Positions 1-64,000 of a DNA stretch of 64,000 bases are shown piece after piece (positions within the stretch are counted from its first letter, which is position 1; the number at the start of each line of letters is the position of its first letter). The notes beneath the pieces were generated by a model. That model ran no database searches. It saw only the letters and a list, made by a program, of their open reading frames with translations, and had not been told where the DNA came from. Position numbers and translations under genes: made by a program. The DNA lies in the IMG/VR virus record IMGVR_UViG_3300047409_000726, positions 1 through 64,000 of that record; one strand, given 5' to 3'. This stretch comes from a virus.

Positions 1-56
1 CCTGGACGCAGCCACCGACGTGGTCAGTTTCTTCTATTCGGTAATCGTGTAAAAAA

Positions 57-3000
57 GTGGCTTCTATCCAGCCGAAGCAAATCCGCGCATCCCGACTGAA
101 ACAAGTCGGGGTGGCGGCCGGCATGATCCAGCCGAAACAGATTGAAGCGATTCTGCCGCTTCTGTCGATGCTCGATCAGACGCAATCGACAGGATCGGTC
201 GTGGCCTACGACTGTTTGCTCCTGACGGCGACGACGGACGACTCCGACGGCCGAGTGACAACCGGCGTCGATCTCTACGACGGCGTGACCCTCGTCAGCG
301 CAATGACCGAGGCGCCCGCCGGGACGTGGAACTACACCGTCGACAACGTCACGGCGGGTGCGCACAGCTACGTCGCTCGGAAAGTCTGGTCCGGGGGCAC
401 GGTCGACAGTCTTCCGGTCGCCCCGACAGCGCTCGCGGCTCTCGATCCATCGCAAATCACCACGGCCACTCTCGTCGCTTGGTACACGCCCAATTCGTTC
501 CAAATGAACCCGACGCTCTTCGGGACGAGAACGGTTACGGTCTCGGCGACAAGCGGTCTGAACGGAAGGACCGAGGGGCTACAGTTAGTCGTTCAAGCGA
601 CCGGCGTTCCTGGTACCGGAACCTTCAAGAGCAGCATCGACAACGGCGTAACCTTTCAAGAAGGTTCTCCTCAAACCATTCCGACGGGCGCCGGGACCTA
701 CGCCGTCCCGGGAACTGATTTCACGCTCACGTTCCAGCAAGCCGTTTCTTACACAGCGGCCGATGTCTACCGGTCCACGGCATCAAAATGGCTCGACACG
801 GTCGGCGCCTACCCGAACTCTACGAATAACCTCATCAACGACGCCTCGAGCGGCGGCGCCCAATCAAGACCGCGTTTCATTGCTCCGCCAACAGCAACCA
901 TCGGATCTACGGTCCTGCGCTTCGATGCGAACCTCGGCGCGCAAGCGTTCATGTGGTGCTCGGCCGGCTCGATCGCGACACTCGCGAGCGGCACCGACAA
1001 GAAGTTTTTCGTCGGCCTCGTTACAGACGTCCAACAGGCACAGATCCCCGCCATCGTTGCGCGACGTGACTTTTACGTATTCTCGAATCTCACCGACGTC
1101 GACCAACCTCGAATTTCCCTCGGCGTAAACCTCGCCTCAGGCGATCCAGAAGCGCTCTTCAGAGCAAATCGAGTGAGTGACGCGGGAGTAAACTCCGGAT
1201 TCAGTTCAGGTGCCGCAGCAGCCGCGGGGCTCTATTTCCTGGAAGACTCCTTCGACTCGCAGTTCCGAAGCCTAACCGCGAACGCCGCCGATCTCATCGG
1301 TGGCGACTCGGGTATTACGGCAGACGAAAGCGGCGCCACGATCACGACAACCCGCTTCGTCTTTGGCACAAACCAAGGACAATCGGGCAAGAGCAACGGA
1401 TCGACGATCGACGCCTCCGAGCTTTTCATCTTCGACAAGAAACCGACCTCTGAAGTCGAATGTTGGCAGTTGCGGGCCTACGTACTGGACTCGTACGCAA
1501 ATATCCCTCGTTGGAAGTGCGCGGCGCAGGTCCTTCCGCTCATCAGTTCGTTCGACGGTTGGGTGAAAAATCAGACGGCGACCTACGGGATCGCCACGAA
1601 CATGATCGACGATCCGGGTGCTCCAACGAGCATCCTGACAAGGTACGGCTACAGAGCTCCAAGAAAGAGCGACAACACGGCGTACCCTGGAAATTGGTAC
1701 CAAGGAAATTCCGGCGACTCGGCCGCCGAGCTCGACGTCTTTCGCGACCAGCAGATGATGCTCGGCGAGATCGGCGCCGTTCGAGAGATCCTGTGGTACC
1801 CGAACCGCGCGGACATCTCGGTCGGTGCTATCCCCGCGGTGTCGGACATCTACGATGCGAGCATTGCCAAATTCTTGGCCCTGTCCGAGCCGAACAGAAA
1901 CCTAGCGAAGATCACCCTACTGCTTCAATCGAACTGGGCCGCCTACGACGGAAACAGCCCCGGGACCTGGGGGAACTACACGGCATTCGTGAACTCGTGG
2001 GTCGCCCTGATGCTGCTCCCGCAGTATCAAAAGGTGACGCTCGGTGGGATCTCCAATCGTCCGGTGGTGGGCCTCTACTACACAGGAACGTCAACCGACT
2101 GGAACCTGAATCTCGCTCGCGTGACGACGCTGACCAACGCGATCACAGCCGCAGGTCTCGGGACGCCGGTCTACAAATTCTCGGGAACCGTGGACGCGCT
2201 GAGCGTCAGAGTCGCAGCGTCGAACACGATCGGTTGCCAATACTTTTCGGCCTACCTGCCGGGTCTAAGCCCGGGACACGTCGCGTACACGAACCTCATG
2301 AACGCCTGCTACACGGTCGACTTCCCAGCGAGCTTGAATGCCGCCAGGGCGTTTTCGTTAGCACACGACGTCGACAACCGTCCTAGAAACTCCTCTAACC
2401 CTTGGGCAGATTTTCCGACCTACACCGAACTCGAGCAATTCGAGCGCAACCGTTCGGCGCTCGCGAGATCGGCGACCAGGGCGAGTCCGAACGCCATGAC
2501 GAGCACGTACTCGGCCAATGAGGTCGACGAGGGCATGGTCTTTTTTCCGAGCGAGCAGACGATCGTTGCAGGCGTGAACACCCCGTCTCGTGGCATTTTC
2601 TTGGACGCGAAATCGAACGTTCGAAATGCCGTCCGAAACGGCGGGTTTCCGTCGACCTACACCGACACCTACATGGCGTGGAGCTTCAACGCTGCCGTCG
2701 GCGCGTCGCTTCCGGCCGGCTGGGCTCTGGTGCAGGATCTTTCAGGACCGTCAGGCGGCCTGACTGGCTCCGAACAGTACGCGGTTATCCGAAACACAAC
2801 GACGACGAATGCTCGGACCTGGACCGTCACGACGGTGGGATATCAAGTCTACGGAACCCTCGGTCCCGGTCTCGGCCACATCGGAGTGACGCTCGACGGA
2901 GGCGTGCAGATCGACATCAATCAAGACGACGGCGGCGGAACGACCCGGTACAACCAGCTCCTCTACGACTCAGGCGCACTTTCGAACGCCTCTCACACAC

Positions 3001-3065
3001 TCGCTGTCGCCCGGATCTCGGGGCAAGCCGAGTATGCAAAAGTGCGCGCGGAGAAAAACCGATGA
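57..3065 (+). CDS. Large virion spike/fibre protein: Ig-like + LamG-like + GH99/WbsX-like glycoside hydrolase + C-terminal carbohydrate-binding module
   Basis: 1002 aa. Ig-like VDLYDG..GTWNYT..GAHSY; LamG-like ELFIFDK..LRAY; GH99-like YQKV..RPVVGLY and ANEVDEG; C-terminal [21 protein letters not shown]. Confidence 0.6.
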
Positions 3066-3799
3066 TCGGGCCAGTCTGCAAAGGCGCCACCGGCCCCACG
3101 GGTCCGAGCGGCGGCCCGACAGGATCTACGGGGCCGACAGGATCGACGGGACCGACTGGTGTCACCGGACAGACAGGATCCAACGGTTCAACAGGGCCAA
3201 CCGGACCAACCGGACTCGCAGGAACACCTGGCGCAACAGGAGCAACAGGACCTACAGGACCTAGCGGTCCAACAGGCTCCGCCGGAACCGCGAGCACCGG
3301 AGCGACAGGCCCTACAGGACCGCAGTTCACGGGCGGCACCGTTCAAGCCACGAAGATCGCAACGAACACGTTCCTAACGAACACTCATGCAACCATCTGG
3401 GAGAACGTTACCGGCAGTGACTTCGCATACTCGGGCACCGGAGACTTCGCGCTCACGGCAGCCGGTTGCGTTCTCACTTACAACGGCGTGAGCGGTCGCA
3501 GCTTCTTGGTTATTTTGGGATGCGGCGTGGAGGGGCCAGGACTTACCCCCGCAGGAGTTTTTGGGATCGGCGTTTCCCTAAACGAAGATCTAGCCGGCAC
3601 GTCAGGAACTACAGACGCATCTGTCGCCGTAGGTGGAATGTTGGACGAGATGGCGATCGTGAACGGGAACGGATCAGCCACATCGCAGCGCAGAGTCACA
3701 TTGAATAACGGAGACACGTTGCGCCCTGTTTGCTTTCAAAATGACGGAAACAGAGATCTGCTCGTCGACGTGCTGTCTTTTTCCGTGATCCCGCAGTGA
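3062..3799 (+). CDS. Collagen-like fibre protein
   Basis: ATG at 3062 overlaps the upstream stop (ATGA); long Gly-X-Thr repeat ([10 protein letters not shown]...) followed by a globular C-terminal domain. Confidence 0.8.
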
Positions 3800-3805
3800 A
3801 GAACC

Positions 3806-5875
3806 TCACGGCATCCACTGGATCTTCGACGTGTCGATCTCGCACCAGTGGCTCTCTCGCTCCTCAGCTCCGTAGGTCACGATGAGGTTCTTGCCGTATA
3901 AAACGGCGCCGGCTGCGTACTCGACGCCGTGATGGTGGAACGTGAACGCGCGTGACACCCTCGTCGGGAGCATCGTCTCGCCGTCGAGCTCGATGAACCG
4001 GTGCAGGTAGACGTTGTCGTTGTCCCGGTGAGCGACTTCATGGATCGACATGATCCAGGTTCCGTCCGGCATCAGGACAGGAGCCGTACCGCCCCTGTAA
4101 CGCGCCATCCTGAACGGCATCGTCTCTTTGATCTTTACCTTGCACCGCCCCGTCTCACCGTCCGTCACGATCACCGTGAAAGGTTCGTAACCGTAGATGA
4201 GATAGAGCTCCCCTTTCAAAGACCACGGAAGCCAATTCTTCTCGTACTCTTGCGTGCCTTCGTATTCGATCTCTTCGGCAAACTCGCCCGAAAGATCGTC
4301 ATGCAATCTCCCGATGACGACTCGGGACTTGTCGTCGCCGCTCGGGGTTTGACACGTCGTCGCCGTGAACCAGACTTTACCCGCGTGCACGTGCCAACGC
4401 TGATCTTCTAGACCCCAGATGCGCCCCTTGGGCCAACCCGCCGGGCAGCGTGCGGTCGAAAGGCGCCACGGGCCTTCAAGACCTCCTTCCGGCGTCCATG
4501 GCGCCCACACGTTCTCGGTCCGAATAATTTGGTCCTTGTGCCGAGCAACGAACCAGCGGCCACGTTCGTGGTTGTAATTGACGAGCCGAACGTTCACGAA
4601 GAGCTCGCCCTCGAATCGAACGATGGTCGGCGAAGACGTGAGGTACTCGGCAAGCTCACTCGTTGCGACGCCTGGCACATCCCCGTTCGTGTCGAACGTT
4701 CGCATCGAAACCGGCACGTCGAACCGGCCGCGCCGCACGACGGCGTCGTACTCTTGCGGCAAGTAATGGAGAAGGTTCCGAACAGAGTTCTCGTAACTCG
4801 CCCAAGCTAGCCCGGGAGTTCGAAGCACTGTTTCGCACGCCTCGTGCCCTTCGTCTTTTCGTCCGAGGTAGTAGGCCGTGACGCTGACCTCTTCAAGAGC
4901 TTGAGCCCGAACGTTCTGATCGACGAAGAGATCCTCACCCGTTGTCTCGCCAAATGGCTCGAGAGCCGTTTTCGCAAAACCGTACGCGGCGCGGTTTTTA
5001 CCTATCCCTCGCAAGTGCTTGGCGACCTCAACGAGCGGCTCCCCCCGTCGCCCGCTTTTCTCGGCAGCGTCGATGAGGCGCATGAGTCCCTCTTCGGTCT
5101 TGCCGACCCCCATGAGAGTTTTACCGAGCATGAGCTCTGCGTACCATCGCTCGCCTTCCCAGCCGCCTGCGGCCTGGCGCATGTCGAAGTACTTGACGGC
5201 CATGTAGTAGTAGGTTTGCGCGAGGTAGTACATCGCCCGAACGTTCTTCGGATCCTCCTCGAGCCGTCGGCGAAGCAGGCGCGCGTCGCGATCGTACTTG
5301 TCGCCCTTCGAGCCGCCGTCGTCACGATCATCGATCCAGAGCGAAAAGAGCTCGGACGCGGGCGCACGATCCGGGTTCGGAGCCCAGTACTCGTGTGTCG
5401 GCTCGCACGAGACCCAGTCAAAATCCATGCGACCAAGCCTCGTGTTCGGGTAGGCGAGCGAGTCCTGCTTTTGGATGAGCCGGTAGTGTGGGTCCCGGAG
5501 CATCGATTTTTCGAACGCCTTCTCGGCGACGAGCACCATGTCGGCGTCGAGGAAAAGCAAATAGGTCTTTTCGAGCTCCCACTTCTTCTCGTTCACCCAA
5601 AGCTTCGCCGCCTTCGACGCCCACGTGCGAGCCGTACCGAAATCGAACTCTCCGTAGGGCCAGCGAAAGGTGTTGCGCGTCATTCCGCCTTCTATCCAGC
5701 AAGGCGTTTCGCGTACCTTGGCCGCTTCGGCGATGATCTTCACCGTGCCGTCTGTCCCCCCAGTGTCGGAAACAACGACGGCGTCGACGAAGGGCAGCGC
5801 CGACTCGAGGCAACGCCCTATAACCTTCCCTTCGTTCTTCACGATCATGTTCAAGACGATCTTCGGCACAGTCAT
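3806..5875 (-). CDS. GT2 glycosyltransferase with TPR repeats and C-terminal beta-propeller-like domain
   Basis: LNMIVKNE, DTG, FLDAD, HE motifs; TPR RAMYYLAQTY; C-terminal GLED and EKNW motifs. Confidence 0.85.
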   Translation of the reverse strand: MTVPKIVLNMIVKNEGKVIGRCLESALPFVDAVVVSDTGGTDGTVKIIAEAAKVRETPCWIEGGMTRNTFRWPYGEFDFGTARTWASKAAKLWVNEKKWELEKTYLLFLDADMVLVAEKAFEKSMLRDPHYRLIQKQDSLAYPNTRLGRMDFDWVSCEPTHEYWAPNPDRAPASELFSLWIDDRDDGGSKGDKYDRDARLLRRRLEEDPKNVRAMYYLAQTYYYMAVKYFDMRQAAGGWEGERWYAELMLGKTLMGVGKTEEGLMRLIDAAEKSGRRGEPLVEVAKHLRGIGKNRAAYGFAKTALEPFGETTGEDLFVDQNVRAQALEEVSVTAYYLGRKDEGHEACETVLRTPGLAWASYENSVRNLLHYLPQEYDAVVRRGRFDVPVSMRTFDTNGDVPGVATSELAEYLTSSPTIVRFEGELFVNVRLVNYNHERGRWFVARHKDQIIRTENVWAPWTPEGGLEGPWRLSTARCPAGWPKGRIWGLEDQRWHVHAGKVWFTATTCQTPSGDDKSRVVIGRLHDDLSGEFAEEIEYEGTQEYEKNWLPWSLKGELYLIYGYEPFTVIVTDGETGRCKVKIKETMPFRMARYRGGTAPVLMPDGTWIMSIHEVAHRDNDNVYLHRFIELDGETMLPTRVSRAFTFHHHGVEYAAGAVLYGKNLIVTYGAEERESHWCEIDTSKIQWMP

Positions 5876-6405
5876 TTCTTCATTCCCCAGAAGTAGAGAT
5901 CTTCATGTGTTTCTTCGAACCCGTGCGCCGCGAAAATCTCGCTCACGTTCAGCGCCGCGTACACGTCTGCGGCGAACAGGTTCCGATAGTAGCTCTCCCA
6001 ACCCGGGATGGCGCACGTCAGTGGCGACGAGTAAGTATCGGTTCGCACAGTCCCGTGCTCTTTCCTGTCTCCGCTTGCACACGTGAAAAGCAAAAGCCCA
6101 CCGCTCTTCAAGAGTCGAGCTGCCGCTTTCAAAGTTTCGGGCCAGTACTGATCGTGCTCGAGGCATTCGGTCGAGATGATCGTGTCGAAGCTCATCTCGC
6201 ACTCCGTCCATTTATGGAGAGGCGAGACAACGTCGACGTTCGGTCCCTCGCCTACGTCGATACCGACGTACACGCATCCCTCGAACAGGTAGCGATTGTT
6301 CCCGTTCACGTCGAGACTGCCAACATCGAGCACGCGCACGCCCTGAAACTTTTCCGGAAACTGCTCTTTCACCCGAAGACAAAAAGCTTTTTGTGCGTCA
6401 TGCAT
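5872..6405 (-). CDS. Class I SAM-dependent methyltransferase
   Basis: VLDVGS, FDTIISTECLEHD, LKSGGLL. Confidence 0.85.
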   Translation of the reverse strand: MHDAQKAFCLRVKEQFPEKFQGVRVLDVGSLDVNGNNRYLFEGCVYVGIDVGEGPNVDVVSPLHKWTECEMSFDTIISTECLEHDQYWPETLKAAARLLKSGGLLLFTCASGDRKEHGTVRTDTYSSPLTCAIPGWESYYRNLFAADVYAALNVSEIFAAHGFEETHEDLYFWGMKK

Positions 6406-7045
6406 CGACTGGGATCTCTTTCCCGTTGTAAGGAACGTCGAACAACTCGAGCCCGGGAGCTCCGCCCCACTTCTCGACGTACCGCTGCAAGTTGGTTGCG
6501 TACCAATCGAAGTGGCCTTCCATGTTCATGGCTCGACTCGTAGCCCAACCCTCGTGATGAATGGAAACCGGCAACTCTCTCCATTCGATACCAGCGAGCT
6601 TCATCCGTCGCTCGTAGTCTCGATCCTCGTAGTAAGCAGGAAAGAAACGTTCGTCGAAGTTCCCCACTTTGATCAAACACTCCGGGCGTAGCCCAAAGAG
6701 CGCGAAACCGAGACCGGAAACGAACACCTCTCCGCGCTCGAGTTCGCTAGAGAGCGCCTCGAAAGCGTTCGAGCCGAGCACGACGTCGTCGTTCGAAATG
6801 ACGACAGGCTCGTCTTTGCCGTGAGCGTATCTCAAAATCCGATTCCAGCTCGCGGCGACGCCGACGTTTCGACTAGGACGTTGGATCGCGATCCTTCTCG
6901 CAAGCGGGCCGTCACGCGGCGGCACGTACTGATTGCCGTTGTCGACGATGAAATATTCGCTCGGACGCACGCTGCCGCGCTCGGCAGAAACGATCAACTT
7001 CTCGAGCAGGTCGTACCTGTTGAGCACCGGAACACCGAGAATCAC
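6398..7045 (-). CDS. GT2 glycosyltransferase
   Basis: IVDNG, NVGVAASWN, SNDD, FDERFFPAYYEDRDY; GTG start at 7045 overlaps the upstream stop. Confidence 0.85.
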   Translation of the reverse strand: MILGVPVLNRYDLLEKLIVSAERGSVRPSEYFIVDNGNQYVPPRDGPLARRIAIQRPSRNVGVAASWNRILRYAHGKDEPVVISNDDVVLGSNAFEALSSELERGEVFVSGLGFALFGLRPECLIKVGNFDERFFPAYYEDRDYERRMKLAGIEWRELPVSIHHEGWATSRAMNMEGHFDWYATNLQRYVEKWGGAPGLELFDVPYNGKEIPVDA

Positions 7046-7224
7046 GACACCGACCTCTCGGATTTGATCCAATAGCGAATCGCTTCAGCGACGCCTTCAG
7101 CGAGAGATGTCCGTCGTTCGGCGCACCGCACGCGAAGCGCAGTCGCCAGATCCGCGGGCACGCGAACGTGAATGCGTTCCAACCCCTCGTCTGCCGAAAG
7201 CTTCTTTCTACGACGCGACGCCAT
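7042..7224 (-). CDS. Ribbon-helix-helix regulator
   Basis: 60 aa; RIHVRVPADLATALRVRCAE..SLAEGVAEAI. Confidence 0.65.
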   Translation of the reverse strand: MASRRRKKLSADEGLERIHVRVPADLATALRVRCAERRTSLAEGVAEAIRYWIKSERSVS

Positions 7225-7239
7225 CGTGCCGCAGGCACT

Positions 7240-7548
7240 ATGACACAAAGGCGCCAAACCGAGCAAGAGCTCACGAAACGGTGTATACTCGGACACGTGA
7301 ACCCGCACTGGTTTATATGGTGGGCGGTGCGCCCTGGCACACGCGACGGCGGTCAATGGGTGCCGATGCAGTGGCTCACCGACGAACAACTTTGGCAGTA
7401 CGAAAACGACGTGCAGCGCGGCACGCCGGGCATCACGAAGCTCTACCGGTGGATGTGGAACGGGTTCGAGTGGCAGTACGACGAGCGCAGCGCGATCGCG
7501 CTCTACGTCCATGCCGGCGAGCAAAAATACGCGGCATTCTGGCCTTAG
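7240..7548 (+). CDS. Hypothetical Trp-rich protein
   Basis: Clean ORF divergent from the RHH gene. Confidence 0.45.
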   Translation: MTQRRQTEQELTKRCILGHVNPHWFIWWAVRPGTRDGGQWVPMQWLTDEQLWQYENDVQRGTPGITKLYRWMWNGFEWQYDERSAIALYVHAGEQKYAAFWP

Positions 7549-7597
7549 AAACGCCGTCATCGACCTACAGATCAGAGTCAAGTAGAATCGTAAGACC

Positions 7598-8179
7598 GTG
7601 GGCTTTCCGTGGAAAATCGTCGCCGCTGGCGGGCTCGCCCTCGGCGCTCTTGGCATGGCGGCGATCGGGGTCAAGACGCTCGAAGAGAAGCGTCGGCCTA
7701 CCCCAAAACGAGTGGCCCTCATCGGCGACTCCTACGCGGTGGGGCTAGGGCCTGAGCTCGCGAAACTTTTCCCCGACTTCAAGTACGAAGGGCACGTTGG
7801 CACAACCACCTGGCAATGGGCTAACCACGATGAAGCGTGCGCGGTGTGTGGCGACTGGCTCACGGCATTCAAGCCCGACGTCGTGCTCATCGCACTCGGC
7901 GTAAACGACGGAACCTCACCCAACAGCGGGCACTACCAGACACTGGTGCGCGGCATTCAAGGGATCGGAGCGCGCGCCGTGTGGATCGAACCGCCGGCAG
8001 CCGTCAACGCGCCCGCCGCACGCAAAGCCATCGCTGCGCTCGGAATACCGACAGTGCCGGCGACCAACACACCACTCGCTTCCGACGGACTCCACCCGAC
8101 TTCGTACGCGCCGTGGGCGCACGAAATATTACAAACGCTAGGCCGCAATGATCTTTTGCCGCTGCAAAGAACCGTGTGA
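7598..8179 (+). CDS. SGNH/GDSL hydrolase with N-terminal membrane anchor
   Basis: IGDS, LGVND and DGLHP catalytic blocks; hydrophobic N-terminus. Confidence 0.85.
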   Translation: MGFPWKIVAAGGLALGALGMAAIGVKTLEEKRRPTPKRVALIGDSYAVGLGPELAKLFPDFKYEGHVGTTTWQWANHDEACAVCGDWLTAFKPDVVLIALGVNDGTSPNSGHYQTLVRGIQGIGARAVWIEPPAAVNAPAARKAIAALGIPTVPATNTPLASDGLHPTSYAPWAHEILQTLGRNDLLPLQRTV

Positions 8180-8739
8180 TCTACTCACTGAAAGACCTTC
8201 AAGATCTGGCCGCTGCAACTGGATTTCCAGATCCAGTGCTCGCAGCAGCGGTAGCGATGGCTGAGAGCGGAGGCAACCCGTGCGCACAAGGTGATCCGAA
8301 CATCGGCGTGCACCCGTGCAACAGGCTCAACGGCACTAGCACGAGCTTCGGTCTTTGGCAGATCAACACGACATGGAACCCGCAGTACGACCCGCTGAGC
8401 TTGCTTAATCCGCAGTACAACGCACGCGCGGCGCTGGCGGTTTCTAACGGCGGCGTCACATGGAAACCGTGGTCTACGTTCAAGAACGAATCTTATCTGA
8501 AGTGGTACTCGCACGTCGTCTATCCGCCCCACGGGGGGCCTCCGATCATCCCGCAACCGGTGACACCACCGATTCCAAGAGAAAAGAACGGAAGGGTGGT
8601 GGCCGCAACGATCGGCGCCGCCGCAATCGTCGCCGCGGCGGGTTACGGCGCCTACAGGTGGCTCTCCGGGCGCCCCGAGCCGCGACCGCTTCCGCCACCG
8701 GAGCCGACCTACCCCATGTTCAGGAGGTACGAGCCGTGA
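8176..8739 (+). CDS. Lytic transglycosylase (SLT-like) with C-terminal TM helix
   Basis: AVAMAESGGN, GLWQIN, NARAA, PWSTF; Pro linker then TM segment. Confidence 0.85.
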   Translation: MIYSLKDLQDLAAATGFPDPVLAAAVAMAESGGNPCAQGDPNIGVHPCNRLNGTSTSFGLWQINTTWNPQYDPLSLLNPQYNARAALAVSNGGVTWKPWSTFKNESYLKWYSHVVYPPHGGPPIIPQPVTPPIPREKNGRVVAATIGAAAIVAAAGYGAYRWLSGRPEPRPLPPPEPTYPMFRRYEP

Positions 8740-9158
8740 ACACGTTGCTCGTCGTCTCACTTGGAGCTTTGGCGGCGTCCTCAGGCATCTTTCTATTGAG
8801 TCGTAGGGCGGAAGCTCGAGATCTCTTGCCTGCGCCGGTACCGCCAGTGCCTCCGTCGCCCACCTACGGCGAAAGCACCGTCGTACAGCTCTCAGTTCCA
8901 CCAGGTTGGCGTCGCGTAAGCGGCTCCGAGGTCGCTGCATTACCGGAGCTTTCGGTTCGTGCGAACGTACTTCGATCGACGCCTGGCTTCACTTCGATGC
9001 AATACGGAACGCTCGCTCCGTTCAACGCCAGTGACGGCAAAACTTACGCGACGTGGATCGAACAGCACTATCACCCACCGGGCGGCGAGACACGACCGTG
9101 GGGTTACCATCACGGCGTCACGATTCTCGCAAATTCGTTACTAGCCGAATGGTTTTGA
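8736..9158 (+). CDS. Membrane-anchored hypothetical protein
   Basis: GTG overlaps the upstream stop; N-terminal TM and Pro linker. Confidence 0.55.
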   Translation: MNTLLVVSLGALAASSGIFLLSRRAEARDLLPAPVPPVPPSPTYGESTVVQLSVPPGWRRVSGSEVAALPELSVRANVLRSTPGFTSMQYGTLAPFNASDGKTYATWIEQHYHPPGGETRPWGYHHGVTILANSLLAEWF

Positions 9159-9167
9159 GAGGACACC

Positions 9168-10619
9168 ATGCACGTACAACGCACATCGCAAGTTTCGCTG
9201 GCGCTCGGGTGGGATTTCGGAGCGCTCGCGTTCGGCGATCTCAGCTTCACGGAGCTCGGGGTGGGCGCCGAGCGCCAGTCTCGAGCAGCACAATGCGCTG
9301 GCCTGCCGACAGAGAAACAATGCCGAAGCATCCTGCCGCCGGGACAAGAACTCAGACAAGGTGAGAAGCTCGTGTCTCCGAACGGTAAGTACATGGCGAT
9401 CCTTCAAACCGATTCTAACTTCGTCATCTACAACGGCAGCCAACCACTTCGCGCGTGGGGGCAGAACGGCACGATCCGCGCGTTCATGCAAACCGATGGG
9501 GTGTTTGCTCTCTACGGTCCGGGTGATTCGCTCAAGTGGGATTCGGGAACTCAAGGCAACGGAGGCGCGCGCCTCGTCATGCAAGACGACGCGAATCTGG
9601 TCGTCTACGCACCGAACGGCCGCGACCTCTGGAGCAGCGAGACCAATGGTCCCCGCGTATACGAACCGAGCCGCAGCATCATCGACGTGATCACAGCTCC
9701 GACGCGATCTGCCGCAGAGGCAGCGATCTACGCGGCCACCGGACAGCACGTCACGGTCACATCGGTCAGCGTGAGCCCTGCGCAGATCGCTGCTGCCGTG
9801 CAAGCCGTCATGTCGTTCGTGCCCGTCATCGGCACAGGCATCAACGCGGCGATCGCCGCCGGTACCGCGCTCGCGAACGGCGAGAACATCACCGACGCAA
9901 TCGTAGCGGGTGCGAAGAACGCTCTGCCCGGCGGCCCACTAGCTTCTAAAGGTTTCGATATCGCCTACGGAGCTGTCAAAGCGATTGCGAACGGTCAGCC
10001 TCTCGATGAGATCGCACTCGCCGCGGCGCGAGAAGCGCTCCCAAGCGACGCAGCGAAAAAGGCGTTCGACATCGGCACCGCCATCGCACACGGTCAGAAC
10101 GTGCAGCAGGCGCTCGTTAGCGAGGCTGCGAGTTTTGCCGCCGGGCAACTCGACAAGATCGCGCTCCCGCCGATGCTCACCGAGGTTGCGCGGTCGATAC
10201 CGCCCGAAGCAACGCGCGTCGCGACGGCGATCGTCAATCACCCCGAGCTCGCCAATCTAGCGGCATCCGAAATCGCAAGACGACTAGGAACGAACGAGGT
10301 GACGGTCAACACCGCTTCGAAGGCCGTAACGGCCGCGAAGAACTCGAGCGCAATGGCCGAGCTCGCCAAGCTCACGCCGCAGCAGCAAAAAGATCTCGTC
10401 GCCTACATCGCGCTCGCACGGCTTACCCCCGATCAGCAAAAGCAACTCGCCGAGTATATCAAAGCGAAAACGAAGCCGAAGCCGCTCATGAGCGTTCACG
10501 AGACGACGCCCGCGAGAAAACCGGTCGTAGCGACCGCACCGAAAGCCGCCCCGAAACCAACGGTTACTGCGAGGGCCGGAGTTTATCCGCCGTACCCGAA
10601 GATGGGCGCGCACGTCTAG
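9168..10619 (+). CDS. Bulb-type (B) lectin domain protein with Ala-rich helical region
   Basis: Three QxDxNxVxY-type sites: QTDSNFVIY, QTDGVFALY, QDDANLVVY. Confidence 0.85.
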   Translation: MHVQRTSQVSLALGWDFGALAFGDLSFTELGVGAERQSRAAQCAGLPTEKQCRSILPPGQELRQGEKLVSPNGKYMAILQTDSNFVIYNGSQPLRAWGQNGTIRAFMQTDGVFALYGPGDSLKWDSGTQGNGGARLVMQDDANLVVYAPNGRDLWSSETNGPRVYEPSRSIIDVITAPTRSAAEAAIYAATGQHVTVTSVSVSPAQIAAAVQAVMSFVPVIGTGINAAIAAGTALANGENITDAIVAGAKNALPGGPLASKGFDIAYGAVKAIANGQPLDEIALAAAREALPSDAAKKAFDIGTAIAHGQNVQQALVSEAASFAAGQLDKIALPPMLTEVARSIPPEATRVATAIVNHPELANLAASEIARRLGTNEVTVNTASKAVTAAKNSSAMAELAKLTPQQQKDLVAYIALARLTPDQQKQLAEYIKAKTKPKPLMSVHETTPARKPVVATAPKAAPKPTVTARAGVYPPYPKMGAHV

Positions 10620-10775
10620 GTGTCTCGGCGCTGTTGATCGCTTCCGAGCAAGACGCGCAGTAACCGGGCCTGAGTAGAGGATTCGCCCCCACGTGCGATC
10701 CCACGATCTGTAGCCGGTGACACCGTTTGCAAATCGACCGTTCCTTCGACATCGTCGTTCGGTTATTCTACACGC

Positions 10776-10955
10776 ATGGCTCGGAAGAAGCACGATCTGC
10801 CCGGCTGGTTCCCGTTCGCGATCGCGGCCGCAGCCGCCACGGCACTTTTCGCGGGCGCTCGATCGGGCTGGCGCCTCTCCGGCGATCAACCGAAGACCGA
10901 GCCGCCGCCCCCGCAAGGAGTCAACGACTGGCACGGTGTCGGCGCGTTCAGTTGA
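10776..10955 (+). CDS. Small membrane protein (59 aa, not in the ORF track)
   Basis: MARKKHDLPGWFPFAIAAAAATALFAGAR...HGVGAFS. Confidence 0.5.
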   Translation: MARKKHDLPGWFPFAIAAAAATALFAGARSGWRLSGDQPKTEPPPPQGVNDWHGVGAFS

Positions 10956-11089
10956 GAATCACTTCGCCGGTTTCTTCTTGCCCAATATCGTCGTGCGCTT
11001 CGGCTTGCGAGGCGGCGACGCGGGTTGTTTGCGAATTCGATCAAACCAGAATCGACCAGACTTTACTTTTGACTTTGCCATTTTTCAGA

Positions 11090-11452
11090 TCACTCCTTGT
11101 CGTCGAACGTGCAACTCCACCCATCTTCACTCATCGTCATCTTTCGTTTCGATAGCGGCAACGCTTCCCATTTGCCATCCTTGAGCAAGTACCGATGGTC
11201 ATGTCCTTCGGTACACACGCCCTCCAAGTAGATGCCGCTGGAGATGACTCCGTCGGGTCCGGTGAGAGATTGAAGCGATACCGACGGAGCCACGGGTGCG
11301 GTGAACTCCCTGTGCGTGCCAGGACTGCCGTCGTGCGGCAACGTCCACTCGTTCCATTTTCCTTCCGTTGCCCACGCCGCGCCGCACGGGGCTAGCTCCG
11401 GCGCAGGAGGGCCGAGTTTACTGAGGTCGAAGTCGTCGTTCACGGTTCCCAT
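11090..11452 (-). CDS. Hypothetical protein
   Basis: ORF with RBS in a tightly packed leftward run. Confidence 0.5.
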   Translation of the reverse strand: MGTVNDDFDLSKLGPPAPELAPCGAAWATEGKWNEWTLPHDGSPGTHREFTAPVAPSVSLQSLTGPDGVISSGIYLEGVCTEGHDHRYLLKDGKWEALPLSKRKMTMSEDGWSCTFDDKE

Positions 11453-11926
11453 TCTTGCACCTCTGTCAGCGCCATTTGAAACTCGAAAAACCAGTAGTGC
11501 GCGCCTGCAAAATGAAGTTCGTTGAGAACCTGCAAAGCCTTGAACAAGTAATACGTCACGTCACACAACGTGAGCGGATAGCCGCACCCATCGCAAAAGT
11601 GCTTGTCGGTATAGAGAGAATTAGGCATCGCGCTGGGCCTTTCTCCTCATTTTCTCGCCCCGTCTCACCATTCTCCGCAGGCGCGACGGAAGTGTCCACA
11701 GGTACCACTTGCAGCGCAATAGATCGATCCACGCGACGACGTCGAGCCAGAGCCAGCGCAAGCGTTTACTCACCATTGCGCGGAGCCTTTCGTTCGAGCA
11801 TGCACATCGCGCACCCGTCTCGACCGTGCACGACGTTGTGTTTAGTGCAGGTCTGATGGTACGGCGTGTCTGTGCTCGGGGGCGGAGGGTAAACGAGGAC
11901 GATGTGGTGGTCGTCGATGGCGGTCT

Positions 11927-12607
11927 TCATCCAATTCGACCTTCGAGAATCGACTGTTCGAGCGGCGTCATATCCCACTGTGCGACGACGGCGAAGAGCC
12001 CACTACCGAGCGCCCTCAAAAGAAACGGGTCAGGTGCCGGTGGGGTCTTCCTCCAAAGAGGCTCCCACATGACGAAGTAGTTCTCGAGATTTGCAGGACG
12101 GAACCTAGGCGGGATGAACGGCACAACGGCTGCGTACTGCTCAATCTGCCAAATGTTCTGCGCTCGACGCCATTCCCAGGTGACCTTCTCACCGAACAAC
12201 GACTGCGAAAACATCGTGTGCTTGGACTCAATGTCGTGCAGGTATCCGCGACGAGAACCGGTAAATTTGCACGCCGAGTTACCGTCCATCGTCGCTCGAT
12301 GGAATCGTACAACTTGAGCGTCGGCACGAACGATCGCGATCTTCGGCATGTGCGTGCCTTCGAAAAGCCCCGCGTCCCGAAGCACTGTGTTCATGTTGAA
12401 GACGCGACACCCGGCAGCGATGGCTGCGTACGCCTTCTTGAGCGCCTCGTCTTCGCGCTCGATCGCCGTCTTGGCAAGACGAGCGCGAGCGAGATTACCT
12501 TCTGCTTTGTCGAGACGTGCTTGCCTCAACTTTCGGACCGACGCTGCGTACTCGCGCTGCGCGCGCCTCGCCTCGCTGTAGCTAGCTTTCAACGGTTCGA
12601 CGTTCAT
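11927..12607 (-). CDS. Conserved phage hypothetical protein
   Basis: C-terminal WEPLW..PDPFLLR.LG..LF.VVAQWDMTPLE pattern that I recall from phage proteins. Confidence 0.6.
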   Translation of the reverse strand: MNVEPLKASYSEARRAQREYAASVRKLRQARLDKAEGNLARARLAKTAIEREDEALKKAYAAIAAGCRVFNMNTVLRDAGLFEGTHMPKIAIVRADAQVVRFHRATMDGNSACKFTGSRRGYLHDIESKHTMFSQSLFGEKVTWEWRRAQNIWQIEQYAAVVPFIPPRFRPANLENYFVMWEPLWRKTPPAPDPFLLRALGSGLFAVVAQWDMTPLEQSILEGRIG

Positions 12608-12897
12608 GTGTTTTCTCCTTCTACTTCGATGATCTTCGGCTCACTCTTGTCGGCGCCTAGTAGTGCGGATCTGAGAATTGCTTCGATGTCCTTCGGGTTC
12701 GTGTTGCTCCCGACGCCCACCCACTCACCTGTAACGTCCGTCACGGCGACGACGATGCGAGCGCCGCGCGGAAGTTTCTTCGCTGCGGCGTCGGCGATCG
12801 CCTGCGCTCGGCGCATAGCCTCGTCGCGCGGAAGATCGACGGGCACCACGAGCGCCTTTCGCTCTGCTTTCTTCTGACGCCGTCGCCGTGCGTTCAT
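12604..12897 (-). CDS. Hypothetical protein
   Basis: ATGA overlaps on both sides. Confidence 0.5.
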   Translation of the reverse strand: MNARRRRQKKAERKALVVPVDLPRDEAMRRAQAIADAAAKKLPRGARIVVAVTDVTGEWVGVGSNTNPKDIEAILRSALLGADKSEPKIIEVEGENT

Positions 12898-13151
12898 CGA
12901 CGAGTCGTCCCTTCCGCCAAGACGACCTCGACGTACCGCCCCGGGATCAACTTCTCGCCCTCGTCCGTTTCCCCTTCGCCGGCCTTCCACGAGACGTGCA
13001 CGGCGTGGTCGTCGAAGGTGACGTCGCACACCGGGAGCTCTTTCTTCAACGCACGCCAGAGCTGCTTCGGCTTCGGGTGGTTGATGGTGACCTTCGGATG
13101 CGTCGCGAGCGCGATGCGGATCTGGGTCGTGAGAGCGTGGAGCGAGATCAT
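12894..13151 (-). CDS. Hypothetical protein
   Basis: Translationally coupled to the recombinase gene. Confidence 0.5.
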   Translation of the reverse strand: MISLHALTTQIRIALATHPKVTINHPKPKQLWRALKKELPVCDVTFDDHAVHVSWKAGEGETDEGEKLIPGRYVEVVLAEGTTRR

Positions 13152-14248
13152 TTTTTCTCTTCCTCCGGCGGCTCGCGGCGCGCGAGCGCTTCGTCGACGA
13201 GTCCTCGTGCGGCCGACTCTTCGATGAGCCCCGCACGGCGCACGTAGCCGAGCACTTCATTCGTCGCGCGGTGCCCAGTCGACTCCATGATGTCGGGGAC
13301 CTTGCGCCCGAGTTTGTACGCCGTCGTGACGAAGCCGCTTCGAAGTGAGTGCCCCCCGAAATCAGAGGGGTCTAACCCCAGCTTTTTCACGTAGTGTTGG
13401 ATCCGACGCGCGACCCCTTCGGGCGCGAGCGCCGCTTCCATGAGCGTCCCCGTCTGCATGTTGACGCCTCGGAACACCGGCCCCTTCTCTATCTTCGAGA
13501 GGGCCAACCAGCGCCTCAAGGAACGCACGGCGCAGTAGCGCTCGTCGCTGGCAGGGGTGAGGGCTACGACGAGCCCCTTGCCCGTCTGGTCGGCCTTGCT
13601 GCGTGGGATCCGCCAACTGATCCCTCCCTCGATCGATTCGAAGTGCTCGACACGTGCAGCAGCGATCTCGCTGCGTCGCCGACCGCCGCCGGCCCAGCCC
13701 ACGAGAATCATCGCGCGATCGCGAACTCCTCGGAGGTCGTCGGTTATCTGGTCGCACACACGGAAGAGCAACGCTTCGCCGTGCGCACCGAGATCTCGTT
13801 TCTGCTTTTTCGGTGCTGTCCCCTTGAGCCGTGCCAACGTGTCGAGCGTTTCACTGATAACCGGGTCTCTCCAAGGGCTTGTGTGTCCAGCTCTCTGATG
13901 ACCTCGACAAATGGCGGCTAGCGCGCGTCGGAGTGAGCTGTAGCTGAGGGGCCCCTTCGGTTTGCCGTTAGGAGTGTCCTCTGGCGCACGCCCCGTCTCG
14001 GCCAGCTCTTGAAGGTAGGCTCGGATAACCCTCGGCTCGGCCGGCAGCGGACGGACGCCGTGGCGAGCGCACCAAGAGGCGAAGCAGGCCAAGTCCAGCT
14101 CGTAGGCCCGCCTGGTGTTCGCAGGGACCGCGGCGTCGGCCGCCTCATCCGCTCGCTTGTCGAGCGCAACGAGCTCTTCCTGCGCGTCGCTGAGAGCGTC
14201 CGCGCCAGTCGGAACAATCCGGTTATCGGGATCGTGCACGAGAACCAT
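13148..14248 (-). CDS. Cre-like tyrosine recombinase
   Basis: RDRAMIL..RRRSEI, RSKADQ, GHSLRSG, TGH and GYVR catalytic residues; N-terminal SAM-like NTRRAY. Confidence 0.92.
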   Translation of the reverse strand: MVLVHDPDNRIVPTGADALSDAQEELVALDKRADEAADAAVPANTRRAYELDLACFASWCARHGVRPLPAEPRVIRAYLQELAETGRAPEDTPNGKPKGPLSYSSLRRALAAICRGHQRAGHTSPWRDPVISETLDTLARLKGTAPKKQKRDLGAHGEALLFRVCDQITDDLRGVRDRAMILVGWAGGGRRRSEIAAARVEHFESIEGGISWRIPRSKADQTGKGLVVALTPASDERYCAVRSLRRWLALSKIEKGPVFRGVNMQTGTLMEAALAPEGVARRIQHYVKKLGLDPSDFGGHSLRSGFVTTAYKLGRKVPDIMESTGHRATNEVLGYVRRAGLIEESAARGLVDEALARREPPEEEKK

Positions 14249-14465
14249 ACGTTATCACGCACCTGTTTTGGCTGTCCACAAGCCTCGCACACAGCGTCCA
14301 CAGTGCGTTTTCCGCGCGTACCCCCTGCGCGTTGCGATCGGCCTGCTACGGGCTTCTAGCGGCGCTTCCACGCGGCTTCGAGCGCGGACCGTGCCAGAGG
14401 CCGTTCTGACGACGTCCCCGCACGAGGGTCGCCGGCAGGCCCCGGAGAGGGTGTATTCTCCACTC

Positions 14466-15959
14466 ATGTCCGACCAAATCGTTCTCGCGTGGACCGTCAG
14501 CGTTGCAGGGACCCCCTTCGGACCCCTCCAAGCCCGAGCCCTCCTTCAAGCCGTCGCACTCTACCAAGACGACACGACCGATCCGGTGCTCGGGCAAATC
14601 TTCGGTCTCACCGTCGCCGACGATCAGACGACGAACGACGCGACGAGCGCGACGCGTACGCTCACGCTCAACATGAACGAACAGAACTCACCGACGGCGC
14701 CGCCGCCGTTCCCTTGTCGGCCGCGGACCTCGACGCTGCCCGTGCTCCCGTATCCGCTTCGCACGACGAAGACGCTCCCCGGTTCGTTCTTCGTTTCGAA
14801 TGGATCGAGCTCGGTCAAGACGTCGGCAACGCAACTGGCGTCACTCGTACCAGGCGACAGCATTCAGTTTCTGATTCAGGAAGGCGTCTTCTACACCGTG
14901 CTCGCGATCGTCGACGCAACCGAGATCACGCTCACAGGGCCGTACGCCGGCACGAGCGGGAACTCGGAAGCGTTCAAGGAAGTTACCGCGCCGTGCTCGC
15001 TCGATCACGCCGCGGTCTATTCGAGCGCCGACGACGACACGAACGGCGTGGCAACGACGCCAGCAATCGACCCCGGACCTGGCGCGCGTACGGTCGAGCT
15101 CACGTACTTGGACTCGAGCGGCGCGGGACCGTTCACCGCGCAAGCCGATCTCACGGGCCGTCGCCCGGCGCTCTTCGACTTCGGCGAGGCGCACGGAACG
15201 GACATCGCCGTGATCGTTAACCTCGCCATCGTGAGCGTCGGCGGATTCGCGAACAGCCTCGGTGAGATCACGCTGTGCGAGCTCTCGGGCGACTTGCCCG
15301 CCATCCCCGTGAACGCGACGCCAGGTACCGGCATCGGCGCAGGCCAAGGCGACCGTACGTTCTTCGTGCTCACCGACGAAGCACAGCTTCTCATCGAGCG
15401 GCACCTCGCGTACCTGCCGCCGAGCTACTTCGCGCTCGCACAGCAGGGCGCCGCGACACCGGCGCTCGAGGGCGACTTTCTCGTCACGACCGGATCGAAG
15501 GACGTACCGACGACCGAGGATCAAACGGGCGTCGTGAGCGGCGGTGACCTCATCGAGTTCGCCGATCAGATGGGCACGCTCTACACGGTCGATCAGGTGA
15601 CCCCCAAGATCATCCGGCTCACGACGGCGTACTCGGGGATCGACACGAACAACACCGGGCTCATGAACACCCCGAACAACAACAGCGTGCACACCAAGGG
15701 TAACCTCGGCGACGAGGTCATCAATAAACGGACCGGCGCTCGAGACGTTTCGCTTTCGGGAGCACCGCCGACCAACACCGAGCTCGCCGGGCCACTCGCT
15801 CAGTTCGTGGCGCTAGAGACCGCGTCACCGCCCCCGAACCCGCCCGGGGCACCCGCGACGGTGCCCGTACCGACGTTTCTCTCGGGGCTCTTCACGCGAA
15901 CGCTCCAGCTCGCCATGAAAGGCGTGCCCGTGACGCCGGCAACGATCTCTTTTGTTTGA
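14466..15959 (+). CDS. Putative virion structural protein (Thr/Gly-rich, beta-rich)
   Basis: About 497 aa from ATG 14466; two internal repeats of the form G.F.V..GS..V.T...Q......GD.I.F....G..YTV. Confidence 0.55.
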   Translation: MSDQIVLAWTVSVAGTPFGPLQARALLQAVALYQDDTTDPVLGQIFGLTVADDQTTNDATSATRTLTLNMNEQNSPTAPPPFPCRPRTSTLPVLPYPLRTTKTLPGSFFVSNGSSSVKTSATQLASLVPGDSIQFLIQEGVFYTVLAIVDATEITLTGPYAGTSGNSEAFKEVTAPCSLDHAAVYSSADDDTNGVATTPAIDPGPGARTVELTYLDSSGAGPFTAQADLTGRRPALFDFGEAHGTDIAVIVNLAIVSVGGFANSLGEITLCELSGDLPAIPVNATPGTGIGAGQGDRTFFVLTDEAQLLIERHLAYLPPSYFALAQQGAATPALEGDFLVTTGSKDVPTTEDQTGVVSGGDLIEFADQMGTLYTVDQVTPKIIRLTTAYSGIDTNNTGLMNTPNNNSVHTKGNLGDEVINKRTGARDVSLSGAPPTNTELAGPLAQFVALETASPPPNPPGAPATVPVPTFLSGLFTRTLQLAMKGVPVTPATISFV

Positions 15960-16395
15960 GCTCCACCCCGACACGGAAGCGATCGGGTGCGCCGATCTCG
16001 TCGCGCGACTTCAACTCGAGCGCGCCCGAGACCCAGTAGGGCAGACCGCGAACCACTCCGTCGGCGGCTGGCAGACTCGCGCGTTTCGACTCGGCGCGGA
16101 CTGGCTCGGAGAGGCCATGTGGCGGCGCCTCGAGCGTTCTGGCGTCAGAAGCTCTCTCGGTACTTGCTGGGGCACCATCTTGCCCCCGGGCGCGGAGTAC
16201 ACGAAGCACCGACACGGCATCGGGCGAAATCTGATAGCGGTGTGGTGCCTCACGAGCAACAGCGGCGCGCTCCACGTAGAACCGGACGTCATCGTTCCGG
16301 ATCGCGCCGGGCAGTTAGTCGTTTTTCCGCAGAGCCTCTGGCACTGGGTTCCTAGCGTCGACGTCGAGCGTGTGACGATCGCTGCGAACCTCTAA
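15952..16395 (+). CDS. 2OG-Fe(II) oxygenase-like protein
   Basis: HxH motif (KHRH), GQLVVFP..LWHWV, RVTIAAN. Confidence 0.75.
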   Translation: MFELHPDTEAIGCADLVARLQLERARDPVGQTANHSVGGWQTRAFRLGADWLGEAMWRRLERSGVRSSLGTCWGTILPPGAEYTKHRHGIGRNLIAVWCLTSNSGALHVEPDVIVPDRAGQLVVFPQSLWHWVPSVDVERVTIAANL

Positions 16396-16404
16396 CCCCT
16401 CTCA

Positions 16405-17301
16405 TCAGATCGCCTCTTGTACTTCGGGGCCCATACTCTTGAAGTGAAGCGCCCACGTGCGCGGGAACGCCTTCGAAATAGCGTCACCGACGCACCAGGC
16501 ATACTGTCGGATCTCGAACTGCGCGTGCGGATCCATGCGAAGCGTGAGAAACGCGAGCCAGTTACGAAGGTTTCCGGTCGCGCGCATTCGCGAGTAGCGA
16601 GCAACGGGCGTGTCGATGCGCGCTATCTCCTTCGCGACGCCGTAGGAAAGCATCTGTTCGTAGGTCGCGTAGACACGCTGTTGTTCCTCGCGAATCATCT
16701 CTTGGATACTCTCAGCGGCAACGCGCTCATAATCGTTCGCTCGTAGTCCGGGGATTTCGAGCGCGCCCTTGCCACTCGCTTGCCGGTTCCCGCTCTTCTT
16801 CGCCGAGTCTACGATGCGCCGAACGCTCGGCACGTAGTGCAGGTTCGGCATCTGCACATACCGAGCGCTCATCTCGCTGTACGACTGCGTCCGGTGCCGG
16901 TGCCACTCGCGGTACACCATGATCGGCGCTTGGCACTCGATCGTGAGCCCGGCGAACTCGAACGGGGTCGAGTGCTTGTGCTCGTAGAGGTACGCGAGGA
17001 GCTTCGCGTCGCCGGGGATCGATCCTTTGCCGCCACAGTCGTGACAACTGTGGCGCTCGTCACTCACTGAATCTTTGAGCTCCCCTTCTCCTGTTCCGTT
17101 GCAACTCGGGCACGGGCCCGGCTCCCAACCTAGGAATCCCTTGTCCGTCGACATGCGCGCCGTCTCGATGATCTCCTCGTCGGAGCCCCAAGTGCGCTTC
17201 ACCTTGAGATAGCCACGGTCGAGCACGTCGTAGCTGAGGTTGTCGCGCAATCGCCACTCTCGTTCACCTTCGTATGGAGCGTTTTCTACGTGAAGTTTCA
17301 T
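16405..17301 (-). CDS. thyX: Flavin-dependent thymidylate synthase with DnaJ-type Zn-finger insertion
   Basis: HSTPFE, RHRTQSYSEMSARY, NLRNW..FL.LR, AQFEIR. Confidence 0.93.
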   Translation of the reverse strand: MKLHVENAPYEGEREWRLRDNLSYDVLDRGYLKVKRTWGSDEEIIETARMSTDKGFLGWEPGPCPSCNGTGEGELKDSVSDERHSCHDCGGKGSIPGDAKLLAYLYEHKHSTPFEFAGLTIECQAPIMVYREWHRHRTQSYSEMSARYVQMPNLHYVPSVRRIVDSAKKSGNRQASGKGALEIPGLRANDYERVAAESIQEMIREEQQRVYATYEQMLSYGVAKEIARIDTPVARYSRMRATGNLRNWLAFLTLRMDPHAQFEIRQYAWCVGDAISKAFPRTWALHFKSMGPEVQEAI

Positions 17302-17411
17302 ATTCTTCTCCTATCGCTCGGCGTCCAGCCGAGAAAGTACAGACTACGTTGAGCTCCGGCGAAGTCGCCGCTGATCTTTGACCATCTCGTTCCGTCGCGT
17401 GATCGTGATTC

Positions 17412-18143
17412 TCATCTGAACAACCACTGTTCGATCTCATACGTAACGGCCAACTCCAGACCGGTGAGCGTGCCACCGTTCACGATCACACCATCGAACT
17501 CAGAATCCGGAATCGAAGTTTGCTCGGTCTCGCTTCGGTGCTGTCCGGCGCTTCCAGAGAGCCCGGCGTTCGGTCGCGTGATGCGAATGAGCTTGCCGCC
17601 GGCAGTTTTGATCGCGTCGACCTCGTTCTCGAAACGAACATCCGGGATCACGACGCTCGCTTTCCAGTTCTCATCTCCAGGGCGCCAGTCGTGCGACAAC
17701 CCGCTCACGTTCGTGTAACTGTAGCCACCTTCGACGTCGAGCTTCTTCGCGACACCGATCGCGTAGTCGACCCACGTGCTCGAGTAGCAGACTCGGCCCC
17801 ACTCACTTCCGAGCTGTTGGAGTGCAAACCTCGGCGTGAGGTAGCAAGGATTCTGCTTCCCGCGTGCTATCGCTTCTGGGAGTGTGTACCCGCTCGTTTT
17901 CAATCCGCAACAAGCGCAACTGCCGTCACGATACGGCCCATGCTCTCGCGGGAGCCGCTCATCGGGCGCGTTCCGCGCCGAGCTTCGACCCCACATCTGG
18001 TCGAACGAGAAGCCGTAGACGTCACGGCAGATGCGCTTCATCGGATCAGCGAAGCTCACCTTCACGAAACCGTGCTTTCGAACGAGGAAGTCCGCGCACG
18101 TGTCCTTGCCGCTGTTCGACAATCCGGAAATACCTATGATCAT
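17412..18143 (-). CDS. Deoxynucleoside monophosphate kinase
   Basis: IIGISG..SGKDT, SFADPMK, PR.ALQ.LG.E.GR, IPDVRFENE. Confidence 0.9.
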   Translation of the reverse strand: MIIGISGLSNSGKDTCADFLVRKHGFVKVSFADPMKRICRDVYGFSFDQMWGRSSARNAPDERLPREHGPYRDGSCACCGLKTSGYTLPEAIARGKQNPCYLTPRFALQQLGSEWGRVCYSSTWVDYAIGVAKKLDVEGGYSYTNVSGLSHDWRPGDENWKASVVIPDVRFENEVDAIKTAGGKLIRITRPNAGLSGSAGQHRSETEQTSIPDSEFDGVIVNGGTLTGLELAVTYEIEQWLFR

Positions 18144-18247
18144 GTGTTTGCCCTATCCTTCGGCCAACGACCTAACGCCGGAATTCTCGCTCCAGTTATC
18201 CCAACGGAGTTGCACCGCTTCGACGACCACAGGTTTCTTTCGGAACT

Positions 18248-18610
18248 TCATCGCGGCCTCCCCGAGTTCGCGAACTTCTCTTGCGCCTCGATGGCGAGAT
18301 CGAGACACTCGAGCACGTCGAGGCCGAGATCGTCGATCCAGCGGATGGTCGAGAAGACGATGTTGCCGAGCTCTTTCTTGAGCTCGCGCTGGTACTCGTC
18401 TAGGGTCGGAGCACTACTTCGCGCGAGCCGCGCCAAGTCGCCGACACCGATCATGAGGCGTATGACGACGCCGGCCAGTTGGAGCTTGTGCAATTCGCCG
18501 TTGCCCCAAATCTGCCGCGCCTGCACTTTGAGCGCCAAGAGCCCAGCGCGTACGTCCGCACGCACCTGCGGATGTTTTCGAATGTCGATTTCCATTCCGT
18601 CGTAGTTCAT
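18248..18610 (-). CDS. MazG-like NTP pyrophosphohydrolase
   Basis: VGDLA..ELKKELGN helical MazG pattern. Confidence 0.6.
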   Translation of the reverse strand: MNYDGMEIDIRKHPQVRADVRAGLLALKVQARQIWGNGELHKLQLAGVVIRLMIGVGDLARLARSSAPTLDEYQRELKKELGNIVFSTIRWIDDLGLDVLECLDLAIEAQEKFANSGRPR

Positions 18611-19230
18611 CTCGATGCTCTCCTTCGTGCTTTCTGCTCGGCTTTGAGTTGCACTCGCATACGCTCGTCCGTCCTTTTCAAGCTGGCGATCGTTTCGACG
18701 TGTTTCTCGATGATCTCGCGCTGCGCGCGGTTCGTCGCCTCGAGCGAGCGATACGCCTTGAGCACGACGAGCACGAGCGTGGGTTCTACGACGCCTTCAC
18801 GCTTCTCGATTTCGGCGAGCATCGCGTCGACCGGGCGGATGACGGGCTCGGGGCGCTTTCGCTCATGCCACACGCCGAGCTCCGGGTGCATCTTGCCGCC
18901 GGTCAGTGTGCGCCAAACCCAATCGAACGCGATGGCGCTCGGCGCGTCCTTGGCGATGCGGCTCTTCTTGCCGTGCGAGTAGCGCAAGCCGTCGTCGCCG
19001 TCGTTGTCCGAACCCGTCAACACCGCCACAAAGTGCGAAGGGCCTAAGCTGACATCGCCAGGGTGGCACTGACGAACCTGGACGCGGTAGGTGAACCTCG
19101 TCCCCGTCCGACGGCTCTGGAACGTCACGTGGGCGCTTCCAGCGAGCAGGAACCGGACGGTCACGGCGGGGTCGACGAGCTCGGCGCGAGGACCTGGTTG
19201 ATCGTCGAGAATCGTCATTTGCTGGAGCAT
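18607..19230 (-). CDS. Hypothetical phage protein
   Basis: N-terminal FLLAG.A.VT..S..TG.RFTYRV domain plus coiled-coil C-terminus. Confidence 0.5.
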   Translation of the reverse strand: MLQQMTILDDQPGPRAELVDPAVTVRFLLAGSAHVTFQSRRTGTRFTYRVQVRQCHPGDVSLGPSHFVAVLTGSDNDGDDGLRYSHGKKSRIAKDAPSAIAFDWVWRTLTGGKMHPELGVWHERKRPEPVIRPVDAMLAEIEKREGVVEPTLVLVVLKAYRSLEATNRAQREIIEKHVETIASLKRTDERMRVQLKAEQKARRRASR

Positions 19231-19299
19231 ATTTCTGAGACGGGCGGCACCGCCTTCTATTCACCTACCGTACACTTTTTTTGGAGAGGTTCGGGGGTC

Positions 19300-19540
19300 A
19301 ATCACCCCGTTCTGGTTTTTCGCCATTTTTCGTGACGAAAATACCTGGAATCATTTTCGGCATTTATTTCGTTAAATCTTGACTGGAATGATTGTGGTGA
19401 TGATTTAATTTAAGTGACTGTGTGACTCTAGGTGACTCAGTTTTGGTTATCGTTCCGAAAAAATAAAAACGGACCCCTGATTTGGAAAAATCCCGAAGCG
19501 CCTCTTGGGGAGAGTCACCTAGAGTCACTGAGTCACCTGC
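19300..19540. other. Putative replication origin
   Basis: AT-rich; 3x GTGACT (19414-19437) facing 3x AGTCAC (19513-19536), including a perfect 17-bp inverted repeat at 19422-19438/19512-19528; lies downstream of the primase-helicase. Confidence 0.6.
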
Positions 19541-20103
19541 GGGCTTTTCCACTGCATGTGGTTGCTGGCGTTGGCCCAGCGCCGATCAAAGTAGTCTTTG
19601 ACGAAGCCGAGGTGACCGCCTTTGCCGTTGCTAACGCACCCGGTGACGGAACATCGACAACCTTTTCCGTGTGTGCTGTCGTGGAAGAACGATGCCTTTT
19701 TACACTCGATGCAGTTGAAAAATTGGACGGAGCTCCATTCGTTCGTTGTTGGTGAGTAACCAAAACCGAAGATGTGGTCGTCAGGGAAGAAAAAAGTTTC
19801 GGAATCGTCGTCGAACTGATCGCTGTAGTGGAGGGTTGCTCCGGCGATCACGATCTCTCCTTCCCAACCGGAGTGAAGGATTTTGTTTTTGTGTGGTTTC
19901 AGTTCTTCGAACGTTGTCGACGATTTGATCTCAACTAACACCGGAGTTTTTAGCTTCAGGATGAAGTCTGGGATGTAGCCGTTCAGATCGATCGGCTCGT
20001 AGTCCCATGCCCACGTTAGGGCGTCGAACATCGCCGCCCATCGTGCTTCGATGCGACTCCTGAATTGAACGCCTTCGTATTTTGTAGGAATGCCTTTGTT
20101 CAT
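19525..20103 (-). CDS. PD-(D/E)XK endonuclease
   Basis: PTKYEGVQFRSRIEARWA..YEP..YIPDF..VEIK. Confidence 0.8.
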   Translation of the reverse strand: MNKGIPTKYEGVQFRSRIEARWAAMFDALTWAWDYEPIDLNGYIPDFILKLKTPVLVEIKSSTTFEELKPHKNKILHSGWEGEIVIAGATLHYSDQFDDDSETFFFPDDHIFGFGYSPTTNEWSSVQFFNCIECKKASFFHDSTHGKGCRCSVTGCVSNGKGGHLGFVKDYFDRRWANASNHMQWKSPQVTQ

Positions 20104-22487
20104 GGTGTTTTTATTCGTGCGACGAACCACGGAGTGCCTCCGCCTTGTTTCGGTCGGTGGTCGAACATGCGGCCTCCGACGTTTTGTTTTTTGTGTTTTT
20201 TAAGTTTCGCGCCGACTTCTCTCGCTGTGAGTTTTTCGGGTGCGCATTCACAGAGTTCGGCGAGGGCTGTCTTGAGTTCTAGGTGTGCGAACGCCGTTGC
20301 ACCTATTTCGTTCAGAAGATCCGAAACAAGTGTGGGCTTGCCGAGTTTCTCCCACGCAACAAGAACTTTTTCGAGAACACTAACTTCAGAGTCTCCAGAT
20401 TCCACGAGCTCAGCACGACCGACGTAGGGATCGGGCATGTCTGACCACACGAGCGCGCCGCGGATGATACGGCTCCAGTTTTCGAAGCTTCCCCACGATG
20501 AAAGTTTTTGGTCGGGACATCCGGCGGCGAAGTAGGCGCGCAAGATGGTGAGCACGGCGACGACGAGCGTCGGACGAACTTTGTTTACATGAGGTAAGAG
20601 TGGGTAGTACTTGAAGCCGCCCCGATCTTCGGGATGTTCCATAAAGGACTCGAGCCGGACGTGAAGGGCGCGTCGGATGAGCTCGGTCGACAAGGTGAGG
20701 TTCTTCGCCGTGATGAGCCAGAGCGCTCGCATTGGCATCGGGATCATCTCAGAGACCCCGAGCTTGCGTTCAGAAATAGTGCCGCTCGTGATCGTTGACG
20801 CAAGCACGGCAGAGTTGAGAGAGCCTTCTAGGTTATCAAGCAGTACGACAGAGTCACCGGAGATTGCGAGCGCGAGGATTCGTTTTCTCATTTCTGTTTC
20901 GTCGGCTAGCGCTATTTTTGGGAGTCCTCTGCCTGAGCAGACTGTACCGATGATGTCAGCGAGCATTCCTGCGCCGGCTCCGTTCACGTTCTTGTCGAGA
21001 AGTCCGAACGGAATTGGGCCATCGATTGCAGGACGAGCGAACGGCGTGAGAAGGAGAGCTAACCACGCGGAAACGTGTTCGTCTGTTTGCCAAGGAAACT
21101 CGTCGATGACGTCCAGGAGTGTAAGAATTGAGCTTCGTGCGTCGTCAATGGTTGGTTCGGTAGGAACGGGTGGGTAGTCCGCGTTCGGTTCGTAGAAAAT
21201 GCCCGTCATCCGATCGTAGCCGGGTGTGTCGAGTATCGTGCCGTCTGGACGAAACACCGGGGACTCTGCAACGGTTTCGAGATAACGAACCCCGGGCCAT
21301 TCTCCGCGTTTGTGAAGTTCGTTGACAGGATCGTCCGGGACGCTGCATTGAACGAGTTTCGGGATGCCGTCGCTTCCGGTCTTCCAACGTTGGAACAGGC
21401 AGACATGCGAAGCAAGTGCGCGGGTTCGTTCTTTTGGTATTGCAGAGATTCGTGGCGATTCGGGTTCGCGCACGATGTCGTCTTCTTTGGTTTTAACGTC
21501 GTCGCGGAGGATCTGTACGAGCTTCCATCCGCGTTTGAAAACGTTCGGTAGTTTTGCGATTGGCGAGAGCATTTGATCGGCGATTTCGAGTTCGTCGAAG
21601 CCGATGGTGATGGCTATTTTTTCTGTGTCGGTAGGAAGAGAAGGTTGAACGGGTGCGAGCCATTTCCTTATCTTTTTTACGAGCTTTTCTCCACCAACGC
21701 CGCCTCCGAGTGGCCGGTCTTTAATCAGGTCTTTTACTTTCCCCCATCTCGTGACGTTTTCGCCCGCGTCCATTTTTTCTTTCGTGCCGGTGACGCTCGC
21801 GCTGCGCGCTTTTGGGTTGTCCGAGCCTCCGGCCCAGGCGACGAGGTAGACGAAGAGCTCGGCATGCTCCGGTGTCCAACCTTCTTGAAGAAGGCCACCG
21901 CCAAGTGCGAGACAAAAATCGTGACGACCTTTTGCTGGAAAATATCTTGCGAGAAGACACGCCGCTGCGAGTTTTTTGACGGCTTCTTCAAGCTTCTTGG
22001 CGTCGACGACCGGAATTTTCGTTACGTCGCAACCGTCTTCGAAGTCGATGAACTCGCCCGAGACGTGGTGGCTTCCTGGAAACACCGTCTGTACGCCGCC
22101 CGTGCGCAGCTCGACGATCGTGCCGCCGTTGGGATCTTCGAACTTTTGGTGTTTCGGAACGTTCGAGAAGTAGAGCCAATGTGATGCGCGCTTCGATGCA
22201 CGGCCGAACCTGCCCGACGTCGCAGGTAAGAAGTACGGTGCAAGTGCGAGCGCTTCGGGGCAATCGATGTCGATGTCGACTAGACCCTTGGACGCTTCGC
22301 CGAGAATGATGCCTATGTTTTGCGGGATGCCGTTGAAGTACTGCGGCGCGGTCTCGTGAGTGATCCGCAGGTTTGTCCAGTCCGGGAGTGTCGGCCCTTT
22401 CTCACGGTATGGGATGGGCACCGGCTGCCATCCCAGATTTATGTATTCGATCGCTAGATCGAAAACCGTGAAGGGTGATGACGACAC
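20100..22487 (-). CDS. Bifunctional prim-pol primase fused to a helicase-like domain
   Basis: NIGI.LG..LVDIDID, SHW.Y, QTVFPGS.H; C-terminal degenerate P-loop (NGAGAG), LLDN, ELIRR. Confidence 0.85.
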   Translation of the reverse strand: MSSSPFTVFDLAIEYINLGWQPVPIPYREKGPTLPDWTNLRITHETAPQYFNGIPQNIGIILGEASKGLVDIDIDCPEALALAPYFLPATSGRFGRASKRASHWLYFSNVPKHQKFEDPNGGTIVELRTGGVQTVFPGSHHVSGEFIDFEDGCDVTKIPVVDAKKLEEAVKKLAAACLLARYFPAKGRHDFCLALGGGLLQEGWTPEHAELFVYLVAWAGGSDNPKARSASVTGTKEKMDAGENVTRWGKVKDLIKDRPLGGGVGGEKLVKKIRKWLAPVQPSLPTDTEKIAITIGFDELEIADQMLSPIAKLPNVFKRGWKLVQILRDDVKTKEDDIVREPESPRISAIPKERTRALASHVCLFQRWKTGSDGIPKLVQCSVPDDPVNELHKRGEWPGVRYLETVAESPVFRPDGTILDTPGYDRMTGIFYEPNADYPPVPTEPTIDDARSSILTLLDVIDEFPWQTDEHVSAWLALLLTPFARPAIDGPIPFGLLDKNVNGAGAGMLADIIGTVCSGRGLPKIALADETEMRKRILALAISGDSVVLLDNLEGSLNSAVLASTITSGTISERKLGVSEMIPMPMRALWLITAKNLTLSTELIRRALHVRLESFMEHPEDRGGFKYYPLLPHVNKVRPTLVVAVLTILRAYFAAGCPDQKLSSWGSFENWSRIIRGALVWSDMPDPYVGRAELVESGDSEVSVLEKVLVAWEKLGKPTLVSDLLNEIGATAFAHLELKTALAELCECAPEKLTAREVGAKLKKHKKQNVGGRMFDHRPKQGGGTPWFVARIKTP

Positions 22488-22675
22488 GCGAGGGCAGTCC
22501 TCCTACGGGGGCAAGTTCCCCCCGGCCGTCATTTACCGCGCGAGGTACCAGCGACAGGTTCACGACGGACGAGGGATTCATGGAGGTACACGAGAAAAGA
22601 AACCGAGTCCAGATATTCTCAGGCTCTAGAGAAAAAACTTGACGACCTGGTCGGGGTAACGGATAACGCAGAGGA

Positions 22676-24127
22676 ATGGGTGCGCTCTTCGTTTCGGCGT
22701 CGGAGATTGAAGTTTGGGATTTGTGTCCGAGGAAATGGGCGTTTGGTTACATCGAAGGCCGGCGCTTGCCTCCGAACGAGTCCGCGGCTTTGGGCACTCG
22801 AGTTCACGCGATTCTCGAGAAGTGGCTCAAGGAAGGTGCGGCTCCCGACCTGCTAACGAACGAAGGTGAGATCGCTGCTTCTGGTTTGCATTTTCTTCCA
22901 CCGCCTCGGACGCCGACGCTCGTCACCGAGGAGAAATTTTCGTTCACGAGCCAGCGTGCTTGGTATACGGGTTTTAAGGATTTTCGATACCGCGACGCTA
23001 ATGGTTTGCTCCACGTGGGGGATCACAAGACAACCAAGGCGTTCACTTGGGCCAAGACATTGGACGAGATTCTTTGCCACCCGCAGGCGCTTGTTTACGC
23101 AGTCGACGAGTTTTTCCGAAACCCGAACGACGATCGCCTTGCCCTCGATTGGATCTATTACAAAACGACGGGTTCGCGGAAAGCAGAGCTTCGTTCTCAG
23201 ATCGTGACCAAAGATGTGGTTGCCGAGATGTTTTTCGAGCACGTGGATCCGGTTGCGGGGCACATCACGCAAATGCACGATGCGCCGCCCGGCACGTCCG
23301 CGCTCGAGTTCCCTCCCGACTTCCGAGCGTGCGATGCGTTCGGAGGCTGCGCATTTTTGAGTATTTGTAACCCGACCCCAACACAGAGAGTTCAAGCAAC
23401 CATGACCCAGGCAGGAATGTCCCTCACCGACAAGCTCAAGGCGATGAAGGCGGGCCGAGCGCCGAGCCCAATCCACCCTCCGGAGGCGTACCAGGCGCCC
23501 GCAGGGCCCGCGGCGGCGCCGCAGATGCCCCAAGTGCCGGCGATGCCACCTCAGATGCAGTTCGCCCTTCCGACGCCTCAGGGCGCGCCTGTGGCGCCGC
23601 AGGCGCAGCAACAGTTCTATCCTCCTGTCGAGGGCCAGGCAGCGCCCTTAGCGCTTCAGCCCGTGTCAGGGCCAGGGATGGCTCCTCAGGTACCTTTCCA
23701 ACCTGTTGCCGCGCCCCAGCCCCCGCCCGCACCGGCGGCGACGCCCGAGCCCCCGGCGACGCCGGCCGCTCCCAAGAAGCGCGGACGCCCGAAAGGGTCG
23801 ACGGCCGAGGCCGCACAGAATGAGGGCGGCTTTACCCTCTACGTCGGCTGCGCGCCGATCGGCAGTCACGTGACGAACGCTCTCGAGTACGTGAACGCCG
23901 CGCACGATCAACTGAGAGCGGCTCGTGGTGTCACCCACTACCGGGAAATGGAGTACGGCAAAGGTCCGAGCGAGCTCTGCGCGGCGCTCGAGGCGCTCCT
24001 CGCGCTCTGTGAAGGGACCCCGAACGCGCCCGCGGGCGACGTCGTGCTCGGCGGCGCGCAGATCGAGGAAGACACGGCGTCGGTTTGGTTCTCAAAGGCG
24101 GCGAAGATCGTGAGGGCGTTTCGGTGA
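22676..24127 (+). CDS. PD-(D/E)XK RecB/Cas4-like exonuclease with Pro/Gln-rich linker
   Basis: SAS.I..CPRKW, GT.VH..LE, GFKD..DHKT, Q..VY, C...GGC.F...C. Confidence 0.8.
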   Translation: MGALFVSASEIEVWDLCPRKWAFGYIEGRRLPPNESAALGTRVHAILEKWLKEGAAPDLLTNEGEIAASGLHFLPPPRTPTLVTEEKFSFTSQRAWYTGFKDFRYRDANGLLHVGDHKTTKAFTWAKTLDEILCHPQALVYAVDEFFRNPNDDRLALDWIYYKTTGSRKAELRSQIVTKDVVAEMFFEHVDPVAGHITQMHDAPPGTSALEFPPDFRACDAFGGCAFLSICNPTPTQRVQATMTQAGMSLTDKLKAMKAGRAPSPIHPPEAYQAPAGPAAAPQMPQVPAMPPQMQFALPTPQGAPVAPQAQQQFYPPVEGQAAPLALQPVSGPGMAPQVPFQPVAAPQPPPAPAATPEPPATPAAPKKRGRPKGSTAEAAQNEGGFTLYVGCAPIGSHVTNALEYVNAAHDQLRAARGVTHYREMEYGKGPSELCAALEALLALCEGTPNAPAGDVVLGGAQIEEDTASVWFSKAAKIVRAFR

Positions 24128-24293
24128 TAGTCGGTCCCGCACCGCCATCGCAAGCGGAGATTCGTTTCGAACGCGATACAACTCTCGTAGATTTTCAGTT
24201 TTTCGTGCAAGCAATCACAAGAGGCGATTTCAAATTTGCGCTCGAGTGTTTTGTCGCTCGTTTGGAATACCCACCACGCGATTTAAATTGAAA

Positions 24294-26603
24294 ATGCCCG
24301 ACTTTAAAGAAGCAGAACCGTCGCACGTCTCTCCGCCCGTCGTCGTGTCGGCCATCGACCAGTTACGGTCTTATCAGAAGCGCGATTACCGTGACGTGCT
24401 TGCGCGTTGTGAGGCGGTGCGTCGTGTCTTGTACGTTGCGTTCATGGGTTCCGGTAAGACAGTGCTCGCGGCGGCGTTGATTCGCACGTGGGTTGCTCGT
24501 GGCGAACACATTCTCATCTTGACGCACACGCGAGAGATTCTTCGACAGACGCACGACAAGTTGTTGAGCGCCGGCATTCCGGAAGAACAGATCGGGTGGA
24601 TCTGGCGAGATCACGTCCGAACGAATTCGAAGGCGTTGATTCAGCTCGCGAGCCTCGACACTCTCGTGCGACGAGATTTTCCGAAAGGGATCACACGCAT
24701 CGTCATCGACGAGGCCCATCACGCAACCGCGCAAAAGTGGCGCGGCGTGCTCGATGCTTACCCGGAAGCTCGTGTGCTCGGGCTCACAGGAACGCCGGTG
24801 CGTTTGGACGGGCAACCGCTTGGCGCCGTGTTCGAAGAGATGATCGAAAGCGAGCCGGTTGAAAGTTTGATCGAACAAGGTTGGATCGCACGTCCTTCGT
24901 ATTGGACGCCGATGTGGAATGTCGAACTACCGCGCCGTTCCGGACAAGACTTCGGTGATCTTGTTGCTGCGGAGATGATACCGCATGCGAGAGTGCTCGA
25001 GAGCATGGTCGCGGAGTATTCGAAGCACGCCGCCGGGTTGCCGGCACTTGGCTTCGCCGCCACTCGCGAAAAGGCCGAGCAGTACGCAGCACACTTCACT
25101 GCGTCCGGCATTCCGGCTGATACCCTCTTCGGTTCGGACACGGATCTTAAACGACAAGGGACGTTGGCGCGTCTCCGTAAAAGAGCGCTTCGTGTGCTCT
25201 GGACATGCAACGTGTTAGGCGAAGGTTGGGATTACCCTGGACTTCGTTGCGTGATGCTCGCGCGCCCGACGTTGTCGATCGCGCGGTACCTTCAACAAGT
25301 TGCGCGATGCATGCGTCCTGGGGATCCGCCTGTGGTGCTCGACTTGTGGGGGGCATGGAATGTTTTCAGCCCGCCTTGGTCCGATTTCGGATGGAGCTTA
25401 GAGGCAAAAGCGCGCAGAAGATTGTATAAAGGCGAGCGTAGTACCGACGGCGAGGTGACGTGGCTACCTCCTGTTGAGGTCGAAGGGCAACTTGTGCGTG
25501 CGGATACGTTGGTGCAGACACCGTGTTCGGTGTGTGGTGCGCCAGCAACTCGTGCGAGCGCGGCAAATGCGGCGATTGGAAAAAATAAACCGTACTGTGC
25601 GGCGCACGCTAGAGGTTTGAATTACGGTCTTCCGCCGCTCCCGTGTGCGATTTGTGGTGAGCCGGCAACTAAAATGAGTTCACAGAATGCGCGAGCTAAG
25701 GGCGGCGCACGGAAGCCTTACTGCGAGAAACACAAAGGCGGTCTTCTTACGAAAATTACGCGGCTTCCGTGTGCGGTCTGTGGTGCGCCCGCAACTCTTA
25801 ACAGCACAAAGATGTCTCTCAACAGAGGCGACAAGCCGTACTGCGTGCAGCACAAAGGAGGGCCTTCCGCAAAACTTCCACTGCTCCCGTGCACGATCTG
25901 TGGCGCGCCTGCGATTAAGAGTAGTTCACAGAATGCGCGGCTGCGCGGGCAAAAGCCATATTGCGAGAAACACAAAGGCGGCCCCTCCGCAAAACTCCCG
26001 CCGCTCCCGTGTGGGATCTGTGGGAAACCGACATCGCGCATCGCTTCGTTGAGCGCTCGGTCTCGTGGTGGAAAGGCGTATTGTAAAGAGCACCGTTACG
26101 GCGGCCGCAAAACTTCCCAAAACTTCCCGTTACTTCCGTGTGCGATCTGCGGGAAGCCGGCTACTAAGATGAGTTCGGAAACTGCGCGACTTCAAGGGCA
26201 CAGACCGTATTGTAGCGACCACAAGGCAGGCTCACATCCGTTACTTACTTGTGCTATTTGTGGGAAACCAGCTAGTAAAGGCAGCTCTAACAGCGCACGA
26301 TACAGAGGGGGCGGTGCGAAAGCGTATTGTAAAGAGCACAGGAAAGGGCCCGTAGCGCCTAAGCCGTTACTTCCTTGCGCGATCTGCGGAGAGCCAGCGA
26401 CCAAAAGCAGTTCGTTGCAAGCAGGCTACGAAGGGCGCAAGTCGTATTGTGAGAAACACAAAGGAGGAGGCCACAAACCCCCGTTACTTCCTTGCGCGAT
26501 CTGTGGGGCGGTGACGAACAGCCGGAATTCGACAGCCGCGCGTTACAGAGGCGGCAAAGCATATTGCGTGAAGCACAAGTACGGACGGAACGCGGATGCC
26601 TGA
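24294..26603 (+). CDS. SF2 DEAH helicase with nine C-terminal C3H zinc-finger repeats
   Basis: LR.YQ, GSGKT, IDEAHH, GLTGTP, EGWD.P, Q.VAR..R; 9x CxxCG-x17-19-YCxxH. Confidence 0.85.
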   Translation: MPDFKEAEPSHVSPPVVVSAIDQLRSYQKRDYRDVLARCEAVRRVLYVAFMGSGKTVLAAALIRTWVARGEHILILTHTREILRQTHDKLLSAGIPEEQIGWIWRDHVRTNSKALIQLASLDTLVRRDFPKGITRIVIDEAHHATAQKWRGVLDAYPEARVLGLTGTPVRLDGQPLGAVFEEMIESEPVESLIEQGWIARPSYWTPMWNVELPRRSGQDFGDLVAAEMIPHARVLESMVAEYSKHAAGLPALGFAATREKAEQYAAHFTASGIPADTLFGSDTDLKRQGTLARLRKRALRVLWTCNVLGEGWDYPGLRCVMLARPTLSIARYLQQVARCMRPGDPPVVLDLWGAWNVFSPPWSDFGWSLEAKARRRLYKGERSTDGEVTWLPPVEVEGQLVRADTLVQTPCSVCGAPATRASAANAAIGKNKPYCAAHARGLNYGLPPLPCAICGEPATKMSSQNARAKGGARKPYCEKHKGGLLTKITRLPCAVCGAPATLNSTKMSLNRGDKPYCVQHKGGPSAKLPLLPCTICGAPAIKSSSQNARLRGQKPYCEKHKGGPSAKLPPLPCGICGKPTSRIASLSARSRGGKAYCKEHRYGGRKTSQNFPLLPCAICGKPATKMSSETARLQGHRPYCSDHKAGSHPLLTCAICGKPASKGSSNSARYRGGGAKAYCKEHRKGPVAPKPLLPCAICGEPATKSSSLQAGYEGRKSYCEKHKGGGHKPPLLPCAICGAVTNSRNSTAARYRGGKAYCVKHKYGRNADA

Positions 26604-28377
26604 TCCCATCGACCTCTCCAACATCTTCGCTGCCGTTGCCGAAGCAACCAACGGCGCGCGGCGAGGTACGGCTCTCGGTAAGATTCGAGAAGCTGAAGGC
26701 GTAAGACACACGCCCGAGCTCGATAGGATCATCATGATCCCACGGCGTGTGCCCCTCACGCCCGACGAGGAAGCCGAACAGATCGATCTGCTCACGAATC
26801 ATCTCCGCACGCCGGGCGGGACGATGCGGCTCCGCCCGGTGCAGTCCCAAGCTCTCTACGAGATGCACGACTACGGTGGCCTCTTCGGGCCCATCCGAGT
26901 CTCCGGCGGCAAGACGCTCATCTCCCTCCTCGCGCCGCTCGTGCTCGAGGCGCAGCGGCCGATGCTCATCGTCCCCGCTGCCTTGATCGAAAAGACACGC
27001 ACCGAAGCCAGCAAGCTTGCTCAGCACTGGAAGCTCCCGCCGTTCCTTCACATCGTGAGCTACCAAGCGCTTGGCCGTGTCTCTGGTGCGGAGACGCTCG
27101 AGAAGGCAAACCCTGACCTCATCATCTGCGACGAGGCGCACAAGCTCAAGAACAAGCGCGCTGCCGTCACGAAGCGTGTCGCCAGGTATATGCACGACCA
27201 CCCCGAGACGCGCATGGTCATATTGACCGGCACGATCTCGAAGCGTTCGCTTCATGACTTCTCGCACCTTTTGCTCTGGTCTTTGAAGCTCCGAACACCA
27301 CTTCCGCGGCACTGGACCGAGCTCGAGGCGTGGGCGCTTGCGCTCGACGAGCGACCGAATTCAGTTGTGCCGCCGCTCTACCCGGGGGCGATTTTGAAGC
27401 TTGCGACCGAGGAAGACACTGGTGGCGCGACAGAGCGGGCGCGCAAAGCAGTGCGACGTCGGATCAATGGCACGCCCGGTGTCGTGACGGCTTCCGGTCC
27501 GGGTTGTGACGTGAGTCTTCGGGTGCAAGGGCACATCGTCGAGACGTTGGAAGTGACCGAGGAAGCGTTTGACCGACTTCGTTCGAAATGGGAAACGCCC
27601 GATGGTTGGCCGCTCTCTGACGGGTTTGCGATTTGGCGACACGCACGCGAGCTCGCTTTAGGGTTTTATTATCGATGGGAAGTTCGACCGCCCGACGAAT
27701 GGCTCGAGGCGCGGAAAGCCTGGTCGGCGTTTTGTCGGAAAGTTCTTGGAAGTAATCAACGCCGGCTCGATTCCGAGATGCAGGTTGCGCTCGCGTGCAA
27801 GGATCATCCTGAATGGTACGGTGACCAAGAGTACAAGGCGTGGGTCGCGATTCGTGACACGTTCAAACCGAAGACCGTTGCGGTGCCGTTCGACGACTCG
27901 GTTCTGGAGTACTGCCAAGAGTGGTCCAAGCACGGCGGACTCATCTGGTGCGAGCACATTGATTTTGCGAACCGGCTCTCGTCCATGACGGGCATTCCGT
28001 ACTTCGCTGGTGAAGGTCTCGATGCGCACGGAAATTCGATCGAGACCTACGACGGTACGACGGCGATTCTTTCGATCGAGGCGAATCGAGAGGGTCGGAA
28101 CCTTCAACGGTTTTCGAGAAATCTCGTGAGTTCGGTACCGCAGCAGGGCGACCGAATGCAGCAGCTCCTCGCGCGTACGCATCGTGACGGGCAAGAAGCC
28201 GATGAAGTGATCTGCGACATCGTAGTCTCGTGCGCCGAGCACGTTGAGGCGATGCACATCATGCAGAGCGACGCGCGCTACCAAGAGGACATCACCGGAG
28301 ATCATCAGAAACTTTTGCTCGCGGACATCGTCGTGCCGAACACGATGCACTTGAAAGGAGCGGTTTGGAACAGATGA
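26596..28377 (+). CDS. SF2 (SNF2-like) helicase
   Basis: SGGKT, CDEAH, LTGT, EGRNLQ, QLLARTHR.GQ. Confidence 0.85.
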   Translation: MPDPIDLSNIFAAVAEATNGARRGTALGKIREAEGVRHTPELDRIIMIPRRVPLTPDEEAEQIDLLTNHLRTPGGTMRLRPVQSQALYEMHDYGGLFGPIRVSGGKTLISLLAPLVLEAQRPMLIVPAALIEKTRTEASKLAQHWKLPPFLHIVSYQALGRVSGAETLEKANPDLIICDEAHKLKNKRAAVTKRVARYMHDHPETRMVILTGTISKRSLHDFSHLLLWSLKLRTPLPRHWTELEAWALALDERPNSVVPPLYPGAILKLATEEDTGGATERARKAVRRRINGTPGVVTASGPGCDVSLRVQGHIVETLEVTEEAFDRLRSKWETPDGWPLSDGFAIWRHARELALGFYYRWEVRPPDEWLEARKAWSAFCRKVLGSNQRRLDSEMQVALACKDHPEWYGDQEYKAWVAIRDTFKPKTVAVPFDDSVLEYCQEWSKHGGLIWCEHIDFANRLSSMTGIPYFAGEGLDAHGNSIETYDGTTAILSIEANREGRNLQRFSRNLVSSVPQQGDRMQQLLARTHRDGQEADEVICDIVVSCAEHVEAMHIMQSDARYQEDITGDHQKLLLADIVVPNTMHLKGAVWNR

Positions 28378-28392
28378 AGGAAAACTGATCGT

Positions 28393-28452
28393 GAGCTAGG
28401 CACGAACGGGGCGACACCTCTCAGGAGGCATCTGACGTTTCGTGCCTAGCTC
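28393..28452 (+). promoter_or_regulatory. Intergenic stem-loop with a 14-bp perfect stem
   Basis: GAGCTAGGCACGAA (28393-28406) pairs with TTCGTGCCTAGCTC (28439-28452); inner CCTC/GAGG hairpin. Confidence 0.6.
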
Positions 28453-28491
28453 GCGGGAATTTTTCCCGTCTACGAAAAGGAATATCAAAAC

Positions 28492-29253
28492 ATGCCCCCC
28501 ATCGATTGGTCCCAAATTGGAGCTGCGCCGATTTTCGAACGTGGAAACTACTTCAACCCAGGAAGGTACAAGCTCCGCTTGCTTCGGTGCCTGAGCAAGC
28601 AGACGCAAAAAGTTGGAGTGGCGTTCATCGCCGAATTCGAAGTCTTGGAGAGCGACAACCCCGCGCACCAGATCGGGAGCAAGGGGACGTACTTCGTCAA
28701 GATGGCTCAACAGCAGCAAGCGTTTTCCAACATCCTCGAGATGATGGCGGCGCTTCTCGGATTCGATATCACGAACAAAGAACACGTTACGCAAATCGAT
28801 CAGCAACTGAGGCCCCAGCTTGCGGGGCTCATGACGGCGCTCGAGACGCAGGGCACGGCCGTGCTCGGCGGACGCGAGACGATTTCCGTCGAGTGTCGGA
28901 TCACGCTGACCAAACAGCAGAGGGAGTTCACGCTTCACGTGTGGACGCCGTGGACACCTCCGCCAGGTTGGCAGCCTGTTCCGACGCCGGCACAGGCGCA
29001 GATGCCTCAGAGGTCAGCGGCGCAACCCGTCGCTCAGCCTCAGGGGTATCCGGCTGCGTACGCCCCACCGGCGTTTGCGCAGCCCGCGCTGGCGCAACAG
29101 GCGCCTCAGCAACCGCCGGGGTTCGCTCCGGCACCGATGCAGGCGCCTCAGCAACAGGCGTTTGCTCCGGCACCTCAGCAGATGCAAGCCCCCTACGGAC
29201 AACCCGCCATGCCCCCGGCTGGCGCGTTGCCTCCGTGGATGACTCCTCGGTGA
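28492..29253 (+). CDS. Putative ssDNA-binding protein with Pro/Gln/Ala tail
   Basis: PG.Y beta-rich N-terminal domain; sits between helicase and DNA polymerase. Confidence 0.5.
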   Translation: MPPIDWSQIGAAPIFERGNYFNPGRYKLRLLRCLSKQTQKVGVAFIAEFEVLESDNPAHQIGSKGTYFVKMAQQQQAFSNILEMMAALLGFDITNKEHVTQIDQQLRPQLAGLMTALETQGTAVLGGRETISVECRITLTKQQREFTLHVWTPWTPPPGWQPVPTPAQAQMPQRSAAQPVAQPQGYPAAYAPPAFAQPALAQQAPQQPPGFAPAPMQAPQQQAFAPAPQQMQAPYGQPAMPPAGALPPWMTPR

Positions 29254-29264
29254 AGTGAAAGAGA

Positions 29265-29302
29265 GCCCCGCTCCGGTGCCCGGCCGGAGCGGGGCGAGTT
29301 TT
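29265..29302 (+). terminator. GC-rich hairpin, terminator-like
   Basis: GCCCCGCTCCGG/CCGGAGCGGGGC 12-bp stem followed by GAGTTTT. Confidence 0.55.
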
Positions 29303-29304
29303 CG

Positions 29305-31158
29305 ATGCAGTCCTTCGACACTGAAACCTTCCTCATCACCGACGGCAACCTTGCCCCGGATCTCGTGTGCATTTCTTTCGCCGGGCCCGACTACGTTGCC
29401 GAGCTTTACCACGCGATCGACGGCTCTCCGACGTTCCGCGCGATGGCCGACTGCGCCTTGGCCAAGAACACTCCGGTGATTGGTGCGAACACCGCCTACG
29501 ACATGGGCGTCATGCTTGCGCACGATCCGTCGCTCGCTGATCGGATCTGGACGCTCTACGACCAAGGGCTCGTGCGCGACGTGATCATGCGTCAGAAGAT
29601 GATCGATATCGCGAAAGGTTGCTACGGCGGATTCAGGCGCGGTGAAGACGGCAAGGCGTACAAGATCGGGTACAGCCTGGCCGATCTCACGAAGCGGCAC
29701 TTGGGTCATGAGCTCGACAAGGGTGCGGACACCTGGCGTCTCAGGTACTCGGAGCTCTACGAGGTGCCTTTGCCTGAATGGCCAGCGGAGGCGCAAGGGT
29801 ATGCCAAGGACGACGCGGTCGCGACGGTCGCCGTCTATCAGGCACAGGAGGCCGACGCGGCGCTGCTCCTCGACGAGCCGGCACGGTGCCGCACGGCGTG
29901 GATGCTCCACCTCATGTCCTGCTACGGGATCAAAACGGATCCGGAAGCCGTCGCCGCGTTCGTTCGGGCCACAGAGAAGAGCGTCGAAGAACTCAAAGCC
30001 GTTCTAGTAAATTGGGGCTTAGTACGTCCAAGCGGCACGCGAGACACGAAAGCTGCGAAGGCTCTTATGGTCAGCGTGTGCGCGGCCAAGGGTTTGGAGA
30101 TCGTAAAAACCGACGGCGGTGACGTCGCCCTCGACGACGCGACGTGCAAGAAGACAGGTGATCCTGTTCTCACCGCTTACGCAAACTTCTCGAGCCTTGC
30201 GAAAGTCGTTTCGACTGACATCCCGATCCTTCTCAAAGGCGTCGACACGCCGATTCAGACTCGTTTCGAACCGCTTCTAGAAACCGGTCGCACGTCGTCG
30301 AGCGCGCCCAATATTCAGAACATCAAGCGCCTGGTCGGGATGCGCGAGTGCTTTCGGCCTCGTCCTGGGTACGTCTTCGTCGACGCGGACTACGCGATGC
30401 TTGAGCTATGCACGTGGGCGCAGACGTGTCTCTGGGCCTTGGGGTACTCGAGGCTCGCGGAAGTTCTGAACGCCGGTGACGATCCGCACTTGGCCTTCGC
30501 GGCTCAGATCCTTGGCATCACCTACGATGAAGCGAAGGCGCGACGTAAGGGCGGTGACAAGGAAGTCGAGCAACGACGTCTCGTGGCGAAGGTCGGAAAC
30601 TTCGGTTTCCCTGGCGGCCTCGGCAAAGACAGTTTCGTCGAATACGCCGCGTCTTCGTACAAGGTGAGCATCACCGTTGAGAAAGCCGCGGAGCTGAAGA
30701 GTTTCTGGCTAGCACAATGGCCAGAAGCCCGAGCGTACTTCGATTGGATTGCGAAGAAAGAACAGGACAGCGGAATTTCGATGCAGCGCTTCGTCGTTGG
30801 ATCGTGGCGCTCCGGTATGCGGTACACGGTCGCGTGCAACGACCCGTTTCAGAGTCTCGGTGCGACGGCCGCGACGTGGGCCGGTTACGATCTCGCGCGG
30901 GCCTGCTACTACGAGCGAGACCATATTCTCTTCGGCTCGCGGCCCGTGAACTTCATCCATGACCAATACCTCGTCGAAGTACTCGACGACTACTACGCGC
31001 ACGATCGCGCGATGGCCGTGGCGAGCATCATGGTCGCGGCGGCGAAGCGAGCGATCCCTGACGTGACGCCGAAGGTCGAGCCTCTCTTGTGTAGGTACTG
31101 GAGCAAGGACGCGAAAGAAGTCTTCAAGGACGGGAGGCTCGTGCCGTGGCCCTCATAG
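29305..31158 (+). CDS. polA: Family A DNA polymerase with 3'-5' exonuclease
   Basis: FDTET, N.AYD, YA.DD exonuclease motifs; TGRTSS..PNIQNI; motif A DADYAMLEL; motif B AKVGNFG; motif C IHDQ. Confidence 0.93.
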   Translation: MQSFDTETFLITDGNLAPDLVCISFAGPDYVAELYHAIDGSPTFRAMADCALAKNTPVIGANTAYDMGVMLAHDPSLADRIWTLYDQGLVRDVIMRQKMIDIAKGCYGGFRRGEDGKAYKIGYSLADLTKRHLGHELDKGADTWRLRYSELYEVPLPEWPAEAQGYAKDDAVATVAVYQAQEADAALLLDEPARCRTAWMLHLMSCYGIKTDPEAVAAFVRATEKSVEELKAVLVNWGLVRPSGTRDTKAAKALMVSVCAAKGLEIVKTDGGDVALDDATCKKTGDPVLTAYANFSSLAKVVSTDIPILLKGVDTPIQTRFEPLLETGRTSSSAPNIQNIKRLVGMRECFRPRPGYVFVDADYAMLELCTWAQTCLWALGYSRLAEVLNAGDDPHLAFAAQILGITYDEAKARRKGGDKEVEQRRLVAKVGNFGFPGGLGKDSFVEYAASSYKVSITVEKAAELKSFWLAQWPEARAYFDWIAKKEQDSGISMQRFVVGSWRSGMRYTVACNDPFQSLGATAATWAGYDLARACYYERDHILFGSRPVNFIHDQYLVEVLDDYYAHDRAMAVASIMVAAAKRAIPDVTPKVEPLLCRYWSKDAKEVFKDGRLVPWPS

Positions 31159-31622
31159 CGATCGATCCGGGCACGCGCGAACAGAACGCACACAAGTCTG
31201 CGGAGAAGACAGGCGTGGCAGTGTTTTTAGGAGGCGCACTAATTTTCGCGACAGCTTGCACAGTTGAAGAAGCTCTTCTCTCCATAAAAGACGCGATGAT
31301 TGGTGCGGATGACGATTGCATCATTGAAGTTCCTCAAGTTTATCCAACACAACACCAGAAGAGCGATCAGAATGATCTGATTGCCCTAGCTGTTACGGTG
31401 GGCCGATATGTTGAGCGCGCGACGTCGTGTGGCTTCCGGATTAAGCTTGTCAAGCCTCGCGAGTGGAAGGGGCAGCTTCCTAAGGACGTGTGCTGGGAAC
31501 GCGCTAAGGAAACTCTGACGCCGACGGAGCTCGCCACGATCCCCGAGCTTCCAAAATCTCACGCGCACAACATGTACGACGCAATCGGTCTCGGAACCTG
31601 GTTCCAGAAAAGGTGGAGATGA
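31146..31622 (+). CDS. RuvC-like Holliday junction resolvase
   Basis: AIDPG, IIEVP, P.EWKG, YDAIG. Confidence 0.8.
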   Translation: MALIAIDPGTREQNAHKSAEKTGVAVFLGGALIFATACTVEEALLSIKDAMIGADDDCIIEVPQVYPTQHQKSDQNDLIALAVTVGRYVERATSCGFRIKLVKPREWKGQLPKDVCWERAKETLTPTELATIPELPKSHAHNMYDAIGLGTWFQKRWR

Positions 31623-31858
31623 AGGTGGCCAAGAAAACGATGACGCTCAAAGCGTGGTTCGAAAGCACGCTCCCGAAAGGCATGACAAAGACCGCCTACG
31701 CCCAGATTTTGGCAGATCGAGCGGGCGGCAAGATCGGAATGTCGACGATCTTGAACACCCTCAAGGGCCACAGGCTCACGAGCTACGCCAAAGGCAAGGC
31801 GATCAGCGATCTCACCGGTGGCAAGGTTCCGCTCACAGAAATCGTGGAAACATTATGA
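31619..31858 (+). CDS. Cro/XRE-like HTH protein
   Basis: Small basic protein with STILN..KG and ISDLTGGKV. Confidence 0.55.
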   Translation: MKVAKKTMTLKAWFESTLPKGMTKTAYAQILADRAGGKIGMSTILNTLKGHRLTSYAKGKAISDLTGGKVPLTEIVETL

Positions 31859-32454
31859 CCGCTATTGAGCCTGTCGCAGTGGCAGACAGCGTTTGGCTTC
31901 GGCGCCCAAACGATCTTGAAAGCAAAGAAGCGCTCGCGGAGCTTTCGGCATCGCTTCAGGATCTTCCGTGCACGTCTCTCACGTACCCGGGAATTTGCGA
32001 AGCGCTCATCGAGGTCAAGGCGCGTGTGAAGAACTTGATCGCGCAGCGCGAGACGGTGCTCGGGCCGCTTCGAGAAGCAGAGCGCGCGGCGCGGGAGTGG
32101 TTCCGAGCTCCGCTCGAGACGTATCAGATGATCGAGAGCGTCTTGAAAGAACGTGTCGCCGGGTATCAAGAAACGCTTCGTCAAGAGAAGCACGCGGCGA
32201 TTGTCGCGGCCGGTCAGGCTCCGACACCGACGGCCATGGCGCAGCTCACGGCGCTCGCGACCCCTCCGACGCCGACGGCGATCACATTTCGGAAGACGTG
32301 GGAGGTCGAGATCACGGATCCGAACCTTGTGCCTCGGGAGTATCTACTCATCGACACGGCGGCACTTCGGAAGGTTTGCGTGGCGACCAAAGGCCAGATC
32401 CAGGTGCCCGGTGTACGTTTCTTTCAGAAAGACGGCGTGGCGGTAGGCACGTGA
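31855..32454 (+). CDS. Coiled-coil phage protein (Gp157/Gam-like)
   Basis: C-terminal W..EITDP.LVPREYL.ID..PGV. Confidence 0.55.
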   Translation: MTAIEPVAVADSVWLRRPNDLESKEALAELSASLQDLPCTSLTYPGICEALIEVKARVKNLIAQRETVLGPLREAERAAREWFRAPLETYQMIESVLKERVAGYQETLRQEKHAAIVAAGQAPTPTAMAQLTALATPPTPTAITFRKTWEVEITDPNLVPREYLLIDTAALRKVCVATKGQIQVPGVRFFQKDGVAVGT

Positions 32455-33167
32455 GCTACGACTCCGAAGAACTCCAGATCGGCATCCTCGAGACGTTCGC
32501 GAGTACCGCGGCCCTCAGCCGGTACAAGGCTGACTTCGGGGAGCTCCCGGCCCGCACCCGGAAGTCGAAAGCACGCGCCGGATCGCTCGGCCCCGGCATC
32601 AACACTCAGGAGTCCTGGCAGAAGATGGTCACGGAGAGGATCAAGAGAGGGCACGTGTGCTGCCCACATTGCGGCGCCATCGCGCCTTCGCACCGTTGTC
32701 CGGTCTTCATCGTGGGGGTGTCGACGTGAAGAAGCAGCAGGTGGTCGTGCGGCAATACGGACGAAAGATGAATGGTCCCTGGCATCTCGTGCGCGACGAC
32801 ACGTTCACCATTTGTGGGAAAAGCCCAGCGCGTCTGCGCCTGCAAACAGTGACGACGCTCGGGCCGCTTAACATTTACCGGATATGCGTTCGCTGCGAGC
32901 ACGTGGTCAGCGCTACCGGCACCACCCGACTAGCAAAGCCATGACGACGCTCTCGAGGCGCGATCTCTGGAAGCTTCGCGTGTACTACGCCAAGCAAGTG
33001 CTTCTCGGCCGTGGCTGGGTGTACTGGGAGCTCTTCGTGTACGCGATGCGCCGATCACCTGGCGTGGACACCTCGACGCCAGGACTCTGCGGCGCGTGCT
33101 CTGCTGGCAAGCACGAAGACTGCTCTAACTGGTGCTACTGCAACTGCGAATTTAACCGGGAGTAAAC

Positions 33168-33641
33168 ATGAAGAGCATCGTTCAAGATTGGGCCTGCAAG
33201 CTCGGGCTTCGTCACCAGGGCGTCTTGATGACAGCGATCCGTGGTTGCGACGGGCTCGAGAAGAACCACATCTCCAAGCGTGTCGCGCGACAGCTTCGCG
33301 CCGACGTTCTCAATTCTCACGTCGGCGATCCTCGAAAGTCGCGGTCGTTCATCCAAGTTTTCGACGAGGGCGTCTTCACCGACATGATCGAGGAGCTCAC
33401 GAGCGAGCTCGACGTTTACCCGCTCCACTACATCATGCACCTCGCGCACGCGGCAGAGGTGCTCGGATACAAGCACCCGGACCTAAACACGAACACGCGA
33501 TGGCGGATCCTCTACTTTCGGGTCTGCAAGCGGCTGCACGTGAATCCGGAAACGGAAGAACAACTCGATCGCCGCCTCGGTGCTTCCGAGGAAGAGTTTG
33601 CGGCGGACGGGAACAACGTGAACGATCTCATCCCTAACTGA
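33168..33641 (+). CDS. Conserved phage hypothetical protein
   Basis: QDW..L..RHQGVL..AIRGCDG, LHY.MHL.HA.E..GY.HP. Confidence 0.55.
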   Translation: MKSIVQDWACKLGLRHQGVLMTAIRGCDGLEKNHISKRVARQLRADVLNSHVGDPRKSRSFIQVFDEGVFTDMIEELTSELDVYPLHYIMHLAHAAEVLGYKHPDLNTNTRWRILYFRVCKRLHVNPETEEQLDRRLGASEEEFAADGNNVNDLIPN

Positions 33642-33670
33642 AAGGAAACCATGAAGAAGCCCAAGTGGGA

Positions 33671-34090
33671 ATGATGTCGAAGAGCCCGAGCCCGCAGAAG
33701 AAGCCCTGTCCGCAAGTCCACCCGAACGGCGAGCGCTGCGCTCTCGAAGCCGGGCACGAAGGCAATCACCAACTCTCGTACGCGCATCGGTGTCACGCCC
33801 GTGGTTGCGCCGCTCGCGTTCGCCCAGAGATGTTGATGTGTCGTTCGTGTTGGTTCCGTGTCCCTAGGCGGATTCAGAGCGCCGTCTATGCCGCCTACCG
33901 CCGCGGCCAGTGCGACGACATGAACCCAAGTGAGTCTTGGCACGAAGCGGCCGACGCGGCGATCGGCTACGTCGCGACGCTCGACGACGAGCCGTTACGT
34001 GTCTCGGAGATGAACGCTTTGAGGAAGTTCGGATACATGGTTCAGGAATCGAACGGCGGGCTCAGGGCTGTGCTCGTCGGGAGGGCGTAG
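33671..34090 (+). CDS. Cys/His-rich hypothetical protein
   Basis: C.LE.GH.G.H and HRCHARGC..LMC..CW motifs. Confidence 0.5.
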   Translation: MMSKSPSPQKKPCPQVHPNGERCALEAGHEGNHQLSYAHRCHARGCAARVRPEMLMCRSCWFRVPRRIQSAVYAAYRRGQCDDMNPSESWHEAADAAIGYVATLDDEPLRVSEMNALRKFGYMVQESNGGLRAVLVGRA

Positions 34091-34454
34091 GCGATGTCTC
34101 CTCTCGTGTTGATAGTTCTCGAGTGCGATGAGTGCTCTAGAACGACCAAAGGATCAGCGCGAATTCGGGTCGCCGAAAACGGAATCGAGATCGAGTACTA
34201 CGATATCTGCGTTGTCAGGGGCAGCGATTGGTTGTTCGAGGAGTTGTTTCAAAGAGCGTTTTGTCCGAAGCACGGGAAAGAGAGACGAAAACGATGACAC
34301 GTCGAAGCGACATGATGCTCGAGGACATCTTCGGGTGCGACCACACGCCGGAGACGCCTATCGTCGACGATTCGGGTGAGATTCTCTACTGGGTGTGTCG
34401 TTGTGGGAAGATGCATTCGGTACCTGAGAAAACCGCTCAAGAAAAGGAAGAGCC

Positions 34455-34808
34455 TTGAAAGTAATCTACTTGGCACACCCACTCAGCGCCCCCACCCAAG
34501 AGGGCATCGACGAAAACCGCCGCAGGGCCGCGCTGTGGGCCGCGTGGGCACTCACGGTGTGCGGCGTTTCGCCGGTCTGCTCATGGATCGTGCTCACGGG
34601 CGTGCTCCCTGAGACGTCCGAGAACCGCAGGCTCGGGCTCGAAGCCGACAAGGCGCAGGTCGCGCTCTGTGATGAGCTCTGGTACGTCGGCGGGCGCATC
34701 TCGAGCGGCATGCGTGAGGAAGCCACCGTCGCGAAGAAGATCGTCGACTTGACGCACTTGGGAGAACGTCCGCCCAACGGTGTCCTGACGATGCTCGAAC
34801 AGCAATGA
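34455..34808 (+). CDS. Nucleoside 2-deoxyribosyltransferase-like (DUF4406-type) protein, copy 1
   Basis: IYLAHPLS, N..RA, CD.L...GGRISSGM..E. Confidence 0.65.
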   Translation: MKVIYLAHPLSAPTQEGIDENRRRAALWAAWALTVCGVSPVCSWIVLTGVLPETSENRRLGLEADKAQVALCDELWYVGGRISSGMREEATVAKKIVDLTHLGERPPNGVLTMLEQQ

Positions 34809-35021
34809 CGATTGATCTCTCCACCCGCCCCCTAACCGACGGCGAGCTCGTTCGGCTTAAGGCGCGCCTACGTGAGTTCCGGTTCCAAGCGACGGCAGCC
34901 CGAGCGCTAGGCGTGTCCGTTGAGACGATCCAGGGCGCGCTCGAGGGGAAACGGGTGCAGTGCGCGAAGCGAGAAAAACTTCTTGCCAACCCCCTGTCAC
35001 TCGCTGTACCTTGCGTGCTGC

Positions 35022-35207
35022 ATGAGAAAACTGAAGAAGCCGCCGCGTCAAAAACAGATTCGGATGGGCGAAGACCTTGAAGCGCAGATTCATGAGTACC
35101 GAAAGATGCTCACCGACCAGACTGGAATCGAGGCTACGTTTTCTGACGCGACGCGAGCGCTTATCCGGAAGGGCCTCAAGACTTTGGGGATCAAGGCGTT
35201 CCGATGA
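35022..35207 (+). CDS. RHH-like regulator, copy 1
   Basis: QIRM.EDL...SDA.RALI.KGL. Confidence 0.55.
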   Translation: MRKLKKPPRQKQIRMGEDLEAQIHEYRKMLTDQTGIEATFSDATRALIRKGLKTLGIKAFR

Positions 35208-35777
35208 AGTTCTCTCGCGTCAGTCGCAAGCTACCCGTCGGAGTCGTGATTCACACCGACGTGCACGAGACGGCGAAGATGTTCGACAGTCTGTTCCGGA
35301 CCGGAACGACGAAACAAATGAAAGTGGAGTCGAACACGCCGATGACGTTGACGCTCGAGGTACCTGACGGTCACGACAAAGCAGTTGCCGCGGCGCTTCG
35401 AGAGATGGCGAACGAGCTGGACGGGATCAAGGCGCAGCGATGAGCGACACCGAGAACAAGTTGCGGCTGTTTGCGAAGATCCTCTGCGAGCTGGCCTGGG
35501 ATCAAGATCCGCCGAGCGGCTACTTCGAGACTTCTCTCGATGACGCTCTCACGGAGCACAACATGACCCGCGACGGCCTAGACGCACTCGCCAAAGAGCT
35601 CGGGTTCGAGTGGCGATGCCAGGACGAGCCGGATGATCCGAAAACTCTTTGCAAAGCTTGCGGTGGCGGCTTCTTCGGCAGTCGGACCCGTAACCTCTGT
35701 TGCTGCGCGGAGGGCGCGAAAGTCGATCGTGGGGCCGAGCTTCGAGAGAAGCTTCGACGATTGGAAGGAGCCCTCAT

Positions 35778-36239
35778 ATGATCGCCGCCTATCTTGCCCA
35801 CCAACTTTCCGCTCTGACCCGTGAGGGTATCGAGCAGAACCGTCGCAACGCCGCGAAGTGGGCCGCGTGGCTCTGGCGGCAAGGCTTCTCGGTCGAGTGT
35901 TCGTGGATCGTCTGCACCGGCGAGCTTGAGGAGACACCGGAGAACCGCGAGCTTGGGCTCAAGTCTGATTGCGAGCAGGTTCGTCGATGCGACGTCATGG
36001 TCCTCTGCGGCCCGCGCATCTCGAGAGGCATGCTCATCGAGGCCGGCGCGGCGAAGCTCATCGTCGACTTCACGCATCTCGGGCTGTCGCTTCCGAGCGA
36101 AGATCTCGAGTGGTGCGACGGCATGCCGGCCACGCTCGCCCACGTCGATGAGATGGCTGCGGCGTACAATCCGAGCGGGCCGGAGCTCGTGCAAAGCGAT
36201 CAGCTCGAGATCGATAAAAACAGGTTGCCATTTACGTAG
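35778..36239 (+). CDS. Nucleoside 2-deoxyribosyltransferase-like protein, copy 2
   Basis: Paralogue of 34455-34808 (YLAH.LSA.T.EGI..NRR.AA.WAAW...CSWIV.TG.L.ET.ENR.LGL). Confidence 0.65.
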   Translation: MIAAYLAHQLSALTREGIEQNRRNAAKWAAWLWRQGFSVECSWIVCTGELEETPENRELGLKSDCEQVRRCDVMVLCGPRISRGMLIEAGAAKLIVDFTHLGLSLPSEDLEWCDGMPATLAHVDEMAAAYNPSGPELVQSDQLEIDKNRLPFT

Positions 36240-36262
36240 ACCGTTGTATCGTTTCGTAGCTC

Positions 36263-36478
36263 ATGCCATCACCGTCGAAGACCAAAAAACACTGGAAGCA
36301 GGGGTTTAAGGTCAAGCACCACTCGCTCGGAGCACCCGTGCAGCTTCGTCTGAGCGAAGATCTCAAAACCCGTATTCTCATGTACCAGGTGCAGGTGTTC
36401 AACAAGCTCGGCGTCGAGATGTCTTTCTCTGTGGCTTTGCGTTCGCTCATCGAGAAGGGACTAGAGGCTTCCCAATGA
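36263..36478 (+). CDS. RHH-like regulator, copy 2
   Basis: QLRLSEDL...SFS.ALRSLIEKGL. Confidence 0.55.
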   Translation: MPSPSKTKKHWKQGFKVKHHSLGAPVQLRLSEDLKTRILMYQVQVFNKLGVEMSFSVALRSLIEKGLEASQ

Positions 36479-37150
36479 CCCCCCGCGCGTCAGTCGGTGC
36501 CGTTCTCGCCTCTGCCCTTCGCAAGGTCGTGGGAAACCACCTCTCGCGTAGCGGTCTCGGACACGTCTGGAAGGACGATTTCACATGGCTCGAACTCGCG
36601 CGAGAAATTGATGCGGCTCTGCGCGGTCATCTAGTGCTTGTCGACAAGAAGATCTACGACGAGCTCGTTGCCGACGCGAATCAGATGCGTTACGCCCGCA
36701 AGTGCATCGAGGAGTACAAGGCGCGACTTCCACCGGACAAGAAGAAGGATGGGGTAAAAAACCCTTACGTGCGATGGGCGCTCGAACACATGCCGCCGAA
36801 GGAGGGGACGTGAGCAAGAAGAAGGATCCTCGCTCGTCGTTTCTCAATGTCGACGATGATGAACTCGGAAGAGTAGATTTGCACCACGTGGGGGCGTGGA
36901 AACGTGTGCCGTCAACACGCGAAATGTTGATCGACACACTCGCTGCTGCTACGAACGCGAAGCACGCTATTGCGATCGTTGAAGCGCTTGAAGCGTACCT
37001 TGCGGAGCCTGCTGATCGTGTCGCTGGATTAATTGTCTTGCCTCCTGATCCTAGCCAAGAACTACGTGTGCTTCGTAGAGAGCGTGATGAAGCCGTAGCC
37101 CGCGCTGAGAAGGCTGAACAAGAGTTGGCGAAACGTGACGAGGAGGGCTC

Positions 37151-37450
37151 GTGAGCAAGAAGGACCAGATCCGAATCGGCCAAGAGGTCGGCCCCAACAC
37201 GCGCCTCGTCGAGCGCCGCAAGAACGGCCGCACGAGTGTCGGCACGCTCACGCCGATGAAGGACGGACAATCGCTTCTCACCGGCGCGGAGATCGTGAAG
37301 GTCTCCCTCGACGAAGACGACGAGTGGCACGACGTCGAGACGATCTACGCGCCTGAGCCGGCGCTCAGCGGGCCGCCGCAGGTCGCGACGCCCGCGTACA
37401 AGAAGGGCTACGACCGGATTTTTGGAAAGCAGAAGGTGGGGCTCGCGTGA
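37151..37450 (+). CDS. Hypothetical protein of a family I recall from myxobacteria
   Basis: C-terminal SGPPQVATPAYKKGYDRIFG. Confidence 0.45.
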   Translation: MSKKDQIRIGQEVGPNTRLVERRKNGRTSVGTLTPMKDGQSLLTGAEIVKVSLDEDDEWHDVETIYAPEPALSGPPQVATPAYKKGYDRIFGKQKVGLA

Positions 37451-38735
37451 GGTTCTTGCCGGAAGGTCGAACGTCGATGAAGTCGCGCTATCGCTACGCG
37501 CTTCGGACTCTCACAAGTCCACCACAGCGCCTCACGCTTGAGGCCGGACCGTTTGATGCCTCAGAGGCAATGGATTTCGGAGAAGCGGAAGCGAATAAAC
37601 AGACCGTGCTCACCGGGCGCGAGTGGGTGTACGACTACCAGAGGATTGTCGAGGCTCAACCGGGGTCGCCGCGCGTTTCGTTGCTCATGCCTGAGTACGT
37701 CATGCATTTGTTGGCGGTCGTGATCTTCGTGTTGACAGCGATCATGATTTTCGAACGTTGCACGTGAAAGGATCGAAGTAAAAATGGCTACTAGAGACGC
37801 AAAAGAAAAAGAGCTGTGGGCCGCGTTCGCGGTGGCGGCGATGCAGTCGTACAGCCCCGACGTCGCCGACGCCGACGACATGGATGAAGTGATCGACGGC
37901 ATGGTCGAGGTCGCGTCGACGTTCGCCGACGCGATGCTCGACGCTATGGACGCGCGGTACACCGAGAAGGGGCGCCGGGGCGCCAAGCGTCGCCGCGCGA
38001 GTGACGCGGACGATGATGACGACGAGGACGACTAGATGGCGAACTTGAAAGAAGAGAAGCGCCAGAAGGCGAAAAAGCTCATCGAGCTCGCGTTTGACAA
38101 CCCCGACAGCGAAGAGGGGGACGCGGCCGCGTGGCGCGCGCTTCGCATCATCCGGAAGTATAAGTTGCTCGACACGCCACCGCTCGACGGCATTCTCGAG
38201 AACGAAACCGTGCGCGCGGTGAAGAACGTCGCCGACGTGGTCACGAATCCCGAGTTCGTCGGCAATTTGAAAAGTCTCGGGCAAACGCTCGGGGGGTTGG
38301 CGGCGGCAGCCAAGGCACGGAGGCGACGAGGATGACAACAAAATTGATCCGTTCGTGTACCGCGTGCGGGACTTCGTTAGGTGAAGGTCATGAACGAGGC
38401 CCGTGGGTTTCGTTTTCTTTCAGTTTGGAAATGTTCCCAGGATATTCAGACTCGAAAGCTGTGCAAAGCAGTGAACACATCGACGTGTGCTCTGGTGCGT
38501 GTGCGAGAGAAGTGCTCGACAAAGCGGTTCGCGAATTCGAAGAATGCGTCACCGAGAAGCTAGCAGCAAACAGTACCGGCTCTGGCAATTTCTCGGGACC
38601 GTGCCCAGGTTGTGGGAATGCGCTGACGATTAACATGTCCGGTGGTGTAGATGTGGCACGACACGTCGGACGATCTTGTGAATGGTTCAGTTCACGTCCG
38701 CTTTTCAAGATACTTGAACTAGTTCGGAGTGGAGT

Positions 38736-39146
38736 GTGACCGGCTCCGGCGACTTCTCGATCGGCAGCAAAGTCTGGCCGGGCACCTCGAAGCTTCTCGA
38801 AGAGATGGGCGAGCTTCAACAGGTGCTCGGTAAGCTCATCGCCGTCGCGGGGAGCACCGAGCATTGGGACGGTGACCTCAGACCGAGGCTCATCGAAGAG
38901 ATCGGTGACGTCTCAGCAGCGCTTGGTTTTTTCATGGAGCAGAACTTCGTGGGCGATGAATCTTTGATCGCTAATAGAATCGTGGAGAAGCTTCGACTCT
39001 TTCGAAAGTGGCACACCGGGCAAGATCAACACATTCGATGCTCTGGGCGCAGTCCTATGGGAAATCGATGCGAAAAATTCAGCGGTCATCTTGGCTCGTG
39101 TCACGCGAATGACGGCGAGCACGTCGAAGATTGGATGAACACATGA
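38736..39146 (+). CDS. MazG-like NTP pyrophosphohydrolase
   Basis: KLLEEMGELQQ..K and LIEEIGDV. Confidence 0.75.
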   Translation: MTGSGDFSIGSKVWPGTSKLLEEMGELQQVLGKLIAVAGSTEHWDGDLRPRLIEEIGDVSAALGFFMEQNFVGDESLIANRIVEKLRLFRKWHTGQDQHIRCSGRSPMGNRCEKFSGHLGSCHANDGEHVEDWMNT

Positions 39147-39592
39147 GACCGACTTGGCCCGAAACTTGGATGTCGATCGCGCGTGTCATCGCCGAGCGAT
39201 CCTACGACCCTCGCCTCAAGGTCGGCGCGATCATCGTCACGAGCGACAACACACAGATGCTCTCCGGCGGCTACAACGGTAACTACGCCGGTGGCCCACA
39301 CGAGCACGAGTCGCCTGAGCCTGGGCAGAGTGGGTTTATCCACGCCGAGGTGAACGCGCTCGTGAAGCTCGACTTCAACAACCCGAAAGAGAAACACCTG
39401 TACCTCACGCATTCGCCGTGCAGAATGTGCGCAAAACTCATCATCAACGCCGGCATCAAGCGTGTGGTGTACGGCGAGGCGTACCGAGACCCGAGTGGTG
39501 TGAAGCTCTTGCAGGGGGTTGGCGTCGATACGTATTCGTTTGAAGATGCTGTTTGGGCTGCGAAGAATCCGGGTGCTGGGCCGTCTCGATGA
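39143..39592 (+). CDS. dCMP deaminase
   Basis: KVGAII, GYNG, HAEVNA, SPCRMC, GIKRVVY. Confidence 0.92.
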   Translation: MRPTWPETWMSIARVIAERSYDPRLKVGAIIVTSDNTQMLSGGYNGNYAGGPHEHESPEPGQSGFIHAEVNALVKLDFNNPKEKHLYLTHSPCRMCAKLIINAGIKRVVYGEAYRDPSGVKLLQGVGVDTYSFEDAVWAAKNPGAGPSR

Positions 39593-40120
39593 AAATTCTT
39601 GTGCCGTTTTGGTCTTGTGACGTTCCCGTACCGGTGTGCTCGTCAAGATCACGTGACGGGTTGCGGTATGCGGTTGGACACTATTTTTGGAAGGACAGAT
39701 TGAAATTTATTCACCATCGCATACCGTGTACACCGTGAAAATCCACCGCTCCACCGGCTACATTCACATCGATCTCTCCGGGGCCGAGGCTGCGGTGCTC
39801 TTCGAAGAGCTCGAGAACGTCCGCGGCGGATCGAAGCTCCCGAAGGTTCGTCAGGTGTGCGAGGGGCTCAAGGAGTCGCTCGGGCTCAATGCTCTGATGG
39901 CCGTGTCGGAGTCGTACAGGCGGAAATACGCCCCCAGGAAGACACTATCGCTCGTCGTCAACGACGCGCCACGTGCCGATCACGCTCAACACGAAAAGCA
40001 CGTGAGCCACGATCGCGGTGGCGATGGCGACGTGAGTACGAGGGACGCCACTGACGACCCACGCGAATGCGAGCGTGAGCCCTTGAACGATCGCTAGCCC
40101 CGTCAGGCGTGTGGCGCGGC

Positions 40121-40348
40121 TCATGCCTCAGGTGCTCCGGGGATCTTCCGGTTCGTGATTATTTTGAGCGCGATCGAGAGCAGCGGGCCCTCGATGTGTT
40201 TCGGTACCAAGATGCCGAGTTCGCGCTGTGCCCGATCAAGCGCAGCGCCGAATGTTAGGTTGTTGTCGGCCGTGAGAATGTCGATGACCCTCTCGAGCAC
40301 CGGTGCGCAGTGTCGCGCGTCGCGTAGCGCTTCTTCGACGGCTGTCAC
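40121..40348 (-). CDS. Small hypothetical protein, last gene of the putative Cas7-like operon
   Basis: GTG at 40348 overlaps the upstream stop. Confidence 0.45.
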   Translation of the reverse strand: MTAVEEALRDARHCAPVLERVIDILTADNNLTFGAALDRAQRELGILVPKHIEGPLLSIALKIITNRKIPGAPEA

Positions 40349-40842
40349 TAGTCGTCCCCGTTGAACAACACGACCTGCGCAGCCTGCGCGCAGGCGTCCT
40401 GAAGCGATTCGCCTTGAAAGAACCCCTTCACTTCGTAGCCGTCGTTGGAGAGGCTTGCCTCGAACATCTTGATCTCTCGCTTGCCTTCGGCGTTGACGCC
40501 CATCTCGATGGATCGGACGCCGGCCTCGCGTGCACGGAGCCACCGGTCGAGCGCTTCGAAGATCCGCACAGCTCCCTCGCCCTCGGCTTGGCGTATCTCG
40601 GCTTCTCGTGACTCGACCTGCGCGCGTACGGGCACGATGGTGACCGTTTTCATACGGAAGATGAGCTTACACGCTAGGTCGAGGTAGGCGCTCTCAGGGT
40701 TCGCTCGAACGTATAGCTCGTCGATCTCGTTGATGGTGTCGCGGAGCGCTTCTGCGAGCTCGTGAATCACGTCCTCGGACGTCATGGGAGCGGGGCGAGG
40801 GGGCGAGGAGTGTTTCGAGCGGGTAAGCGGGGCGTCGTTCAT
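40348..40842 (-). CDS. Hypothetical protein immediately downstream of the pentamer array
   Basis: RBS AAAGGAA lies in the tail of array unit A; 164 aa. Confidence 0.55.
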   Translation of the reverse strand: MNDAPLTRSKHSSPPRPAPMTSEDVIHELAEALRDTINEIDELYVRANPESAYLDLACKLIFRMKTVTIVPVRAQVESREAEIRQAEGEGAVRIFEALDRWLRAREAGVRSIEMGVNAEGKREIKMFEASLSNDGYEVKGFFQGESLQDACAQAAQVVLFNGDD

Positions 40843-40871
40843 CTTGGGTTCCTTTGTGTGTAGAAACGGTC

Positions 40872-41049
40872 CTTTGGTTTGCTCGGCTGTGCGCAGCGAT
40901 GCGTAGCCCGGCGGCGCGCCGATTCGGGTGGCTTTGCTGAGCGCTGCTTTGTTGAGCGGTGCGTGGCGCTGCGGTGCCGAGACTTGCCGAGCATTGCTTT
41001 ACAACGCGACGTTGCGCCATGCTGAGCACCGTACCGCTCAGCGGAGTTT
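40872..41049 (-). repeat. 5-nt periodic tract A (34 pentamers), candidate guide RNA
   Basis: + strand 40880-41049: GC in register in 26/34 pentamers, G in 33/34; bounded by CTTTGGTTTGC. Confidence 0.9.
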
Positions 41050-41097
41050 GTTGGGTTTGAAAAAAAGCTGTTCGGCACGGGGTTCGTTGAAAGTGTC

Positions 41098-41210
41098 CTT
41101 TGGTTTGCTTGGCAGTGCGTCACGACGCGGGGCAGGGTCGCGCGACGATCCGCTTCCCGGTGCACTGATCTGCTTGACCGTGCTGGGCACAGCGCCGCAC
41201 TGCGATGAGG
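41098..41210 (-). repeat. 5-nt periodic tract B (21 pentamers), candidate guide RNA
   Basis: + strand 41106-41210: GC in register in 14/21; bounded by CTTTGGTTTGC. Confidence 0.85.
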
Positions 41211-41254
41211 GTTTTGAAAAAGTTGTTTGTGCGCGGGTTGTGCGAAAAGTGTGA

Positions 41255-41337
41255 CTTTGATTTGCTGGGCTGAGCACGACTGAGCTTCGCGTCGCGTCGC
41301 TGGGCCGGGTTTCGCGAGGCGCTGCGTCGCTGGGTTT
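41255..41337 (-). repeat. 5-nt periodic tract C (15 pentamers), candidate guide RNA
   Basis: + strand 41263-41337: GC in register in 12/15; bounded by CTTTGATTTGC; starts 5 nt after the Cas7-like stop. Confidence 0.85.
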
Positions 41338-41342
41338 CTTTT

Positions 41343-41987
41343 CTAGGCCACCTTCCGTTTCATCGCAGCCGTCCCGTCGACGCAGTCCCATGCGACGACG
41401 TGGAAGAGCCCAAACGGCCCGCGCTTCTCAGGGCGGAAGGCGCCGATACCTAGTTGTTCTCCGGCCTCGGTGAGGAGCTGTCTCACGAACGCCGGATCCA
41501 TGAGGTTCTCGTTGATGCGGATCGTGCACTTCAACGTCCAGCGTTCGATGCGTGGACGGTGAGCGAGCAGTGCGCCTTTCGTGCTTGGGTTGACGACCCG
41601 GCGACTGTCCACCTCGTAGGTCGTGATGCGCGTTTTCCGGTCTTCATTGTAGAGCGGTGCAAGCTCGTCGAGAACGAGCACCGCGGCCGGCACGCGATAC
41701 TTCATCGACTTGCGGGTGCCCTTCTCCTTGTGGTTGCCGCCGGCTTCGACGATCGCGCGTTGTACACCGGTGCCAGGGAACACGAGTGGGGAGTCGAGCT
41801 TCCCGTTCTCGCGGTAGCAGCTCTTCTCGGCGATCTCTCGCGGAGTGAGTTGCTTGACGGCTGTGATAGATGGCCGAGTGCCTGGGCCACTGCCGCCGGG
41901 TACGTTTTCGGCTGCTTCTGTTCCAAACGCCGCCATAAGTAGCGGCATCGTTCCTTCGATCCAAGTTTCTGTGTATTGAAAAGACAC
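41343..41987 (-). CDS. Solo Cas7/RAMP-like RNA-binding protein
   Basis: 214 aa. N-terminal strand I.G..PLL; P...V..AI.EA helix; RP.I..W strand; C-terminal glycine-rich loop L.EAG..LGIG.FRP.K.G.FG.F.V, typical of RAMP/Cas7 folds; RBS AAAGGAG before GTG. Confidence 0.72.
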   Translation of the reverse strand: MSFQYTETWIEGTMPLLMAAFGTEAAENVPGGSGPGTRPSITAVKQLTPREIAEKSCYRENGKLDSPLVFPGTGVQRAIVEAGGNHKEKGTRKSMKYRVPAAVLVLDELAPLYNEDRKTRITTYEVDSRRVVNPSTKGALLAHRPRIERWTLKCTIRINENLMDPAFVRQLLTEAGEQLGIGAFRPEKRGPFGLFHVVAWDCVDGTAAMKRKVA

Positions 41988-42014
41988 TGAGATTCTCCTT
42001 TGGTTGAAAATGAG

Positions 42015-42152
42015 CTTTGGTTTGCGCGGCTGAGCGTGGCGATGCGGTGCGCTGCGAGGCGTAGATCTGCTGAGGGCCGCTCTGTTGTGCGGGGGCGCGC
42101 TAGGCGGGGCGGCGATATGCTTTGCCGGGGCCTGCCCTGCGGCGCGGTGAAT
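42015..42152 (-). repeat. 5-nt periodic tract D (26 pentamers) in the leader of the Cas7-like gene, candidate guide RNA
   Basis: + strand 42023-42152: G in register in 26/26, GC in 19/26; bounded by CTTTGGTTTGC. Confidence 0.9.
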
Positions 42153-42698
42153 TTAGGTGAACGACCTTCCTCTCTCGCCGATGGCGTTCGCGAAGAGTGC
42201 AGCAACGACGCCGACGAACAGGCCGCCGATGTGGGCACCGACACTGACGTCGCCACCGTTGCCGGTTAGTGCCTGCCAAGTGCTGACAGCGCAAAAGGCG
42301 AAAGCGAATCCGATGAATCGGCGGTCGACCGCTACGGAGTACGTGACCAGGCCGCAGACAGCCCCGGAGGCGCCTACCATCGGGATTGAAGAGCCTGAAG
42401 CTACGATAATGTGGAGAGCGGCTCCGGCGACCGCTGCGAGGGCGTAGAGGCAGAGGAACCGAGCGCCCCCGATGACCCTCTCGACCAGGCTGCCGAAAAC
42501 GGCCAAAAAGGCCATGTTACAGCCCAGGTGAACGAGGGTCCTAGGGTCGTGCAGGAAGGAGTAGGTGAGGAGCGAGCCCAGGCCCGGATGGGCCGGAACT
42601 AGGCCGAATTTCTCGCAGACCGGCATCCCGCCACTCGAGAGCTCGAGGGCGTAAACGGCCGCGTTCAGCGTCACGAGAAGGAGGGTCACGAGGGGCAT
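42153..42698 (-). CDS. Rhomboid intramembrane serine protease
   Basis: FLH..HL..NM, GASGA (catalytic Ser), AHIGG (catalytic His), multiple TM helices. Confidence 0.9.
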   Translation of the reverse strand: MPLVTLLLVTLNAAVYALELSSGGMPVCEKFGLVPAHPGLGSLLTYSFLHDPRTLVHLGCNMAFLAVFGSLVERVIGGARFLCLYALAAVAGAALHIIVASGSSIPMVGASGAVCGLVTYSVAVDRRFIGFAFAFCAVSTWQALTGNGGDVSVGAHIGGLFVGVVAALFANAIGERGRSFT

Positions 42699-42722
42699 AT
42701 GGGGTAGACGGATACCATACGA

Positions 42723-42785
42723 GGGTATTCAAGGTCAATCATTCTTTAGACGGCTGTTGACGTTGAATACCCGGCGTGGTAGGGT
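42723..42785. promoter_or_regulatory. Back-to-back sigma70-like promoters forming a 16-bp inverted repeat
   Basis: TTGACCTTGAATACCC (minus, 42738-42723) and TTGACGTTGAATACCC (plus, 42757-42772), each followed by TGGTA; plus side TTGACG-17-TAGGGT. Confidence 0.65.
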
Positions 42786-43216
42786 CCGTCTGCTCTGCCA
42801 TGACCTTCACAGGAGACCCAATGCCCAAACGCCCAAACGGTCGCTATTCGGGCGTCGAACCGACCGGCACCCCCGCGGCGGTCGACCGGGCGCTCAAGAA
42901 GAACTCGAGGGACGACATGCGGGGCTACGACACGGACGCCCACGCTATCGCGAAGGTGCTCGTTCGCCACTACGGCGACGAGGCCGATGCGGTGCTCAAG
43001 CGCACGTTGGAGCTCCTTGGGGACGCACGGAGAACGAAGCGATGACCGACCCACGCAAGCCTCAAACCAAAGACGGCGCCGTGGCCTTCGTGTCCGCCGT
43101 GCTCCGAAACGAGCCAGCGCTTCAGTCGCCGGACTTCAAGGTCGCGATGGATCTCAGCGAGTGTTTCGACATTCGCGCGAAGGACTTACTCGAGTACCGA
43201 AAGGGGATGGTTGAAA

Positions 43217-43642
43217 ATGGCCGCTGAAGAAAAACACACGTTCTCTTGCATAGGCATCACCAAGCAGCTCGAGGCGCTCACGAAACTCGCCGGCATCGGG
43301 CGGGGCATCGTGGTCACCGAGGAATTAGCTAGCAAGTTGGCTGACCGGCGCAATCGACGCGAAAAAATGGATCTCATCATCGACGAGCTTTGGCGCCGGT
43401 ACAAGTACGCGGCAGATCCAGTGATCGACGGCGCCTGCCTGTTCGTCGTAACGCTCGCCCAAGGGTTTGGTATTCGGTGCCGTTTCACGATGGCACGCTA
43501 CGGCCGAGCAAGTTGGACCCTCTTCGTCGCGTACGAAAACGAAGAGGGGCTCTGGCAAAACATCAACGTGCTTCGACAGGAAACAGCTCAGGTGCCAAAC
43601 GAGCTCGTGATGGGGCCGATCCCAGGAGACGACGTTACATGA
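43217..43642 (+). CDS. Degenerate transglutaminase-like protein
   Basis: Y..DP...C......A...GI..RF.......W......W pattern, but the DCDD Cys motif and catalytic His are absent. Confidence 0.45.
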   Translation: MAAEEKHTFSCIGITKQLEALTKLAGIGRGIVVTEELASKLADRRNRREKMDLIIDELWRRYKYAADPVIDGACLFVVTLAQGFGIRCRFTMARYGRASWTLFVAYENEEGLWQNINVLRQETAQVPNELVMGPIPGDDVT

Positions 43643-43916
43643 ACCCTCCGACCGAGAGCGCCTGCCGTACGCGTGGCTGCGGCAAGGCCATCCCGATCCG
43701 GCAGTCGTTCTGCCGGAACTGCCTGAGCAAGCTCCCGAGCGAGATCCGGCATGCGTTACTGTTCGCGTCCGCCGAGATACGGCTCGAGGCGCTCAACAGA
43801 GCCGACAAGATCCTCTCCGGCGTCTCGGAGTCGATTCGTCCGGGCTCGGCGAAAGAACGGTTTCGAGCCGCACGCGATCACGCTGCGGCGGCCATGAGAA
43901 CTCTGGAGAGAAAACG

Positions 43917-44099
43917 ATGAGTCCAAAACAAGAAGAACAAGTGCAACTGTGCGTCCGGTACCCCGAGTCGTTCACGAAGCGGCTAGACAAACTCGCAGAG
44001 CGTATGTCCGAACCTGGCATGCGCGTTACGCGCGTCGAGGTGCTCCGGCTCGCGGCGTTCCGTGGCGTCGAGCAACTCGAGACAGAAAAGAAGAAGTGA
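43917..44099 (+). CDS. RHH regulator
   Basis: LCVRYPE...RLD.LA...VTR.EVLR.A..RG. Confidence 0.65.
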   Translation: MSPKQEEQVQLCVRYPESFTKRLDKLAERMSEPGMRVTRVEVLRLAAFRGVEQLETEKKK

Positions 44100-44764
44100 T
44101 GAAACGCAAACAACCGCCAGACATGATGGAACCGGTTCGGGCGCCGCCACCACCGCCATCAATTTCACACGAGGTTGAGAAGCGTCTGCGTTCTTCTAGT
44201 AAAGAGACCTGGGAGCGAGAAGAGATCGCATGGCTTCAGGCGTCCGAGATCGCGTGCGCCGTCGCCGATGCGTGGGTCTCTACCATCAACAAGTCGGTTC
44301 TCACGTACACCACAAAAGCGTTGCGGGTGAGCGTACCCGAAGACTTGTTCTCCGCGCTCTCTCGTCTCGAGCTCGTCACGCGCCCGAGTGCGATGCGAAA
44401 GGTGCGACCGTGACACGGTACGCGCTCGATAGGACGGACGTCATCGCGTTCGTGGTTGTCGCTTTTGGTGTGTTGATCGCGCTGATCATGTTTTTTCCGT
44501 TATTCGGCACGAAGGAACCGCCACCGCCGCCGGCCCGCCGGTGTCAAACCATCCCCGCCGAAGTCGCAGCGTGGGGGCTCTCGGTGCAGAGCACGCCCTC
44601 AGGGCTCTACTTTTGCTATCAGCAAGGCGCCGGGCAGGGGATGATCGAGGTCGTTTGCACGCCGATGAAGGATTGTAAACCATGAAGACCGCTCTTCTCC
44701 TGCAACTCCCGGACGGCCGTTATTTGGCCGACGACTTCACGACGTGGGTCGAGAACATCGCTGC

Positions 44765-44822
44765 CGCTCACCGCTTCATCCCCGGCGCGGCGCTCACCGC
44801 TTCATCCCCGGCGCGGCGCTCA
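44765..44822 (+). repeat. 26-bp tandem duplication within ORF 44682-44909
   Basis: CGCTCACCGCTTCATCCCCGGCGCGG twice, then CGCTCA. Confidence 0.9.
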
Positions 44823-44905
44823 ATCATTGCTGGGAAGAGTTTCGGCGTCTCGGTGCGAAGGTCGTGCCTGTGCAAGCTAATACGCCGCTGTGATAGGGTG
44901 CGACC

Positions 44906-45445
44906 ATGAACACTGTCGTTTCTGTGATCGTCGTGCTCAAGGTCTTTCTCATGCAAGCCCCGTTCGATTGGGATCGCTCGCTCTCGGTCGAGGAGCGCAC
45001 CGAATTCACGCGGCCCTATGCCGAAGCCGTTGCGCAGGCGGCGCACACGTACTGGGAAGCGGCGCTTCTCATGGCGCAGGCCATCTCCGAGACGCACATG
45101 GCGAGCTACGTGATCGAGGGTCGATGCATGGAGGGCCCGGTCGGGTATCGGTGCGATCCGAAGCACGGGGTGCCTCGAGCTCGAGGGCCGTGGCAGCTTC
45201 ATCTCGAAGCGTGCCGTAGCGCGTACGAGTTTCCCGAGACGTCGAACGAGTCGGTGATGGCGGAAGCCGAGTGCGCGATGCAGGCGATGAGATACTTCGC
45301 GCACGTCGGTAAGGATCACGCTCAGACGCCGAATCACGCGGCGTTCTGCGGCATGGGTCCGAAGCCTTGGGACTGGCCTGGCGCGAATAAACGGGTGAAC
45401 CTCGCAAAAACCATCTACCGACAGCTAACGAGCGTAGCGCAATGA
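44906..45445 (+). CDS. Lysozyme/SLT-like protein
   Basis: ALL.A.A.SET and GPWQLH motifs; hydrophobic N-terminus. Confidence 0.5.
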   Translation: MNTVVSVIVVLKVFLMQAPFDWDRSLSVEERTEFTRPYAEAVAQAAHTYWEAALLMAQAISETHMASYVIEGRCMEGPVGYRCDPKHGVPRARGPWQLHLEACRSAYEFPETSNESVMAEAECAMQAMRYFAHVGKDHAQTPNHAAFCGMGPKPWDWPGANKRVNLAKTIYRQLTSVAQ

Positions 45446-45585
45446 CGGCCCTGGTGCTTCTTACGGCTCTCGCGTTTTTCGTCCCGTTCGGTACCGGGTA
45501 TTACGTGGGGCACGATGTGGGCGTCAACGCCGAGCGCCGCCGAAAGGAACGCGCCCGTCGTCGAGCCTAGCGGTGCCTTTTTCCG

Positions 45586-46272
45586 ATGAGCAAAGTAATC
45601 ATATCGTCTCGTTGTGAGGGATGCGGAAAAGAGTTTGTGGGGCGTCGACCGGACATCAACAGAAAGCCCGCGAAGTTCTGTTCGCGCGCCTGTCGCAGTA
45701 AGTTGGTGTCGAAACGGTGCATCCGATGCGGAGCTCAGTTTCAGGTAAAGGCGTATCGGATAACGACAGCGCTCTACTGCTCGAAAGCCTGTCGCAGAGA
45801 CCAGGTGGAGCGTCTATGCGTGCAGTGCGGTGTCGTTTTTCACGTAGCTCGCTGTCGAGAGACGACAGCGTTGTACTGCTCGTTGAAGTGCAAAGACGAC
45901 GCGCACACGGTGCGCGCGAAGGATATGTCACGCACGCTGGCTAGATTTTGGCGGAACGTTGACAAGAAAGGACCGACACCGAAGCACGTGCGAAGACTGG
46001 GTCCGTGTTGGCTTTGGCGTGGTACTTTGGACGATAACGGGTACGGAATGATTTCCACGAAAACGTTGTCGAAGCACTCCCCGATCGTGAAGGCGCACCG
46101 TTTCTCGTTCTTCCTTGCGCACGGTCGATGGCCGAAGCTCTTCGTTTGCCATCGCTGCGATAACCCGGCGTGTGTTCGTCCGGACCATCTTTTCGAAGGC
46201 ACTCAAGCCGACAACATGACCGACATGGCGCGCAAGGGGCGCGGTCGTCGCGCGGCGCACCACTACCTGTGA
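45586..46272 (+). CDS. HNH endonuclease with three N-terminal Zn ribbons
   Basis: 3x CxxCG..F..(F/Y)CSxxC; [29 protein letters not shown]. Confidence 0.9.
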
Positions 46273-46484
46273 CGAGGGAGCACAGGACCGCCCCACGGCA
46301 TTGCAACGCCAAAGAATCCGGCGATGAGTGAGAGCGCCCACAATGCGACCGCCACTATCACGACAACTTTTATTACCTGCTTCAACGGCGGGTTGCCGGG
46401 CCAGAGCGCGAGCAAACGGTCGCCGCCCCAAAGAAGCAGCGCCGCGATGAGAAGCGTGAGAACGAGTCCTAGGATGCTTGTCAT
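46263..46484 (-). CDS. Small two-TM membrane protein (holin-like)
   Basis: Two hydrophobic helices separated by P..P.KQVI. Confidence 0.55.
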
Positions 46485-46496
46485 GCGCACAGAGTA

Positions 46497-47087
46497 TCAC
46501 GGCTTCCAGGTGACGTACGGCGACGGATCGTGGCCAATTGCCTCATGTCCACGCAACGTTGCGCGCCACACAGTGGAAGCGCCCGGTTTCGAGATCATAC
46601 CGCCTTCTGTTTTCGGCTTGTCGATGTACTGCCAGTTCCCGGTGCGTTTGATGAACTTCATCGCGTATCCGGTGTCTTCGAGCAATCCCTCAGCCTCGAG
46701 TTTCCTGGCTATTTTCGTGACTGTCGCGGTTGAGATGCCGAGGTCTTGAGCGACAGCTCCGCCAGGGCGGCCGTTCTCCTCTTTGAATTCGTCTAGGAGT
46801 TTTCGCTCGAGGTCGGTCAGTTCGATTTGTGATGTTTCGTTTACTTCTGGCCCCAACTCGTTCGGCGGGATGATTCGCACGATGTGGCTGATCGGAATGG
46901 TGTGTTCCTGGTGATACCACGGGCCCGTAGGCGAAAAGCGCACGTCGATCGAGGCACGCACGTTCACGCGGCCGATTTTGACTACTTTGAACACTCCCCC
47001 ACCGGAGCCGTAGGACACACGTCGTGATGGATCTTGTACCTCAATCCAGTCACCAGGTTTGAGGTCTCGTTTGTCAATCTCGGTCAG
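46497..47087 (-). CDS. Hypothetical protein with SH3-like N-terminus and winged-HTH; start uncertain
   Basis: LKPGDWIEV; VAQDLGISTATV.K..RKLE.EGL; no ATG/GTG found at the boundary with the upstream gene. Confidence 0.45.
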   Translation of the reverse strand: MTEIDKRDLKPGDWIEVQDPSRRVSYGSGGGVFKVVKIGRVNVRASIDVRFSPTGPWYHQEHTIPISHIVRIIPPNELGPEVNETSQIELTDLERKLLDEFKEENGRPGGAVAQDLGISTATVTKIARKLEAEGLLEDTGYAMKFIKRTGNWQYIDKPKTEGGMISKPGASTVWRATLRGHEAIGHDPSPYVTWKP

Positions 47088-48214
47088 CGACGCTTCTTGC
47101 GCGCCGACCTCTTGGCTTTTGGGCGGCGTCGGGCCTCGCTCGCGCGATTGCCTTCGAGCTCGCGCTTCTTGGTTAGAAGCTCGTCCGCTAGCCACTCTCG
47201 AGAGGTGTCGCAAGCGCCGCGGAAGCCCTCGTAGAAGGCGTGTATCTCCTCGCGCGTGGCGTCCGATCCGAGCGCTTCTTGCGCTGCGCCCTCGCGTTGC
47301 GCGTCCCACACGAGCTGTTGGAACATTTTGCGCGAGATCTCTAGTGCATCAGCTTTCGTTTCGAGCGGATTCACCTGATCGGGAGGCATCTTGCTCGCCT
47401 CGACGAGTTGGTCGTAGACCCAGTCGAGGAAGTGGTCGCTTCTGATTTGATCCTGACCGTATTTCTCACCGGCGGCGTAGGCGTGCTCTTCTGGAGTCGA
47501 CTTAGAACGTCCGCCGCGCTTCGCCTCGCTCGCCCCCGGCCGCACGAACTTGACGACGCCCGCGGTCCCTGCTGCCCGCTTCATGTCGCTGTAGCTCTTG
47601 GAGGGCCCGGCGATGCGGCGGCCGCGGTTGTCGACGGCCTCGTAGTCGCGGACGGTGGTGCCGGGGCGCGGGGCGCCGAGTTTGAACTGGGGTTCGGCCG
47701 CTCGCCGTGCATGCCCTGCAATCGGCTTCGCCCCCGCCGGTAGCCTTGCGACGCCCGTACGCGCGCCCGGCCCCTGCGCGTGCCAGTAGCCGCTCTTCCG
47801 CCACACGGTGGCTTCCTCGTAGGGGTGCTGCCCGCCGCGAGGGAAGTAGATCTTCGTGTGGGCGTCGGAGCCGCTCGTGTGAGTTGCGCCTAGGTCGCGG
47901 GCGGCGTGCTCGACGAGGTCGCCCAAGGTGTTGAAGTCACGGACGATGCGGGGGGCGCGAGCCTCTCGTGTGCCTTTGCCGTGGTCGAGGAACGTGTAGT
48001 CCGCGTAGTCGCCAGCGAGTCGCCCGTAGTCGCCGCGGTGTCGGAATTCGGAGTCACCGACGTCGACGGGCGAACCGAGCCCTATGTCCGCGATGGCGGC
48101 ATCGGCTTGCGCGATATCGTCGTCATCGATTCCTGAGGCGTCGCCGTTGATCAGGTAGGACGCCCAGTAGATGGGCATCGAGTAGGTGACGGTGGTGATT
48201 CGAGAACGAGCCAT
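47084..48214 (-). CDS. Modular hypothetical protein
   Basis: 376 aa; several small domains (WASYLINGDASG etc.) separated by basic linkers. Confidence 0.6.
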   Translation of the reverse strand: MARSRITTVTYSMPIYWASYLINGDASGIDDDDIAQADAAIADIGLGSPVDVGDSEFRHRGDYGRLAGDYADYTFLDHGKGTREARAPRIVRDFNTLGDLVEHAARDLGATHTSGSDAHTKIYFPRGGQHPYEEATVWRKSGYWHAQGPGARTGVARLPAGAKPIAGHARRAAEPQFKLGAPRPGTTVRDYEAVDNRGRRIAGPSKSYSDMKRAAGTAGVVKFVRPGASEAKRGGRSKSTPEEHAYAAGEKYGQDQIRSDHFLDWVYDQLVEASKMPPDQVNPLETKADALEISRKMFQQLVWDAQREGAAQEALGSDATREEIHAFYEGFRGACDTSREWLADELLTKKRELEGNRASEARRRPKAKRSARKKRR

Positions 48215-48217
48215 GTG

Positions 48218-49438
48218 TCAACTCCCGTGGATCTGTCCGTCGTCACCGACGTACAAGTCGAATGTTCCGTAGCTTTTAGCGGCTTCCTGCAATTCGTCGA
48301 GGCCGTCGTCGAAGAACCCGGCGCCGTGACCGTTGCGCGAGAGCCAGAAGTTGTGCCCAGCGCGCCCACTGTCGATGTTTTCCGCGGCGGCAAGTAAGTC
48401 CGCGTACCGATCCTGGAAGTCGGCGCAGTCAGCGATCATCTTGGCGCGCGTTTCGGGCGCGATGTCGCTGATCGAATAGTTATCGTCGAGCGGGTCGCCG
48501 CCATCGTCGATGGAGCTCCAGAGCGCAGCGTCGAAATACGCTTGCGTGAACGAGTCGAGACGCGGTGCTTGAACTTCCTTCGCCCGACCCCTCGCCGGGA
48601 CTCGTCCTCGTTTGTACGCGCTCCAACCTTGACCTCGAAGCGTGGCGTCGGGAGGGTACCATCCACCACGTTTGCCGCGCGCTAAATCTATTTCGGCTTG
48701 TTCTATGAGGGCGGCCGAGATGTGTCCGATGACACGGCCGTCGCCTGAGATCACTTCGAACGTGTTCGGCAGTCCGCGCGTTTCGCGAGCTTCGTGGTTT
48801 CCTGACTCGCTTACTAAGCCGCTAGCGAACGCTTCTGCTTCCGCGTAACCTAGCGCCGTGTAGATGCCGTTGTCCGGTCCGAAGTAGTCTTGCTTCGGTG
48901 AAGCGTTCTTGAAGAAACGATACCGAGTGACGCCGTCTCCTGGCGAGTACGTATAGATAGCGTAGCCTGGCGGCAGATCTGCGCGTAACTTGTCGAGACG
49001 TGTCTTGCCGCGGGCGTCGACGTGTTCCTCGACGACTTCTCCGACGCCGACGCGCGTGTCGACGTGGTCGTACTCCCCGTTCTCGACCGAGCTCCGGAAG
49101 CTCGCCTCGAGTTGCTTCGCCGCTTCGTGCCGCGTCGCGGGGTTGAACATCGTGCTCCAATTTTTCTCGGAGTCGAATTCTTTCGCGTACCGTTTTGCGC
49201 CCGCTTCGGTGAGATATTCGAATAGGCGCACAGCGAGCGCCGGGTCATAGGTTTTTTTGCGCCACTTGCGGAGCGCGTTCAGGAGCACGCTTCGCCCCTG
49301 CCCGCTCGGGCCGTCGGGAGATAGGTCGGACGTGTTCTCGATGTACATGACGAGCTCGGTTGCTGCTTGCTCATCCGTGGGCTCGCGGTGAGTCGGGCTT
49401 TTTCGTTTCGCTTTCGCTTTTGCTTTTGTGCGGGCCAT
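48218..49438 (-). CDS. Modular hypothetical protein
   Basis: Basic N-terminus; domains include AALWSS..PLD and AGHNFWLSRNGHGAGF. Confidence 0.6.
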   Translation of the reverse strand: MARTKAKAKAKRKSPTHREPTDEQAATELVMYIENTSDLSPDGPSGQGRSVLLNALRKWRKKTYDPALAVRLFEYLTEAGAKRYAKEFDSEKNWSTMFNPATRHEAAKQLEASFRSSVENGEYDHVDTRVGVGEVVEEHVDARGKTRLDKLRADLPPGYAIYTYSPGDGVTRYRFFKNASPKQDYFGPDNGIYTALGYAEAEAFASGLVSESGNHEARETRGLPNTFEVISGDGRVIGHISAALIEQAEIDLARGKRGGWYPPDATLRGQGWSAYKRGRVPARGRAKEVQAPRLDSFTQAYFDAALWSSIDDGGDPLDDNYSISDIAPETRAKMIADCADFQDRYADLLAAAENIDSGRAGHNFWLSRNGHGAGFFDDGLDELQEAAKSYGTFDLYVGDDGQIHGS

Positions 49439-50289
49439 TACTCGTCCTCTTCTTCCTCGAACTCTTCGTCGTCTTCCTCTTGGGATCGTTGAGCGACCTC
49501 TTCGATTTCGTCCGCGTCCGTCACTTCGTGAGCGTGAACCTCGTGAGAGATGACATGCGTGCCGCTCTTGAGCGTCGTCCAACCGATCGTGATCAGATCG
49601 GCTTCTGCGTGCTCTACGATCTTTTCGTAGTCGCGATCATCAAACGGAGTCCACGTCCCTCCGAATTCTTTTCGCCCGACAGCGCCCCCATCAGACCACG
49701 CCTCGTCCCATTCGATGCCGAGGTCTTCTGCGGCTTCTTTGAGATCGTCTTCTGTAAGTGTGACGAATACGCCGCGAGCGTTGTCGTCGGCCCACTCTAT
49801 GGCGATCTCTTCGGCGTCCTCGAAACTAGCGGCCCACACGTAGACTTTTTTGTCGGCGTAAGCTCCGAACTGGAATTGATACAGTGACATTCTGCTGTAT
49901 CGTTCGCCGTGGTCGCAATCTTCTGGGTTCGCGATCGGAACTTCCCTGTCGTCGGCGACTTGTCGCTTCGCGGTCACTCGTCCGGTTCTAGGCTCGTCTA
50001 ACTCATCGTCGTCGCCCCCCGTCGCCTTGTGCTCTCGCGCCTGCTCGATCAGGTCTCGCGCGATGTCCTTCGAGTCGAACCGCCGGTTGTTACCTGGCAC
50101 TCTCGACGAGCCCCAGTACCCGCGATGATCCTGATCGTAGTCGGACAAGCCCCAGTTCACCGTCCAGGTGCTGTCAGGCATGACCTGCAACCGAACGTCG
50201 ATCCCTTCGTCGGCGTCGTCCGGTTCGAGTGTTTCCTTGTTGATTCGCCGAAGCTCGGCCGACACGTCGTTGATACTCGGGAAACGCAT
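49438..50289 (-). CDS. Acidic modular hypothetical protein
   Basis: IDVRLQV..YDQDHRGYWG domain; acidic tail. Confidence 0.6.
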   Translation of the reverse strand: MRFPSINDVSAELRRINKETLEPDDADEGIDVRLQVMPDSTWTVNWGLSDYDQDHRGYWGSSRVPGNNRRFDSKDIARDLIEQAREHKATGGDDDELDEPRTGRVTAKRQVADDREVPIANPEDCDHGERYSRMSLYQFQFGAYADKKVYVWAASFEDAEEIAIEWADDNARGVFVTLTEDDLKEAAEDLGIEWDEAWSDGGAVGRKEFGGTWTPFDDRDYEKIVEHAEADLITIGWTTLKSGTHVISHEVHAHEVTDADEIEEVAQRSQEEDDEEFEEEEDE

Positions 50290-50538
50290 CTTACTCGTCC
50301 TCTTCTTGTTGTTGGCGTGCTGATTCTTCGTTTTCCCAAGCGACGCCAGTATGATCTTCGACGATGACTGCACGACGTCTCGAGAGGGTGTTTGCAAAAT
50401 TGACTGCGGATTGAAAGTCGGAACGACTGGTGAACACAGCGCGTACAACACCTTCTTCTGTTACGAAGATTAGTTGACTGTTTGTCGCGCCTACTTCTTT
50501 TGTTGCTAGTTTTTCTAGCGTTGGTACTTTGCTCGCCA

Positions 50539-50928
50539 TCACGTCCTCCATTCGATCCACGCCCGATCAACGTCGAGCGGTAACTTTGTCGTGGGCACGC
50601 CCACCGTTTTCAATACGTCGCGGAGCGCTCTCCATTCCTCGCCCGCGACTTCTAAAAAATACTCGCGCTCGGAGTCGCTCTCGATGCCGTAGAGTCCTCC
50701 GCTCGTGAGCGTTTGCACGATGTCTTCGATGACGACGTCGGCTTCGGCGCGGACGTAGACGAAGTTGAACTCGCCGCGATCGTAGGCGGCACGCCTGTCC
50801 TCGAGCTCGTCTTGGTCGAGGTACGACGGATCCGGACTCGGATCGCTACCCACGACCACGCGGACGGACTCGAGCCGCACCGGGGACCGGCGGCGCTTGG
50901 GTTCGTAGGAGCGATGCTTCTTGGCCAT
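50539..50928 (-). CDS. Hypothetical protein
   Basis: D.SYL..RAEA..SGGLYGIESDS pattern. Confidence 0.5.
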   Translation of the reverse strand: MAKKHRSYEPKRRRSPVRLESVRVVVGSDPSPDPSYLDQDELEDRRAAYDRGEFNFVYVRAEADVVIEDIVQTLTSGGLYGIESDSEREYFLEVAGEEWRALRDVLKTVGVPTTKLPLDVDRAWIEWRT

Positions 50929-51001
50929 CGTGCTTCCCGTGCGCCCCCGTGGGGAGCGCTCATCTTGTCTCGAACAGTGTCCACCGACCCCAGGGGTGTC
51001 G

Positions 51002-51427
51002 TCAAGGGATGACTTCGTTGCCGAAAATATCCTCGAACATGAACCAGGTCGTGTCCGAGTAGCACTCGGCAATGTCCAGCGTGTCGTGGTCGACGAGGTC
51101 GTACACGGCCGACGTGAGGGCCGTTCGCCAGTCGGAACCGGTCCACTCCGGGCTCGTCGGCGTGAGGCGCGTACGGCCCACGTCGTAGGCTTCTGCCGTG
51201 TAGAGCACGGCGACCCAAAAGTACCCGGGTTTCGGGTCGTTGGTGGGGCAAATGAGAAGCGCGACGTCGCGCTCGCCGACGTACCGGCCGCGCTCTTTGC
51301 TAAGCGATGTGCGAAGCCACTTGTTGGCCGCACCGACCGCGTCGAGCTTCTTTCGGAGCTCGATCTGGTCGTGCTCGATTTCGGCTGCCTCGAGTTCCAT
51401 ATCCCTGGAAGCGTTTTCTGGGTTCAT
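51002..51427 (-). CDS. Hypothetical protein
   Basis: Clean ATG ORF at the head of the leftward operon. Confidence 0.5.
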   Translation of the reverse strand: MNPENASRDMELEAAEIEHDQIELRKKLDAVGAANKWLRTSLSKERGRYVGERDVALLICPTNDPKPGYFWVAVLYTAEAYDVGRTRLTPTSPEWTGSDWRTALTSAVYDLVDHDTLDIAECYSDTTWFMFEDIFGNEVIP

Positions 51428-52235
51428 GCTCTAAAGACGCGGGAAACCGGTGGGATCTGACACCTAGAACTAGGGCGAAAAAAGGTGTATGGTACGTGAA
51501 TAGACGGCGAACGCCGTCGTCCTACCTCGCATGACCGAAAGACTCGTAATCGCGATCTTCGGCGTCATTCTCACGCTCGGGGTGATGTTACTGATCGCGC
51601 ATCTTCTTGAGCGTATGGCAGAGGATCTGCCGAAGCTGACCGTCGTCGGATTCGAGAAGCTCGAGGGCGACCAAGCCATCGTGACGTTGTCCGACGGTCA
51701 CAAGTTTCGCGGCAGCGGTACGGTCTGGCACTCGTGGCCGATGGGCAAGCGCGCGTCGACGAGCATCGAGATGATCTGTTCGGACGAGTGGACGAGGCAG
51801 ATGTGGGAGCTCGAATGATGACCGCGGTCGAGCGCGTTTGGTACTGGACAGCGGGCGTGCTCGCCGGCACCGCCAACAATTGGAGCGCCTACGTACAAGA
51901 CGGCTACGTCGTGTGCGAACATTGGAATCTCTGGGATCTACGGTGGGAAGAGATCCGTCGGCCGATCTCGGACTTCGAAGAAGGAGTGCCGGTATGAGCG
52001 AAGAACTGGAACGACGTGTCGCAGCGCTAGAAGAGCGTAGTCGCGAGCAGGACAAGTTCCTTGCGTGGGTTTATGCGCGAACACTACCGAACCCGTATTC
52101 GTTGTCGGTCACCGAAGCCGAGAAATTGTCTTTGAAGGAGTTGAAAGAGAAGATGCGCCAAGTGATCTCGGGGGAAAAACGAGTGCGATCGTGGAACCTC
52201 GAGTACGGCAAACCCCTCTCGCCGGAGCTAGAAGA

Positions 52236-52493
52236 ATGAAACGATCGTTTGAAAAGTTCTCGAAGAGGCTCGAGGCGGTCGGGCTGTTCGACGAAGTTCT
52301 CGACCTCTCCTTACAAGAGCATGTTACGCTTCGCGACCTCTATGAAGGTCCCGTTCGTGCTCCGTCGATCGCGAATGCGCGTAGAAAAATCTACAAGTGG
52401 CTCATGAAGGAAGGCAAGGGGCTCAACGAGGTTGCGCGGCTATTCGACCGGGCGCCGAGTGGGGTGCTCAAGCTCACGAGGGGGCGAGGGTGA
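52236..52493 (+). CDS. DnaA domain IV-like HTH protein
   Basis: IA.AR...Y..L...G..L.EVARLF.R..S.V. Confidence 0.6.
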   Translation: MKRSFEKFSKRLEAVGLFDEVLDLSLQEHVTLRDLYEGPVRAPSIANARRKIYKWLMKEGKGLNEVARLFDRAPSGVLKLTRGRG

Positions 52494-52800
52494 GCGAGAG
52501 CGAAAAACAACCAGTACCGAAGACAGCGACGTAAGAACTTCGCGAAGAGCTAGCGCGTTGCGGTGTTAGAAGCAACAATCACACTGCGCTCGCGGTGTTC
52601 GCGCTGCGGCGAACAAGGCGTCGAATTTGGAATGGACCCGATCGGATCGCTTCGGTGCATGAAGTGCTGCAACCGTTGGTGGAAGGGTGGAGGGCAATGA
52701 AAAAACAGGTGTCGGGATATTTATGTGGAACTCCGTTCGAAGTGCGAGTTCAGATTTTGGAGTGGTGGCTACGCCACTTGCACGGGACTGCGGTGTCAGG

Positions 52801-53391
52801 ATGAAGCAGTCGAGAACCGCAGCTCGTGAACGCCGGGTCCGGAGGCCACTTGCTTCTACGGTGGTCGGCCCACCTAGATATTTCGCTTACGCCGATCCGC
52901 CGTACCCGGGACATACGAAGCGCGGTCTCTATGCGGCGGACCCCAAGTGCGCCGAGGTGGATCACGCCGAACTCGTGGCCCGCCTCGTTCGCGACTACCC
53001 GGACGGCTGGGCGCTCTCGACCGGTTCGACGAACCTTCGTGAGGTGCTCTCGCTTTGCCCCGAAGGGGCTCGCGTGGGCTCGTGGGTGAAGCCGTTCGCG
53101 ATCTTCAAACCCGGCGTGAACCCCGGCTATTGCTGGGAACCGGTCATCTTCTGCGGGGGCCGTAGACTCGGGCGAGATATCCCCACGGTGCGCGATTGGG
53201 TCAGCGCCAACGTGCTCATTCAAAAGGGCTGCGCTGGCGCCAAGCCGGACGCGGTCATCGATTGGATCTTCTCGATGCTCGGCGCGATGCACGGGGATTA
53301 CTTGGACGACATTTACCCGGGCTCCGGGGCCGTCTCTCGTAGGTGGTCCGAAACCTTCGGGCTGGGTAGGGAAAGCAGGGCGCAATCGTGA
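52801..53391 (+). CDS. Amino (N6A/N4C) DNA methyltransferase-like protein
   Basis: YADPPY, WEP, AKP, DIYPGSG. Confidence 0.8.
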   Translation: MKQSRTAARERRVRRPLASTVVGPPRYFAYADPPYPGHTKRGLYAADPKCAEVDHAELVARLVRDYPDGWALSTGSTNLREVLSLCPEGARVGSWVKPFAIFKPGVNPGYCWEPVIFCGGRRLGRDIPTVRDWVSANVLIQKGCAGAKPDAVIDWIFSMLGAMHGDYLDDIYPGSGAVSRRWSETFGLGRESRAQS

Positions 53392-54272
53392 AGCAGCCGC
53401 AACTCGCAATCCCGCCCACCGTCGCGCATCCATTTTTGAAATACGCGGGAGGCAAGACCGCTCTCTTGTCGGAGATCCTTCCTCGGCTCCCGAAGAAGAT
53501 CAAAACCTACTACGAGCCGTTCGTCGGTGGTGGCGCGGTGTTCTTCGCGCTCGCGGCGGAAGAGAGGTTCAAGGAAGCGATCATCTCGGATTCGAATTCC
53601 GAGCTTGTATCAACTTACGCCACTCTGTGGACGCCGTGGGTCGAAGAAGTTATCGACAGGTTGAAATGGCACGCGAAGAAACATTCGGAAGCGCACTACT
53701 ACGAAGTTCGCGGGCTTGACATACGCGCCGGTCGCCACTCCGTAGAGCGAGCGGCGCGCATGATCTACTTGAACCGCACCTGCTTCAACGGTCTTTACCG
53801 CGTGAACAAAGGCGGGCGATTCAATGTTCCGTTCGGACGCTACGCGAATCCGACAATCTGCGACGAAGAAAACCTTCGAGCGGTAGCGAAACTGTTCAAC
53901 GAGAGGGTGCGTGCCGATAAGATGAAAGTCGGTATAGCTACGAGCGACTTCGAAAATGCGATTGTTTTTGCTCGTCGCGGCGACGCCGTCTATTTCGACC
54001 CTCCTTACGTGCCCGCCTCGGCGACGGCGAACTTCACCGCCTACAGCAAGGACGGCTTCGGTCCGTTGGATCAAATGCGTCTCTGTCGCGTCGCGACGAA
54101 ACTCGCCAGGAAAGGCGTCCACGTGCTGCTCTCGAATTCCGACACGCCGTTCGTGCGCAAGCTCTACAAGGGGTTCAAGATCGAGCGTGTTGAGGCGCCT
54201 CGACGGATCAACTCGAAGGGCGGCAAGCGCGGCAACGTCGGCGAGCTGCTCATCTCTGGGAGACGAACGTGA
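53388..54272 (+). CDS. dam: Dam-family DNA adenine methyltransferase
   Basis: LKYAGGK, EPFVGGG, LNRTCFNGLYRVN..G.FNVPFG, YFDPPY. Confidence 0.93.
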   Translation: MKQPQLAIPPTVAHPFLKYAGGKTALLSEILPRLPKKIKTYYEPFVGGGAVFFALAAEERFKEAIISDSNSELVSTYATLWTPWVEEVIDRLKWHAKKHSEAHYYEVRGLDIRAGRHSVERAARMIYLNRTCFNGLYRVNKGGRFNVPFGRYANPTICDEENLRAVAKLFNERVRADKMKVGIATSDFENAIVFARRGDAVYFDPPYVPASATANFTAYSKDGFGPLDQMRLCRVATKLARKGVHVLLSNSDTPFVRKLYKGFKIERVEAPRRINSKGGKRGNVGELLISGRRT

Positions 54273-54513
54273 GACACGAGACGTTGGAAATCGAACGACA
54301 GGCGCGCGTCGAGGCCCTGTGTTGGGTTGCCGACGAGCTCGAGGCGCAGATCGAAGAGCTCCGGCAAGATTGGGTGAAGGTACTTCTCTCGGCCGGCGCT
54401 CGGAGTCGCATCAACGCACTCTCTGAGGTTGCCGCGATGTGCCGAAAAGCCGCCACGCGAAAAGGGAAGAAATAGACCGCTCTCGACGTAGCTTCTATAA
54501 GGAGAGATTCACC

Positions 54514-55173
54514 ATGAAACGGCTGCTTACCCTCATCGTTTTCTTGTCCGGCTGTTCCGGTGGCGATTTCACGTCGGGACTTTTCTATGGCGTCGATGCC
54601 CCCGATGCGGGTGAAGCGCACACCGACTCCGCCCCATTCCTGGCAGGGGGCGCATCAGGCAAAGGTGGCGCACCGGGGTCGGGCGGCGCTCCTGAGCTCG
54701 ACGCAGGTCAAGGATCGGGCGGTTCGTCTCACGGTACCGGTGGTTCGTTTCAGGGAACAGGCGGATCGTTTCAGACCGGGGGCGCACCAGGGACGGGTGG
54801 TGGTTCTGGTGGTACCCCAGGAACGGGCGGAGTGGTGAGTACTGGCGGTACGGTAGGAACCGGTGGCGCAAGTGTCGACGCCGGGTGCGCGCTCGTCACG
54901 CACACCAACGGCCTCGGACAGACGTGGCAGGACTGCGTTCCGCTTAGTACCTACGACAAGGCGCAGGCGACGAAAGCGTGCGAGGCGTGGTGCGCGGTCA
55001 ACGGCGGCTGCGCGTGCCAAAACGGTACGTTGTGCAACGACAGTCACGAAAGAGTGTTCGTCTACAGGAATACCTTTTTCATGTCGTGGCCGTGGCAAGG
55101 CACAAACGCAGGCGACGCAGTGCAATCGGGGGCCGGGTGCGATCCTTATTTGTTGATCGGCAAGTGGAACTAG
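54514..55173 (+). CDS. Lipoprotein with Gly-rich linker and Cys-rich domain
   Basis: Lipobox FLSGC; GTGG repeats; multiple Cys. Confidence 0.75.
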   Translation: MKRLLTLIVFLSGCSGGDFTSGLFYGVDAPDAGEAHTDSAPFLAGGASGKGGAPGSGGAPELDAGQGSGGSSHGTGGSFQGTGGSFQTGGAPGTGGGSGGTPGTGGVVSTGGTVGTGGASVDAGCALVTHTNGLGQTWQDCVPLSTYDKAQATKACEAWCAVNGGCACQNGTLCNDSHERVFVYRNTFFMSWPWQGTNAGDAVQSGAGCDPYLLIGKWN

Positions 55174-55901
55174 GCGACGGACGCCGGATCGTCGTCGCCA
55201 TCGTCGGGCTCTTGCACGGCGCGCCTCAGGTTCTCGGAAACGAGTGCGAGGACACGCGCCCGATCGTCGTCGCTCGGACGGTAGCCGATTAGCGGGAGCG
55301 GTAAGAGCAATCGGTTTTGATCAAGCTCCGCAGGTTTGAATGATCCGCCTGGGCCGTTGGGTACGAAAGGGCCCACGCGATGTTGGTGAATCGTCGCTGG
55401 CATGTTCCCTGGTGTTGCAGGTAGAGCATCACGATAATGGGCGCACCACAGTGGGCGATGAAGAACCCACTCGGGCTTGCCGAGCATGCTCCAACCGCGT
55501 TGCGTGATGTACACGAGCGCTTCACCGTATTCGCTGACGAGTTTTTCGACGAACGCTTGGCAGCGGTCGGACCATGCCGGCGAGACTGCTTCCGGAGAGA
55601 TCGGGTCGTCCTCGATGTCGAGCGCCGGCACGATGTCTCCTGTGCCGACGTTGGCCCCATCGGCGACACTTCGAAGCGCTTGGAGTTGATCCGTCCAGCT
55701 TTGGCTTGGGCGAAAAAATGTGTAGAGACCTACTTTTGCGCCGATGCCACGTGCACGGCTGATGTGCGCTTTCGCTCGGTTGTCGAGGACGACACCGAAA
55801 CTCGCCCGTGCGATCACGAAGTCGACTCGGCCTTGAAACTCGGCCCACGGTAGGGCTGCCGGGTCTTGAAAATGGCTGAGATCGAGGCCGTACCCAATCA
55901 T
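55170..55901 (-). CDS. GH25 lysozyme (endolysin)
   Basis: GLDLSHFQ, GLY.F, ALDIE, LW.AHY, LDQN. Confidence 0.88.
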   Translation of the reverse strand: MIGYGLDLSHFQDPAALPWAEFQGRVDFVIARASFGVVLDNRAKAHISRARGIGAKVGLYTFFRPSQSWTDQLQALRSVADGANVGTGDIVPALDIEDDPISPEAVSPAWSDRCQAFVEKLVSEYGEALVYITQRGWSMLGKPEWVLHRPLWCAHYRDALPATPGNMPATIHQHRVGPFVPNGPGGSFKPAELDQNRLLLPLPLIGYRPSDDDRARVLALVSENLRRAVQEPDDGDDDPASVA

Positions 55902-55928
55902 GGTGAACGTATGGTAACATGCCTTTCA

Positions 55929-56339
55929 ATGGAGCTCGAGACCACGGGAACGCTCAGGACCGGTTTGGAGTTCGCGCCCAACACGTCCGAGGATTGCAAG
56001 AAACTCATCGGCAGGCTCCACACGCCCGCCTCGATTCTCGGCGCGTACAGGGCCGCGCGAGAGCAGTTCGGGACCAGTGACATCGTGCTCGCTGTGTCCG
56101 ATCAGGTGGGCCACATCGAGTACATGACGCGGCGCACGTACTGTGAGCATCTGAAGCAACTCTTCGGAGATAAGGCTCAAGGGTTCAAGCTGTGGCACAC
56201 GTCAGCGCAGACGCTCATGAAGCTCCCCCGAGAGTCGGAAGCGATGTGGTTCGTCGTGGACATACGTGGCGCTGACTACCCGTCCATGTGCGTCATCTAC
56301 GCGACACCGTACAAGGTCGAAGCCGCCGAGGCGAACTGA
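55929..56339 (+). CDS. Hypothetical protein
   Basis: Clean ORF divergent from the lysin gene. Confidence 0.5.
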   Translation: MELETTGTLRTGLEFAPNTSEDCKKLIGRLHTPASILGAYRAAREQFGTSDIVLAVSDQVGHIEYMTRRTYCEHLKQLFGDKAQGFKLWHTSAQTLMKLPRESEAMWFVVDIRGADYPSMCVIYATPYKVEAAEAN

Positions 56340-56578
56340 TGAACTCGAAAACAGGTTTCTGGAGCGCGTTCGGCGCACTCGTCGGTGGAGCGGCAGGCGC
56401 CGCCGCAGGGTACTACGCGGCGCAGGCGCGCCCTGCGTTCCGCTACGCGGGCGCGCACCGCGGTCGCGGTCAAGAGCTCGAAGACGCGATGGTCGTCGGC
56501 GGTTCAGCAGGCGCGGTCGTCGGCGCGTTCATCGGCGGCGCGGTGTCTGCCGACGACGCACCTCAGCTTCCGAGGTAG
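56339..56578 (+). CDS. Glycine-zipper membrane protein
   Basis: GALVGGAAG and GAVVGAFIGG. Confidence 0.6.
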   Translation: MNSKTGFWSAFGALVGGAAGAAAGYYAAQARPAFRYAGAHRGRGQELEDAMVVGGSAGAVVGAFIGGAVSADDAPQLPR

Positions 56579-57041
56579 CGATGCTCATGCGGTTTCATTG
56601 GTGGTGCATGCGTTGGGCGGCGCACTACGACCGCTCAGGGTACTCGCTCCGATCGTGGGCTTTCGATTGGATCGGTGGTCGCGCGGCAGATCTCCACGCG
56701 GCGCTCAGTTTCTCGTTCGATGAGCACTAAGGCTTGGGCTTCGGTTTCGAGTTTTCGATGTCCTTAGCGGTGGGCGTCTCGAACGGTGTCGGCTCGTTGT
56801 CCCGTTGTTTGAGCATGACCTCGAGCACGAGCCCCGGCACGTACTGATTCAAGAGCTCCTCGAGCTTTCGGCGCGTCGCGTGTATGTCGACACGAGATTC
56901 GGCGAGTTGTTGGATCGATTCGTCTTGTTCGAGAAGAAGCGAGTACACCTCGACGAGCACCCTCTTGGGGATGAGCACCATCTCCGAGGAAAGCGTGCGC
57001 GGTCCTGGTGTTGTTGGACGAGAACCGGAGTCGCTCATCGC

Positions 57042-57368
57042 TCATCTCCTGAATCTTGGCGGCGTGCTTTGGCCGTCAACGTAGGCTCGGAGCCGATCGT
57101 CTTCCTCTTTCCGGCGACGTTTTTTCTCTTCCTCGAATTGCTCGAGGATGTCCTTCCGCCGGTTTCTGATGTCGGTTTTTTCTTCCCACTCCTGAGGATC
57201 ATCTTGTGGGCTGCGCTTCACCTCTGCCGCCCACCGGTCGATCCAGTCCTTGCGTTCGACTTCAACGGCGCGGAGCTTTGCCCAAAGCGCGGTGATGATC
57301 GCGGCGACGGCGCTCCCTAGCGCGACTAGTGCTGCCCACGGTATGTTGACAGCGCTCATTTGTGCCAC
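57042..57368 (-). CDS. Single-TM protein with charged tail (holin-like)
   Basis: N-terminal TM and highly charged C-terminus; near the lysin gene. Confidence 0.45.
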   Translation of the reverse strand: MAQMSAVNIPWAALVALGSAVAAIITALWAKLRAVEVERKDWIDRWAAEVKRSPQDDPQEWEEKTDIRNRRKDILEQFEEEKKRRRKEEDDRLRAYVDGQSTPPRFRR

Positions 57369-57415
57369 AAATTAGCACGTCTGCCCGAAATCTGCGCCGG
57401 CTACCCCATGAGGTA

Positions 57416-58168
57416 TCAGGTAGGTGCCGGTTCCGGCACTTTTGGCCGCGGTGCGTAATAGACGATGAGCACGCCGCCCACGACGACCGCTGCGACAGTC
57501 GCAACGATGGCAACGGTGCGTGCTGTGCTCGGGATCGCTTTCGCCGCGTCGGTGAGTCCCTTGGCCGTCGCGTCCGCGATGTCTCGAGCTTCGCCGAGTA
57601 GTGAGCTCGCCGAGTAGCCGATGAGCTGTATGACGCCCTTCGTCGCGATGTAGGCGCCTTCGATGCGAGCGCGAAGTTGTGCTTGCGCGCTGAATGACGG
57701 TACGTCCGGGAGTACGGGTGGGTTCAGGCGCCAAGACTTGTGAAGATCGAGGAGTTCCTTCGTGTAGATCCCACCGACGCGCATGACGGTGTTCTGGTGC
57801 GACTCGAGCATCGAAGCGGCGCCCGCGACGATGTCGGCGCTCGACTTGTCCTTCCAGGCGTTCCATTGCGTCAAGATCCCACCGGGATCGGTAGGGCTCA
57901 CACGTGCGCGAGAGAGTGAGAGCGTGACGCAGAACCCTGTTGGATCGTCCTTCACTGCTGCGGCCGTGAAGATCCCGGGTGGGCACTTCTGCGCTTCCGG
58001 TTGTCTCTCGAGAAGCTCGTTCAGGTCTCGCCAGAGCTCGAGATGCGCGCCGATGAACGGCTCCCACTCTTGACGGTACGCGAGCAAGTCTCCGACGTCG
58101 CCGAGCGCGAAGGGCGGCGCGCCGAACCCGACCACGCGGTGTGATCCGAAGAAGAGTGTTTCGTTCAT
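57416..58168 (-). CDS. C-terminally anchored membrane protein
   Basis: ATG 58168; N-terminal GFGA..LGD motif; C-terminal TM. Confidence 0.6.
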   Translation of the reverse strand: MNETLFFGSHRVVGFGAPPFALGDVGDLLAYRQEWEPFIGAHLELWRDLNELLERQPEAQKCPPGIFTAAAVKDDPTGFCVTLSLSRARVSPTDPGGILTQWNAWKDKSSADIVAGAASMLESHQNTVMRVGGIYTKELLDLHKSWRLNPPVLPDVPSFSAQAQLRARIEGAYIATKGVIQLIGYSASSLLGEARDIADATAKGLTDAAKAIPSTARTVAIVATVAAVVVGGVLIVYYAPRPKVPEPAPT

Positions 58169-58428
58169 GGGAATGAAGCCGTTGTTACGGCGTAGGTTGG
58201 GTATGTAGGTTGCGGACTTGGATCTACAGGCTTGAATATGCCCGTTCCCGAGCGCTGACCGAGTACGATGAAAACAGGTACCCCGATAGCGGCCCCCGTA
58301 ACCGATCCGATCAGAGCCCCGCGTATGTGTTTGTTCTTTCCGGATGCCAGCGCACCAATCGTCGCTCCGACGACTAACCCAAGCGACGCGCCGCCCATCG
58401 CGTAAACCGAAGTCCAACGATCCGTCAT
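58165..58428 (-). CDS. Glycine-zipper membrane protein
   Basis: GLVVGATIG and GALIGSVTG. Confidence 0.55.
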   Translation of the reverse strand: MTDRWTSVYAMGGASLGLVVGATIGALASGKNKHIRGALIGSVTGAAIGVPVFIVLGQRSGTGIFKPVDPSPQPTYPTYAVTTASFP

Positions 58429-58607
58429 CGTCGACGCTTCCTTTTTCGTACGGCGCGAGCAGCTTCTTCTATGACCCAACCCGTCGCCGCGCTGATCACG
58501 CTGGTCGCGACTGCGAACACCCAAGGCGACGGAGCGCGAACGACCGGCGCCGCGACGGTCGGCTCGCCGAGCCCGGAGATGGCTCTTCCGTTGTGGTAGA
58601 TCGTCAT
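58425..58607 (-). CDS. Small membrane protein
   Basis: SGLGE motif, TM helix, basic tail. Confidence 0.55.
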   Translation of the reverse strand: MTIYHNGRAISGLGEPTVAAPVVRAPSPWVFAVATSVISAATGWVIEEAARAVRKRKRRR

Positions 58608-59017
58608 TTGCCCCACGTTGCCAGCGTTGCCACAGTTCCGACGACGAGGCTCACGACCGTGAACACGCCGACTGCTTTATCGAGCTTGGTTGTCGTGGGC
58701 GGTGTGATCGTTCCGGCACCTTCGGGAGCGTCGTCCGGTAAGTAGATACCGCTCGTGCGGAAACATCCTTGCACGAAATTTCCTTGCGCGTCGCGGCTCC
58801 AAGCGCGCGGCTCGACACGAATGAGCGTCGTCACGCCGGGAAGCGGATAGCTTTCGGTGACGCCGAGCGGGATGTTCGTGTCGGCGGCGAGAGCGGCGGC
58901 TCGTTTTGAAAGTCCGTCAGGGATCGGACCCTCGGCGTCGGTCCACGATCTCCAGCCGTCAGGTGGCGCCACGTGCGAGCATTGCGCCGCGAGCTCGGGG
59001 CCAGCGCCAAATTGCAT
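58604..59017 (-). CDS. C-terminally anchored membrane protein
   Basis: C-terminal TM; shares PP.GWR with 8736-9158. Confidence 0.55.
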   Translation of the reverse strand: MQFGAGPELAAQCSHVAPPDGWRSWTDAEGPIPDGLSKRAAALAADTNIPLGVTESYPLPGVTTLIRVEPRAWSRDAQGNFVQGCFRTSGIYLPDDAPEGAGTITPPTTTKLDKAVGVFTVVSLVVGTVATLATWGK

Positions 59018-59275
59018 CGCCCCTCAGTCTACGTGCGTCGTCTTGACACGTCTAGGCGGCTCGGTGCAGTATACCAAAAGTCTACCGAAAGGTGTCCCAA
59101 CGGTGCACGTAGCGACGAAGACCAAGCGTGCGGTCGTCAAACTGACTCCTGAGCAATATCGAGCTATTGAGCAACGCGCAGCGCGGTGCGGGGTGCGCAT
59201 GACGGCGTGGATGAGATCGATATTGCTACAGGCCGCAGCCGGCAAACGGATTCGAGAACCGAGTGGAGCGCTCAT

Positions 59276-59884
59276 ATGATCTGGCAAATCATCGGCATCA
59301 TTTCGGTCATCGTCATAGGGCTTGCGTGGGCGCACGCCGAGCGCCGCGCTCGTCGAGCCGAGGCTCGAGTGCGTCAACTCACCGCACCGAAACCGAGTCC
59401 GGCTCAGGCGAAAATGATGGGTCTCGAGAGCCCCGGCGATCAGAAGGTACCGATCACGGTACGAGATTGGGATGCGCTGAAGCGCGCTCTTTGGCGTTCG
59501 AAGATCGTCCTCGAGATTGCCGAACGTCAGGCGAGCGTCATCCTCGAGCAGTGCTCGCACATGCCCCTCTGTCCTGGCAAGACGAGCGAAACCGAGCCGT
59601 GTTTCAAGGGCTGCGTCGATCGTGAGAAACGCTTGAGCGCGTGTGTCATTCTGGCTGCCGCAAGACAATTGACCGCAGCCGTCAATGCCCGCAAGCCCCC
59701 GGACGGCCCGTACTACGCGCCGACCCGCGAGTATTTCAGCGAGACGTTGTCGGCCCTTGCGGCAGCGCAGGTGGAGATCGAGATCCTGCGGGCGGCCTTG
59801 CGAGGAGAGGGTGTTGACTCGCTAGACATCGCGCTTACATTGAACCCGCCATCGACGCCGGCACAACTCGAGGAGCCCAAGTGA
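59276..59884 (+). CDS. Membrane-anchored hypothetical protein
   Basis: N-terminal TM; Cys cluster. Confidence 0.5.
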   Translation: MIWQIIGIISVIVIGLAWAHAERRARRAEARVRQLTAPKPSPAQAKMMGLESPGDQKVPITVRDWDALKRALWRSKIVLEIAERQASVILEQCSHMPLCPGKTSETEPCFKGCVDREKRLSACVILAAARQLTAAVNARKPPDGPYYAPTREYFSETLSALAAAQVEIEILRAALRGEGVDSLDIALTLNPPSTPAQLEEPK

Positions 59885-60264
59885 AATTCATTCCCAGAAA
59901 CGACCACATCGTCGGCCGCATGATGATCAAGCGGTCGGACTCGACGATCATTCTGAACGACGCAACGAAGGTCACGAAGTACGTGTTCGTCGACGCCGTC
60001 GGTCCCGGCGCCGCAGAGAAGGGGATCAAGGTGGGCGACGTCGTGGTGATCACGAAGCTCATGAGCATCGTGCAAGACGCCGGGCGAGTTTACATTCCGT
60101 TCTGTGAAGAGAAAGACGTGGCGCTCTTCGCGACGGACGTGGACATCGAGAAAGATCTCTTGATACAAGTCCCGAGCGGTAGAGAGTTCGTTGCGTTCGA
60201 TCACGACCAGGCGATGCAGTCGGTCGGCGTTGACCCGGCGGTGCGCGAAGATAAGGCGGCGTGA
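59881..60264 (+). CDS. GroES-like co-chaperonin
   Basis: MKF.P..DHI, IIL.D, V.AVGPG, IKVGDVV. Confidence 0.7.
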   Translation: MKFIPRNDHIVGRMMIKRSDSTIILNDATKVTKYVFVDAVGPGAAEKGIKVGDVVVITKLMSIVQDAGRVYIPFCEEKDVALFATDVDIEKDLLIQVPSGREFVAFDHDQAMQSVGVDPAVREDKAA

Positions 60265-60887
60265 TGCAAGGCAACCCCTTGCTGCGAGATGGTTGCGCGT
60301 GCCGCGCCCCGACGACGCGTACGCGCCGTAACCCGTTCTTGCGTTCGGGGCGTGTGCTCGGAGCTTCGCGTCGTGGGCGCTCCGTAGAGCCGGTCGAGCT
60401 CGAGGGGCGCGAGCCCGGTTCGTCGTGCAGACCGTTCCTCATCGTCCAAAAGGATCCGGAGCGGTTCGCGGCGTGCAACGCGCTCGCCGACGAGATCGGC
60501 GAGCTCAACGATCCGAAGAAGGTGTTCAGGTTTCTCGAGGGCTACTTGAGCAATTCGCCCAACGAGGTCTTCGGCGTTTTGACGCTCGACCTTCATGGGC
60601 GCATGAAGGGATACGCGGAAACAGGACGCGGTGAGGCGTCGAGCGTGATGGCGCCCGTGCTTCCTACGCTCCGAGCGGCAGTACTCGGCGGCGGAGAGGG
60701 CGCGATCATTTTCCACTGTCACCCTTCCGGGATCGAAGCCGAACCAAGCGGCGCGGACAAGGACACGACGAAGGCGTTCGCCGACGCATTCGAATCGATC
60801 AGCATGCCGCTCATCGATCACATCATCGTCGGGGGCGACGCTCGAAGGCGCAGCTACTACTCGTTCGCAGAGGACGGAAAGCTATAA
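60261..60887 (+). CDS. RadC/JAB-domain protein with basic N-terminal extension
   Basis: E.F.VL.LD, HCHPSG..EPS.AD, LIDHIIVG, YYSF. Confidence 0.9.
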   Translation: MMQGNPLLRDGCACRAPTTRTRRNPFLRSGRVLGASRRGRSVEPVELEGREPGSSCRPFLIVQKDPERFAACNALADEIGELNDPKKVFRFLEGYLSNSPNEVFGVLTLDLHGRMKGYAETGRGEASSVMAPVLPTLRAAVLGGGEGAIIFHCHPSGIEAEPSGADKDTTKAFADAFESISMPLIDHIIVGGDARRRSYYSFAEDGKL

Positions 60888-60891
60888 ACAG

Positions 60892-61359
60892 ATGGCACGA
60901 GAAGAGACGATTCAGCAGTACATCGATCGGTCGGTGCCGCCCGATCCGCAGTTCCCGCGCCTCAGTCGCGTAGGCTCCATTTCACCGGTCGGCAAAGCAG
61001 AAGTGGTGCAGTGGATTTTGCACCACGACCACCCGCTTTCGCCCGGGTTCGTTGTCATGCGCATGTACCGCCGCCTCACCGGTATCAAGATCTACTCCGT
61101 GAGCACCAGCGGAGAGATGGGGCTCTTGAATTTTCTACCGATCGCTCAGGTGAGCCTCACCGAAGAGATCATGGGGCCGCCGATATTGCTCGCAGAGATC
61201 GCTGCCTGCGAGGCGGGCGAGGACGACAAGGAAGAGATCGACGACCCAGAAGAACCGGAAGGCGAAGACGATCCGGAAGACGGTGAAAAGGTCGATCGTC
61301 CAACACCCGCGCCTCAAGCCTCACCGCCCGCCACCTCGAACGGCCCGGCCGCATCCTGA
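60892..61359 (+). CDS. Hypothetical protein with acidic tail
   Basis: Clean ORF in operon. Confidence 0.5.
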   Translation: MAREETIQQYIDRSVPPDPQFPRLSRVGSISPVGKAEVVQWILHHDHPLSPGFVVMRMYRRLTGIKIYSVSTSGEMGLLNFLPIAQVSLTEEIMGPPILLAEIAACEAGEDDKEEIDDPEEPEGEDDPEDGEKVDRPTPAPQASPPATSNGPAAS

Positions 61360-61365
61360 GTCGCG

Positions 61366-62982
61366 ATGACCACGAAGAAGAGAGAGGATCGCGAGGGGAG
61401 GAACGCGCTGAACGTTCCGGCGCAAGAGGACGAGGCGGACATCGTCGACGAGGTGCGTGCCGAACAAGACGAAGAGACCGGTGAGCTCTCGGCAGACGCG
61501 GAACGAGTTCGCGAAGCAGGCGCGCTCGATCCTGCGAGTGTGCGTCAGAATCGCCACATAAATCGTGTCGCGGACAAGAAGCGCAAAGGCGAGAAGGTCT
61601 CGTTCGGCATCGACGATCCGATCGTGCTCTACGAAGCGCTCAACAAGGTGTGGCCTAACGACAAGGTGAACGTGCACGCACAGAATCTGGTTACCAGAGA
61701 GGTGCACATCATCCGAAGTCACCCTCGATCAGGCGCTGATCTCTACGAACTTCTGAGGGCGATTCACGGGCCGCGCGAAGCGCAAGAGTACAAAATCGAA
61801 TTTCGGAGCGCGTCTCGTCAGGAGTATCTCGGCATTGCGCGCCTCACGATGCCCGACGCCAGGCCATCGGGGCAACAGGGGCAACCGTCGTACTACCAGC
61901 CGCCTCCTCAATACTCGCCGCAATCGCCAGCCGCGCAGGCGGCGCCTGTGCCTCAACCAACTCCGACGTTCGTTATGCCTCCCCCCGGAGGCGATCCGAT
62001 GGCGATGGTTGGGCAGGTGTTCGACCTATTCCAACGCTTTCAGGCGCAGATGGCGCCGCAAGCCCAACCGCAGCAACACCCCAACGTGCCCAACGTGTTG
62101 CCGCCGCCGCCTCAGACATCCGATCCCGCGGCGATGATGAATTGGATGCAGCAGGCTTTCGGGATTTTCCAGCAGATGCAATTGGCCGCCAGAGGTCAGC
62201 CGCAGCCGCAGGCGCAACCTCAGGCGGCGCCACCGAGCGGTGCTCCGATGGGCATGCCGCCGTTCCAACCGCCCCCGGGCACAACGTGGGTGTACGTACC
62301 GAATGCGGGATGGGTTGCGCAAGCGCTCGGCGTCGGTGTCGGCAGCAGTGGCGCCCCGCCGCAACGAAGTCCGTTCCAGCGTCCGGCTTACTACCCGCAG
62401 GGCGATCCCAACGGCGGCGCCCCGCCGCAAGATCCTCGCTATCCACCGTACGGACAGCGCGTCGCGCCCGAGCGATCACCGATACAGGCGTTTCGAGAAT
62501 CCGTTTCCATGATGCGCGACGCGCGCAACGTCGCCCAAGAGTTCAGTGACATCTTCGGTGGGGGCGGCGGGCCGGAACCTCCCGAAGTCGCCGAGGACGA
62601 CGATGACAGCCCCATCAAGATCATCGAGACAGGGCACGGGAAACTCGCTGTCAACAGAAGCGACGGCGCGCTTCGTTGGGCCGAGACGGGACTCATGCTC
62701 CTCCCCGACGTGTTCAAGTGGATAGGCGAGCAGCACGACAAGATTCAGACGGCGCAACGTCAAAAACAGCAGCCGGCGCCACCGAGACGAGTGTTGGCGC
62801 CTGGTTACGTCGAAGTCGATCAGAACTACGTACCGCCAAAAGGTTACGTCGCTGTGCCCATCGAAGCTACGCAAGACGAGCTGCCGGAGCCGCCCCCGAA
62901 CGTGCCGCCTGCGATCGACGAACAAGAGGAAGAGCAGCAGCGCCCGGCTTGGGGCGCTCCGGTGATTCCGCAGAACGGCTAA
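61366..62982 (+). CDS. Pro/Gln-rich hypothetical protein
   Basis: 538 aa with a low-complexity centre and two short amphipathic repeats. Confidence 0.6.
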   Translation: MTTKKREDREGRNALNVPAQEDEADIVDEVRAEQDEETGELSADAERVREAGALDPASVRQNRHINRVADKKRKGEKVSFGIDDPIVLYEALNKVWPNDKVNVHAQNLVTREVHIIRSHPRSGADLYELLRAIHGPREAQEYKIEFRSASRQEYLGIARLTMPDARPSGQQGQPSYYQPPPQYSPQSPAAQAAPVPQPTPTFVMPPPGGDPMAMVGQVFDLFQRFQAQMAPQAQPQQHPNVPNVLPPPPQTSDPAAMMNWMQQAFGIFQQMQLAARGQPQPQAQPQAAPPSGAPMGMPPFQPPPGTTWVYVPNAGWVAQALGVGVGSSGAPPQRSPFQRPAYYPQGDPNGGAPPQDPRYPPYGQRVAPERSPIQAFRESVSMMRDARNVAQEFSDIFGGGGGPEPPEVAEDDDDSPIKIIETGHGKLAVNRSDGALRWAETGLMLLPDVFKWIGEQHDKIQTAQRQKQQPAPPRRVLAPGYVEVDQNYVPPKGYVAVPIEATQDELPEPPPNVPPAIDEQEEEQQRPAWGAPVIPQNG

Positions 62983-63240
62983 GCGCGTGCGTTATCGTAT
63001 CCTGATGAGCATCGAAGTTCGGGCGGCAGACGAGCGCCAAGCTCGAGAGCACGCGAAGAAACTCGGAGAGCTGCTCAAGTCGCCGCTCGTCAAAATGGCC
63101 GTCGAAGGAGAGGGCGTCGAGCTCGCAAACGGCGGAAGCCCCATCGTCTACCAGCCCAAAACACCGTCGTTTTTCGGGCTTCCCTAGACGAATACCGATC
63201 GTGCATCAGCCGCGACGCGAATTCGTGTAATCTTCTTGGT

Positions 63241-63891
63241 GTGCGCGTCATAGACCTCACTGGGCAACGGTTCGGGAGACTTCGCGTTCTCGGGCGAGTC
63301 GGTAGTCTACGAGGCGCGTTGTGGGAATGTTTATGCGATCCGGAATTTGGTGGTTGCGGCAACGTTACGCACGTTTGTTCCGGTGACCTTCGACGCAAAC
63401 GTCCTGTGCGTTCGTGCGGTTGCAATAGAGGAGGGTACGGAAGATTTTCCGCCACTCATGGGCATACGGTGGGAGAGCTTCGACTACACGGCGGATCTCC
63501 TGAGTATTGTTGTTGGCAATCGATGCTCCAACGGTGCAAAAACAAAAAAGCCCCAAGCTGGCGGCTGTACGGAGGGCGCGGTATTCGTGTTCACCAGGCT
63601 TGGATAGAAAGTTTTGAAGCGTTCTTGGAGTACATGGGCCCGAGACCGTCGATCGCATATTCTGTAGATCGGTTTCCGAACCAGAACGGAAACTACGAAC
63701 CAGGGAACGTGAGATGGGCTACCGCGAAGCAGCAAGGGCGCAATACACGCTCTTGCAAACTAACCGAAACGGACGCGGCTTTCGTTCGGCACTGGTGTGC
63801 TAGAGGATTCAGGGTCAAAGACATATCTGAAGCGTTCGGCGTTACCACGTCAACCATATCTGCGGTCAAATCTGGGAAAACTTGGGCATGA
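63241..63891 (+). CDS. HNH-type homing endonuclease
   Basis: DLTGQRFGRL, SCGC, YGGRGI.V, SVDR..NGNYEPGNVRWAT; C-terminal HTH. Confidence 0.9.
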   Translation: MRVIDLTGQRFGRLRVLGRVGSLRGALWECLCDPEFGGCGNVTHVCSGDLRRKRPVRSCGCNRGGYGRFSATHGHTVGELRLHGGSPEYCCWQSMLQRCKNKKAPSWRLYGGRGIRVHQAWIESFEAFLEYMGPRPSIAYSVDRFPNQNGNYEPGNVRWATAKQQGRNTRSCKLTETDAAFVRHWCARGFRVKDISEAFGVTTSTISAVKSGKTWA

Positions 63892-64000
63892 AAACCCATA
63901 CTGTTCAAGCAAATGAAACACCCGCGTCGATTGCAATTTTTTACGCCGGGTGCCCAAAATGTTCAGCGGATCTCATCAAATCGAATCCGCACAAAGAGTC

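What the first reader, a model, noticed from the sequence alone, without database searches (positions are those of the whole stretch)
40872..42152. Candidate RNA-guided system: solo Cas7-like gene embedded in four 5-nt-periodic (GC every fifth base) guide-like tracts
Seen directly: four non-coding tracts flank a 214-aa gene, one upstream (D, 26 pentamers) and three downstream (C 15, B 21, A 34). On the + strand each pentamer reads N-G-C-N-N (for example tgctc ggctg tgcgc agcga tgcgt...), with GC in register in 71 of 96 pentamers and no register slips within a tract. The variable bases differ between pentamers and between tracts, so this is a fixed scaffold carrying variable information rather than a microsatellite. 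Each tract ends (in gene sense) with GCAAAYCAAAG. Established knowledge: the C-terminal GIG.FRP..G.FG.F loop is the glycine-rich loop of RAMP/Cas7 proteins, which polymerise along guide RNA with a fixed footprint per subunit. Inference: the protein coats each tract at one subunit per pentamer, binds the constant bases and presents the variable ones to read a gapped target. No cas1, cas2, cas5, cas6 or CRISPR array is present. From memory (unverified), this resembles phage VIPR-type loci described with GGY/NN repeats; here the constant motif in gene sense is GCN, so it may be a distinct subtype.
Basis: partly seen in the sequence, partly recalled or inferred. Interest (0 to 1): 0.97.

Follow-up and report, generated by a model that had tools for sequence, protein, structure and literature searches.

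The report
Phage VIPR guide-RNA system, variant repeats
A complete soil phage genome carries a VIPR system (described in 2026): a small Cas7-like protein with four guide RNAs built of 5-base repeats; this one is a natural variant with a relaxed repeat scaffold, and one guide spells the active site of a rival phage's rhomboid protease gene.

Summary
Four non-coding tracts flank the 214-aa gene 41343..41987 (-). They keep G-C in one 5-nt register in 72 of 94 units, and they are the only such tracts in the 80,264-bp phage genome.

This is a VIPR locus (Vipr protein plus vrRNAs), as described in three 2026 bioRxiv preprints.
- The protein folds as a RAMP/Cas7 (Csm3, Z 11.3).
- It is homologous to the founding Vipr of phage SUSP1 (hhalign probability 96.9 %).
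- 73 of 74 viral homologues have period-5 tracts next to the gene.

The repeat here reads N-G-C-N-N instead of G-G-Y-N-N. This fits the published alternative class YNNNG, so it is not a new subtype.
- Both residues that read the first G in the cryo-EM structures are Ala here (H17 is A19, D177 is A183).
- Among 108 distinct proteins with called repeats, all 8 without Asp have a degenerate first position. This rests on only 1-2 independent lineages.

Read by the published rule (two bases read, one skipped), the first 14 units of the upstream guide match a related 109-kb phage's rhomboid gene 28/28, at PLVGASGAIFGLLA. They match a sibling phage 25/28 and the phage's own rhomboid 21/28.

Targets of the other three guides are unknown. 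Expression is untested.

The parts
42023..42147 (-). vrRNA D repeat tract (upstream of vipr): 25 pentamers N-G-C-N-N. The first 14 units from the RNA 5' end decode to the rhomboid motif PLVGASGAIFGLLA.
41988..42022 (-). Tail of vrRNA D (ACCAAAG, a possible AAAG/YTTT mini-hairpin, a short T run). It overlaps the ribosome-binding site AAAGGAG of vipr.
   Evidence: The structure is inferred only; no Rfam hit.
41343..41987 (-). vipr gene, 214 aa, GTG start. RAMP fold with thumb hairpin (about residues 125-147, invariant R144) and G-loop (residues 180-195). The residues at the G1-contact positions are A19 and A183.
41263..41332 (-). vrRNA C repeat tract, 14 pentamers (12 with G-C), ending in AGCAA and followed by the tail ATCAAAG...
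41106..41205 (-). vrRNA B repeat tract, 20 pentamers (14 with G-C), ending in AGCAA and followed by the tail ACCAAAGG...
40880..41044 (-). vrRNA A repeat tract, 33 pentamers (26 with G-C), ending in AGCAA and followed by the tail ACCAAAGG. It is nearly identical in sibling phage L001. It may be composite, since AGCAA also occurs internally at units 10 and 22.
41045..41105 (-). Linker between tracts B and A (tail of B, T run, leader of A). It is homologous to the C-B linker at 41206-41262.
42153..42698 (-). The phage's own rhomboid protease gene (Pfam PF01694), ending 5 nt before tract D. Its catalytic segment at 42342-42384 matches guide D at only 21/28 positions; its Ser codon is TCC where the guide reads AG.
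40348..40842 (-). Gene directly after the vrRNA array (164-aa ORF; homologues start at residue 20, giving 145 aa). It is conserved only in close relatives. Function unknown; it is not shown to be a vap accessory gene.

Best explanation
This is a phage-borne VIPR (Viral Interference Programmable Repeat) system.

Parts: the 214-aa gene encodes a Vipr protein, a minimal RAMP. The four flanking tracts are vrRNA genes transcribed in the sense of the gene.

Mechanism, by homology with the characterised SUSP1 and P. fulva systems (inferred here):
- One Vipr protomer binds each pentamer of the RNA.
- The protomers form a helical filament that flips out and sequesters the constant G2 and C3, through the invariant thumb Arg144, Phe184 and Arg185.
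- The two variable bases N4 and N5 of every unit are presented.
- These pair with double-stranded DNA in which every third base is skipped, forming a gapped R-loop that blocks transcription of the target.

The variant: the first scaffold base (G1) is not conserved here. The two residues that hydrogen-bond G1 in the solved complexes are both alanine, so the scaffold is reduced to a G-C anchor.

A target: at least one guide, the first 14 units of the upstream vrRNA D, is directed at the catalytic-serine segment of the rhomboid protease gene of related rival phages. The phage's own rhomboid copy differs at first and second codon positions, including a switch of serine codon family. It should therefore be bound less well.
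For: Fold (shown): the AlphaFold2 model has pLDDT 81.6. The 24 best VIA-align rows are all CRISPR RAMP/Cas7-type chains, led by Csm3 9g9a_D (Z 11.3) and 6ae2_B (Z 11.2). All listed Foldseek rows are CRISPR effector-complex chains, from E 4e-7.

Homology (shown): hhalign of the family alignment against SUSP1 Vipr (KT454805, 28474-29061) gives probability 96.9 %, E 1.5e-10, over 180 columns. The residue numbers quoted in the cryo-EM preprint fit that SUSP1 sequence, and R138, W178 and R179 align to R144, F184 and R185.

Association with repeats (shown): 73 of 74 IMG/VR homologues have period-5 tracts beside the gene; the exception is cut off at the gene's end. The consensus in gene sense is GGC or GGT followed by NN.

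Protein-RNA correspondence (shown): with Asp at the D177 position, the median frequency of G at position 1 is 0.94 (139 loci). With Ala or Ser it is 0.06-0.31 (9 loci, including the window).

Location (shown): a complete phage genome with direct terminal repeats. No Cas1 and no CRISPR array.

Target (shown):
- Guide D read as codon positions 1-2 gives PLVGASGAIFGLLA.
- The only exact IMG/VR hit to 12 of these units lies in a rhomboid gene of a 109,321-bp complete phage.
- Fourteen consecutive units match 28/28, against a shuffled-guide maximum of 21.
- The sibling phage's rhomboid matches 25/28 and the phage's own 21/28.
- No self-target scores above the null.
- That phage shares about 28 kb of translated similarity with this one and has no vipr.

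Turnover (shown): in other soil metagenomes the gene is kept while the tracts are replaced by other sequence, and one 5-nt unit is deleted in register.
Against: - No expression data. No RNA run holds the locus, so transcription, RNA ends and processing are inferred.
- No sigma-70 promoter or canonical terminator was found.
- The tails have only a weak A/U mini-hairpin, not the pseudoknot of the SUSP1 clade.
- No accessory vap gene could be recognised.
- In SUSP1 an engineered D177A change abolished silencing (10.64898/2026.04.26.720927). Activity of a natural Ala variant is therefore an inference from its conservation together with matching repeats.
- Only 14 of the 25 units of guide D match. 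The other 11 units match at chance level (7/22), and their pattern has no hit.
- Guides A, B and C have no target in what I could search.
- The tracts are longer (14-33 units) than the published 9-16.
- The Asp/G1 correlation rests on only 1-2 phylogenetically independent contrasts.
Confidence: 0.88

Rival explanations
1. It is a decayed or minimal CRISPR-Cas remnant: a stray Cas7 of a type III or IV system, perhaps used as an anti-CRISPR decoy. The tracts would then be unrelated GC-rich non-coding DNA.
For: The best structural matches are Cas7-type subunits (Csm3, Cmr4, Csf2, type VII Cas7). Phages are known to carry partial CRISPR systems (established knowledge).
Against: - No Cas1 and no repeat-spacer array.
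- The family has 1,444 clusters at 50 % identity, no Pfam Cas family matches it, and it is homologous to SUSP1 Vipr.
- Period-5 tracts accompany the gene in 73 of 74 viral loci.
- The repeat consensus follows the residue at the RNA-contact position.
Confidence: 0.03
2. It is a VIPR system that acts on RNA or recruits a nuclease to destroy the target, as proposed for types III and V. It would not act by simple transcriptional silencing.
For: The first preprint reports VIPR types with nuclease or helicase accessory genes. The genes next to this locus (the 145/164-aa protein and the rhomboid) have no assigned role.
Against: - No nuclease or helicase domain lies next to the locus.
- Both neighbouring genes are conserved only among close relatives.
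- The characterised phage-borne systems silence without cleavage (10.64898/2026.04.26.720920).
Confidence: 0.07
3. The rhomboid match of guide D does not reflect targeting. The tract next to the rhomboid gene could be a decayed, reformatted copy of rhomboid sequence, or the match could follow from conservation of the GxSG motif.
For: Only 14 of 25 units match. The motif is conserved across rhomboids. The tract lies right after the phage's own rhomboid gene.
Against: - Converting 3-nt codons into 5-nt units is not a decay path.
- The match is perfect at codon positions 1-2 for 14 codons. It is to a foreign copy (28/28) and a sibling copy (25/28), better than to the adjacent own copy (21/28).
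- The 24-base pattern has one hit in all of IMG/VR.
- Wobble-skipping matches in coding regions are the published signature of natural VIPR targets.
Confidence: 0.15

Closest known systems
Type II VIPR of Escherichia phage SUSP1 (KT454805; vipr 28474-29061, vap1 28031-28471) and of the Pseudomonas fulva prophage
   Same: - Small Vipr RAMP protein, homologous by profile comparison (probability 96.9 %).
- vrRNAs of tandem pentamers in gene sense, one upstream and three downstream.
- A constant 3' end on each vrRNA.
- Phage-borne, with no cas genes.
- Conserved contacts for G2 and Y3 (Arg thumb, aromatic residue and Arg in the G-loop).
- A guide whose N4N5 bases match a coding target with the wobble base skipped.
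   Different: - The repeat is N-G-C-N-N, not G-G-Y-N-N.
- The G1-contact residues H17 and D177 are Ala here.
- There is no vap1 homologue.
- The downstream vrRNAs follow vipr directly.
- The tails are short and A/U-rich, not a hairpin-pseudoknot.
- The tracts have 14-33 units, against 9-16.
- Only about 21 % sequence identity.
- The GC content is about 60 % and the host is unknown.
Published alternative vrRNA repeat classes (NNNGG, YNNNG, NNNNG) in the VIPR type classification (10.64898/2026.04.26.720920, methods)
   Same: N-G-C-N-N is a cyclic permutation of Y-N-N-N-G with Y = C. The window therefore fits an alternative class that is already listed.
   Different: I could not see the figure or the supplementary data, so I could not assign one of the seven types. 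In the text I could read, the link between this repeat class and the loss of the G-loop Asp is not stated.
Cas7 backbone subunits of class 1 CRISPR effectors (Csm3, Cmr4, type VII Cas7)
   Same: RRM core, thumb hairpin and glycine-rich loop (Z 11.3-8). They polymerise along a guide RNA with a fixed footprint and flipped bases (established knowledge).
   Different: - The footprint is 5 nt with 2 read bases, not 6 nt with 5 read bases.
- The guide is encoded as a repeat scaffold, not as a spacer between repeats.
- There is no Cas5, Cas6, Cas10, Cas1 or Cas2.
- No Pfam Cas family matches.

Membership tests
VIPR (Vipr protein + vrRNA) | Vipr protein with a RAMP fold: RRM core, thumb and glycine-rich loop | tested here: met
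   Model pLDDT 81.6. The top 24 VIA rows are CRISPR RAMP chains, Z up to 11.3. Foldseek E 4e-7. The G-loop motif is invariant in the family.
VIPR (Vipr protein + vrRNA) | Sequence homology to a characterised Vipr (SUSP1) | tested here: met
   hhalign probability 96.9 %, E 1.5e-10, 180 columns. R138, W178 and R179 align to R144, F184 and R185.
VIPR (Vipr protein + vrRNA) | Flanking non-coding tracts of tandem pentamers with a constant trinucleotide (GGY or a related consensus) and variable NN, in gene sense | tested here: met
   Four tracts, 72 of 94 units with G-C in register, unique in the genome. The consensus N-G-C-N-N equals the published YNNNG class. Homologues show GGY/NN in gene sense.
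VIPR (Vipr protein + vrRNA) | Canonical G1 recognition (His in beta-strand 1 and Asp in the G-loop) with G at repeat position 1 | tested here: not met
   A19 and A183 replace H17 and D177. G at position 1 is 10-14 %. This marks a variant. It does not define the family, because NNNGG, YNNNG and NNNNG repeats are included by the authors.
VIPR (Vipr protein + vrRNA) | Invariable 3' tail after the repeat tract | tested here: inconclusive
   A conserved AGCAA unit followed by A(C/T)CAAAG ends all four tracts and those of relatives. The fold is weak and no covariation could be tested. No Rfam match.
VIPR (Vipr protein + vrRNA) | Target recognition by N4N5 with one skipped target base per unit | tested here: met
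   By sequence only. Guide D units 1-14 match a phage rhomboid gene 28/28 under the 1-nt skip rule (null maximum 21), with the skip at the wobble base. Position 1 does not track the skipped base (4/14). Binding itself is not tested.
VIPR (Vipr protein + vrRNA) | vrRNAs are transcribed and form an RNP with Vipr | not testable with these tools
   No RNA run holds the locus.
VIPR (Vipr protein + vrRNA) | Accessory vap gene in the operon (typical, differs by type) | tested here: inconclusive
   The neighbouring 145/164-aa protein has no Pfam match, no similarity to SUSP1 Vap1 and only 6 homologues; its model has pLDDT 52. The neighbours are not conserved across the family.
VIPR (Vipr protein + vrRNA) | Mainly viral or proviral location, with no CRISPR array or cas genes | tested here: met
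   The record is a complete 80,264-bp virus genome with direct terminal repeats and a replication module with phage families. No Cas1 or array.
Class 1 CRISPR-Cas (Cas7 as part of an effector complex) | CRISPR repeat-spacer array and further cas genes (cas5, cas6, a large subunit, cas1/cas2) | tested here: not met
   No Cas1 in the genome. No repeat-spacer array in the window. No Pfam Cas family on the protein.

The most novel reading that the evidence does not exclude
This would be a natural 'two-base-anchor' VIPR subclass. Loss of the G-loop Asp (and here also of the beta-strand His) would free repeat position 1, leaving only G2-C3 as scaffold. That would give a scaffold orthogonal to GGY systems. 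It would also show that the engineered D177A loss of function in SUSP1 can be compensated in nature.

In addition, the phage would use one guide to silence the conserved catalytic segment of rivals' rhomboid genes. It would keep its own copy out of reach by changes at first and second codon positions, including an AGY to TCN serine codon-family switch. That is the kind of escape a wobble-skipping code still allows.
Probability: 0.5. Interest if true: 0.6.

Novelty: new member of a known kind. Interest (0 to 1): 0.45.

Why it matters
VIPR is a very recent discovery, and only a few systems (SUSP1, P. fulva and some type III/V loci) have been studied.

This locus is a clean, complete example from an uncultivated soil phage. 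It is of the relaxed-scaffold class and comes with three testable points:
- Which protein residues set scaffold specificity. Asp in the G-loop goes with G at position 1, which would be useful for designing orthogonal Vipr/vrRNA pairs.
- A concrete natural target, a rival phage's rhomboid catalytic segment, with an in-genome negative control in the phage's own copy.
- Evidence that guide cassettes turn over between near-identical phages while the protein stays.

It does not change the picture of what VIPR is.

Tried and rejected
Contexts of the closest metagenomic homologues came from the search for related loci instead.
- tblastn of the protein against GenBank phages: no match. SUSP1 is too distant for BLAST and was reached by accession and profile comparison.
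- phmmer against PDB sequences: no match. The Vipr structures are apparently not in that copy.
- Pfam: nothing. PHROGs: only phrog_4652, of unknown function.
- Rfam at E <= 1: nothing in 40300-42700, so no hammerhead between the tracts.
- Sigma-70 promoter scan: 0 sites. Terminator scan: at the level of the shuffles.
- Exact IMG/VR scans found nothing for 11-unit parts of guides A, B and C, or for the 3' half of D plus the junction.
- Guide B halves with up to 3 mismatches in the records behind L162, L001 and L066: nothing.
- All four guides against the whole 109-kb target phage: only D scores above the null.
- Degenerate-peptide scan of the phage's own six-frame translation: only guide D, on the own rhomboid, stands out.
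- The upstream guides of relatives L001, L082 and L084 line up in frame with rhomboid segments, but only at 18-20 of 32-36 positions. I do not count this as significant.
- Position 1 as a third read base: rejected (4/14 matches to the skipped base).
- The 145/164-aa neighbour as vap: the model has pLDDT 52, too poor for a fold search.
- No RNA holder was listed among public runs.
- Supplementary files of the first preprint are not held, so no VIPR type (I-VII) could be assigned.
- The phylogenetically corrected test of the Asp/G1 link has too few independent pairs (1-2) to reach significance.
Full report
OBSERVATION

The region holds a 214-aa ORF on the minus strand (41343..41987, GTG start behind an AAAGGAG ribosome-binding site) and four non-coding tracts.
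- Identity at lag 5 is 0.46-0.51 in the tracts and 0.24 in the gene.
- A caller for in-register x-G-C-n-n units finds exactly four runs with 8 or more conforming units in the whole genome: 26/33, 14/20, 12/14 and 20/27 units. Markov shuffles give none.
- Each tract keeps one register. Non-conforming units are interspersed singly or in pairs.
- All tracts end, in gene sense, with an (A/C)GCAA unit followed by A(C/T)CAAAG.
- Tandem Repeats Finder does not call the tracts as a period-5 array. This fits a constant scaffold that carries variable bases.

WHAT THE LITERATURE SAYS

Three preprints describe VIPR systems: 10.64898/2026.04.26.720920, 10.64898/2026.04.26.720927 and 10.64898/2026.10.15.759431. 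Their main points:
- A small Vipr RAMP protein works with vrRNAs of 9-16 YNNGG (that is GGY/NN) pentamers, followed by a 3' tail.
- The systems are mostly phage-borne. In SUSP1 one vrRNA lies upstream and three lie downstream.
- One protomer binds each repeat. GGY is flipped out, and N4N5 pair with dsDNA in which every third base is skipped, usually the codon wobble base.
- The result is transcriptional silencing of competing elements.
- There are seven types. The alternative repeats NNNGG, YNNNG and NNNNG are listed in the methods.

THE PROTEIN

Pfam finds nothing, and PHROGs gives only an unknown family. The family is large: 1,444 clusters at 50 % identity with E <= 1e-3.

An AlphaFold2 model built on 27 homologues has pLDDT 81.6.
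- The 24 best VIA-align matches are all CRISPR RAMP chains: Csm3 9g9a_D Z 11.3, Cmr-beta 6s6b_I Z 11.3, Csm3 6ae2_B Z 11.2.
- Foldseek agrees (6ifn_F, E 4e-7).

I fetched phage SUSP1 by accession (KT454805). Its layout is as published: two minus-strand genes between two long intergenic regions that hold GGT/GGC pentamer arrays.

Profile comparison of the window's family with SUSP1 Vipr gives probability 96.9 %, E 1.5e-10, over 180 columns. The residue numbers in the cryo-EM preprint fit this SUSP1 sequence. They map as follows:
- R138 to R144 (160 of 161 sequences have Arg).
- W178 to F184 (always aromatic).
- R179 to R185.
- H17 to A19.
- D177 to A183.

GENE-REPEAT ASSOCIATION

Of 74 homologous loci in IMG/VR, 73 have period-5 tracts next to the gene; the exception is cut off at the gene's end. 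In gene sense their consensus is GGC or GGT followed by NN. This identifies the family as VIPR and gives the strand of the RNAs.

THE VARIANT

In the window, and in its 99 %-identical sibling L001, the units read N-G-C-N-N. Position 1 is C 40 %, A 27 %, T 19 % and G 14 %. As a cyclic permutation this is the published YNNNG class.

I compared 161 loci (viral, genomic and metagenomic).
- With Asp at the D177 position, G at position 1 has a median frequency of 0.94 (139 loci).
- With Ala or Ser it is 0.06-0.31 (9 loci).
- After removing duplicates, 8 of 8 non-Asp proteins and 1 of 100 Asp proteins fall below 0.5 (Mann-Whitney p 3e-6, uncorrected for relatedness).
- On a FastTree the non-Asp proteins sit in two to six places. 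Only 1-2 phylogenetically independent contrasts exist. The link is therefore mechanistically sensible but not statistically proven as co-evolution.
- The HS group keeps the His but still lacks G1, which points to the Asp as the key contact.

The preprint reports that D177A abolishes silencing in SUSP1. Here the Ala is natural and goes with repeats that no longer need G1.

STRAND

G-C is its own complement, so the scaffold alone does not tell the strand. Three things favour the gene-sense strand:
- The homologues' GGY lies in gene sense.
- The conserved end motif lies 3' in that sense, like the published tail.
- Only in that sense do G2 and a pyrimidine at position 3 face the conserved contact residues while the two target-matching bases sit at N4N5.

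On the other strand the unit would be G-C-n-N-N. That puts C at the G2 position and a mostly purine base at position 3.

TARGETS

I re-tested this from the sequence.
- Taking N4N5 of each unit, reverse-complemented and read as codon positions 1-2, guide D gives R[DE][CW][IM]VL[RS]YL[DE]PLVGA[RS]GA[IM][FL]GLLA. This contains the rhomboid GxSG catalytic motif.
- A 12-unit exact pattern has a single hit in all of IMG/VR. It lies inside a rhomboid gene of a complete 109,321-bp phage.
- Fourteen consecutive units, the RNA 5' half, match 28/28. The other 11 units match 7/22, which is chance level. Shuffled guides reach at most 21/28 on that genome.
- The sibling phage L001's rhomboid matches 25/28.
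- The phage's own rhomboid, which ends 5 nt before tract D, matches 21/28. Its catalytic Ser is TCC where the guide reads AG, and the neighbouring residues differ (M/L, V/I, C/F, V/L, T/A). That is 75 %, below the 80 % cut-off the authors use for natural targets.
- No guide has a self-target above the null.
- Position 1 does not follow the skipped base (4/14). The code is therefore NN plus one skip here too, and even units that lack G-C carry matching N4N5.
- The target phage is a distant relative (about 28 kb of translated similarity) and has no vipr. This fits inter-phage competition.

Guides A, B and C, and the 3' half of D, have no target in what I could search.

TURNOVER

L001 has a 99 %-identical protein. 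It keeps tract A almost unchanged but has different upstream and first-downstream guides.

In contigs from other soil metagenomes:
- The gene is kept (about 95 % identity).
- Tracts B and C are replaced by 149 other bases, and tract D by 172.
- One contig lacks exactly one 5-nt unit.

Guides thus behave as exchangeable cassettes.

CONTEXT

The record is a complete virus genome with direct terminal repeats. It has a phage replication module at 20-31 kb, no tRNA, no Cas1 and no CRISPR array.

The rhomboid gene and the 145/164-aa gene flank the locus only in close relatives. The latter has no similarity to SUSP1 Vap1 and gave no usable model. No vap is identified.

VERDICT

This is a genuine VIPR locus: a new member of a kind described in 2026, belonging to the relaxed-scaffold repeat class that is already listed.

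Shown here: the fold, the homology, the gene-repeat association, the residue-repeat correspondence, and one sequence-level target.

Inferred: transcription, RNP formation, DNA binding and silencing.

Noticed in passing
L163-L168 (IMGVR_UViG_3300032893_000012, 109,321 bp); rhomboid match at about 90,065-90,106: The phage whose rhomboid gene is matched by guide D is a distant relative of the window's phage: blastn aligns about 17 kb at 66-78 % identity, and tblastx covers about 28 kb. It carries no vipr gene.
   Followed up: partly
window 41048-41344 and 41987-42210, seen in soil-metagenome contigs of runs X2 and X3: In related populations the vipr gene and its neighbours are kept, but tracts B and C are replaced by 149 other bases and tract D by 172. 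One contig lacks exactly 5 nt (one unit) at 41287.
   Followed up: partly
L001:3886-3975, L082:1728-1807, L084:3221-3265: The upstream vrRNAs of three relatives also sit right after a rhomboid gene. When decoded they line up in frame with rhomboid segments (for example LRPRLLGF of the target phage), but only at 18-20 of 32-36 positions, which is not significant on its own.
   Followed up: partly
window 40880-41044: Tract A (33 units) contains the usual terminal unit AGCAA three times (units 10, 22 and 33). After unit 22 comes a stretch that resembles a decayed tail. It may be two or three fused vrRNAs.
   Followed up: no
window 44765-44816: A perfect tandem duplication of a 26-nt unit.
   Followed up: no
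window 39131-39592 (+): The ORF carries HAE...PCxxC zinc-binding motifs, which by my own knowledge are typical of dCMP/cytidine deaminases. No search was run on it.
   Followed up: no
window 48951-49014: A weak period-5 signal (score 0.265) inside ORF 48218..49582. It is not in a G-C register and the unit caller does not call it, so it is probably chance.
   Followed up: partly
L066 (IMGVR_UViG_3300032069_000195), tracts at 3835, 4554 and 5329: A distant Vipr (28 % identity) with Ala at the Asp position also has N-G-C-N-N repeats that end in AGCA(A/C). Its branch is very long, so its placement on the tree is unsure.
   Followed up: partly

Follow-up and report, generated by a model that had tools for sequence, protein, structure and literature searches.

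A regular repeat beside a small phage gene

The locus described here raises the question of what the evenly spaced GC dinucleotides on either side of a small open reading frame encode, and from which strand they are read. The initial annotation had listed the two bases that follow each NGC on the + strand and proposed that they form a gapped target code. The window, the whole 64,000-nt (64-kb) stretch of DNA that was analysed, belongs to an 80,264-nt virus record in which matches to an integrase, DNA polymerase, helicase, primase, and dCMP deaminase identify the carrier as a virus, an uncultured and probably temperate soil phage. Its DNA polymerase is at best 29.5% identical to those of GenBank phages, too little to infer a host from, and a blastn search of the locus against GenBank phages gave no match. 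Regions with at least 7 of 12 GC dinucleotides in phase per 60-nt window occur only at positions 40856-41055, 41096-41220, 41241-41350, and 41991-42160 of the 64-kb window, and a scan of the whole record returned the same four regions only. They contain four tracts in a 5-nt register, which read (GCNNN)n on the + strand and [A/C]-G-C-N-N on the minus strand.

We consider it very probable that the locus encodes a VIPR (Viral Interference Programmable Repeat) system, which acts as a CRISPR-like silencer of DNA and was reported in 2026 (10.64898/2026.04.26.720920), that the tracts are guide-RNA (vrRNA) genes on the minus strand read with a one-base skip, and that tract D is directed against rhomboid genes of rival phages. 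The minus-strand order is rhomboid gene, vrRNA D, vipr, vrRNAs C, B, and A, and a 164-aa ORF:

42153..42698, minus strand: phage's own rhomboid protease gene (Pfam PF01694, E 4e-19)
42024..42153, minus strand: candidate vrRNA D repeat tract, 26 units of 5 nt
42004..42023, minus strand: candidate vrRNA D 3′ tail, with conserved AAAYCAAAG...TTT motif; overlaps the vipr ribosome-binding region
41343..41987, minus strand: vipr gene, 214 aa; RAMP protein with G-loop GIGAFRPEKRGPFG
41264..41338, minus strand: candidate vrRNA C repeat tract, 15 units; directly downstream of the vipr stop codon
41212..41263, minus strand: candidate vrRNA C tail; U run (minus strand) at 41217-41221
41107..41211, minus strand: candidate vrRNA B repeat tract, 21 units
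41060..41106, minus strand: candidate vrRNA B tail; seven-U run (minus strand) at 41060-41066
40881..41045, minus strand: candidate vrRNA A repeat tract, 33 units
40861..40880, minus strand: candidate vrRNA A tail, just upstream of the 164-aa ORF start
40348..40842, minus strand: 164-aa ORF downstream of the arrays; no recognisable vap

The stop codon of the rhomboid gene is immediately followed by tract D. Tract A is the only one shared with a close relative (locus L008, genome G003), whose version has one additional unit and two NN changes. The tail motif AAAYCAAAG...TTT is kept in all seven tails of the window and L008. We found no sigma-70-like promoter at the locus, and an Rfam search gave nothing usable; we infer the transcription, strand, ends, and processing of the vrRNAs in this phage.

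Neither the 164-aa ORF, which may be a lineage-specific accessory gene, nor a 140-aa ORF matched Pfam or PHROG significantly or gave an Atlas lead of any use, and their homologues occur in only one of 74 related loci. A 131- to 156-aa ORF upstream of vipr, common to 16 other loci, is absent from this one.

The 214-aa protein is a Vipr homologue

A profile built from 26 homologues of the 214-aa protein matched the PDB entry 36pp_D, 'SUSP1 Vipr protein', with an E value of 1.1e-8, the match covering positions 4-192 of 211. The AlphaFold model of the protein has a pLDDT of 81.7, and its best Foldseek matches, at E of about 1e-7, are chains of type III-A Csm complexes, which we take to be the Csm3/Cas7 subunit. 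Judged by its sequence, the protein is a Vipr homologue of the minimal RAMP type, with a fold that the model predicts to be Csm3-like.

The residues equivalent to His17 and Asp177 of SUSP1 Vipr, both of which contact the first repeat base (G1) in SUSP1, are Ala19 and Ala183 in this protein. On the minus strand, position 1 of the 95 units in the window is A in 33, C in 39, G in 12, and U in 11, unlike the canonical GGY triple with its G1, while position 2 is G in 76/95 and position 3 a pyrimidine in 94/95. This near-invariant pyrimidine fits the Y3 pocket of Vipr, which excludes purines (10.64898/2026.04.26.720927). The non-G position 1 excludes the canonical repeat form, but not the VIPR family, because the family includes YNNNG repeats. 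Across the related loci, G at repeat position 1 has a mean frequency of 0.78 where the Asp177-equivalent residue is Asp (64 loci), and the three loci with Ala have G frequencies of 0.09, 0.20, and 0.33. These three, which comprise the window, L008, and L073 (28% identical), represent two independent lineages. The relaxed repeat position 1 goes together with Ala at both G1-contacting residues, and the covariation of Asp or Ala in the G-loop with G or non-G in the repeat suggests how repeat specificity is set.

The guides are predicted to be read from the minus strand

Where a palindromic GC is the fixed part of a repeat, the strand decides which two bases are read. The dinucleotide lists of the initial annotation are accurate, corresponding letter for letter to + strand positions 3-4 of each unit. 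Period-5 arrays adjoin the gene in 73 of the 74 viral loci that encode a Vipr homologue, and the commonest consensus strings on the vipr-sense strand are GGtnn (67 arrays), GGcnn (27), and GGCnn (19). Because the relatives carry their GGY-NN arrays on the vipr-sense strand, the guide RNA here would be the minus-strand [A/C]-G-C-N-N. By this sequence comparison, the bases read are the two that follow each NGC on the minus strand, which are + strand positions 4-5 of each GCNNN unit and not positions 3-4.

It is almost certainly not the case that the RNAs come from the + strand and that the NN after each NGC on that strand is the code, although GC is its own reverse complement, both strands read (GCNNN)n, and a terminator-like hairpin lies on the + strand at 41020-41043. 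The relatives' arrays are GGY-NN on the vipr-sense strand rather than on its complement, and the U runs found on the minus strand behind the B and C tails favour RNA from that strand. In the + strand register, gap models with 0-3 skipped bases gave no gain over shuffles in the phage's own genome or in the 109-kb genome G001 described below, one skipped base gave nothing above shuffles in the 74 related loci, and the whole of D scored 30/52 against G001-G003, with a shuffle mean of 29.9. The suggestion that D encodes a CxxC-like peptide belongs to this register as well: (E/D)VSCASCGRYGGY can be spelled from D as described, but it is an artefact of the shift, and the 12-unit CxxC pattern has no match in the viral collection. 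Since the dinucleotides were taken after NGC on the + strand and the RNA would lie on the minus strand, every one of those listed is one base out of place, and the listed patterns all fail to find a target. In repeats built on a GC palindrome, a register error of a single base makes every target search fail.

Tract D matches rhomboid genes of phages that lack VIPR

In the corrected register, the NNx pattern of D units 13-24 (12 units) matched a single locus in the viral collection, in a 109-kb phage that has no VIPR (G001). The match is in frame with a 182-aa rhomboid gene and continues for three units beyond the query, giving 15 perfect units, so that D units 11-25 agree with the gene at 30/30 bases, with the skips on wobble positions. 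Numbered on the + strand, these units spell PLVGASGAIFGLLAV of the rival phages' rhomboid genes. In the rhomboid gene of a second VIPR-less phage (G002), 13/15 units and 27/30 bases agree. The phage's own rhomboid gene, which belongs to the gene family predicted as the target of vrRNA D, agrees at 27/52 bases overall and at 21/30 in the 15-unit block. The published targeting threshold is an 80% NN match under the rule of a 1-nt skip. The 15-unit block of D reaches at least 80% on G001 and G002, and the own copy lies below the threshold, as does the whole of D (26 units), with 36/52 on G001 and 32/52 on G002. A target was found for only one array of the four, over 15 of the 26 units of D.

With one skipped base, D scored 20/20 across the whole of G001, where the shuffle maximum was 17, and it was the only clear winner over shuffles among 32 combinations of array, register, and skip in that genome, a test that is partly circular because G001 had been found by the same pattern. 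In the corrected register, the whole of D scored 36 against G001-G003, with a shuffle maximum of 32. A metagenome scan with the D pattern returned three loci, all of them rhomboid genes at the GASGAIFGLLA motif. Counted against the match are two cellular-type rhomboid genes that match the 12 queried D units without extension, and the very high conservation of the protein motif encoded by the matched segment, which is the catalytic-serine segment of rhomboid genes. In a second example within the clade, L008's upstream guide scores 20/24 on the rhomboid gene of G002, which is weak by score (2 of 200 shuffles reached it, and other registers gave 18-21); its site apparently lies 6 nt from the D site in the same rival gene.

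The proposal that the NN bases pair and that one base is skipped on the codon wobble position, which makes synonymous escape hard, stands, with the strand corrected. It is also already in print, the 1-nt skip rule in 10.64898/2026.04.26.720920 and the codon-periodicity and escape argument in 10.64898/2026.10.15.759431. The finding is explained by three 2026 preprints, and the gapped code that was rediscovered from sequence alone was sound but not new.

A contiguous triplet code, in which the three variable bases would all be read without a skip in the target, had been offered as an alternative. With no fixed G at position 1 and both G1-holding residues replaced by Ala, this base could be free to pair, and the matched phages may differ from the exact natural targets and hence in wobble bases. 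However, the third variable base equals the skipped target base in only 4/15 units of the D site in G001 and 6/15 in G002, about chance for the composition. The strings with GC deleted gave no gain over shuffles for A or C, 23/30 for B (shuffle maximum 22), and 24/30 for D (shuffle maximum 23), and this D score consists of 20 NN bases plus the chance share of the other 10. We regard the triplet code as very unlikely.

The tracts might instead act as DNA, as iterons bound by protein or as a signal for recombination or packaging, or be inert, with the rhomboid match left by descent from a gene fragment. D does abut the phage's own rhomboid gene, and expression of the tracts is only inferred. Nevertheless, the rhomboid match requires that three of every five bases be removed and one wildcard inserted, which descent from a gene fragment does not yield, the tracts adjoin a Vipr homologue in 73 of 74 loci, and RNA guidance has been shown experimentally in SUSP1 and Pseudomonas fulva (10.64898/2026.04.26.720920, 10.64898/2026.04.26.720927). 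We give this explanation hardly any credence and favour guide RNAs that skip one target base.

Searches with the other guides

Exact NNx scans of the viral collection in the corrected register found no match for the tail-proximal D units 1-10, B units 5-14, B units 11-20, or C units 3-12, and a scan of the metagenome collection found none for A units 12-21; all asked for perfect 10-unit windows from part of each tract (in A, from units 1-21), and they do not imply that targets are absent. The one match of A units 1-10 in the genome collection, in an Oligoflexales MAG, was rejected because it agrees at 34/66 bases, does not extend, and occurs at about the chance rate. Mismatch-tolerant scans with A, B, and C of the phage's own genome, G001, G002, G003, and the 74 Vipr loci gave nothing above shuffles except a marginal match of B in L073 (17/20, with a maximum of 16 in five shuffles), which we set aside because its extension fails (24/42) and its skips are off the wobble position of the ORF. 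Degenerate-peptide scans, scored by identity or BLOSUM62, found only D against rhomboid genes and a seed-selected chance locus. When guides of the 74 related loci were compared with the local set using 8-unit seeds (27,800 queries) and low-complexity matches were removed, the survivors were D on G001 and one bare 8-unit seed only.

The initial annotation had found no convincing self-target by eye. The scan of the phage's own genome agrees with it, as does the prediction for a VIPR system: with one skipped base, the best scores were 35/66 for A, 24/42 for B, 20/30 for C, and 28/52 for D, all within the shuffle range and, at 53-67% of bases, below the 80% threshold.

A model for silencing by the locus

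Each vrRNA would consist of 15-33 pentamers in a row, 5′-[A/C]-G-C-N-N-3′, with a short conserved tail after the last of them. Going by homology to the solved SUSP1 system, one Vipr protomer would bind each pentamer, sequestering the x-G-C triple and presenting the NN pair for target pairing. The resulting filament would pair its NN bases with double-stranded DNA, skipping every third target base, and binding would silence transcription of the rival element.

It is possible, if rather doubtful, that the locus represents a relaxed-motif, multi-guide VIPR subtype. Replacement of His and Asp by Ala would have freed position 1, at least twice independently, long tracts would hold two or more stacked blocks of guides (in D, a 15-unit anti-rhomboid block and a 10-unit block), and guides would be immediate neighbours of a recoded copy, carried by the phage itself, of the gene that they silence in rivals.

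Comparison with known systems

Class 1 CRISPR systems offer a parallel. The backbone subunits Cas7 and Csm3 share with the protein encoded here an RRM core, a glycine-rich loop, and a thumb, and, by analogy, the use of one subunit per repeat with periodic displacement of bases may also be common to both. A CRISPR array, cas genes, and a second RAMP are all absent from this locus, and its period is 5 nt of guide per 3 nt of target, compared with 6 to 6 in those systems.

The closest described systems are the exemplars of type II, one of seven VIPR types, in Escherichia phage SUSP1 and a Pseudomonas fulva prophage (10.64898/2026.04.26.720920, 10.64898/2026.04.26.720927). In common with them, the locus is phage-encoded and has a single RAMP protein that is a homologue of SUSP1 Vipr, one vrRNA upstream of vipr and three downstream, pentamer repeats with two variable bases, a conserved 3′ tail, two bases read and one skipped with the skips on codon wobble positions, and targets in rival phages with no self-target. 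It differs in its repeat, which is [A/C]-G-C-N-N rather than G-G-Y-N-N, with G1 in only 12/95 units, in having Ala for both His17 and Asp177 of SUSP1 Vipr, and in tract length, with 15-33 units instead of 9-16. The tail forms a pseudoknot in the SUSP1 clade; for the window tails no stable fold is predicted, the folds obtained being no better than those of shuffles. No vap accessory gene was recognised beside vipr among the ORFs checked by Pfam, PHROG, and Atlas, unlike in the two exemplars. In the exemplars the target is a satellite recombinase or a lysis-lysogeny regulator; the one found here is a rhomboid protease gene, and the word 'rhomboid' does not occur in the main text of 10.64898/2026.04.26.720920.

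The Methods and legends of that preprint include the alternative repeats NNNGG, YNNNG, and NNNNG as well as staggered arrays; its text holds no targeting data for such variants. In YNNGG notation, the repeat described here is C-N-N-[A/C]-G, which is the YNNNG form, and the long tracts and the partial match of D would fit several guides stacked in each tract. To what is in print, the locus makes three modest additions: an example of a natural target for a repeat form that has been little studied, x-G-C (YNNNG), and that follows the same 1-nt skip rule, protein-RNA covariation between a G-loop residue and repeat position 1, and a rhomboid protease gene as the probable target of inter-phage silencing.

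Organization of the VIPR locus

Four strict tracts with a 5-nt period lie between positions 40860 and 42155 on the plus strand, in the register (GCNNN)n, and a CCTTTGGTTT-like sequence precedes each of them on that strand. When the window and the complete 80,264-nt virus record were scanned for at least 7 of 12 in-phase GC dinucleotides per 60 nt, only 40860-42155 was detected. The genes of the locus are all on the minus strand.

Features of the locus
40842-40348, minus strand: 164-aa ORF (orf164)
40881-41045, 5-nt register: tract A, 33 units
41107-41211, 5-nt register: tract B, 21 units
41264-41338, 5-nt register: tract C, 15 units
41987-41343, minus strand: 214-aa ORF (Vipr)
42024-42153, 5-nt register: tract D, 26 units
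42698-42153, minus strand: rhomboid protease gene (Pfam PF01694, E 4e-19)

A profile built from the 214-aa protein and 25 homologues matches the "SUSP1 Vipr protein" (PDB 36pp_D) over nearly its full length with an E-value of 1.1e-8, and the AlphaFold model of the protein (pLDDT 81.7) is closest to chains of type III-A Csm complexes. Period-5 arrays adjoin the homologue gene in 73 of the 74 viral loci that encode one, with the sole array-less locus stopping right after the gene. From the SUSP1 Vipr match and the arrays in these loci, therefore, the locus is a Viral Interference Programmable Repeat (VIPR) system, with a Vipr protein, one upstream guide RNA (vrRNA; tract D) and three downstream (C, B, and A). 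We infer vrRNA expression, RNA ends, and processing in this phage. No vap gene was recognized at the locus. In 16 of the 74 related loci (L041-L043 and 13 more), an ORF of 131-156 aa that is absent from the window lies directly upstream of vipr on the same strand (about 3060-3490), and is a candidate vap of that subclade.

Two further repeats were seen. A 7-bp inverted repeat, GCTGAGC ... GCTCAGC, at 41020-41043 lies in register within the first units of tract A, at the RNA 5′ end; it is conserved in the related locus L008 and was flagged as terminator-like by a plus-strand scan. At 44765-44822 a 26-bp unit is perfectly repeated in direct tandem (2.2 copies, 100% match, Tandem Repeats Finder score 116), with no relation to the pentamer tracts.

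PHROG matches to an integrase, a primase/polymerase, two helicases, and a DNA polymerase (13148-14248 and 20100-22487 on the minus strand; 24246-28377 and 29305-31158 on the plus strand) point to a probably temperate virus that carries replication genes of its own. Among GenBank phages, the best match of the DNA polymerase reaches just 29.5% identity. On the opposite strand, immediately upstream of the VIPR locus, 38736-39592 (plus) encodes a MazG-like NTP pyrophosphohydrolase (weak PHROG match) and a dCMP deaminase (PHROG E 5e-47).

Strand and register of the guides

The palindromic GC gives the tracts the same appearance on either strand, so the guide strand has to be assigned from other evidence. 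All 74 loci were oriented so that vipr is on the plus strand; the consensus seen most often among their arrays is then GGtnn (67 arrays), followed by GGcnn (27) and GGCnn (19), and gGCnn intermediates also occur. This is the published 5′-GGYNN-3′ repeat (10.64898/2026.04.26.720920) on the vipr-sense strand. The corresponding minus-strand unit in the window is x-G-C-N-N. Of the 95 units, 94 have a pyrimidine at position 3, 76 have G at position 2, and 72 have A or C at position 1. The pyrimidine at position 3 fits the Y3 pocket of Vipr, which excludes purines (10.64898/2026.04.26.720927). U runs also follow the tails of B and C on the minus strand. Taken together, the strand of the relatives' GGYNN repeat, the position composition, and the U runs indicate that the bases presented for pairing are the two after each minus-strand x-G-C, and therefore plus-strand positions 4-5 of each GCNNN unit.

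Guide D matches rhomboid genes of rival phages

In this register, with two bases read and one skipped (NNx), units 13-24 of D match exactly one locus in the viral collection, the 182-aa rhomboid gene of G001, a 109-kb phage (CheckV 100% complete) in which no Vipr match was found. The match extends three units beyond the query to 15 consecutive perfect units, spells PLVGASGAIFGLLAV, and places every skipped base on a wobble position. Across the whole of G001, D with one skipped base scores 20/20 against a shuffle maximum of 17 and is the only one of 32 array, register, and skip combinations clearly above its own shuffles, a test that is partly circular because the D pattern itself had found G001. 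The published 1-nt skip rule is obeyed at least by D, the one guide with a detectable target.

Match of D units 11-25 to phage rhomboid genes
G001, 109 kb, no Vipr match: 15/15 units, 30/30 bases
G002, 70.6 kb with terminal repeats, no Vipr match: 13/15 units, 27/30 bases
G003 (locus L008), sister phage with Vipr: 10/15 units
The phage's own rhomboid copy: 21/30 bases (all 26 units: 27/52)

One of the two mismatched units in G002 is a TCG serine codon opposite guide AG. Since the guide reads AG, serine encoded by TCN costs the match two read bases and leaves the protein unchanged. Codon families differ at the catalytic serine (window 42342-42383): the phage itself uses TCC, G002 TCG, G001 AGT, and G003 AGC.

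The same pattern found three loci in the metagenome collection, one being the G001 contig again and the other two cellular-type rhomboid genes that match the 12 queried units only. The segment is therefore a widely conserved motif, and the match extends further only in phage genes. These two cellular-type genes, on metagenome contigs L095 and L096, have N-terminal Cys-rich regions, an exact 12-unit match (VGASGAIFGLLA), and AGC or AGT as the serine codon. The D guide could therefore have a partial off-target in a host rhomboid gene.

The initial annotation had listed the dinucleotides after each plus-strand NGC and proposed a gapped code that skips wobble positions. Its lists are identical to plus-strand positions 3-4 of every unit and D read at those positions can spell the CxxC-like peptide it quoted, so the observation was correct as a transcription. 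The principle of the code holds for D on G001 and is already in print (10.64898/2026.04.26.720920; abstract of 10.64898/2026.10.15.759431), but the strings were decoded from the wrong strand, which displaces every listed dinucleotide by one base, and would not find targets. Searches with them in the local sequence sets gave nothing above shuffled background, and the 12-unit pattern spelling the peptide had no match in the viral collection. The proposed alternative, a contiguous triplet code with GC deleted, is not supported, as the third variable base equals the skipped base in 4/15 units on G001 and 6/15 on G002. The annotation's failure to see a self-target was borne out: in the phage's own genome no register with skips of 0 to 3 beats shuffled guides, save for a trivial match of the tracts to themselves at skip 3. 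Absence of self-targeting is also reported in the published VIPR work (10.64898/2026.04.26.720920).

The ten tail-proximal units of D and unit 26 have no match in G001 or G002, and an exact search of the viral collection with the pattern of those ten units found none. The true target of D is possibly a rhomboid allele whose upstream loop differs, outside the collections searched; alternatively, the tract may hold two stacked guides, by analogy with the "staggered arrays" mentioned in 10.64898/2026.04.26.720920. For A, B, and C, no target appeared in five exact 10-unit scans, in mismatch-tolerant scans of four phage genomes and the 74 loci, or in degenerate-peptide scans, which reach a small part of sequence space, such that targets may still exist. 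A sixth exact 10-unit scan gave one hit without extension, about the chance expectation.

Guide turnover among close relatives

The Vipr protein of L008/G003 is 99% identical to that of the window. Tract A is retained in this sister phage, where it is one unit longer and has two NN changes; the upstream guide is another one, and B and C are replaced by one tract of different sequence. A 12-kb contig from another soil run (X2) similarly keeps orf164, tract A, and vipr, with 149 other letters replacing B and C (window 41048-41344) and no alignment across D (window 41987-42210). The recurrence of this pattern indicates that close relatives exchange guide tracts. Read in the corrected register, the L008 upstream guide matches the G002 rhomboid gene perfectly over 9 consecutive units, at a site lying 6 nt downstream of that of D. 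Its score by itself is weak (20/24, reached by 2 of 200 shuffles), and the match is at most suggestive of targeting of that gene.

Repeat position 1 and the G-loop

In SUSP1 Vipr, H17 and D177 hydrogen-bond repeat G1 (10.64898/2026.04.26.720927). The HMMER alignment places Ala19 and Ala183 of the window protein opposite these residues. Among 75 loci (the 74 and the window), 68 have both a recognizable G-loop motif and arrays; six in which the motif search did not recognize a G-loop and one without an array were left out.

G-loop residue and frequency of G at repeat position 1
Asp, 64 loci: mean 0.78, range 0.45-0.92
Ile, 1 locus: 0.71
Ala, 3 loci: 0.09, 0.20, 0.33

Ala is found in the window, its sister L008, and L073. 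At L073 (3323-4130 and 4812-4900), the Vipr is only 28% identical to that of the window, has Ala in its G-loop (QIGIGAFRP), and accompanies x-G-C-N-N arrays, so the relaxed repeat occurs in a second, independent lineage. Of the protein-only homologues, every one with at least 63% identity has Ala, and at greater distance the residue is Ser, Asp, or, in a few, Ala. This covariation in two independent lineages suggests that the x-G-C form may follow from loss of the G1 contacts.

Comparison with known VIPR systems

The locus makes three small additions to the described family: a natural target for the x-G-C form of the repeat, the covariation of Asp/Ala with G1, and a rhomboid gene among inter-phage targets. 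Its repeat is the published alternative YNNNG form of the VIPR family, and its vrRNA layout is identical to that of SUSP1, where one vrRNA likewise lies upstream and three downstream of vipr (10.64898/2026.04.26.720920).

What the first reader, a model, noticed from the sequence alone, without database searches (positions are those of the whole stretch)
41050..41262. Conserved inter-unit linkers and end motif suggest processing into separate RNAs
In gene sense all four tracts end in GCAAA(C/T)CAAAG followed by a possible mini-hairpin (AAAG-GACA-CTTT, AAAG-TCACA-CTTT, AAAG-CTCA-TTTT). The C-B and B-A linkers are homologous: TCACACTTTTCGCACAACCCGCGCACAAACAACTTTTTCAAAACC versus GACACTTTCAACGAACCCCGTGCCGAACAGCTTTTTTTCAAACCC. 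These behave like the repeat or handle of an array and imply that units arose by duplication and then diversified at the variable positions and in length.
Basis: partly seen in the sequence, partly recalled or inferred. Interest (0 to 1): 0.7.

Follow-up and report, generated by a model that had tools for sequence, protein, structure and literature searches.

The report
Guide-RNA tails of a phage VIPR array
The conserved end motif and linkers are real and are best read as the 3' tails and spacers between four guide RNAs of a phage VIPR system, a CRISPR-related DNA silencer published in 2026, so this is a new example of a known kind with an unusually unstructured tail.

Summary
GCAAAYCAAAG occurs exactly four times in the complete 80,264-bp phage genome (0.04 expected). 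All four copies lie on the minus (gene-sense) strand, each at the end of a 5-nt-periodic tract. The C-B and B-A linkers are homologous: 3 of 2000 shuffles reach their alignment score.

The 214-aa gene inside the tracts is a homologue of SUSP1 Vipr by three tests: hhalign probability 96.9%, a shared phrog_4652 hit, and SUSP1 Vipr as the only PDB sequence hit. In 78 of 81 homologue loci, period-5 tracts flank the gene in gene sense.

So the tracts are VIPR guide RNAs (vrRNAs). The motif plus the following U-run is their conserved 3' tail, and the rest of each linker is the spacer or leader of the next unit. The published SUSP1 locus has the same layout of one upstream and three downstream vrRNAs.

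All ten tails in this phage and three close relatives keep YCAAAG, 1-5 nt, then a T-run. The proposed mini-hairpin is not supported: folding energies match shuffles and there is no covariation. Cutting into separate RNAs is inferred by analogy only, because no RNA run was available.

This scan has already noted VIPR arrays in at least 22 other genomes. Verdict: a new member of a known kind, of modest interest.

The parts
42026..42145 (-). vrRNA D repeat tract, 24 units of G-C-N-N-x, upstream of vipr
   Evidence: Pentamer register and composition. With NN taken as the two bases after GC, its first 15 units match the antisense of the VGASG..FGL segment of other phages' rhomboid genes.
42015..42025 (-). 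End motif of D: two invariant pseudo-units GCAAA, CCAAA, then G
   Evidence: Exact motif hit.
41988..42014 (-). Tail of D: CTCA, U-run TTTTC (42010-42006), then the AAGGAG ribosome-binding site of vipr (42000-41995)
   Evidence: Sequence. The weak fold pairs the U-run with the ribosome-binding site: -2.9 kcal/mol, z -0.34.
41343..41987 (-). vipr, a 214-aa Cas7-like RAMP protein
   Evidence: hhalign against SUSP1 Vipr: probability 96.9%, E 1.5e-10. phrog_4652 hit. PDB profile search finds only 36pp_D, SUSP1 Vipr. The AlphaFold2 model (pLDDT 81.6) matches Csm3/Cas7 chains.
41266..41335 (-). vrRNA C repeat tract, 14 units
41255..41265 (-). End motif of C (GCAAATCAAAG)
41209..41254 (-). C-B linker: first U-run CTTTTC (41249-41244), a G-poor A/C-rich spacer, second U-run CTTTTTC (41222-41216), then AAAACCC (41215-41209) as the leader of unit B
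   Evidence: Homologous to the B-A linker. Motif plus linker is 9% G and 56% AT. No stable fold: -3.1 kcal/mol, z -1.3.
41109..41203 (-). vrRNA B repeat tract, 19 units
41098..41108 (-). End motif of B
41038..41097 (-). B-A linker: CTTTC (41093-41089), a G-poor spacer, CTTTTTTTC (41067-41059), AAACCC (41058-41053), then the leader of unit A
   Evidence: Homology with relative L001 resumes near 41057, about 20 nt before tract A.
40883..41037 (-). vrRNA A repeat tract, 31 units, shared at about 93% identity with relative L001
40872..40882 (-). End motif of A
40843..40871 (-). Tail of A: GACCG, TTTC, then the AAGGAA ribosome-binding site of the 164-aa ORF that starts at 40842
   Evidence: Sequence. 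Weak pairing of the U-run with the ribosome-binding site: -4.6 kcal/mol, z -1.3.

Best explanation
The region is the guide-RNA array of a phage VIPR system. The operon on the minus strand runs rhomboid, vrRNA D, vipr, vrRNAs C, B and A, then orf164. Each vrRNA is a run of 5-nt units read as x-G-C-N-N. G and C correspond to the G2 and Y3 positions of the published GGY motif. The G1 position is relaxed. NN are the programmable bases. Each tract ends in two invariant pseudo-units (GCAAA, YCAAA), a G, 1-5 nt and a U-run. This is the clade's version of the vrRNA 3' tail, the constant part that marks where the Vipr filament ends and that lets the cognate Vipr recognise its RNA. In the two internal linkers, the remaining G-poor, A/C/U-rich stretch and the (A)AAACCC block are the spacer and 5' leader of the next unit.

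Shown here: the motif's presence, its specificity and its conservation; homology of the protein to SUSP1 Vipr; the strand and the unit register.

Inferred by analogy with SUSP1: Vipr protomers coat each tract one per unit, and the primary transcript ends up as four separate ribonucleoproteins.

My own inference, about even odds: because these tails and linkers do not fold, the cuts are made by host single-strand-specific RNases (RNase E/J type plus exonuclease trimming) in the exposed A/U-rich linkers, rather than by a ribozyme, a tRNA-like module or a structured cap.
For: Motif specificity: 4 exact copies against 0.042 expected, all at tract ends on one strand.

Conservation: 10 of 10 tails in the window, L001, L080 and L081 keep YCAAAG, 1-5 nt and T3-7, while the tracts themselves differ.

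Linker homology: (3 of 2000 shuffles).

VIPR membership. In 78 of 81 homologue loci, period-5 tracts sit beside the gene in gene sense, mostly as GGC-NN.

Strand and register: loci with Asp at the SUSP1 D177-equivalent residue have G at the G1 position in 66-95% of units. The four loci with Ala there have G in only 12-33%. These are the window, L001, L080 and the independent, distant L066. D177 and H17 are the published G1 contacts (paper .720927). With NN taken as the two bases after GC, tract D matches rhomboid genes of two other phages at 35/52 and 30/52 bases, against a shuffle maximum of 29. The alternative register gives 27, which equals the shuffle mean.

Published parallel: SUSP1 has one vrRNA upstream and three downstream, each with a constant tail of about 40 nt, seen as separate RNAs of about 100 nt that co-purify with Vipr. 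I read the SUSP1 locus directly and its linkers also consist of a tail followed by a conserved leader.

Lack of structure: tails fold at -1.7 to -4.6 kcal/mol with z from -1.3 to +1.3, while a relative's tail (L002) folds at -23.1 kcal/mol with z -4.4. There is no Rfam match even at E <= 1 and no tRNA-like element. Motif-plus-linker and tail segments are 9-17% G and 52-61% AT, against 26-34% AT in the tracts.

Modularity: in a close relative, tracts C and B (41049-41343) are replaced by 149 nt with break points at unit borders.
Against: There is no RNA evidence for this phage. No RNA run holds the region, so the transcript ends, the cutting and Vipr binding are all inferred.

The papers I could read do not say how type II arrays are separated, so the RNase step has no direct precedent.

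Only three close relatives were available and the motif's 5' half never varies, so covariation cannot confirm or exclude short pairings.

The AAACCC leader is seen only in this window, not in L001 or L080.

The VIPR type could not be assigned, because no supplementary tables are held, and orf164 shows no similarity to vap1.
Confidence: 0.8

Rival explanations
1. Each vrRNA is its own transcription unit. The second half of each linker would hold a promoter and the U-run would act as a terminator, so nothing is cut from a precursor.
For: U-runs follow tracts more often than expected: TTTT lies within 35 nt of the tract end in 31% of 255 tails, against 7% of background windows. Some relatives (L004) have a true GC hairpin plus T-run after the tract.
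Against: No sigma-70-like promoter was found anywhere in 39900-43100 on either strand. The terminator-like hits match the shuffle expectation (3 found, 2.9 expected) and none is a minus-strand hit in a linker. The U-runs here have no preceding GC-rich hairpin. Tails D and A run straight into the ribosome-binding sites of vipr and orf164, which argues for read-through transcription.
Confidence: 0.12
2. The tail is structured after all. A mini-hairpin (AAAG / loop / YUUU), or a pseudoknot using the second U-run, would cap the 3' end as the SUSP1 pseudoknot does.
For: A-runs and U-runs are complementary, and 87.5% of cells in the proposed 4-bp helix can pair. SUSP1 tails form a cap that was seen by cryo-EM.
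Against: Sliding the 3' partner by +1 pairs 90% of cells and by +2 pairs 80%, so the pairing reflects run composition rather than register, and no pair changes on both sides. The minimum-energy folds do not differ from shuffles, and the mini-hairpin appears as the minimum-energy fold in only one of six tails. L080's downstream tail has a single base between AAAG and the T-run. Tails D, A, L001-d1 and L080 lack a second U-run.
Confidence: 0.08
3. The conserved blocks act mainly at the DNA level, as recombination or cassette-exchange sites or as binding sites for a regulator, and not as RNA handles.
For: Unit-wise replacement between close relatives has break points at unit borders.
Against: Homologous recombination between any conserved RNA handle would give the same pattern, as it does in CRISPR arrays. 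The strong strand asymmetry (G 9-17% on the sense strand) and the fixed position 3' of every tract fit an RNA element. This reading does not exclude the main one.
Confidence: 0.04
4. The RNA is made from the plus strand, so CTTTGRTTTGC is a 5' handle and the tracts read GC-K-NN.
For: GC is its own reverse complement, so the tracts of this clade alone do not give the strand.
Against: In about 70 homologue loci the fixed dinucleotide is GG on the gene-sense strand, not CC. Only the sense reading places G and C at the G2 and Y3 positions and accounts for the Asp-to-Ala change at the G1 contact. On the plus strand, only 2 of the 4 tracts would have a conserved 3' flank.
Confidence: 0.03

Closest known systems
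Type II VIPR system of Escherichia phage SUSP1 (Vipr YP_009199429.1, vap1, four vrRNAs); bioRxiv 10.64898/2026.04.26.720920, .720927 and 2026.10.15.759431
   Same: The lone RAMP protein is homologous. The guides have 5-nt periodicity with two programmable bases per unit. There is one vrRNA upstream and three downstream of vipr, all in gene sense. Each tract is followed by a constant 3' tail, and the linkers consist of a tail plus a conserved leader. Both systems are phage-borne. A guide aimed at a gene of rival phages fits the published inter-phage role.
   Different: The unit is x-G-C-N-N with a free G1 position; this corresponds to the paper's 'YNNNG' class. Both G1-contacting residues are Ala. 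The tail is a short A/U-rich sequence without a stable fold, not a hairpin-pseudoknot of about 40 nt. Tracts are longer, 14-31 units against the published 9-16. The array sits directly after vipr, with no vap1 homologue between them. A rhomboid protease gene is the conserved upstream neighbour.
Other VIPR array designs: staggered arrays, hammerhead-interspersed arrays and single-vrRNA loci (same paper, figs S18-S20); non-canonical repeat motifs (bioRxiv 10.64898/2026.10.21.760802)
   Same: They show that repeat consensus and separators differ between VIPR clades. In relatives fetched here, the tails range from strong hairpins (L002, L004, L012) to short U-rich strings such as GGAACCATTTTC (L075, L076) and GGAAGTTTTCAAGGTTTTC (L077).
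   Different: This locus has no ribozyme, no overlapping units and no tRNA-like module. The linkers are 46-60 nt of unstructured sequence.
CRISPR repeat-spacer arrays and crRNA handles
   Same: A constant element punctuates variable guides and probably defines the ribonucleoprotein boundaries. Units are exchanged as cassettes between strains. The protein has a Cas7-like fold.
   Different: There are no 23-50-nt direct repeats, no spacers of uniform length and no cas6, cas1 or cas2. The guide is itself a 5-nt repeat and reads DNA with a one-base skip.

Membership tests
VIPR system | Vipr protein: a minimal RAMP (RRM core, G-loop, thumb) homologous to SUSP1 Vipr | tested here: met
   hhalign of A1 against SUSP1 Vipr: probability 96.9%, E 1.5e-10, 180 columns. 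Both proteins hit phrog_4652. The PDB profile search finds only 36pp_D, SUSP1 Vipr, at 1.1e-8. The model matches Csm3/Cas7. The thumb Arg (SUSP1 R138) aligns with invariant R144.
VIPR system | vrRNA made of tandem 5-nt units, with a fixed trinucleotide (GGY or a related consensus) alternating with a variable NN | tested here: met
   Over 88 units, G is 81% and C is 94% at the fixed positions, the next two positions are free, and the fifth is A/C-biased. This is a related consensus of the YNNNG type listed in the paper. The loss of G1 tracks Asp-to-Ala at the G1 contact.
VIPR system | An invariable 3' tail after each repeat tract | tested here: met
   GCAAAYCAAAG plus a U-run follows all 4 tracts. 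YCAAAG plus a T-run follows 10 of 10 tracts in the clade.
VIPR system | [quoted passage not shown] | tested here: not met
   Minimum free energies are -1.7 to -4.6 kcal/mol with z from -1.3 to +1.3. There is no covariation, and slid controls pair equally well. This feature belongs to one clade, not to the family; the P. fulva complex also lacked the pseudoknot marker.
VIPR system | An accessory vap gene in the locus | tested here: inconclusive
   orf164 (40842-40348) has no Pfam or PHROG hit and no similarity to SUSP1 vap1. It is shared only with L001. The rhomboid gene is the conserved neighbour in all 4 close loci.
VIPR system | Encoded by a virus or provirus | tested here: met
   The genome is an 80,264-bp virus record with direct terminal repeats, estimated complete. 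74 homologue loci lie on IMG/VR viral contigs.
VIPR system | vrRNAs accumulate as separate small RNAs and co-purify with Vipr | not testable with these tools
   No RNA run holds the region.
VIPR system | The NN bases match natural targets under the one-base-skip rule | tested here: inconclusive
   Tract D matches rhomboid genes in L205 (35/52 bases) and L206 (30/52), against a shuffle maximum of 29 in 30 shuffles. The match covers the first 15 units. This is below the paper's 80% criterion over the full length. No target was found for C, B or A among the loci held.
Hammerhead-interspersed or tRNA-like-separated VIPR arrays | A ribozyme or tRNA-like fold between units | tested here: not met
   Rfam at gathering threshold and at E <= 1 finds nothing. 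ARAGORN finds nothing. The linkers are too G-poor to form such folds.
CRISPR array | Direct repeats of 23-50 nt separated by unique spacers of similar length, with cas genes | tested here: not met
   The units are 70-155-nt periodic tracts. Only 11 nt plus a U-run is shared by all four tails, and the two internal linkers share about 65% identity. No cas1, cas2 or cas6 was detected among the neighbours scanned.

The most novel reading that the evidence does not exclude
In this clade the vrRNA tail is a structure-free, sequence-read handle. Two invariant pseudo-units (GCAAA, YCAAA) would be bound by the last Vipr protomers. The following U-run would pair with the ribosome-binding site of the next gene (vipr after D, orf164 after A). 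Loading of Vipr onto the upstream guide would then feed back on translation, and unit separation would be left entirely to host single-strand RNases.
Probability: 0.12. Interest if true: 0.5.

Novelty: new member of a known kind. Interest (0 to 1): 0.3.

Why it matters
The report fixes the anatomy of a divergent VIPR locus from a high-GC soil phage: the strand, the unit register, the unit borders, and the tail and leader blocks. That anatomy is needed to decode its guides correctly.

It also shows that VIPR tails need not be folded caps. That raises a practical question for VIPR biology and engineering: what defines the guide ends and cognate loading when no structure is present?

The link found in passing between the Asp-to-Ala change at the G1 contact and the loss of G1 in the repeat gives a simple rule for predicting the protein-RNA code. 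The published structures make that rule directly testable.

Tried and rejected
- **Rfam.** Gathering threshold on the whole window and E <= 1 on 40700-42300 gave no family, so there is no ribozyme or known RNA.
- **ARAGORN on 40500-42500.** No tRNA-like element.
- **Promoter and terminator scan of 39900-43100.** No promoter-like site, and terminator-like sites at chance level.
- **blastn of the locus against GenBank phages.** No match. tblastn of the protein there gave only E >= 0.2.
- **IMG/VR scan for the motif plus TTT.** The pattern is too short and AT-rich to be specific, so these loci were not pursued.
- **RNA evidence.** No RNA holder is listed. The DNA contigs that were laid only showed the relative's unit replacement.
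- **First structure prediction, without an alignment.** Unusable, pLDDT 34.5. It was redone with alignment A1.
- **The look-up of encoding contigs.** These would have been the best material for tail covariation.
- **Metagenome scan.** Gave only two short close loci.
- **Target search for tracts C, B and A** in the loci held, under four registers: nothing above shuffles.
- **Supplementary tables of the VIPR paper.** Not held, so no type assignment was possible.
- **Ribosome-binding site reading of CCAAAGGA.** Rejected because no start codon follows at a suitable distance in the internal linkers.

Full report
**What is there.** On the minus strand the window carries, in order:
- a rhomboid protease gene (42698-42153; Pfam PF01694);
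- a 5-nt-periodic tract D;
- a 214-aa gene (41987-41343);
- three further tracts C, B and A;
- a 164-aa ORF (40842-40348).

Written in the register that starts each pentamer with GC, the tracts hold 24, 14, 19 and 31 units without a slip. Over these 88 units, position 1 is G in 81%, position 2 is C in 94%, positions 3 and 4 are free, and position 5 is mildly A/C-biased.

**The observation.** Every tract ends in GCAAAYCAAAG. These are the only four exact copies in the complete 80,264-bp phage genome. All four lie on the minus strand, and 0.042 copies are expected from composition. In pentamer register the motif is two invariant pseudo-units (GCAAA, YCAAA) plus G. It is followed by 4-5 nt and a short U-run.

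**What the system is.** VIPR is described in three 2026 preprints. A lone RAMP protein, Vipr, polymerises one protomer per unit on a vrRNA made of GGY/NN pentamers. An invariable 3' tail of about 40 nt follows the repeats and forms a pseudoknot in the SUSP1 clade. Phage SUSP1 makes one vrRNA upstream of vipr and three downstream.

The 214-aa protein has no Pfam hit, but several tests place it in this family:
- A profile of its 26 homologues aligns to SUSP1 Vipr with probability 96.9% and E 1.5e-10.
- It shares phrog_4652 with SUSP1 Vipr.
- A PDB sequence search with the profile returns a single hit, 36pp_D 'SUSP1 Vipr protein'.
- Its AlphaFold2 model (pLDDT 81.6) matches Csm3/Cas7 chains.
- Of 81 loci encoding homologues, 78 have period-5 tracts next to the gene on the gene-sense strand, mostly as GGC-NN.

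The locus is therefore a VIPR system and the tracts are vrRNAs.

**Strand and register.** GC is its own reverse complement, so I used the relatives to set the strand and the register. In them the fixed bases are GG followed by a pyrimidine on the sense strand. Mapping G and C of this clade onto the G2 and Y3 positions leaves the G1 position relaxed.

This fits the protein. The published G1 contacts of SUSP1 Vipr are H17 and D177, and both align with Ala in this protein. Across loci, an Asp at that position goes with G at the G1 position in 66-95% of units. The four loci with Ala have G in only 12-33%. These are the window, L001, L080 and, independently, the distant L066.

A target test agrees. 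With NN taken as the two bases after GC, tract D matches the antisense of the catalytic VGASG..FGL segment of rhomboid genes in two other phages, at 35/52 and 30/52 bases against a shuffle maximum of 29.

So the RNA is gene-sense, and the motif and linkers lie 3' of each tract, where the published tail lies.

**Conservation.** Three close relatives (84-99% protein identity) give six more tails. All ten keep YCAAAG, 1-5 nt and a T-run of 3-7, usually preceded by one or two xCAAA pseudo-units, while the guide tracts differ. The linker before tract A is also recognisably homologous in L001.

More distant relatives use other tails:
- strong covarying hairpins between constant flanks in L002 (-23.1 kcal/mol, z -4.4);
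- terminator-like hairpins in L004;
- short U-rich strings in L075, L076 and L077.

A T-run within 35 nt of the tract end is about four times enriched across the family, 31% against 7%. SUSP1's own linkers, which I read directly, also consist of a tail plus a conserved leader.

**Structure.** The proposed mini-hairpin is not supported. The tails fold at -1.7 to -4.6 kcal/mol with z-scores from -1.3 to +1.3, so they do not differ from shuffles. On the ten-tail alignment the 4-bp helix pairs in 87.5% of cells, but sliding the partner by one column pairs 90%, and no pair changes on both sides. One relative has a single base where the loop should be. On the sense strand, motif-plus-linker and tail segments are 9-17% G and 52-61% AT, against 26-34% AT in the tracts. 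No ribozyme, tRNA-like element, promoter or terminator was detected.

**How it most likely works.**
- Shown: the motif plus U-run is a clade-specific constant element placed exactly where the VIPR tail lies, and the linkers are homologous modules.
- Inferred from SUSP1: Vipr coats each tract, the tail marks the 3' end and gives cognate recognition, and four separate ribonucleoproteins result.
- My inference, about even odds: because nothing here folds, separation is done by host single-strand RNases acting on the exposed A/U-rich, G-poor linkers, with exonuclease trimming back to the protein-protected edge.

Independent promoters for each unit are the main rival and are not excluded.

**Evolution.** A close relative (L001, and a contig in run X2) keeps vipr and tract A at about 93% identity. 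In it, the block 41049-41343 (tracts C and B) is replaced by one different unit of 149 nt, and 343 nt are inserted after tail A. Units therefore turn over as cassettes with break points at unit borders.

**Limits.**
- No RNA data exist for this phage.
- The VIPR type could not be assigned.

**Verdict.** The finding is real and correctly sensed as a 'handle', but it belongs to a system already published and already met by this scan in at least 22 other genomes. The local features of note are the unfolded tail and the relaxed G1 position.

Noticed in passing
window 41343-41987 (-), residues A19 and A183; loci L001-L081: The two residues that contact G1 of the repeat in SUSP1 Vipr (H17 and D177) are both Ala in this protein. 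Across 70+ loci, Asp at the D177 position goes with G at the G1 position in 66-95% of units. The four loci with Ala there have G in only 12-33% of units. These are this clade and, independently, L066. This is covariation between protein and RNA code.
   Followed up: partly
window 42071-42145 (-) compared with L205:1779-1856 and L206:1650-1727: With NN read as the two bases after each GC on the minus strand, the first 15 units of tract D spell the antisense of the rhomboid catalytic segment (VGASG..FGL) of two other phages. The phage's own rhomboid differs just after GASG.
   Followed up: partly
window 41049-41343 and 40842-40868; L001:3145-3822: A relative with about 93% identity replaces tracts C and B by one different unit and carries an extra 343-nt segment, apparently an ORF, between tail A and the orf164 homologue. 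This is cassette-like turnover of guides.
   Followed up: partly
window 42153-42698 (-); L001, L080, L081: A rhomboid protease gene sits directly upstream of the first vrRNA in all four close relatives (45-72% identity), while orf164 is shared only with L001. The rhomboid may be the functional partner gene of this VIPR clade, or simply its target class.
   Followed up: no
window 41988-42010 and 40843-40867 (-); L075:3319-3365, L076:3223-3268: In tails that precede a gene, the U-run (or a CUCC string in L075 and L076) can pair with the ribosome-binding site of the next gene. The energies are weak here (-3 to -5.6 kcal/mol) and no shuffle control was run on the pairing itself.
   Followed up: partly
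window 41016-41037 (-): The first units of tract A form a 7-bp palindrome (GCTGAGC...GCTCAGC) that is conserved in L001. The scan tool listed it as a terminator-like site on the plus strand. It could be a 5' hairpin of vrRNA A or just a reflection of the target sequence.
   Followed up: no
L077:3150-3570, L075:3140-3260: Other clades also end their tracts with constant units (GGCAA GGCAA GG...) followed by short U-rich tails (GGAAGTTTTCAAGGTTTTC; GGAACCATTTTC). Weakly structured tails therefore recur within this Vipr subfamily.
   Followed up: no
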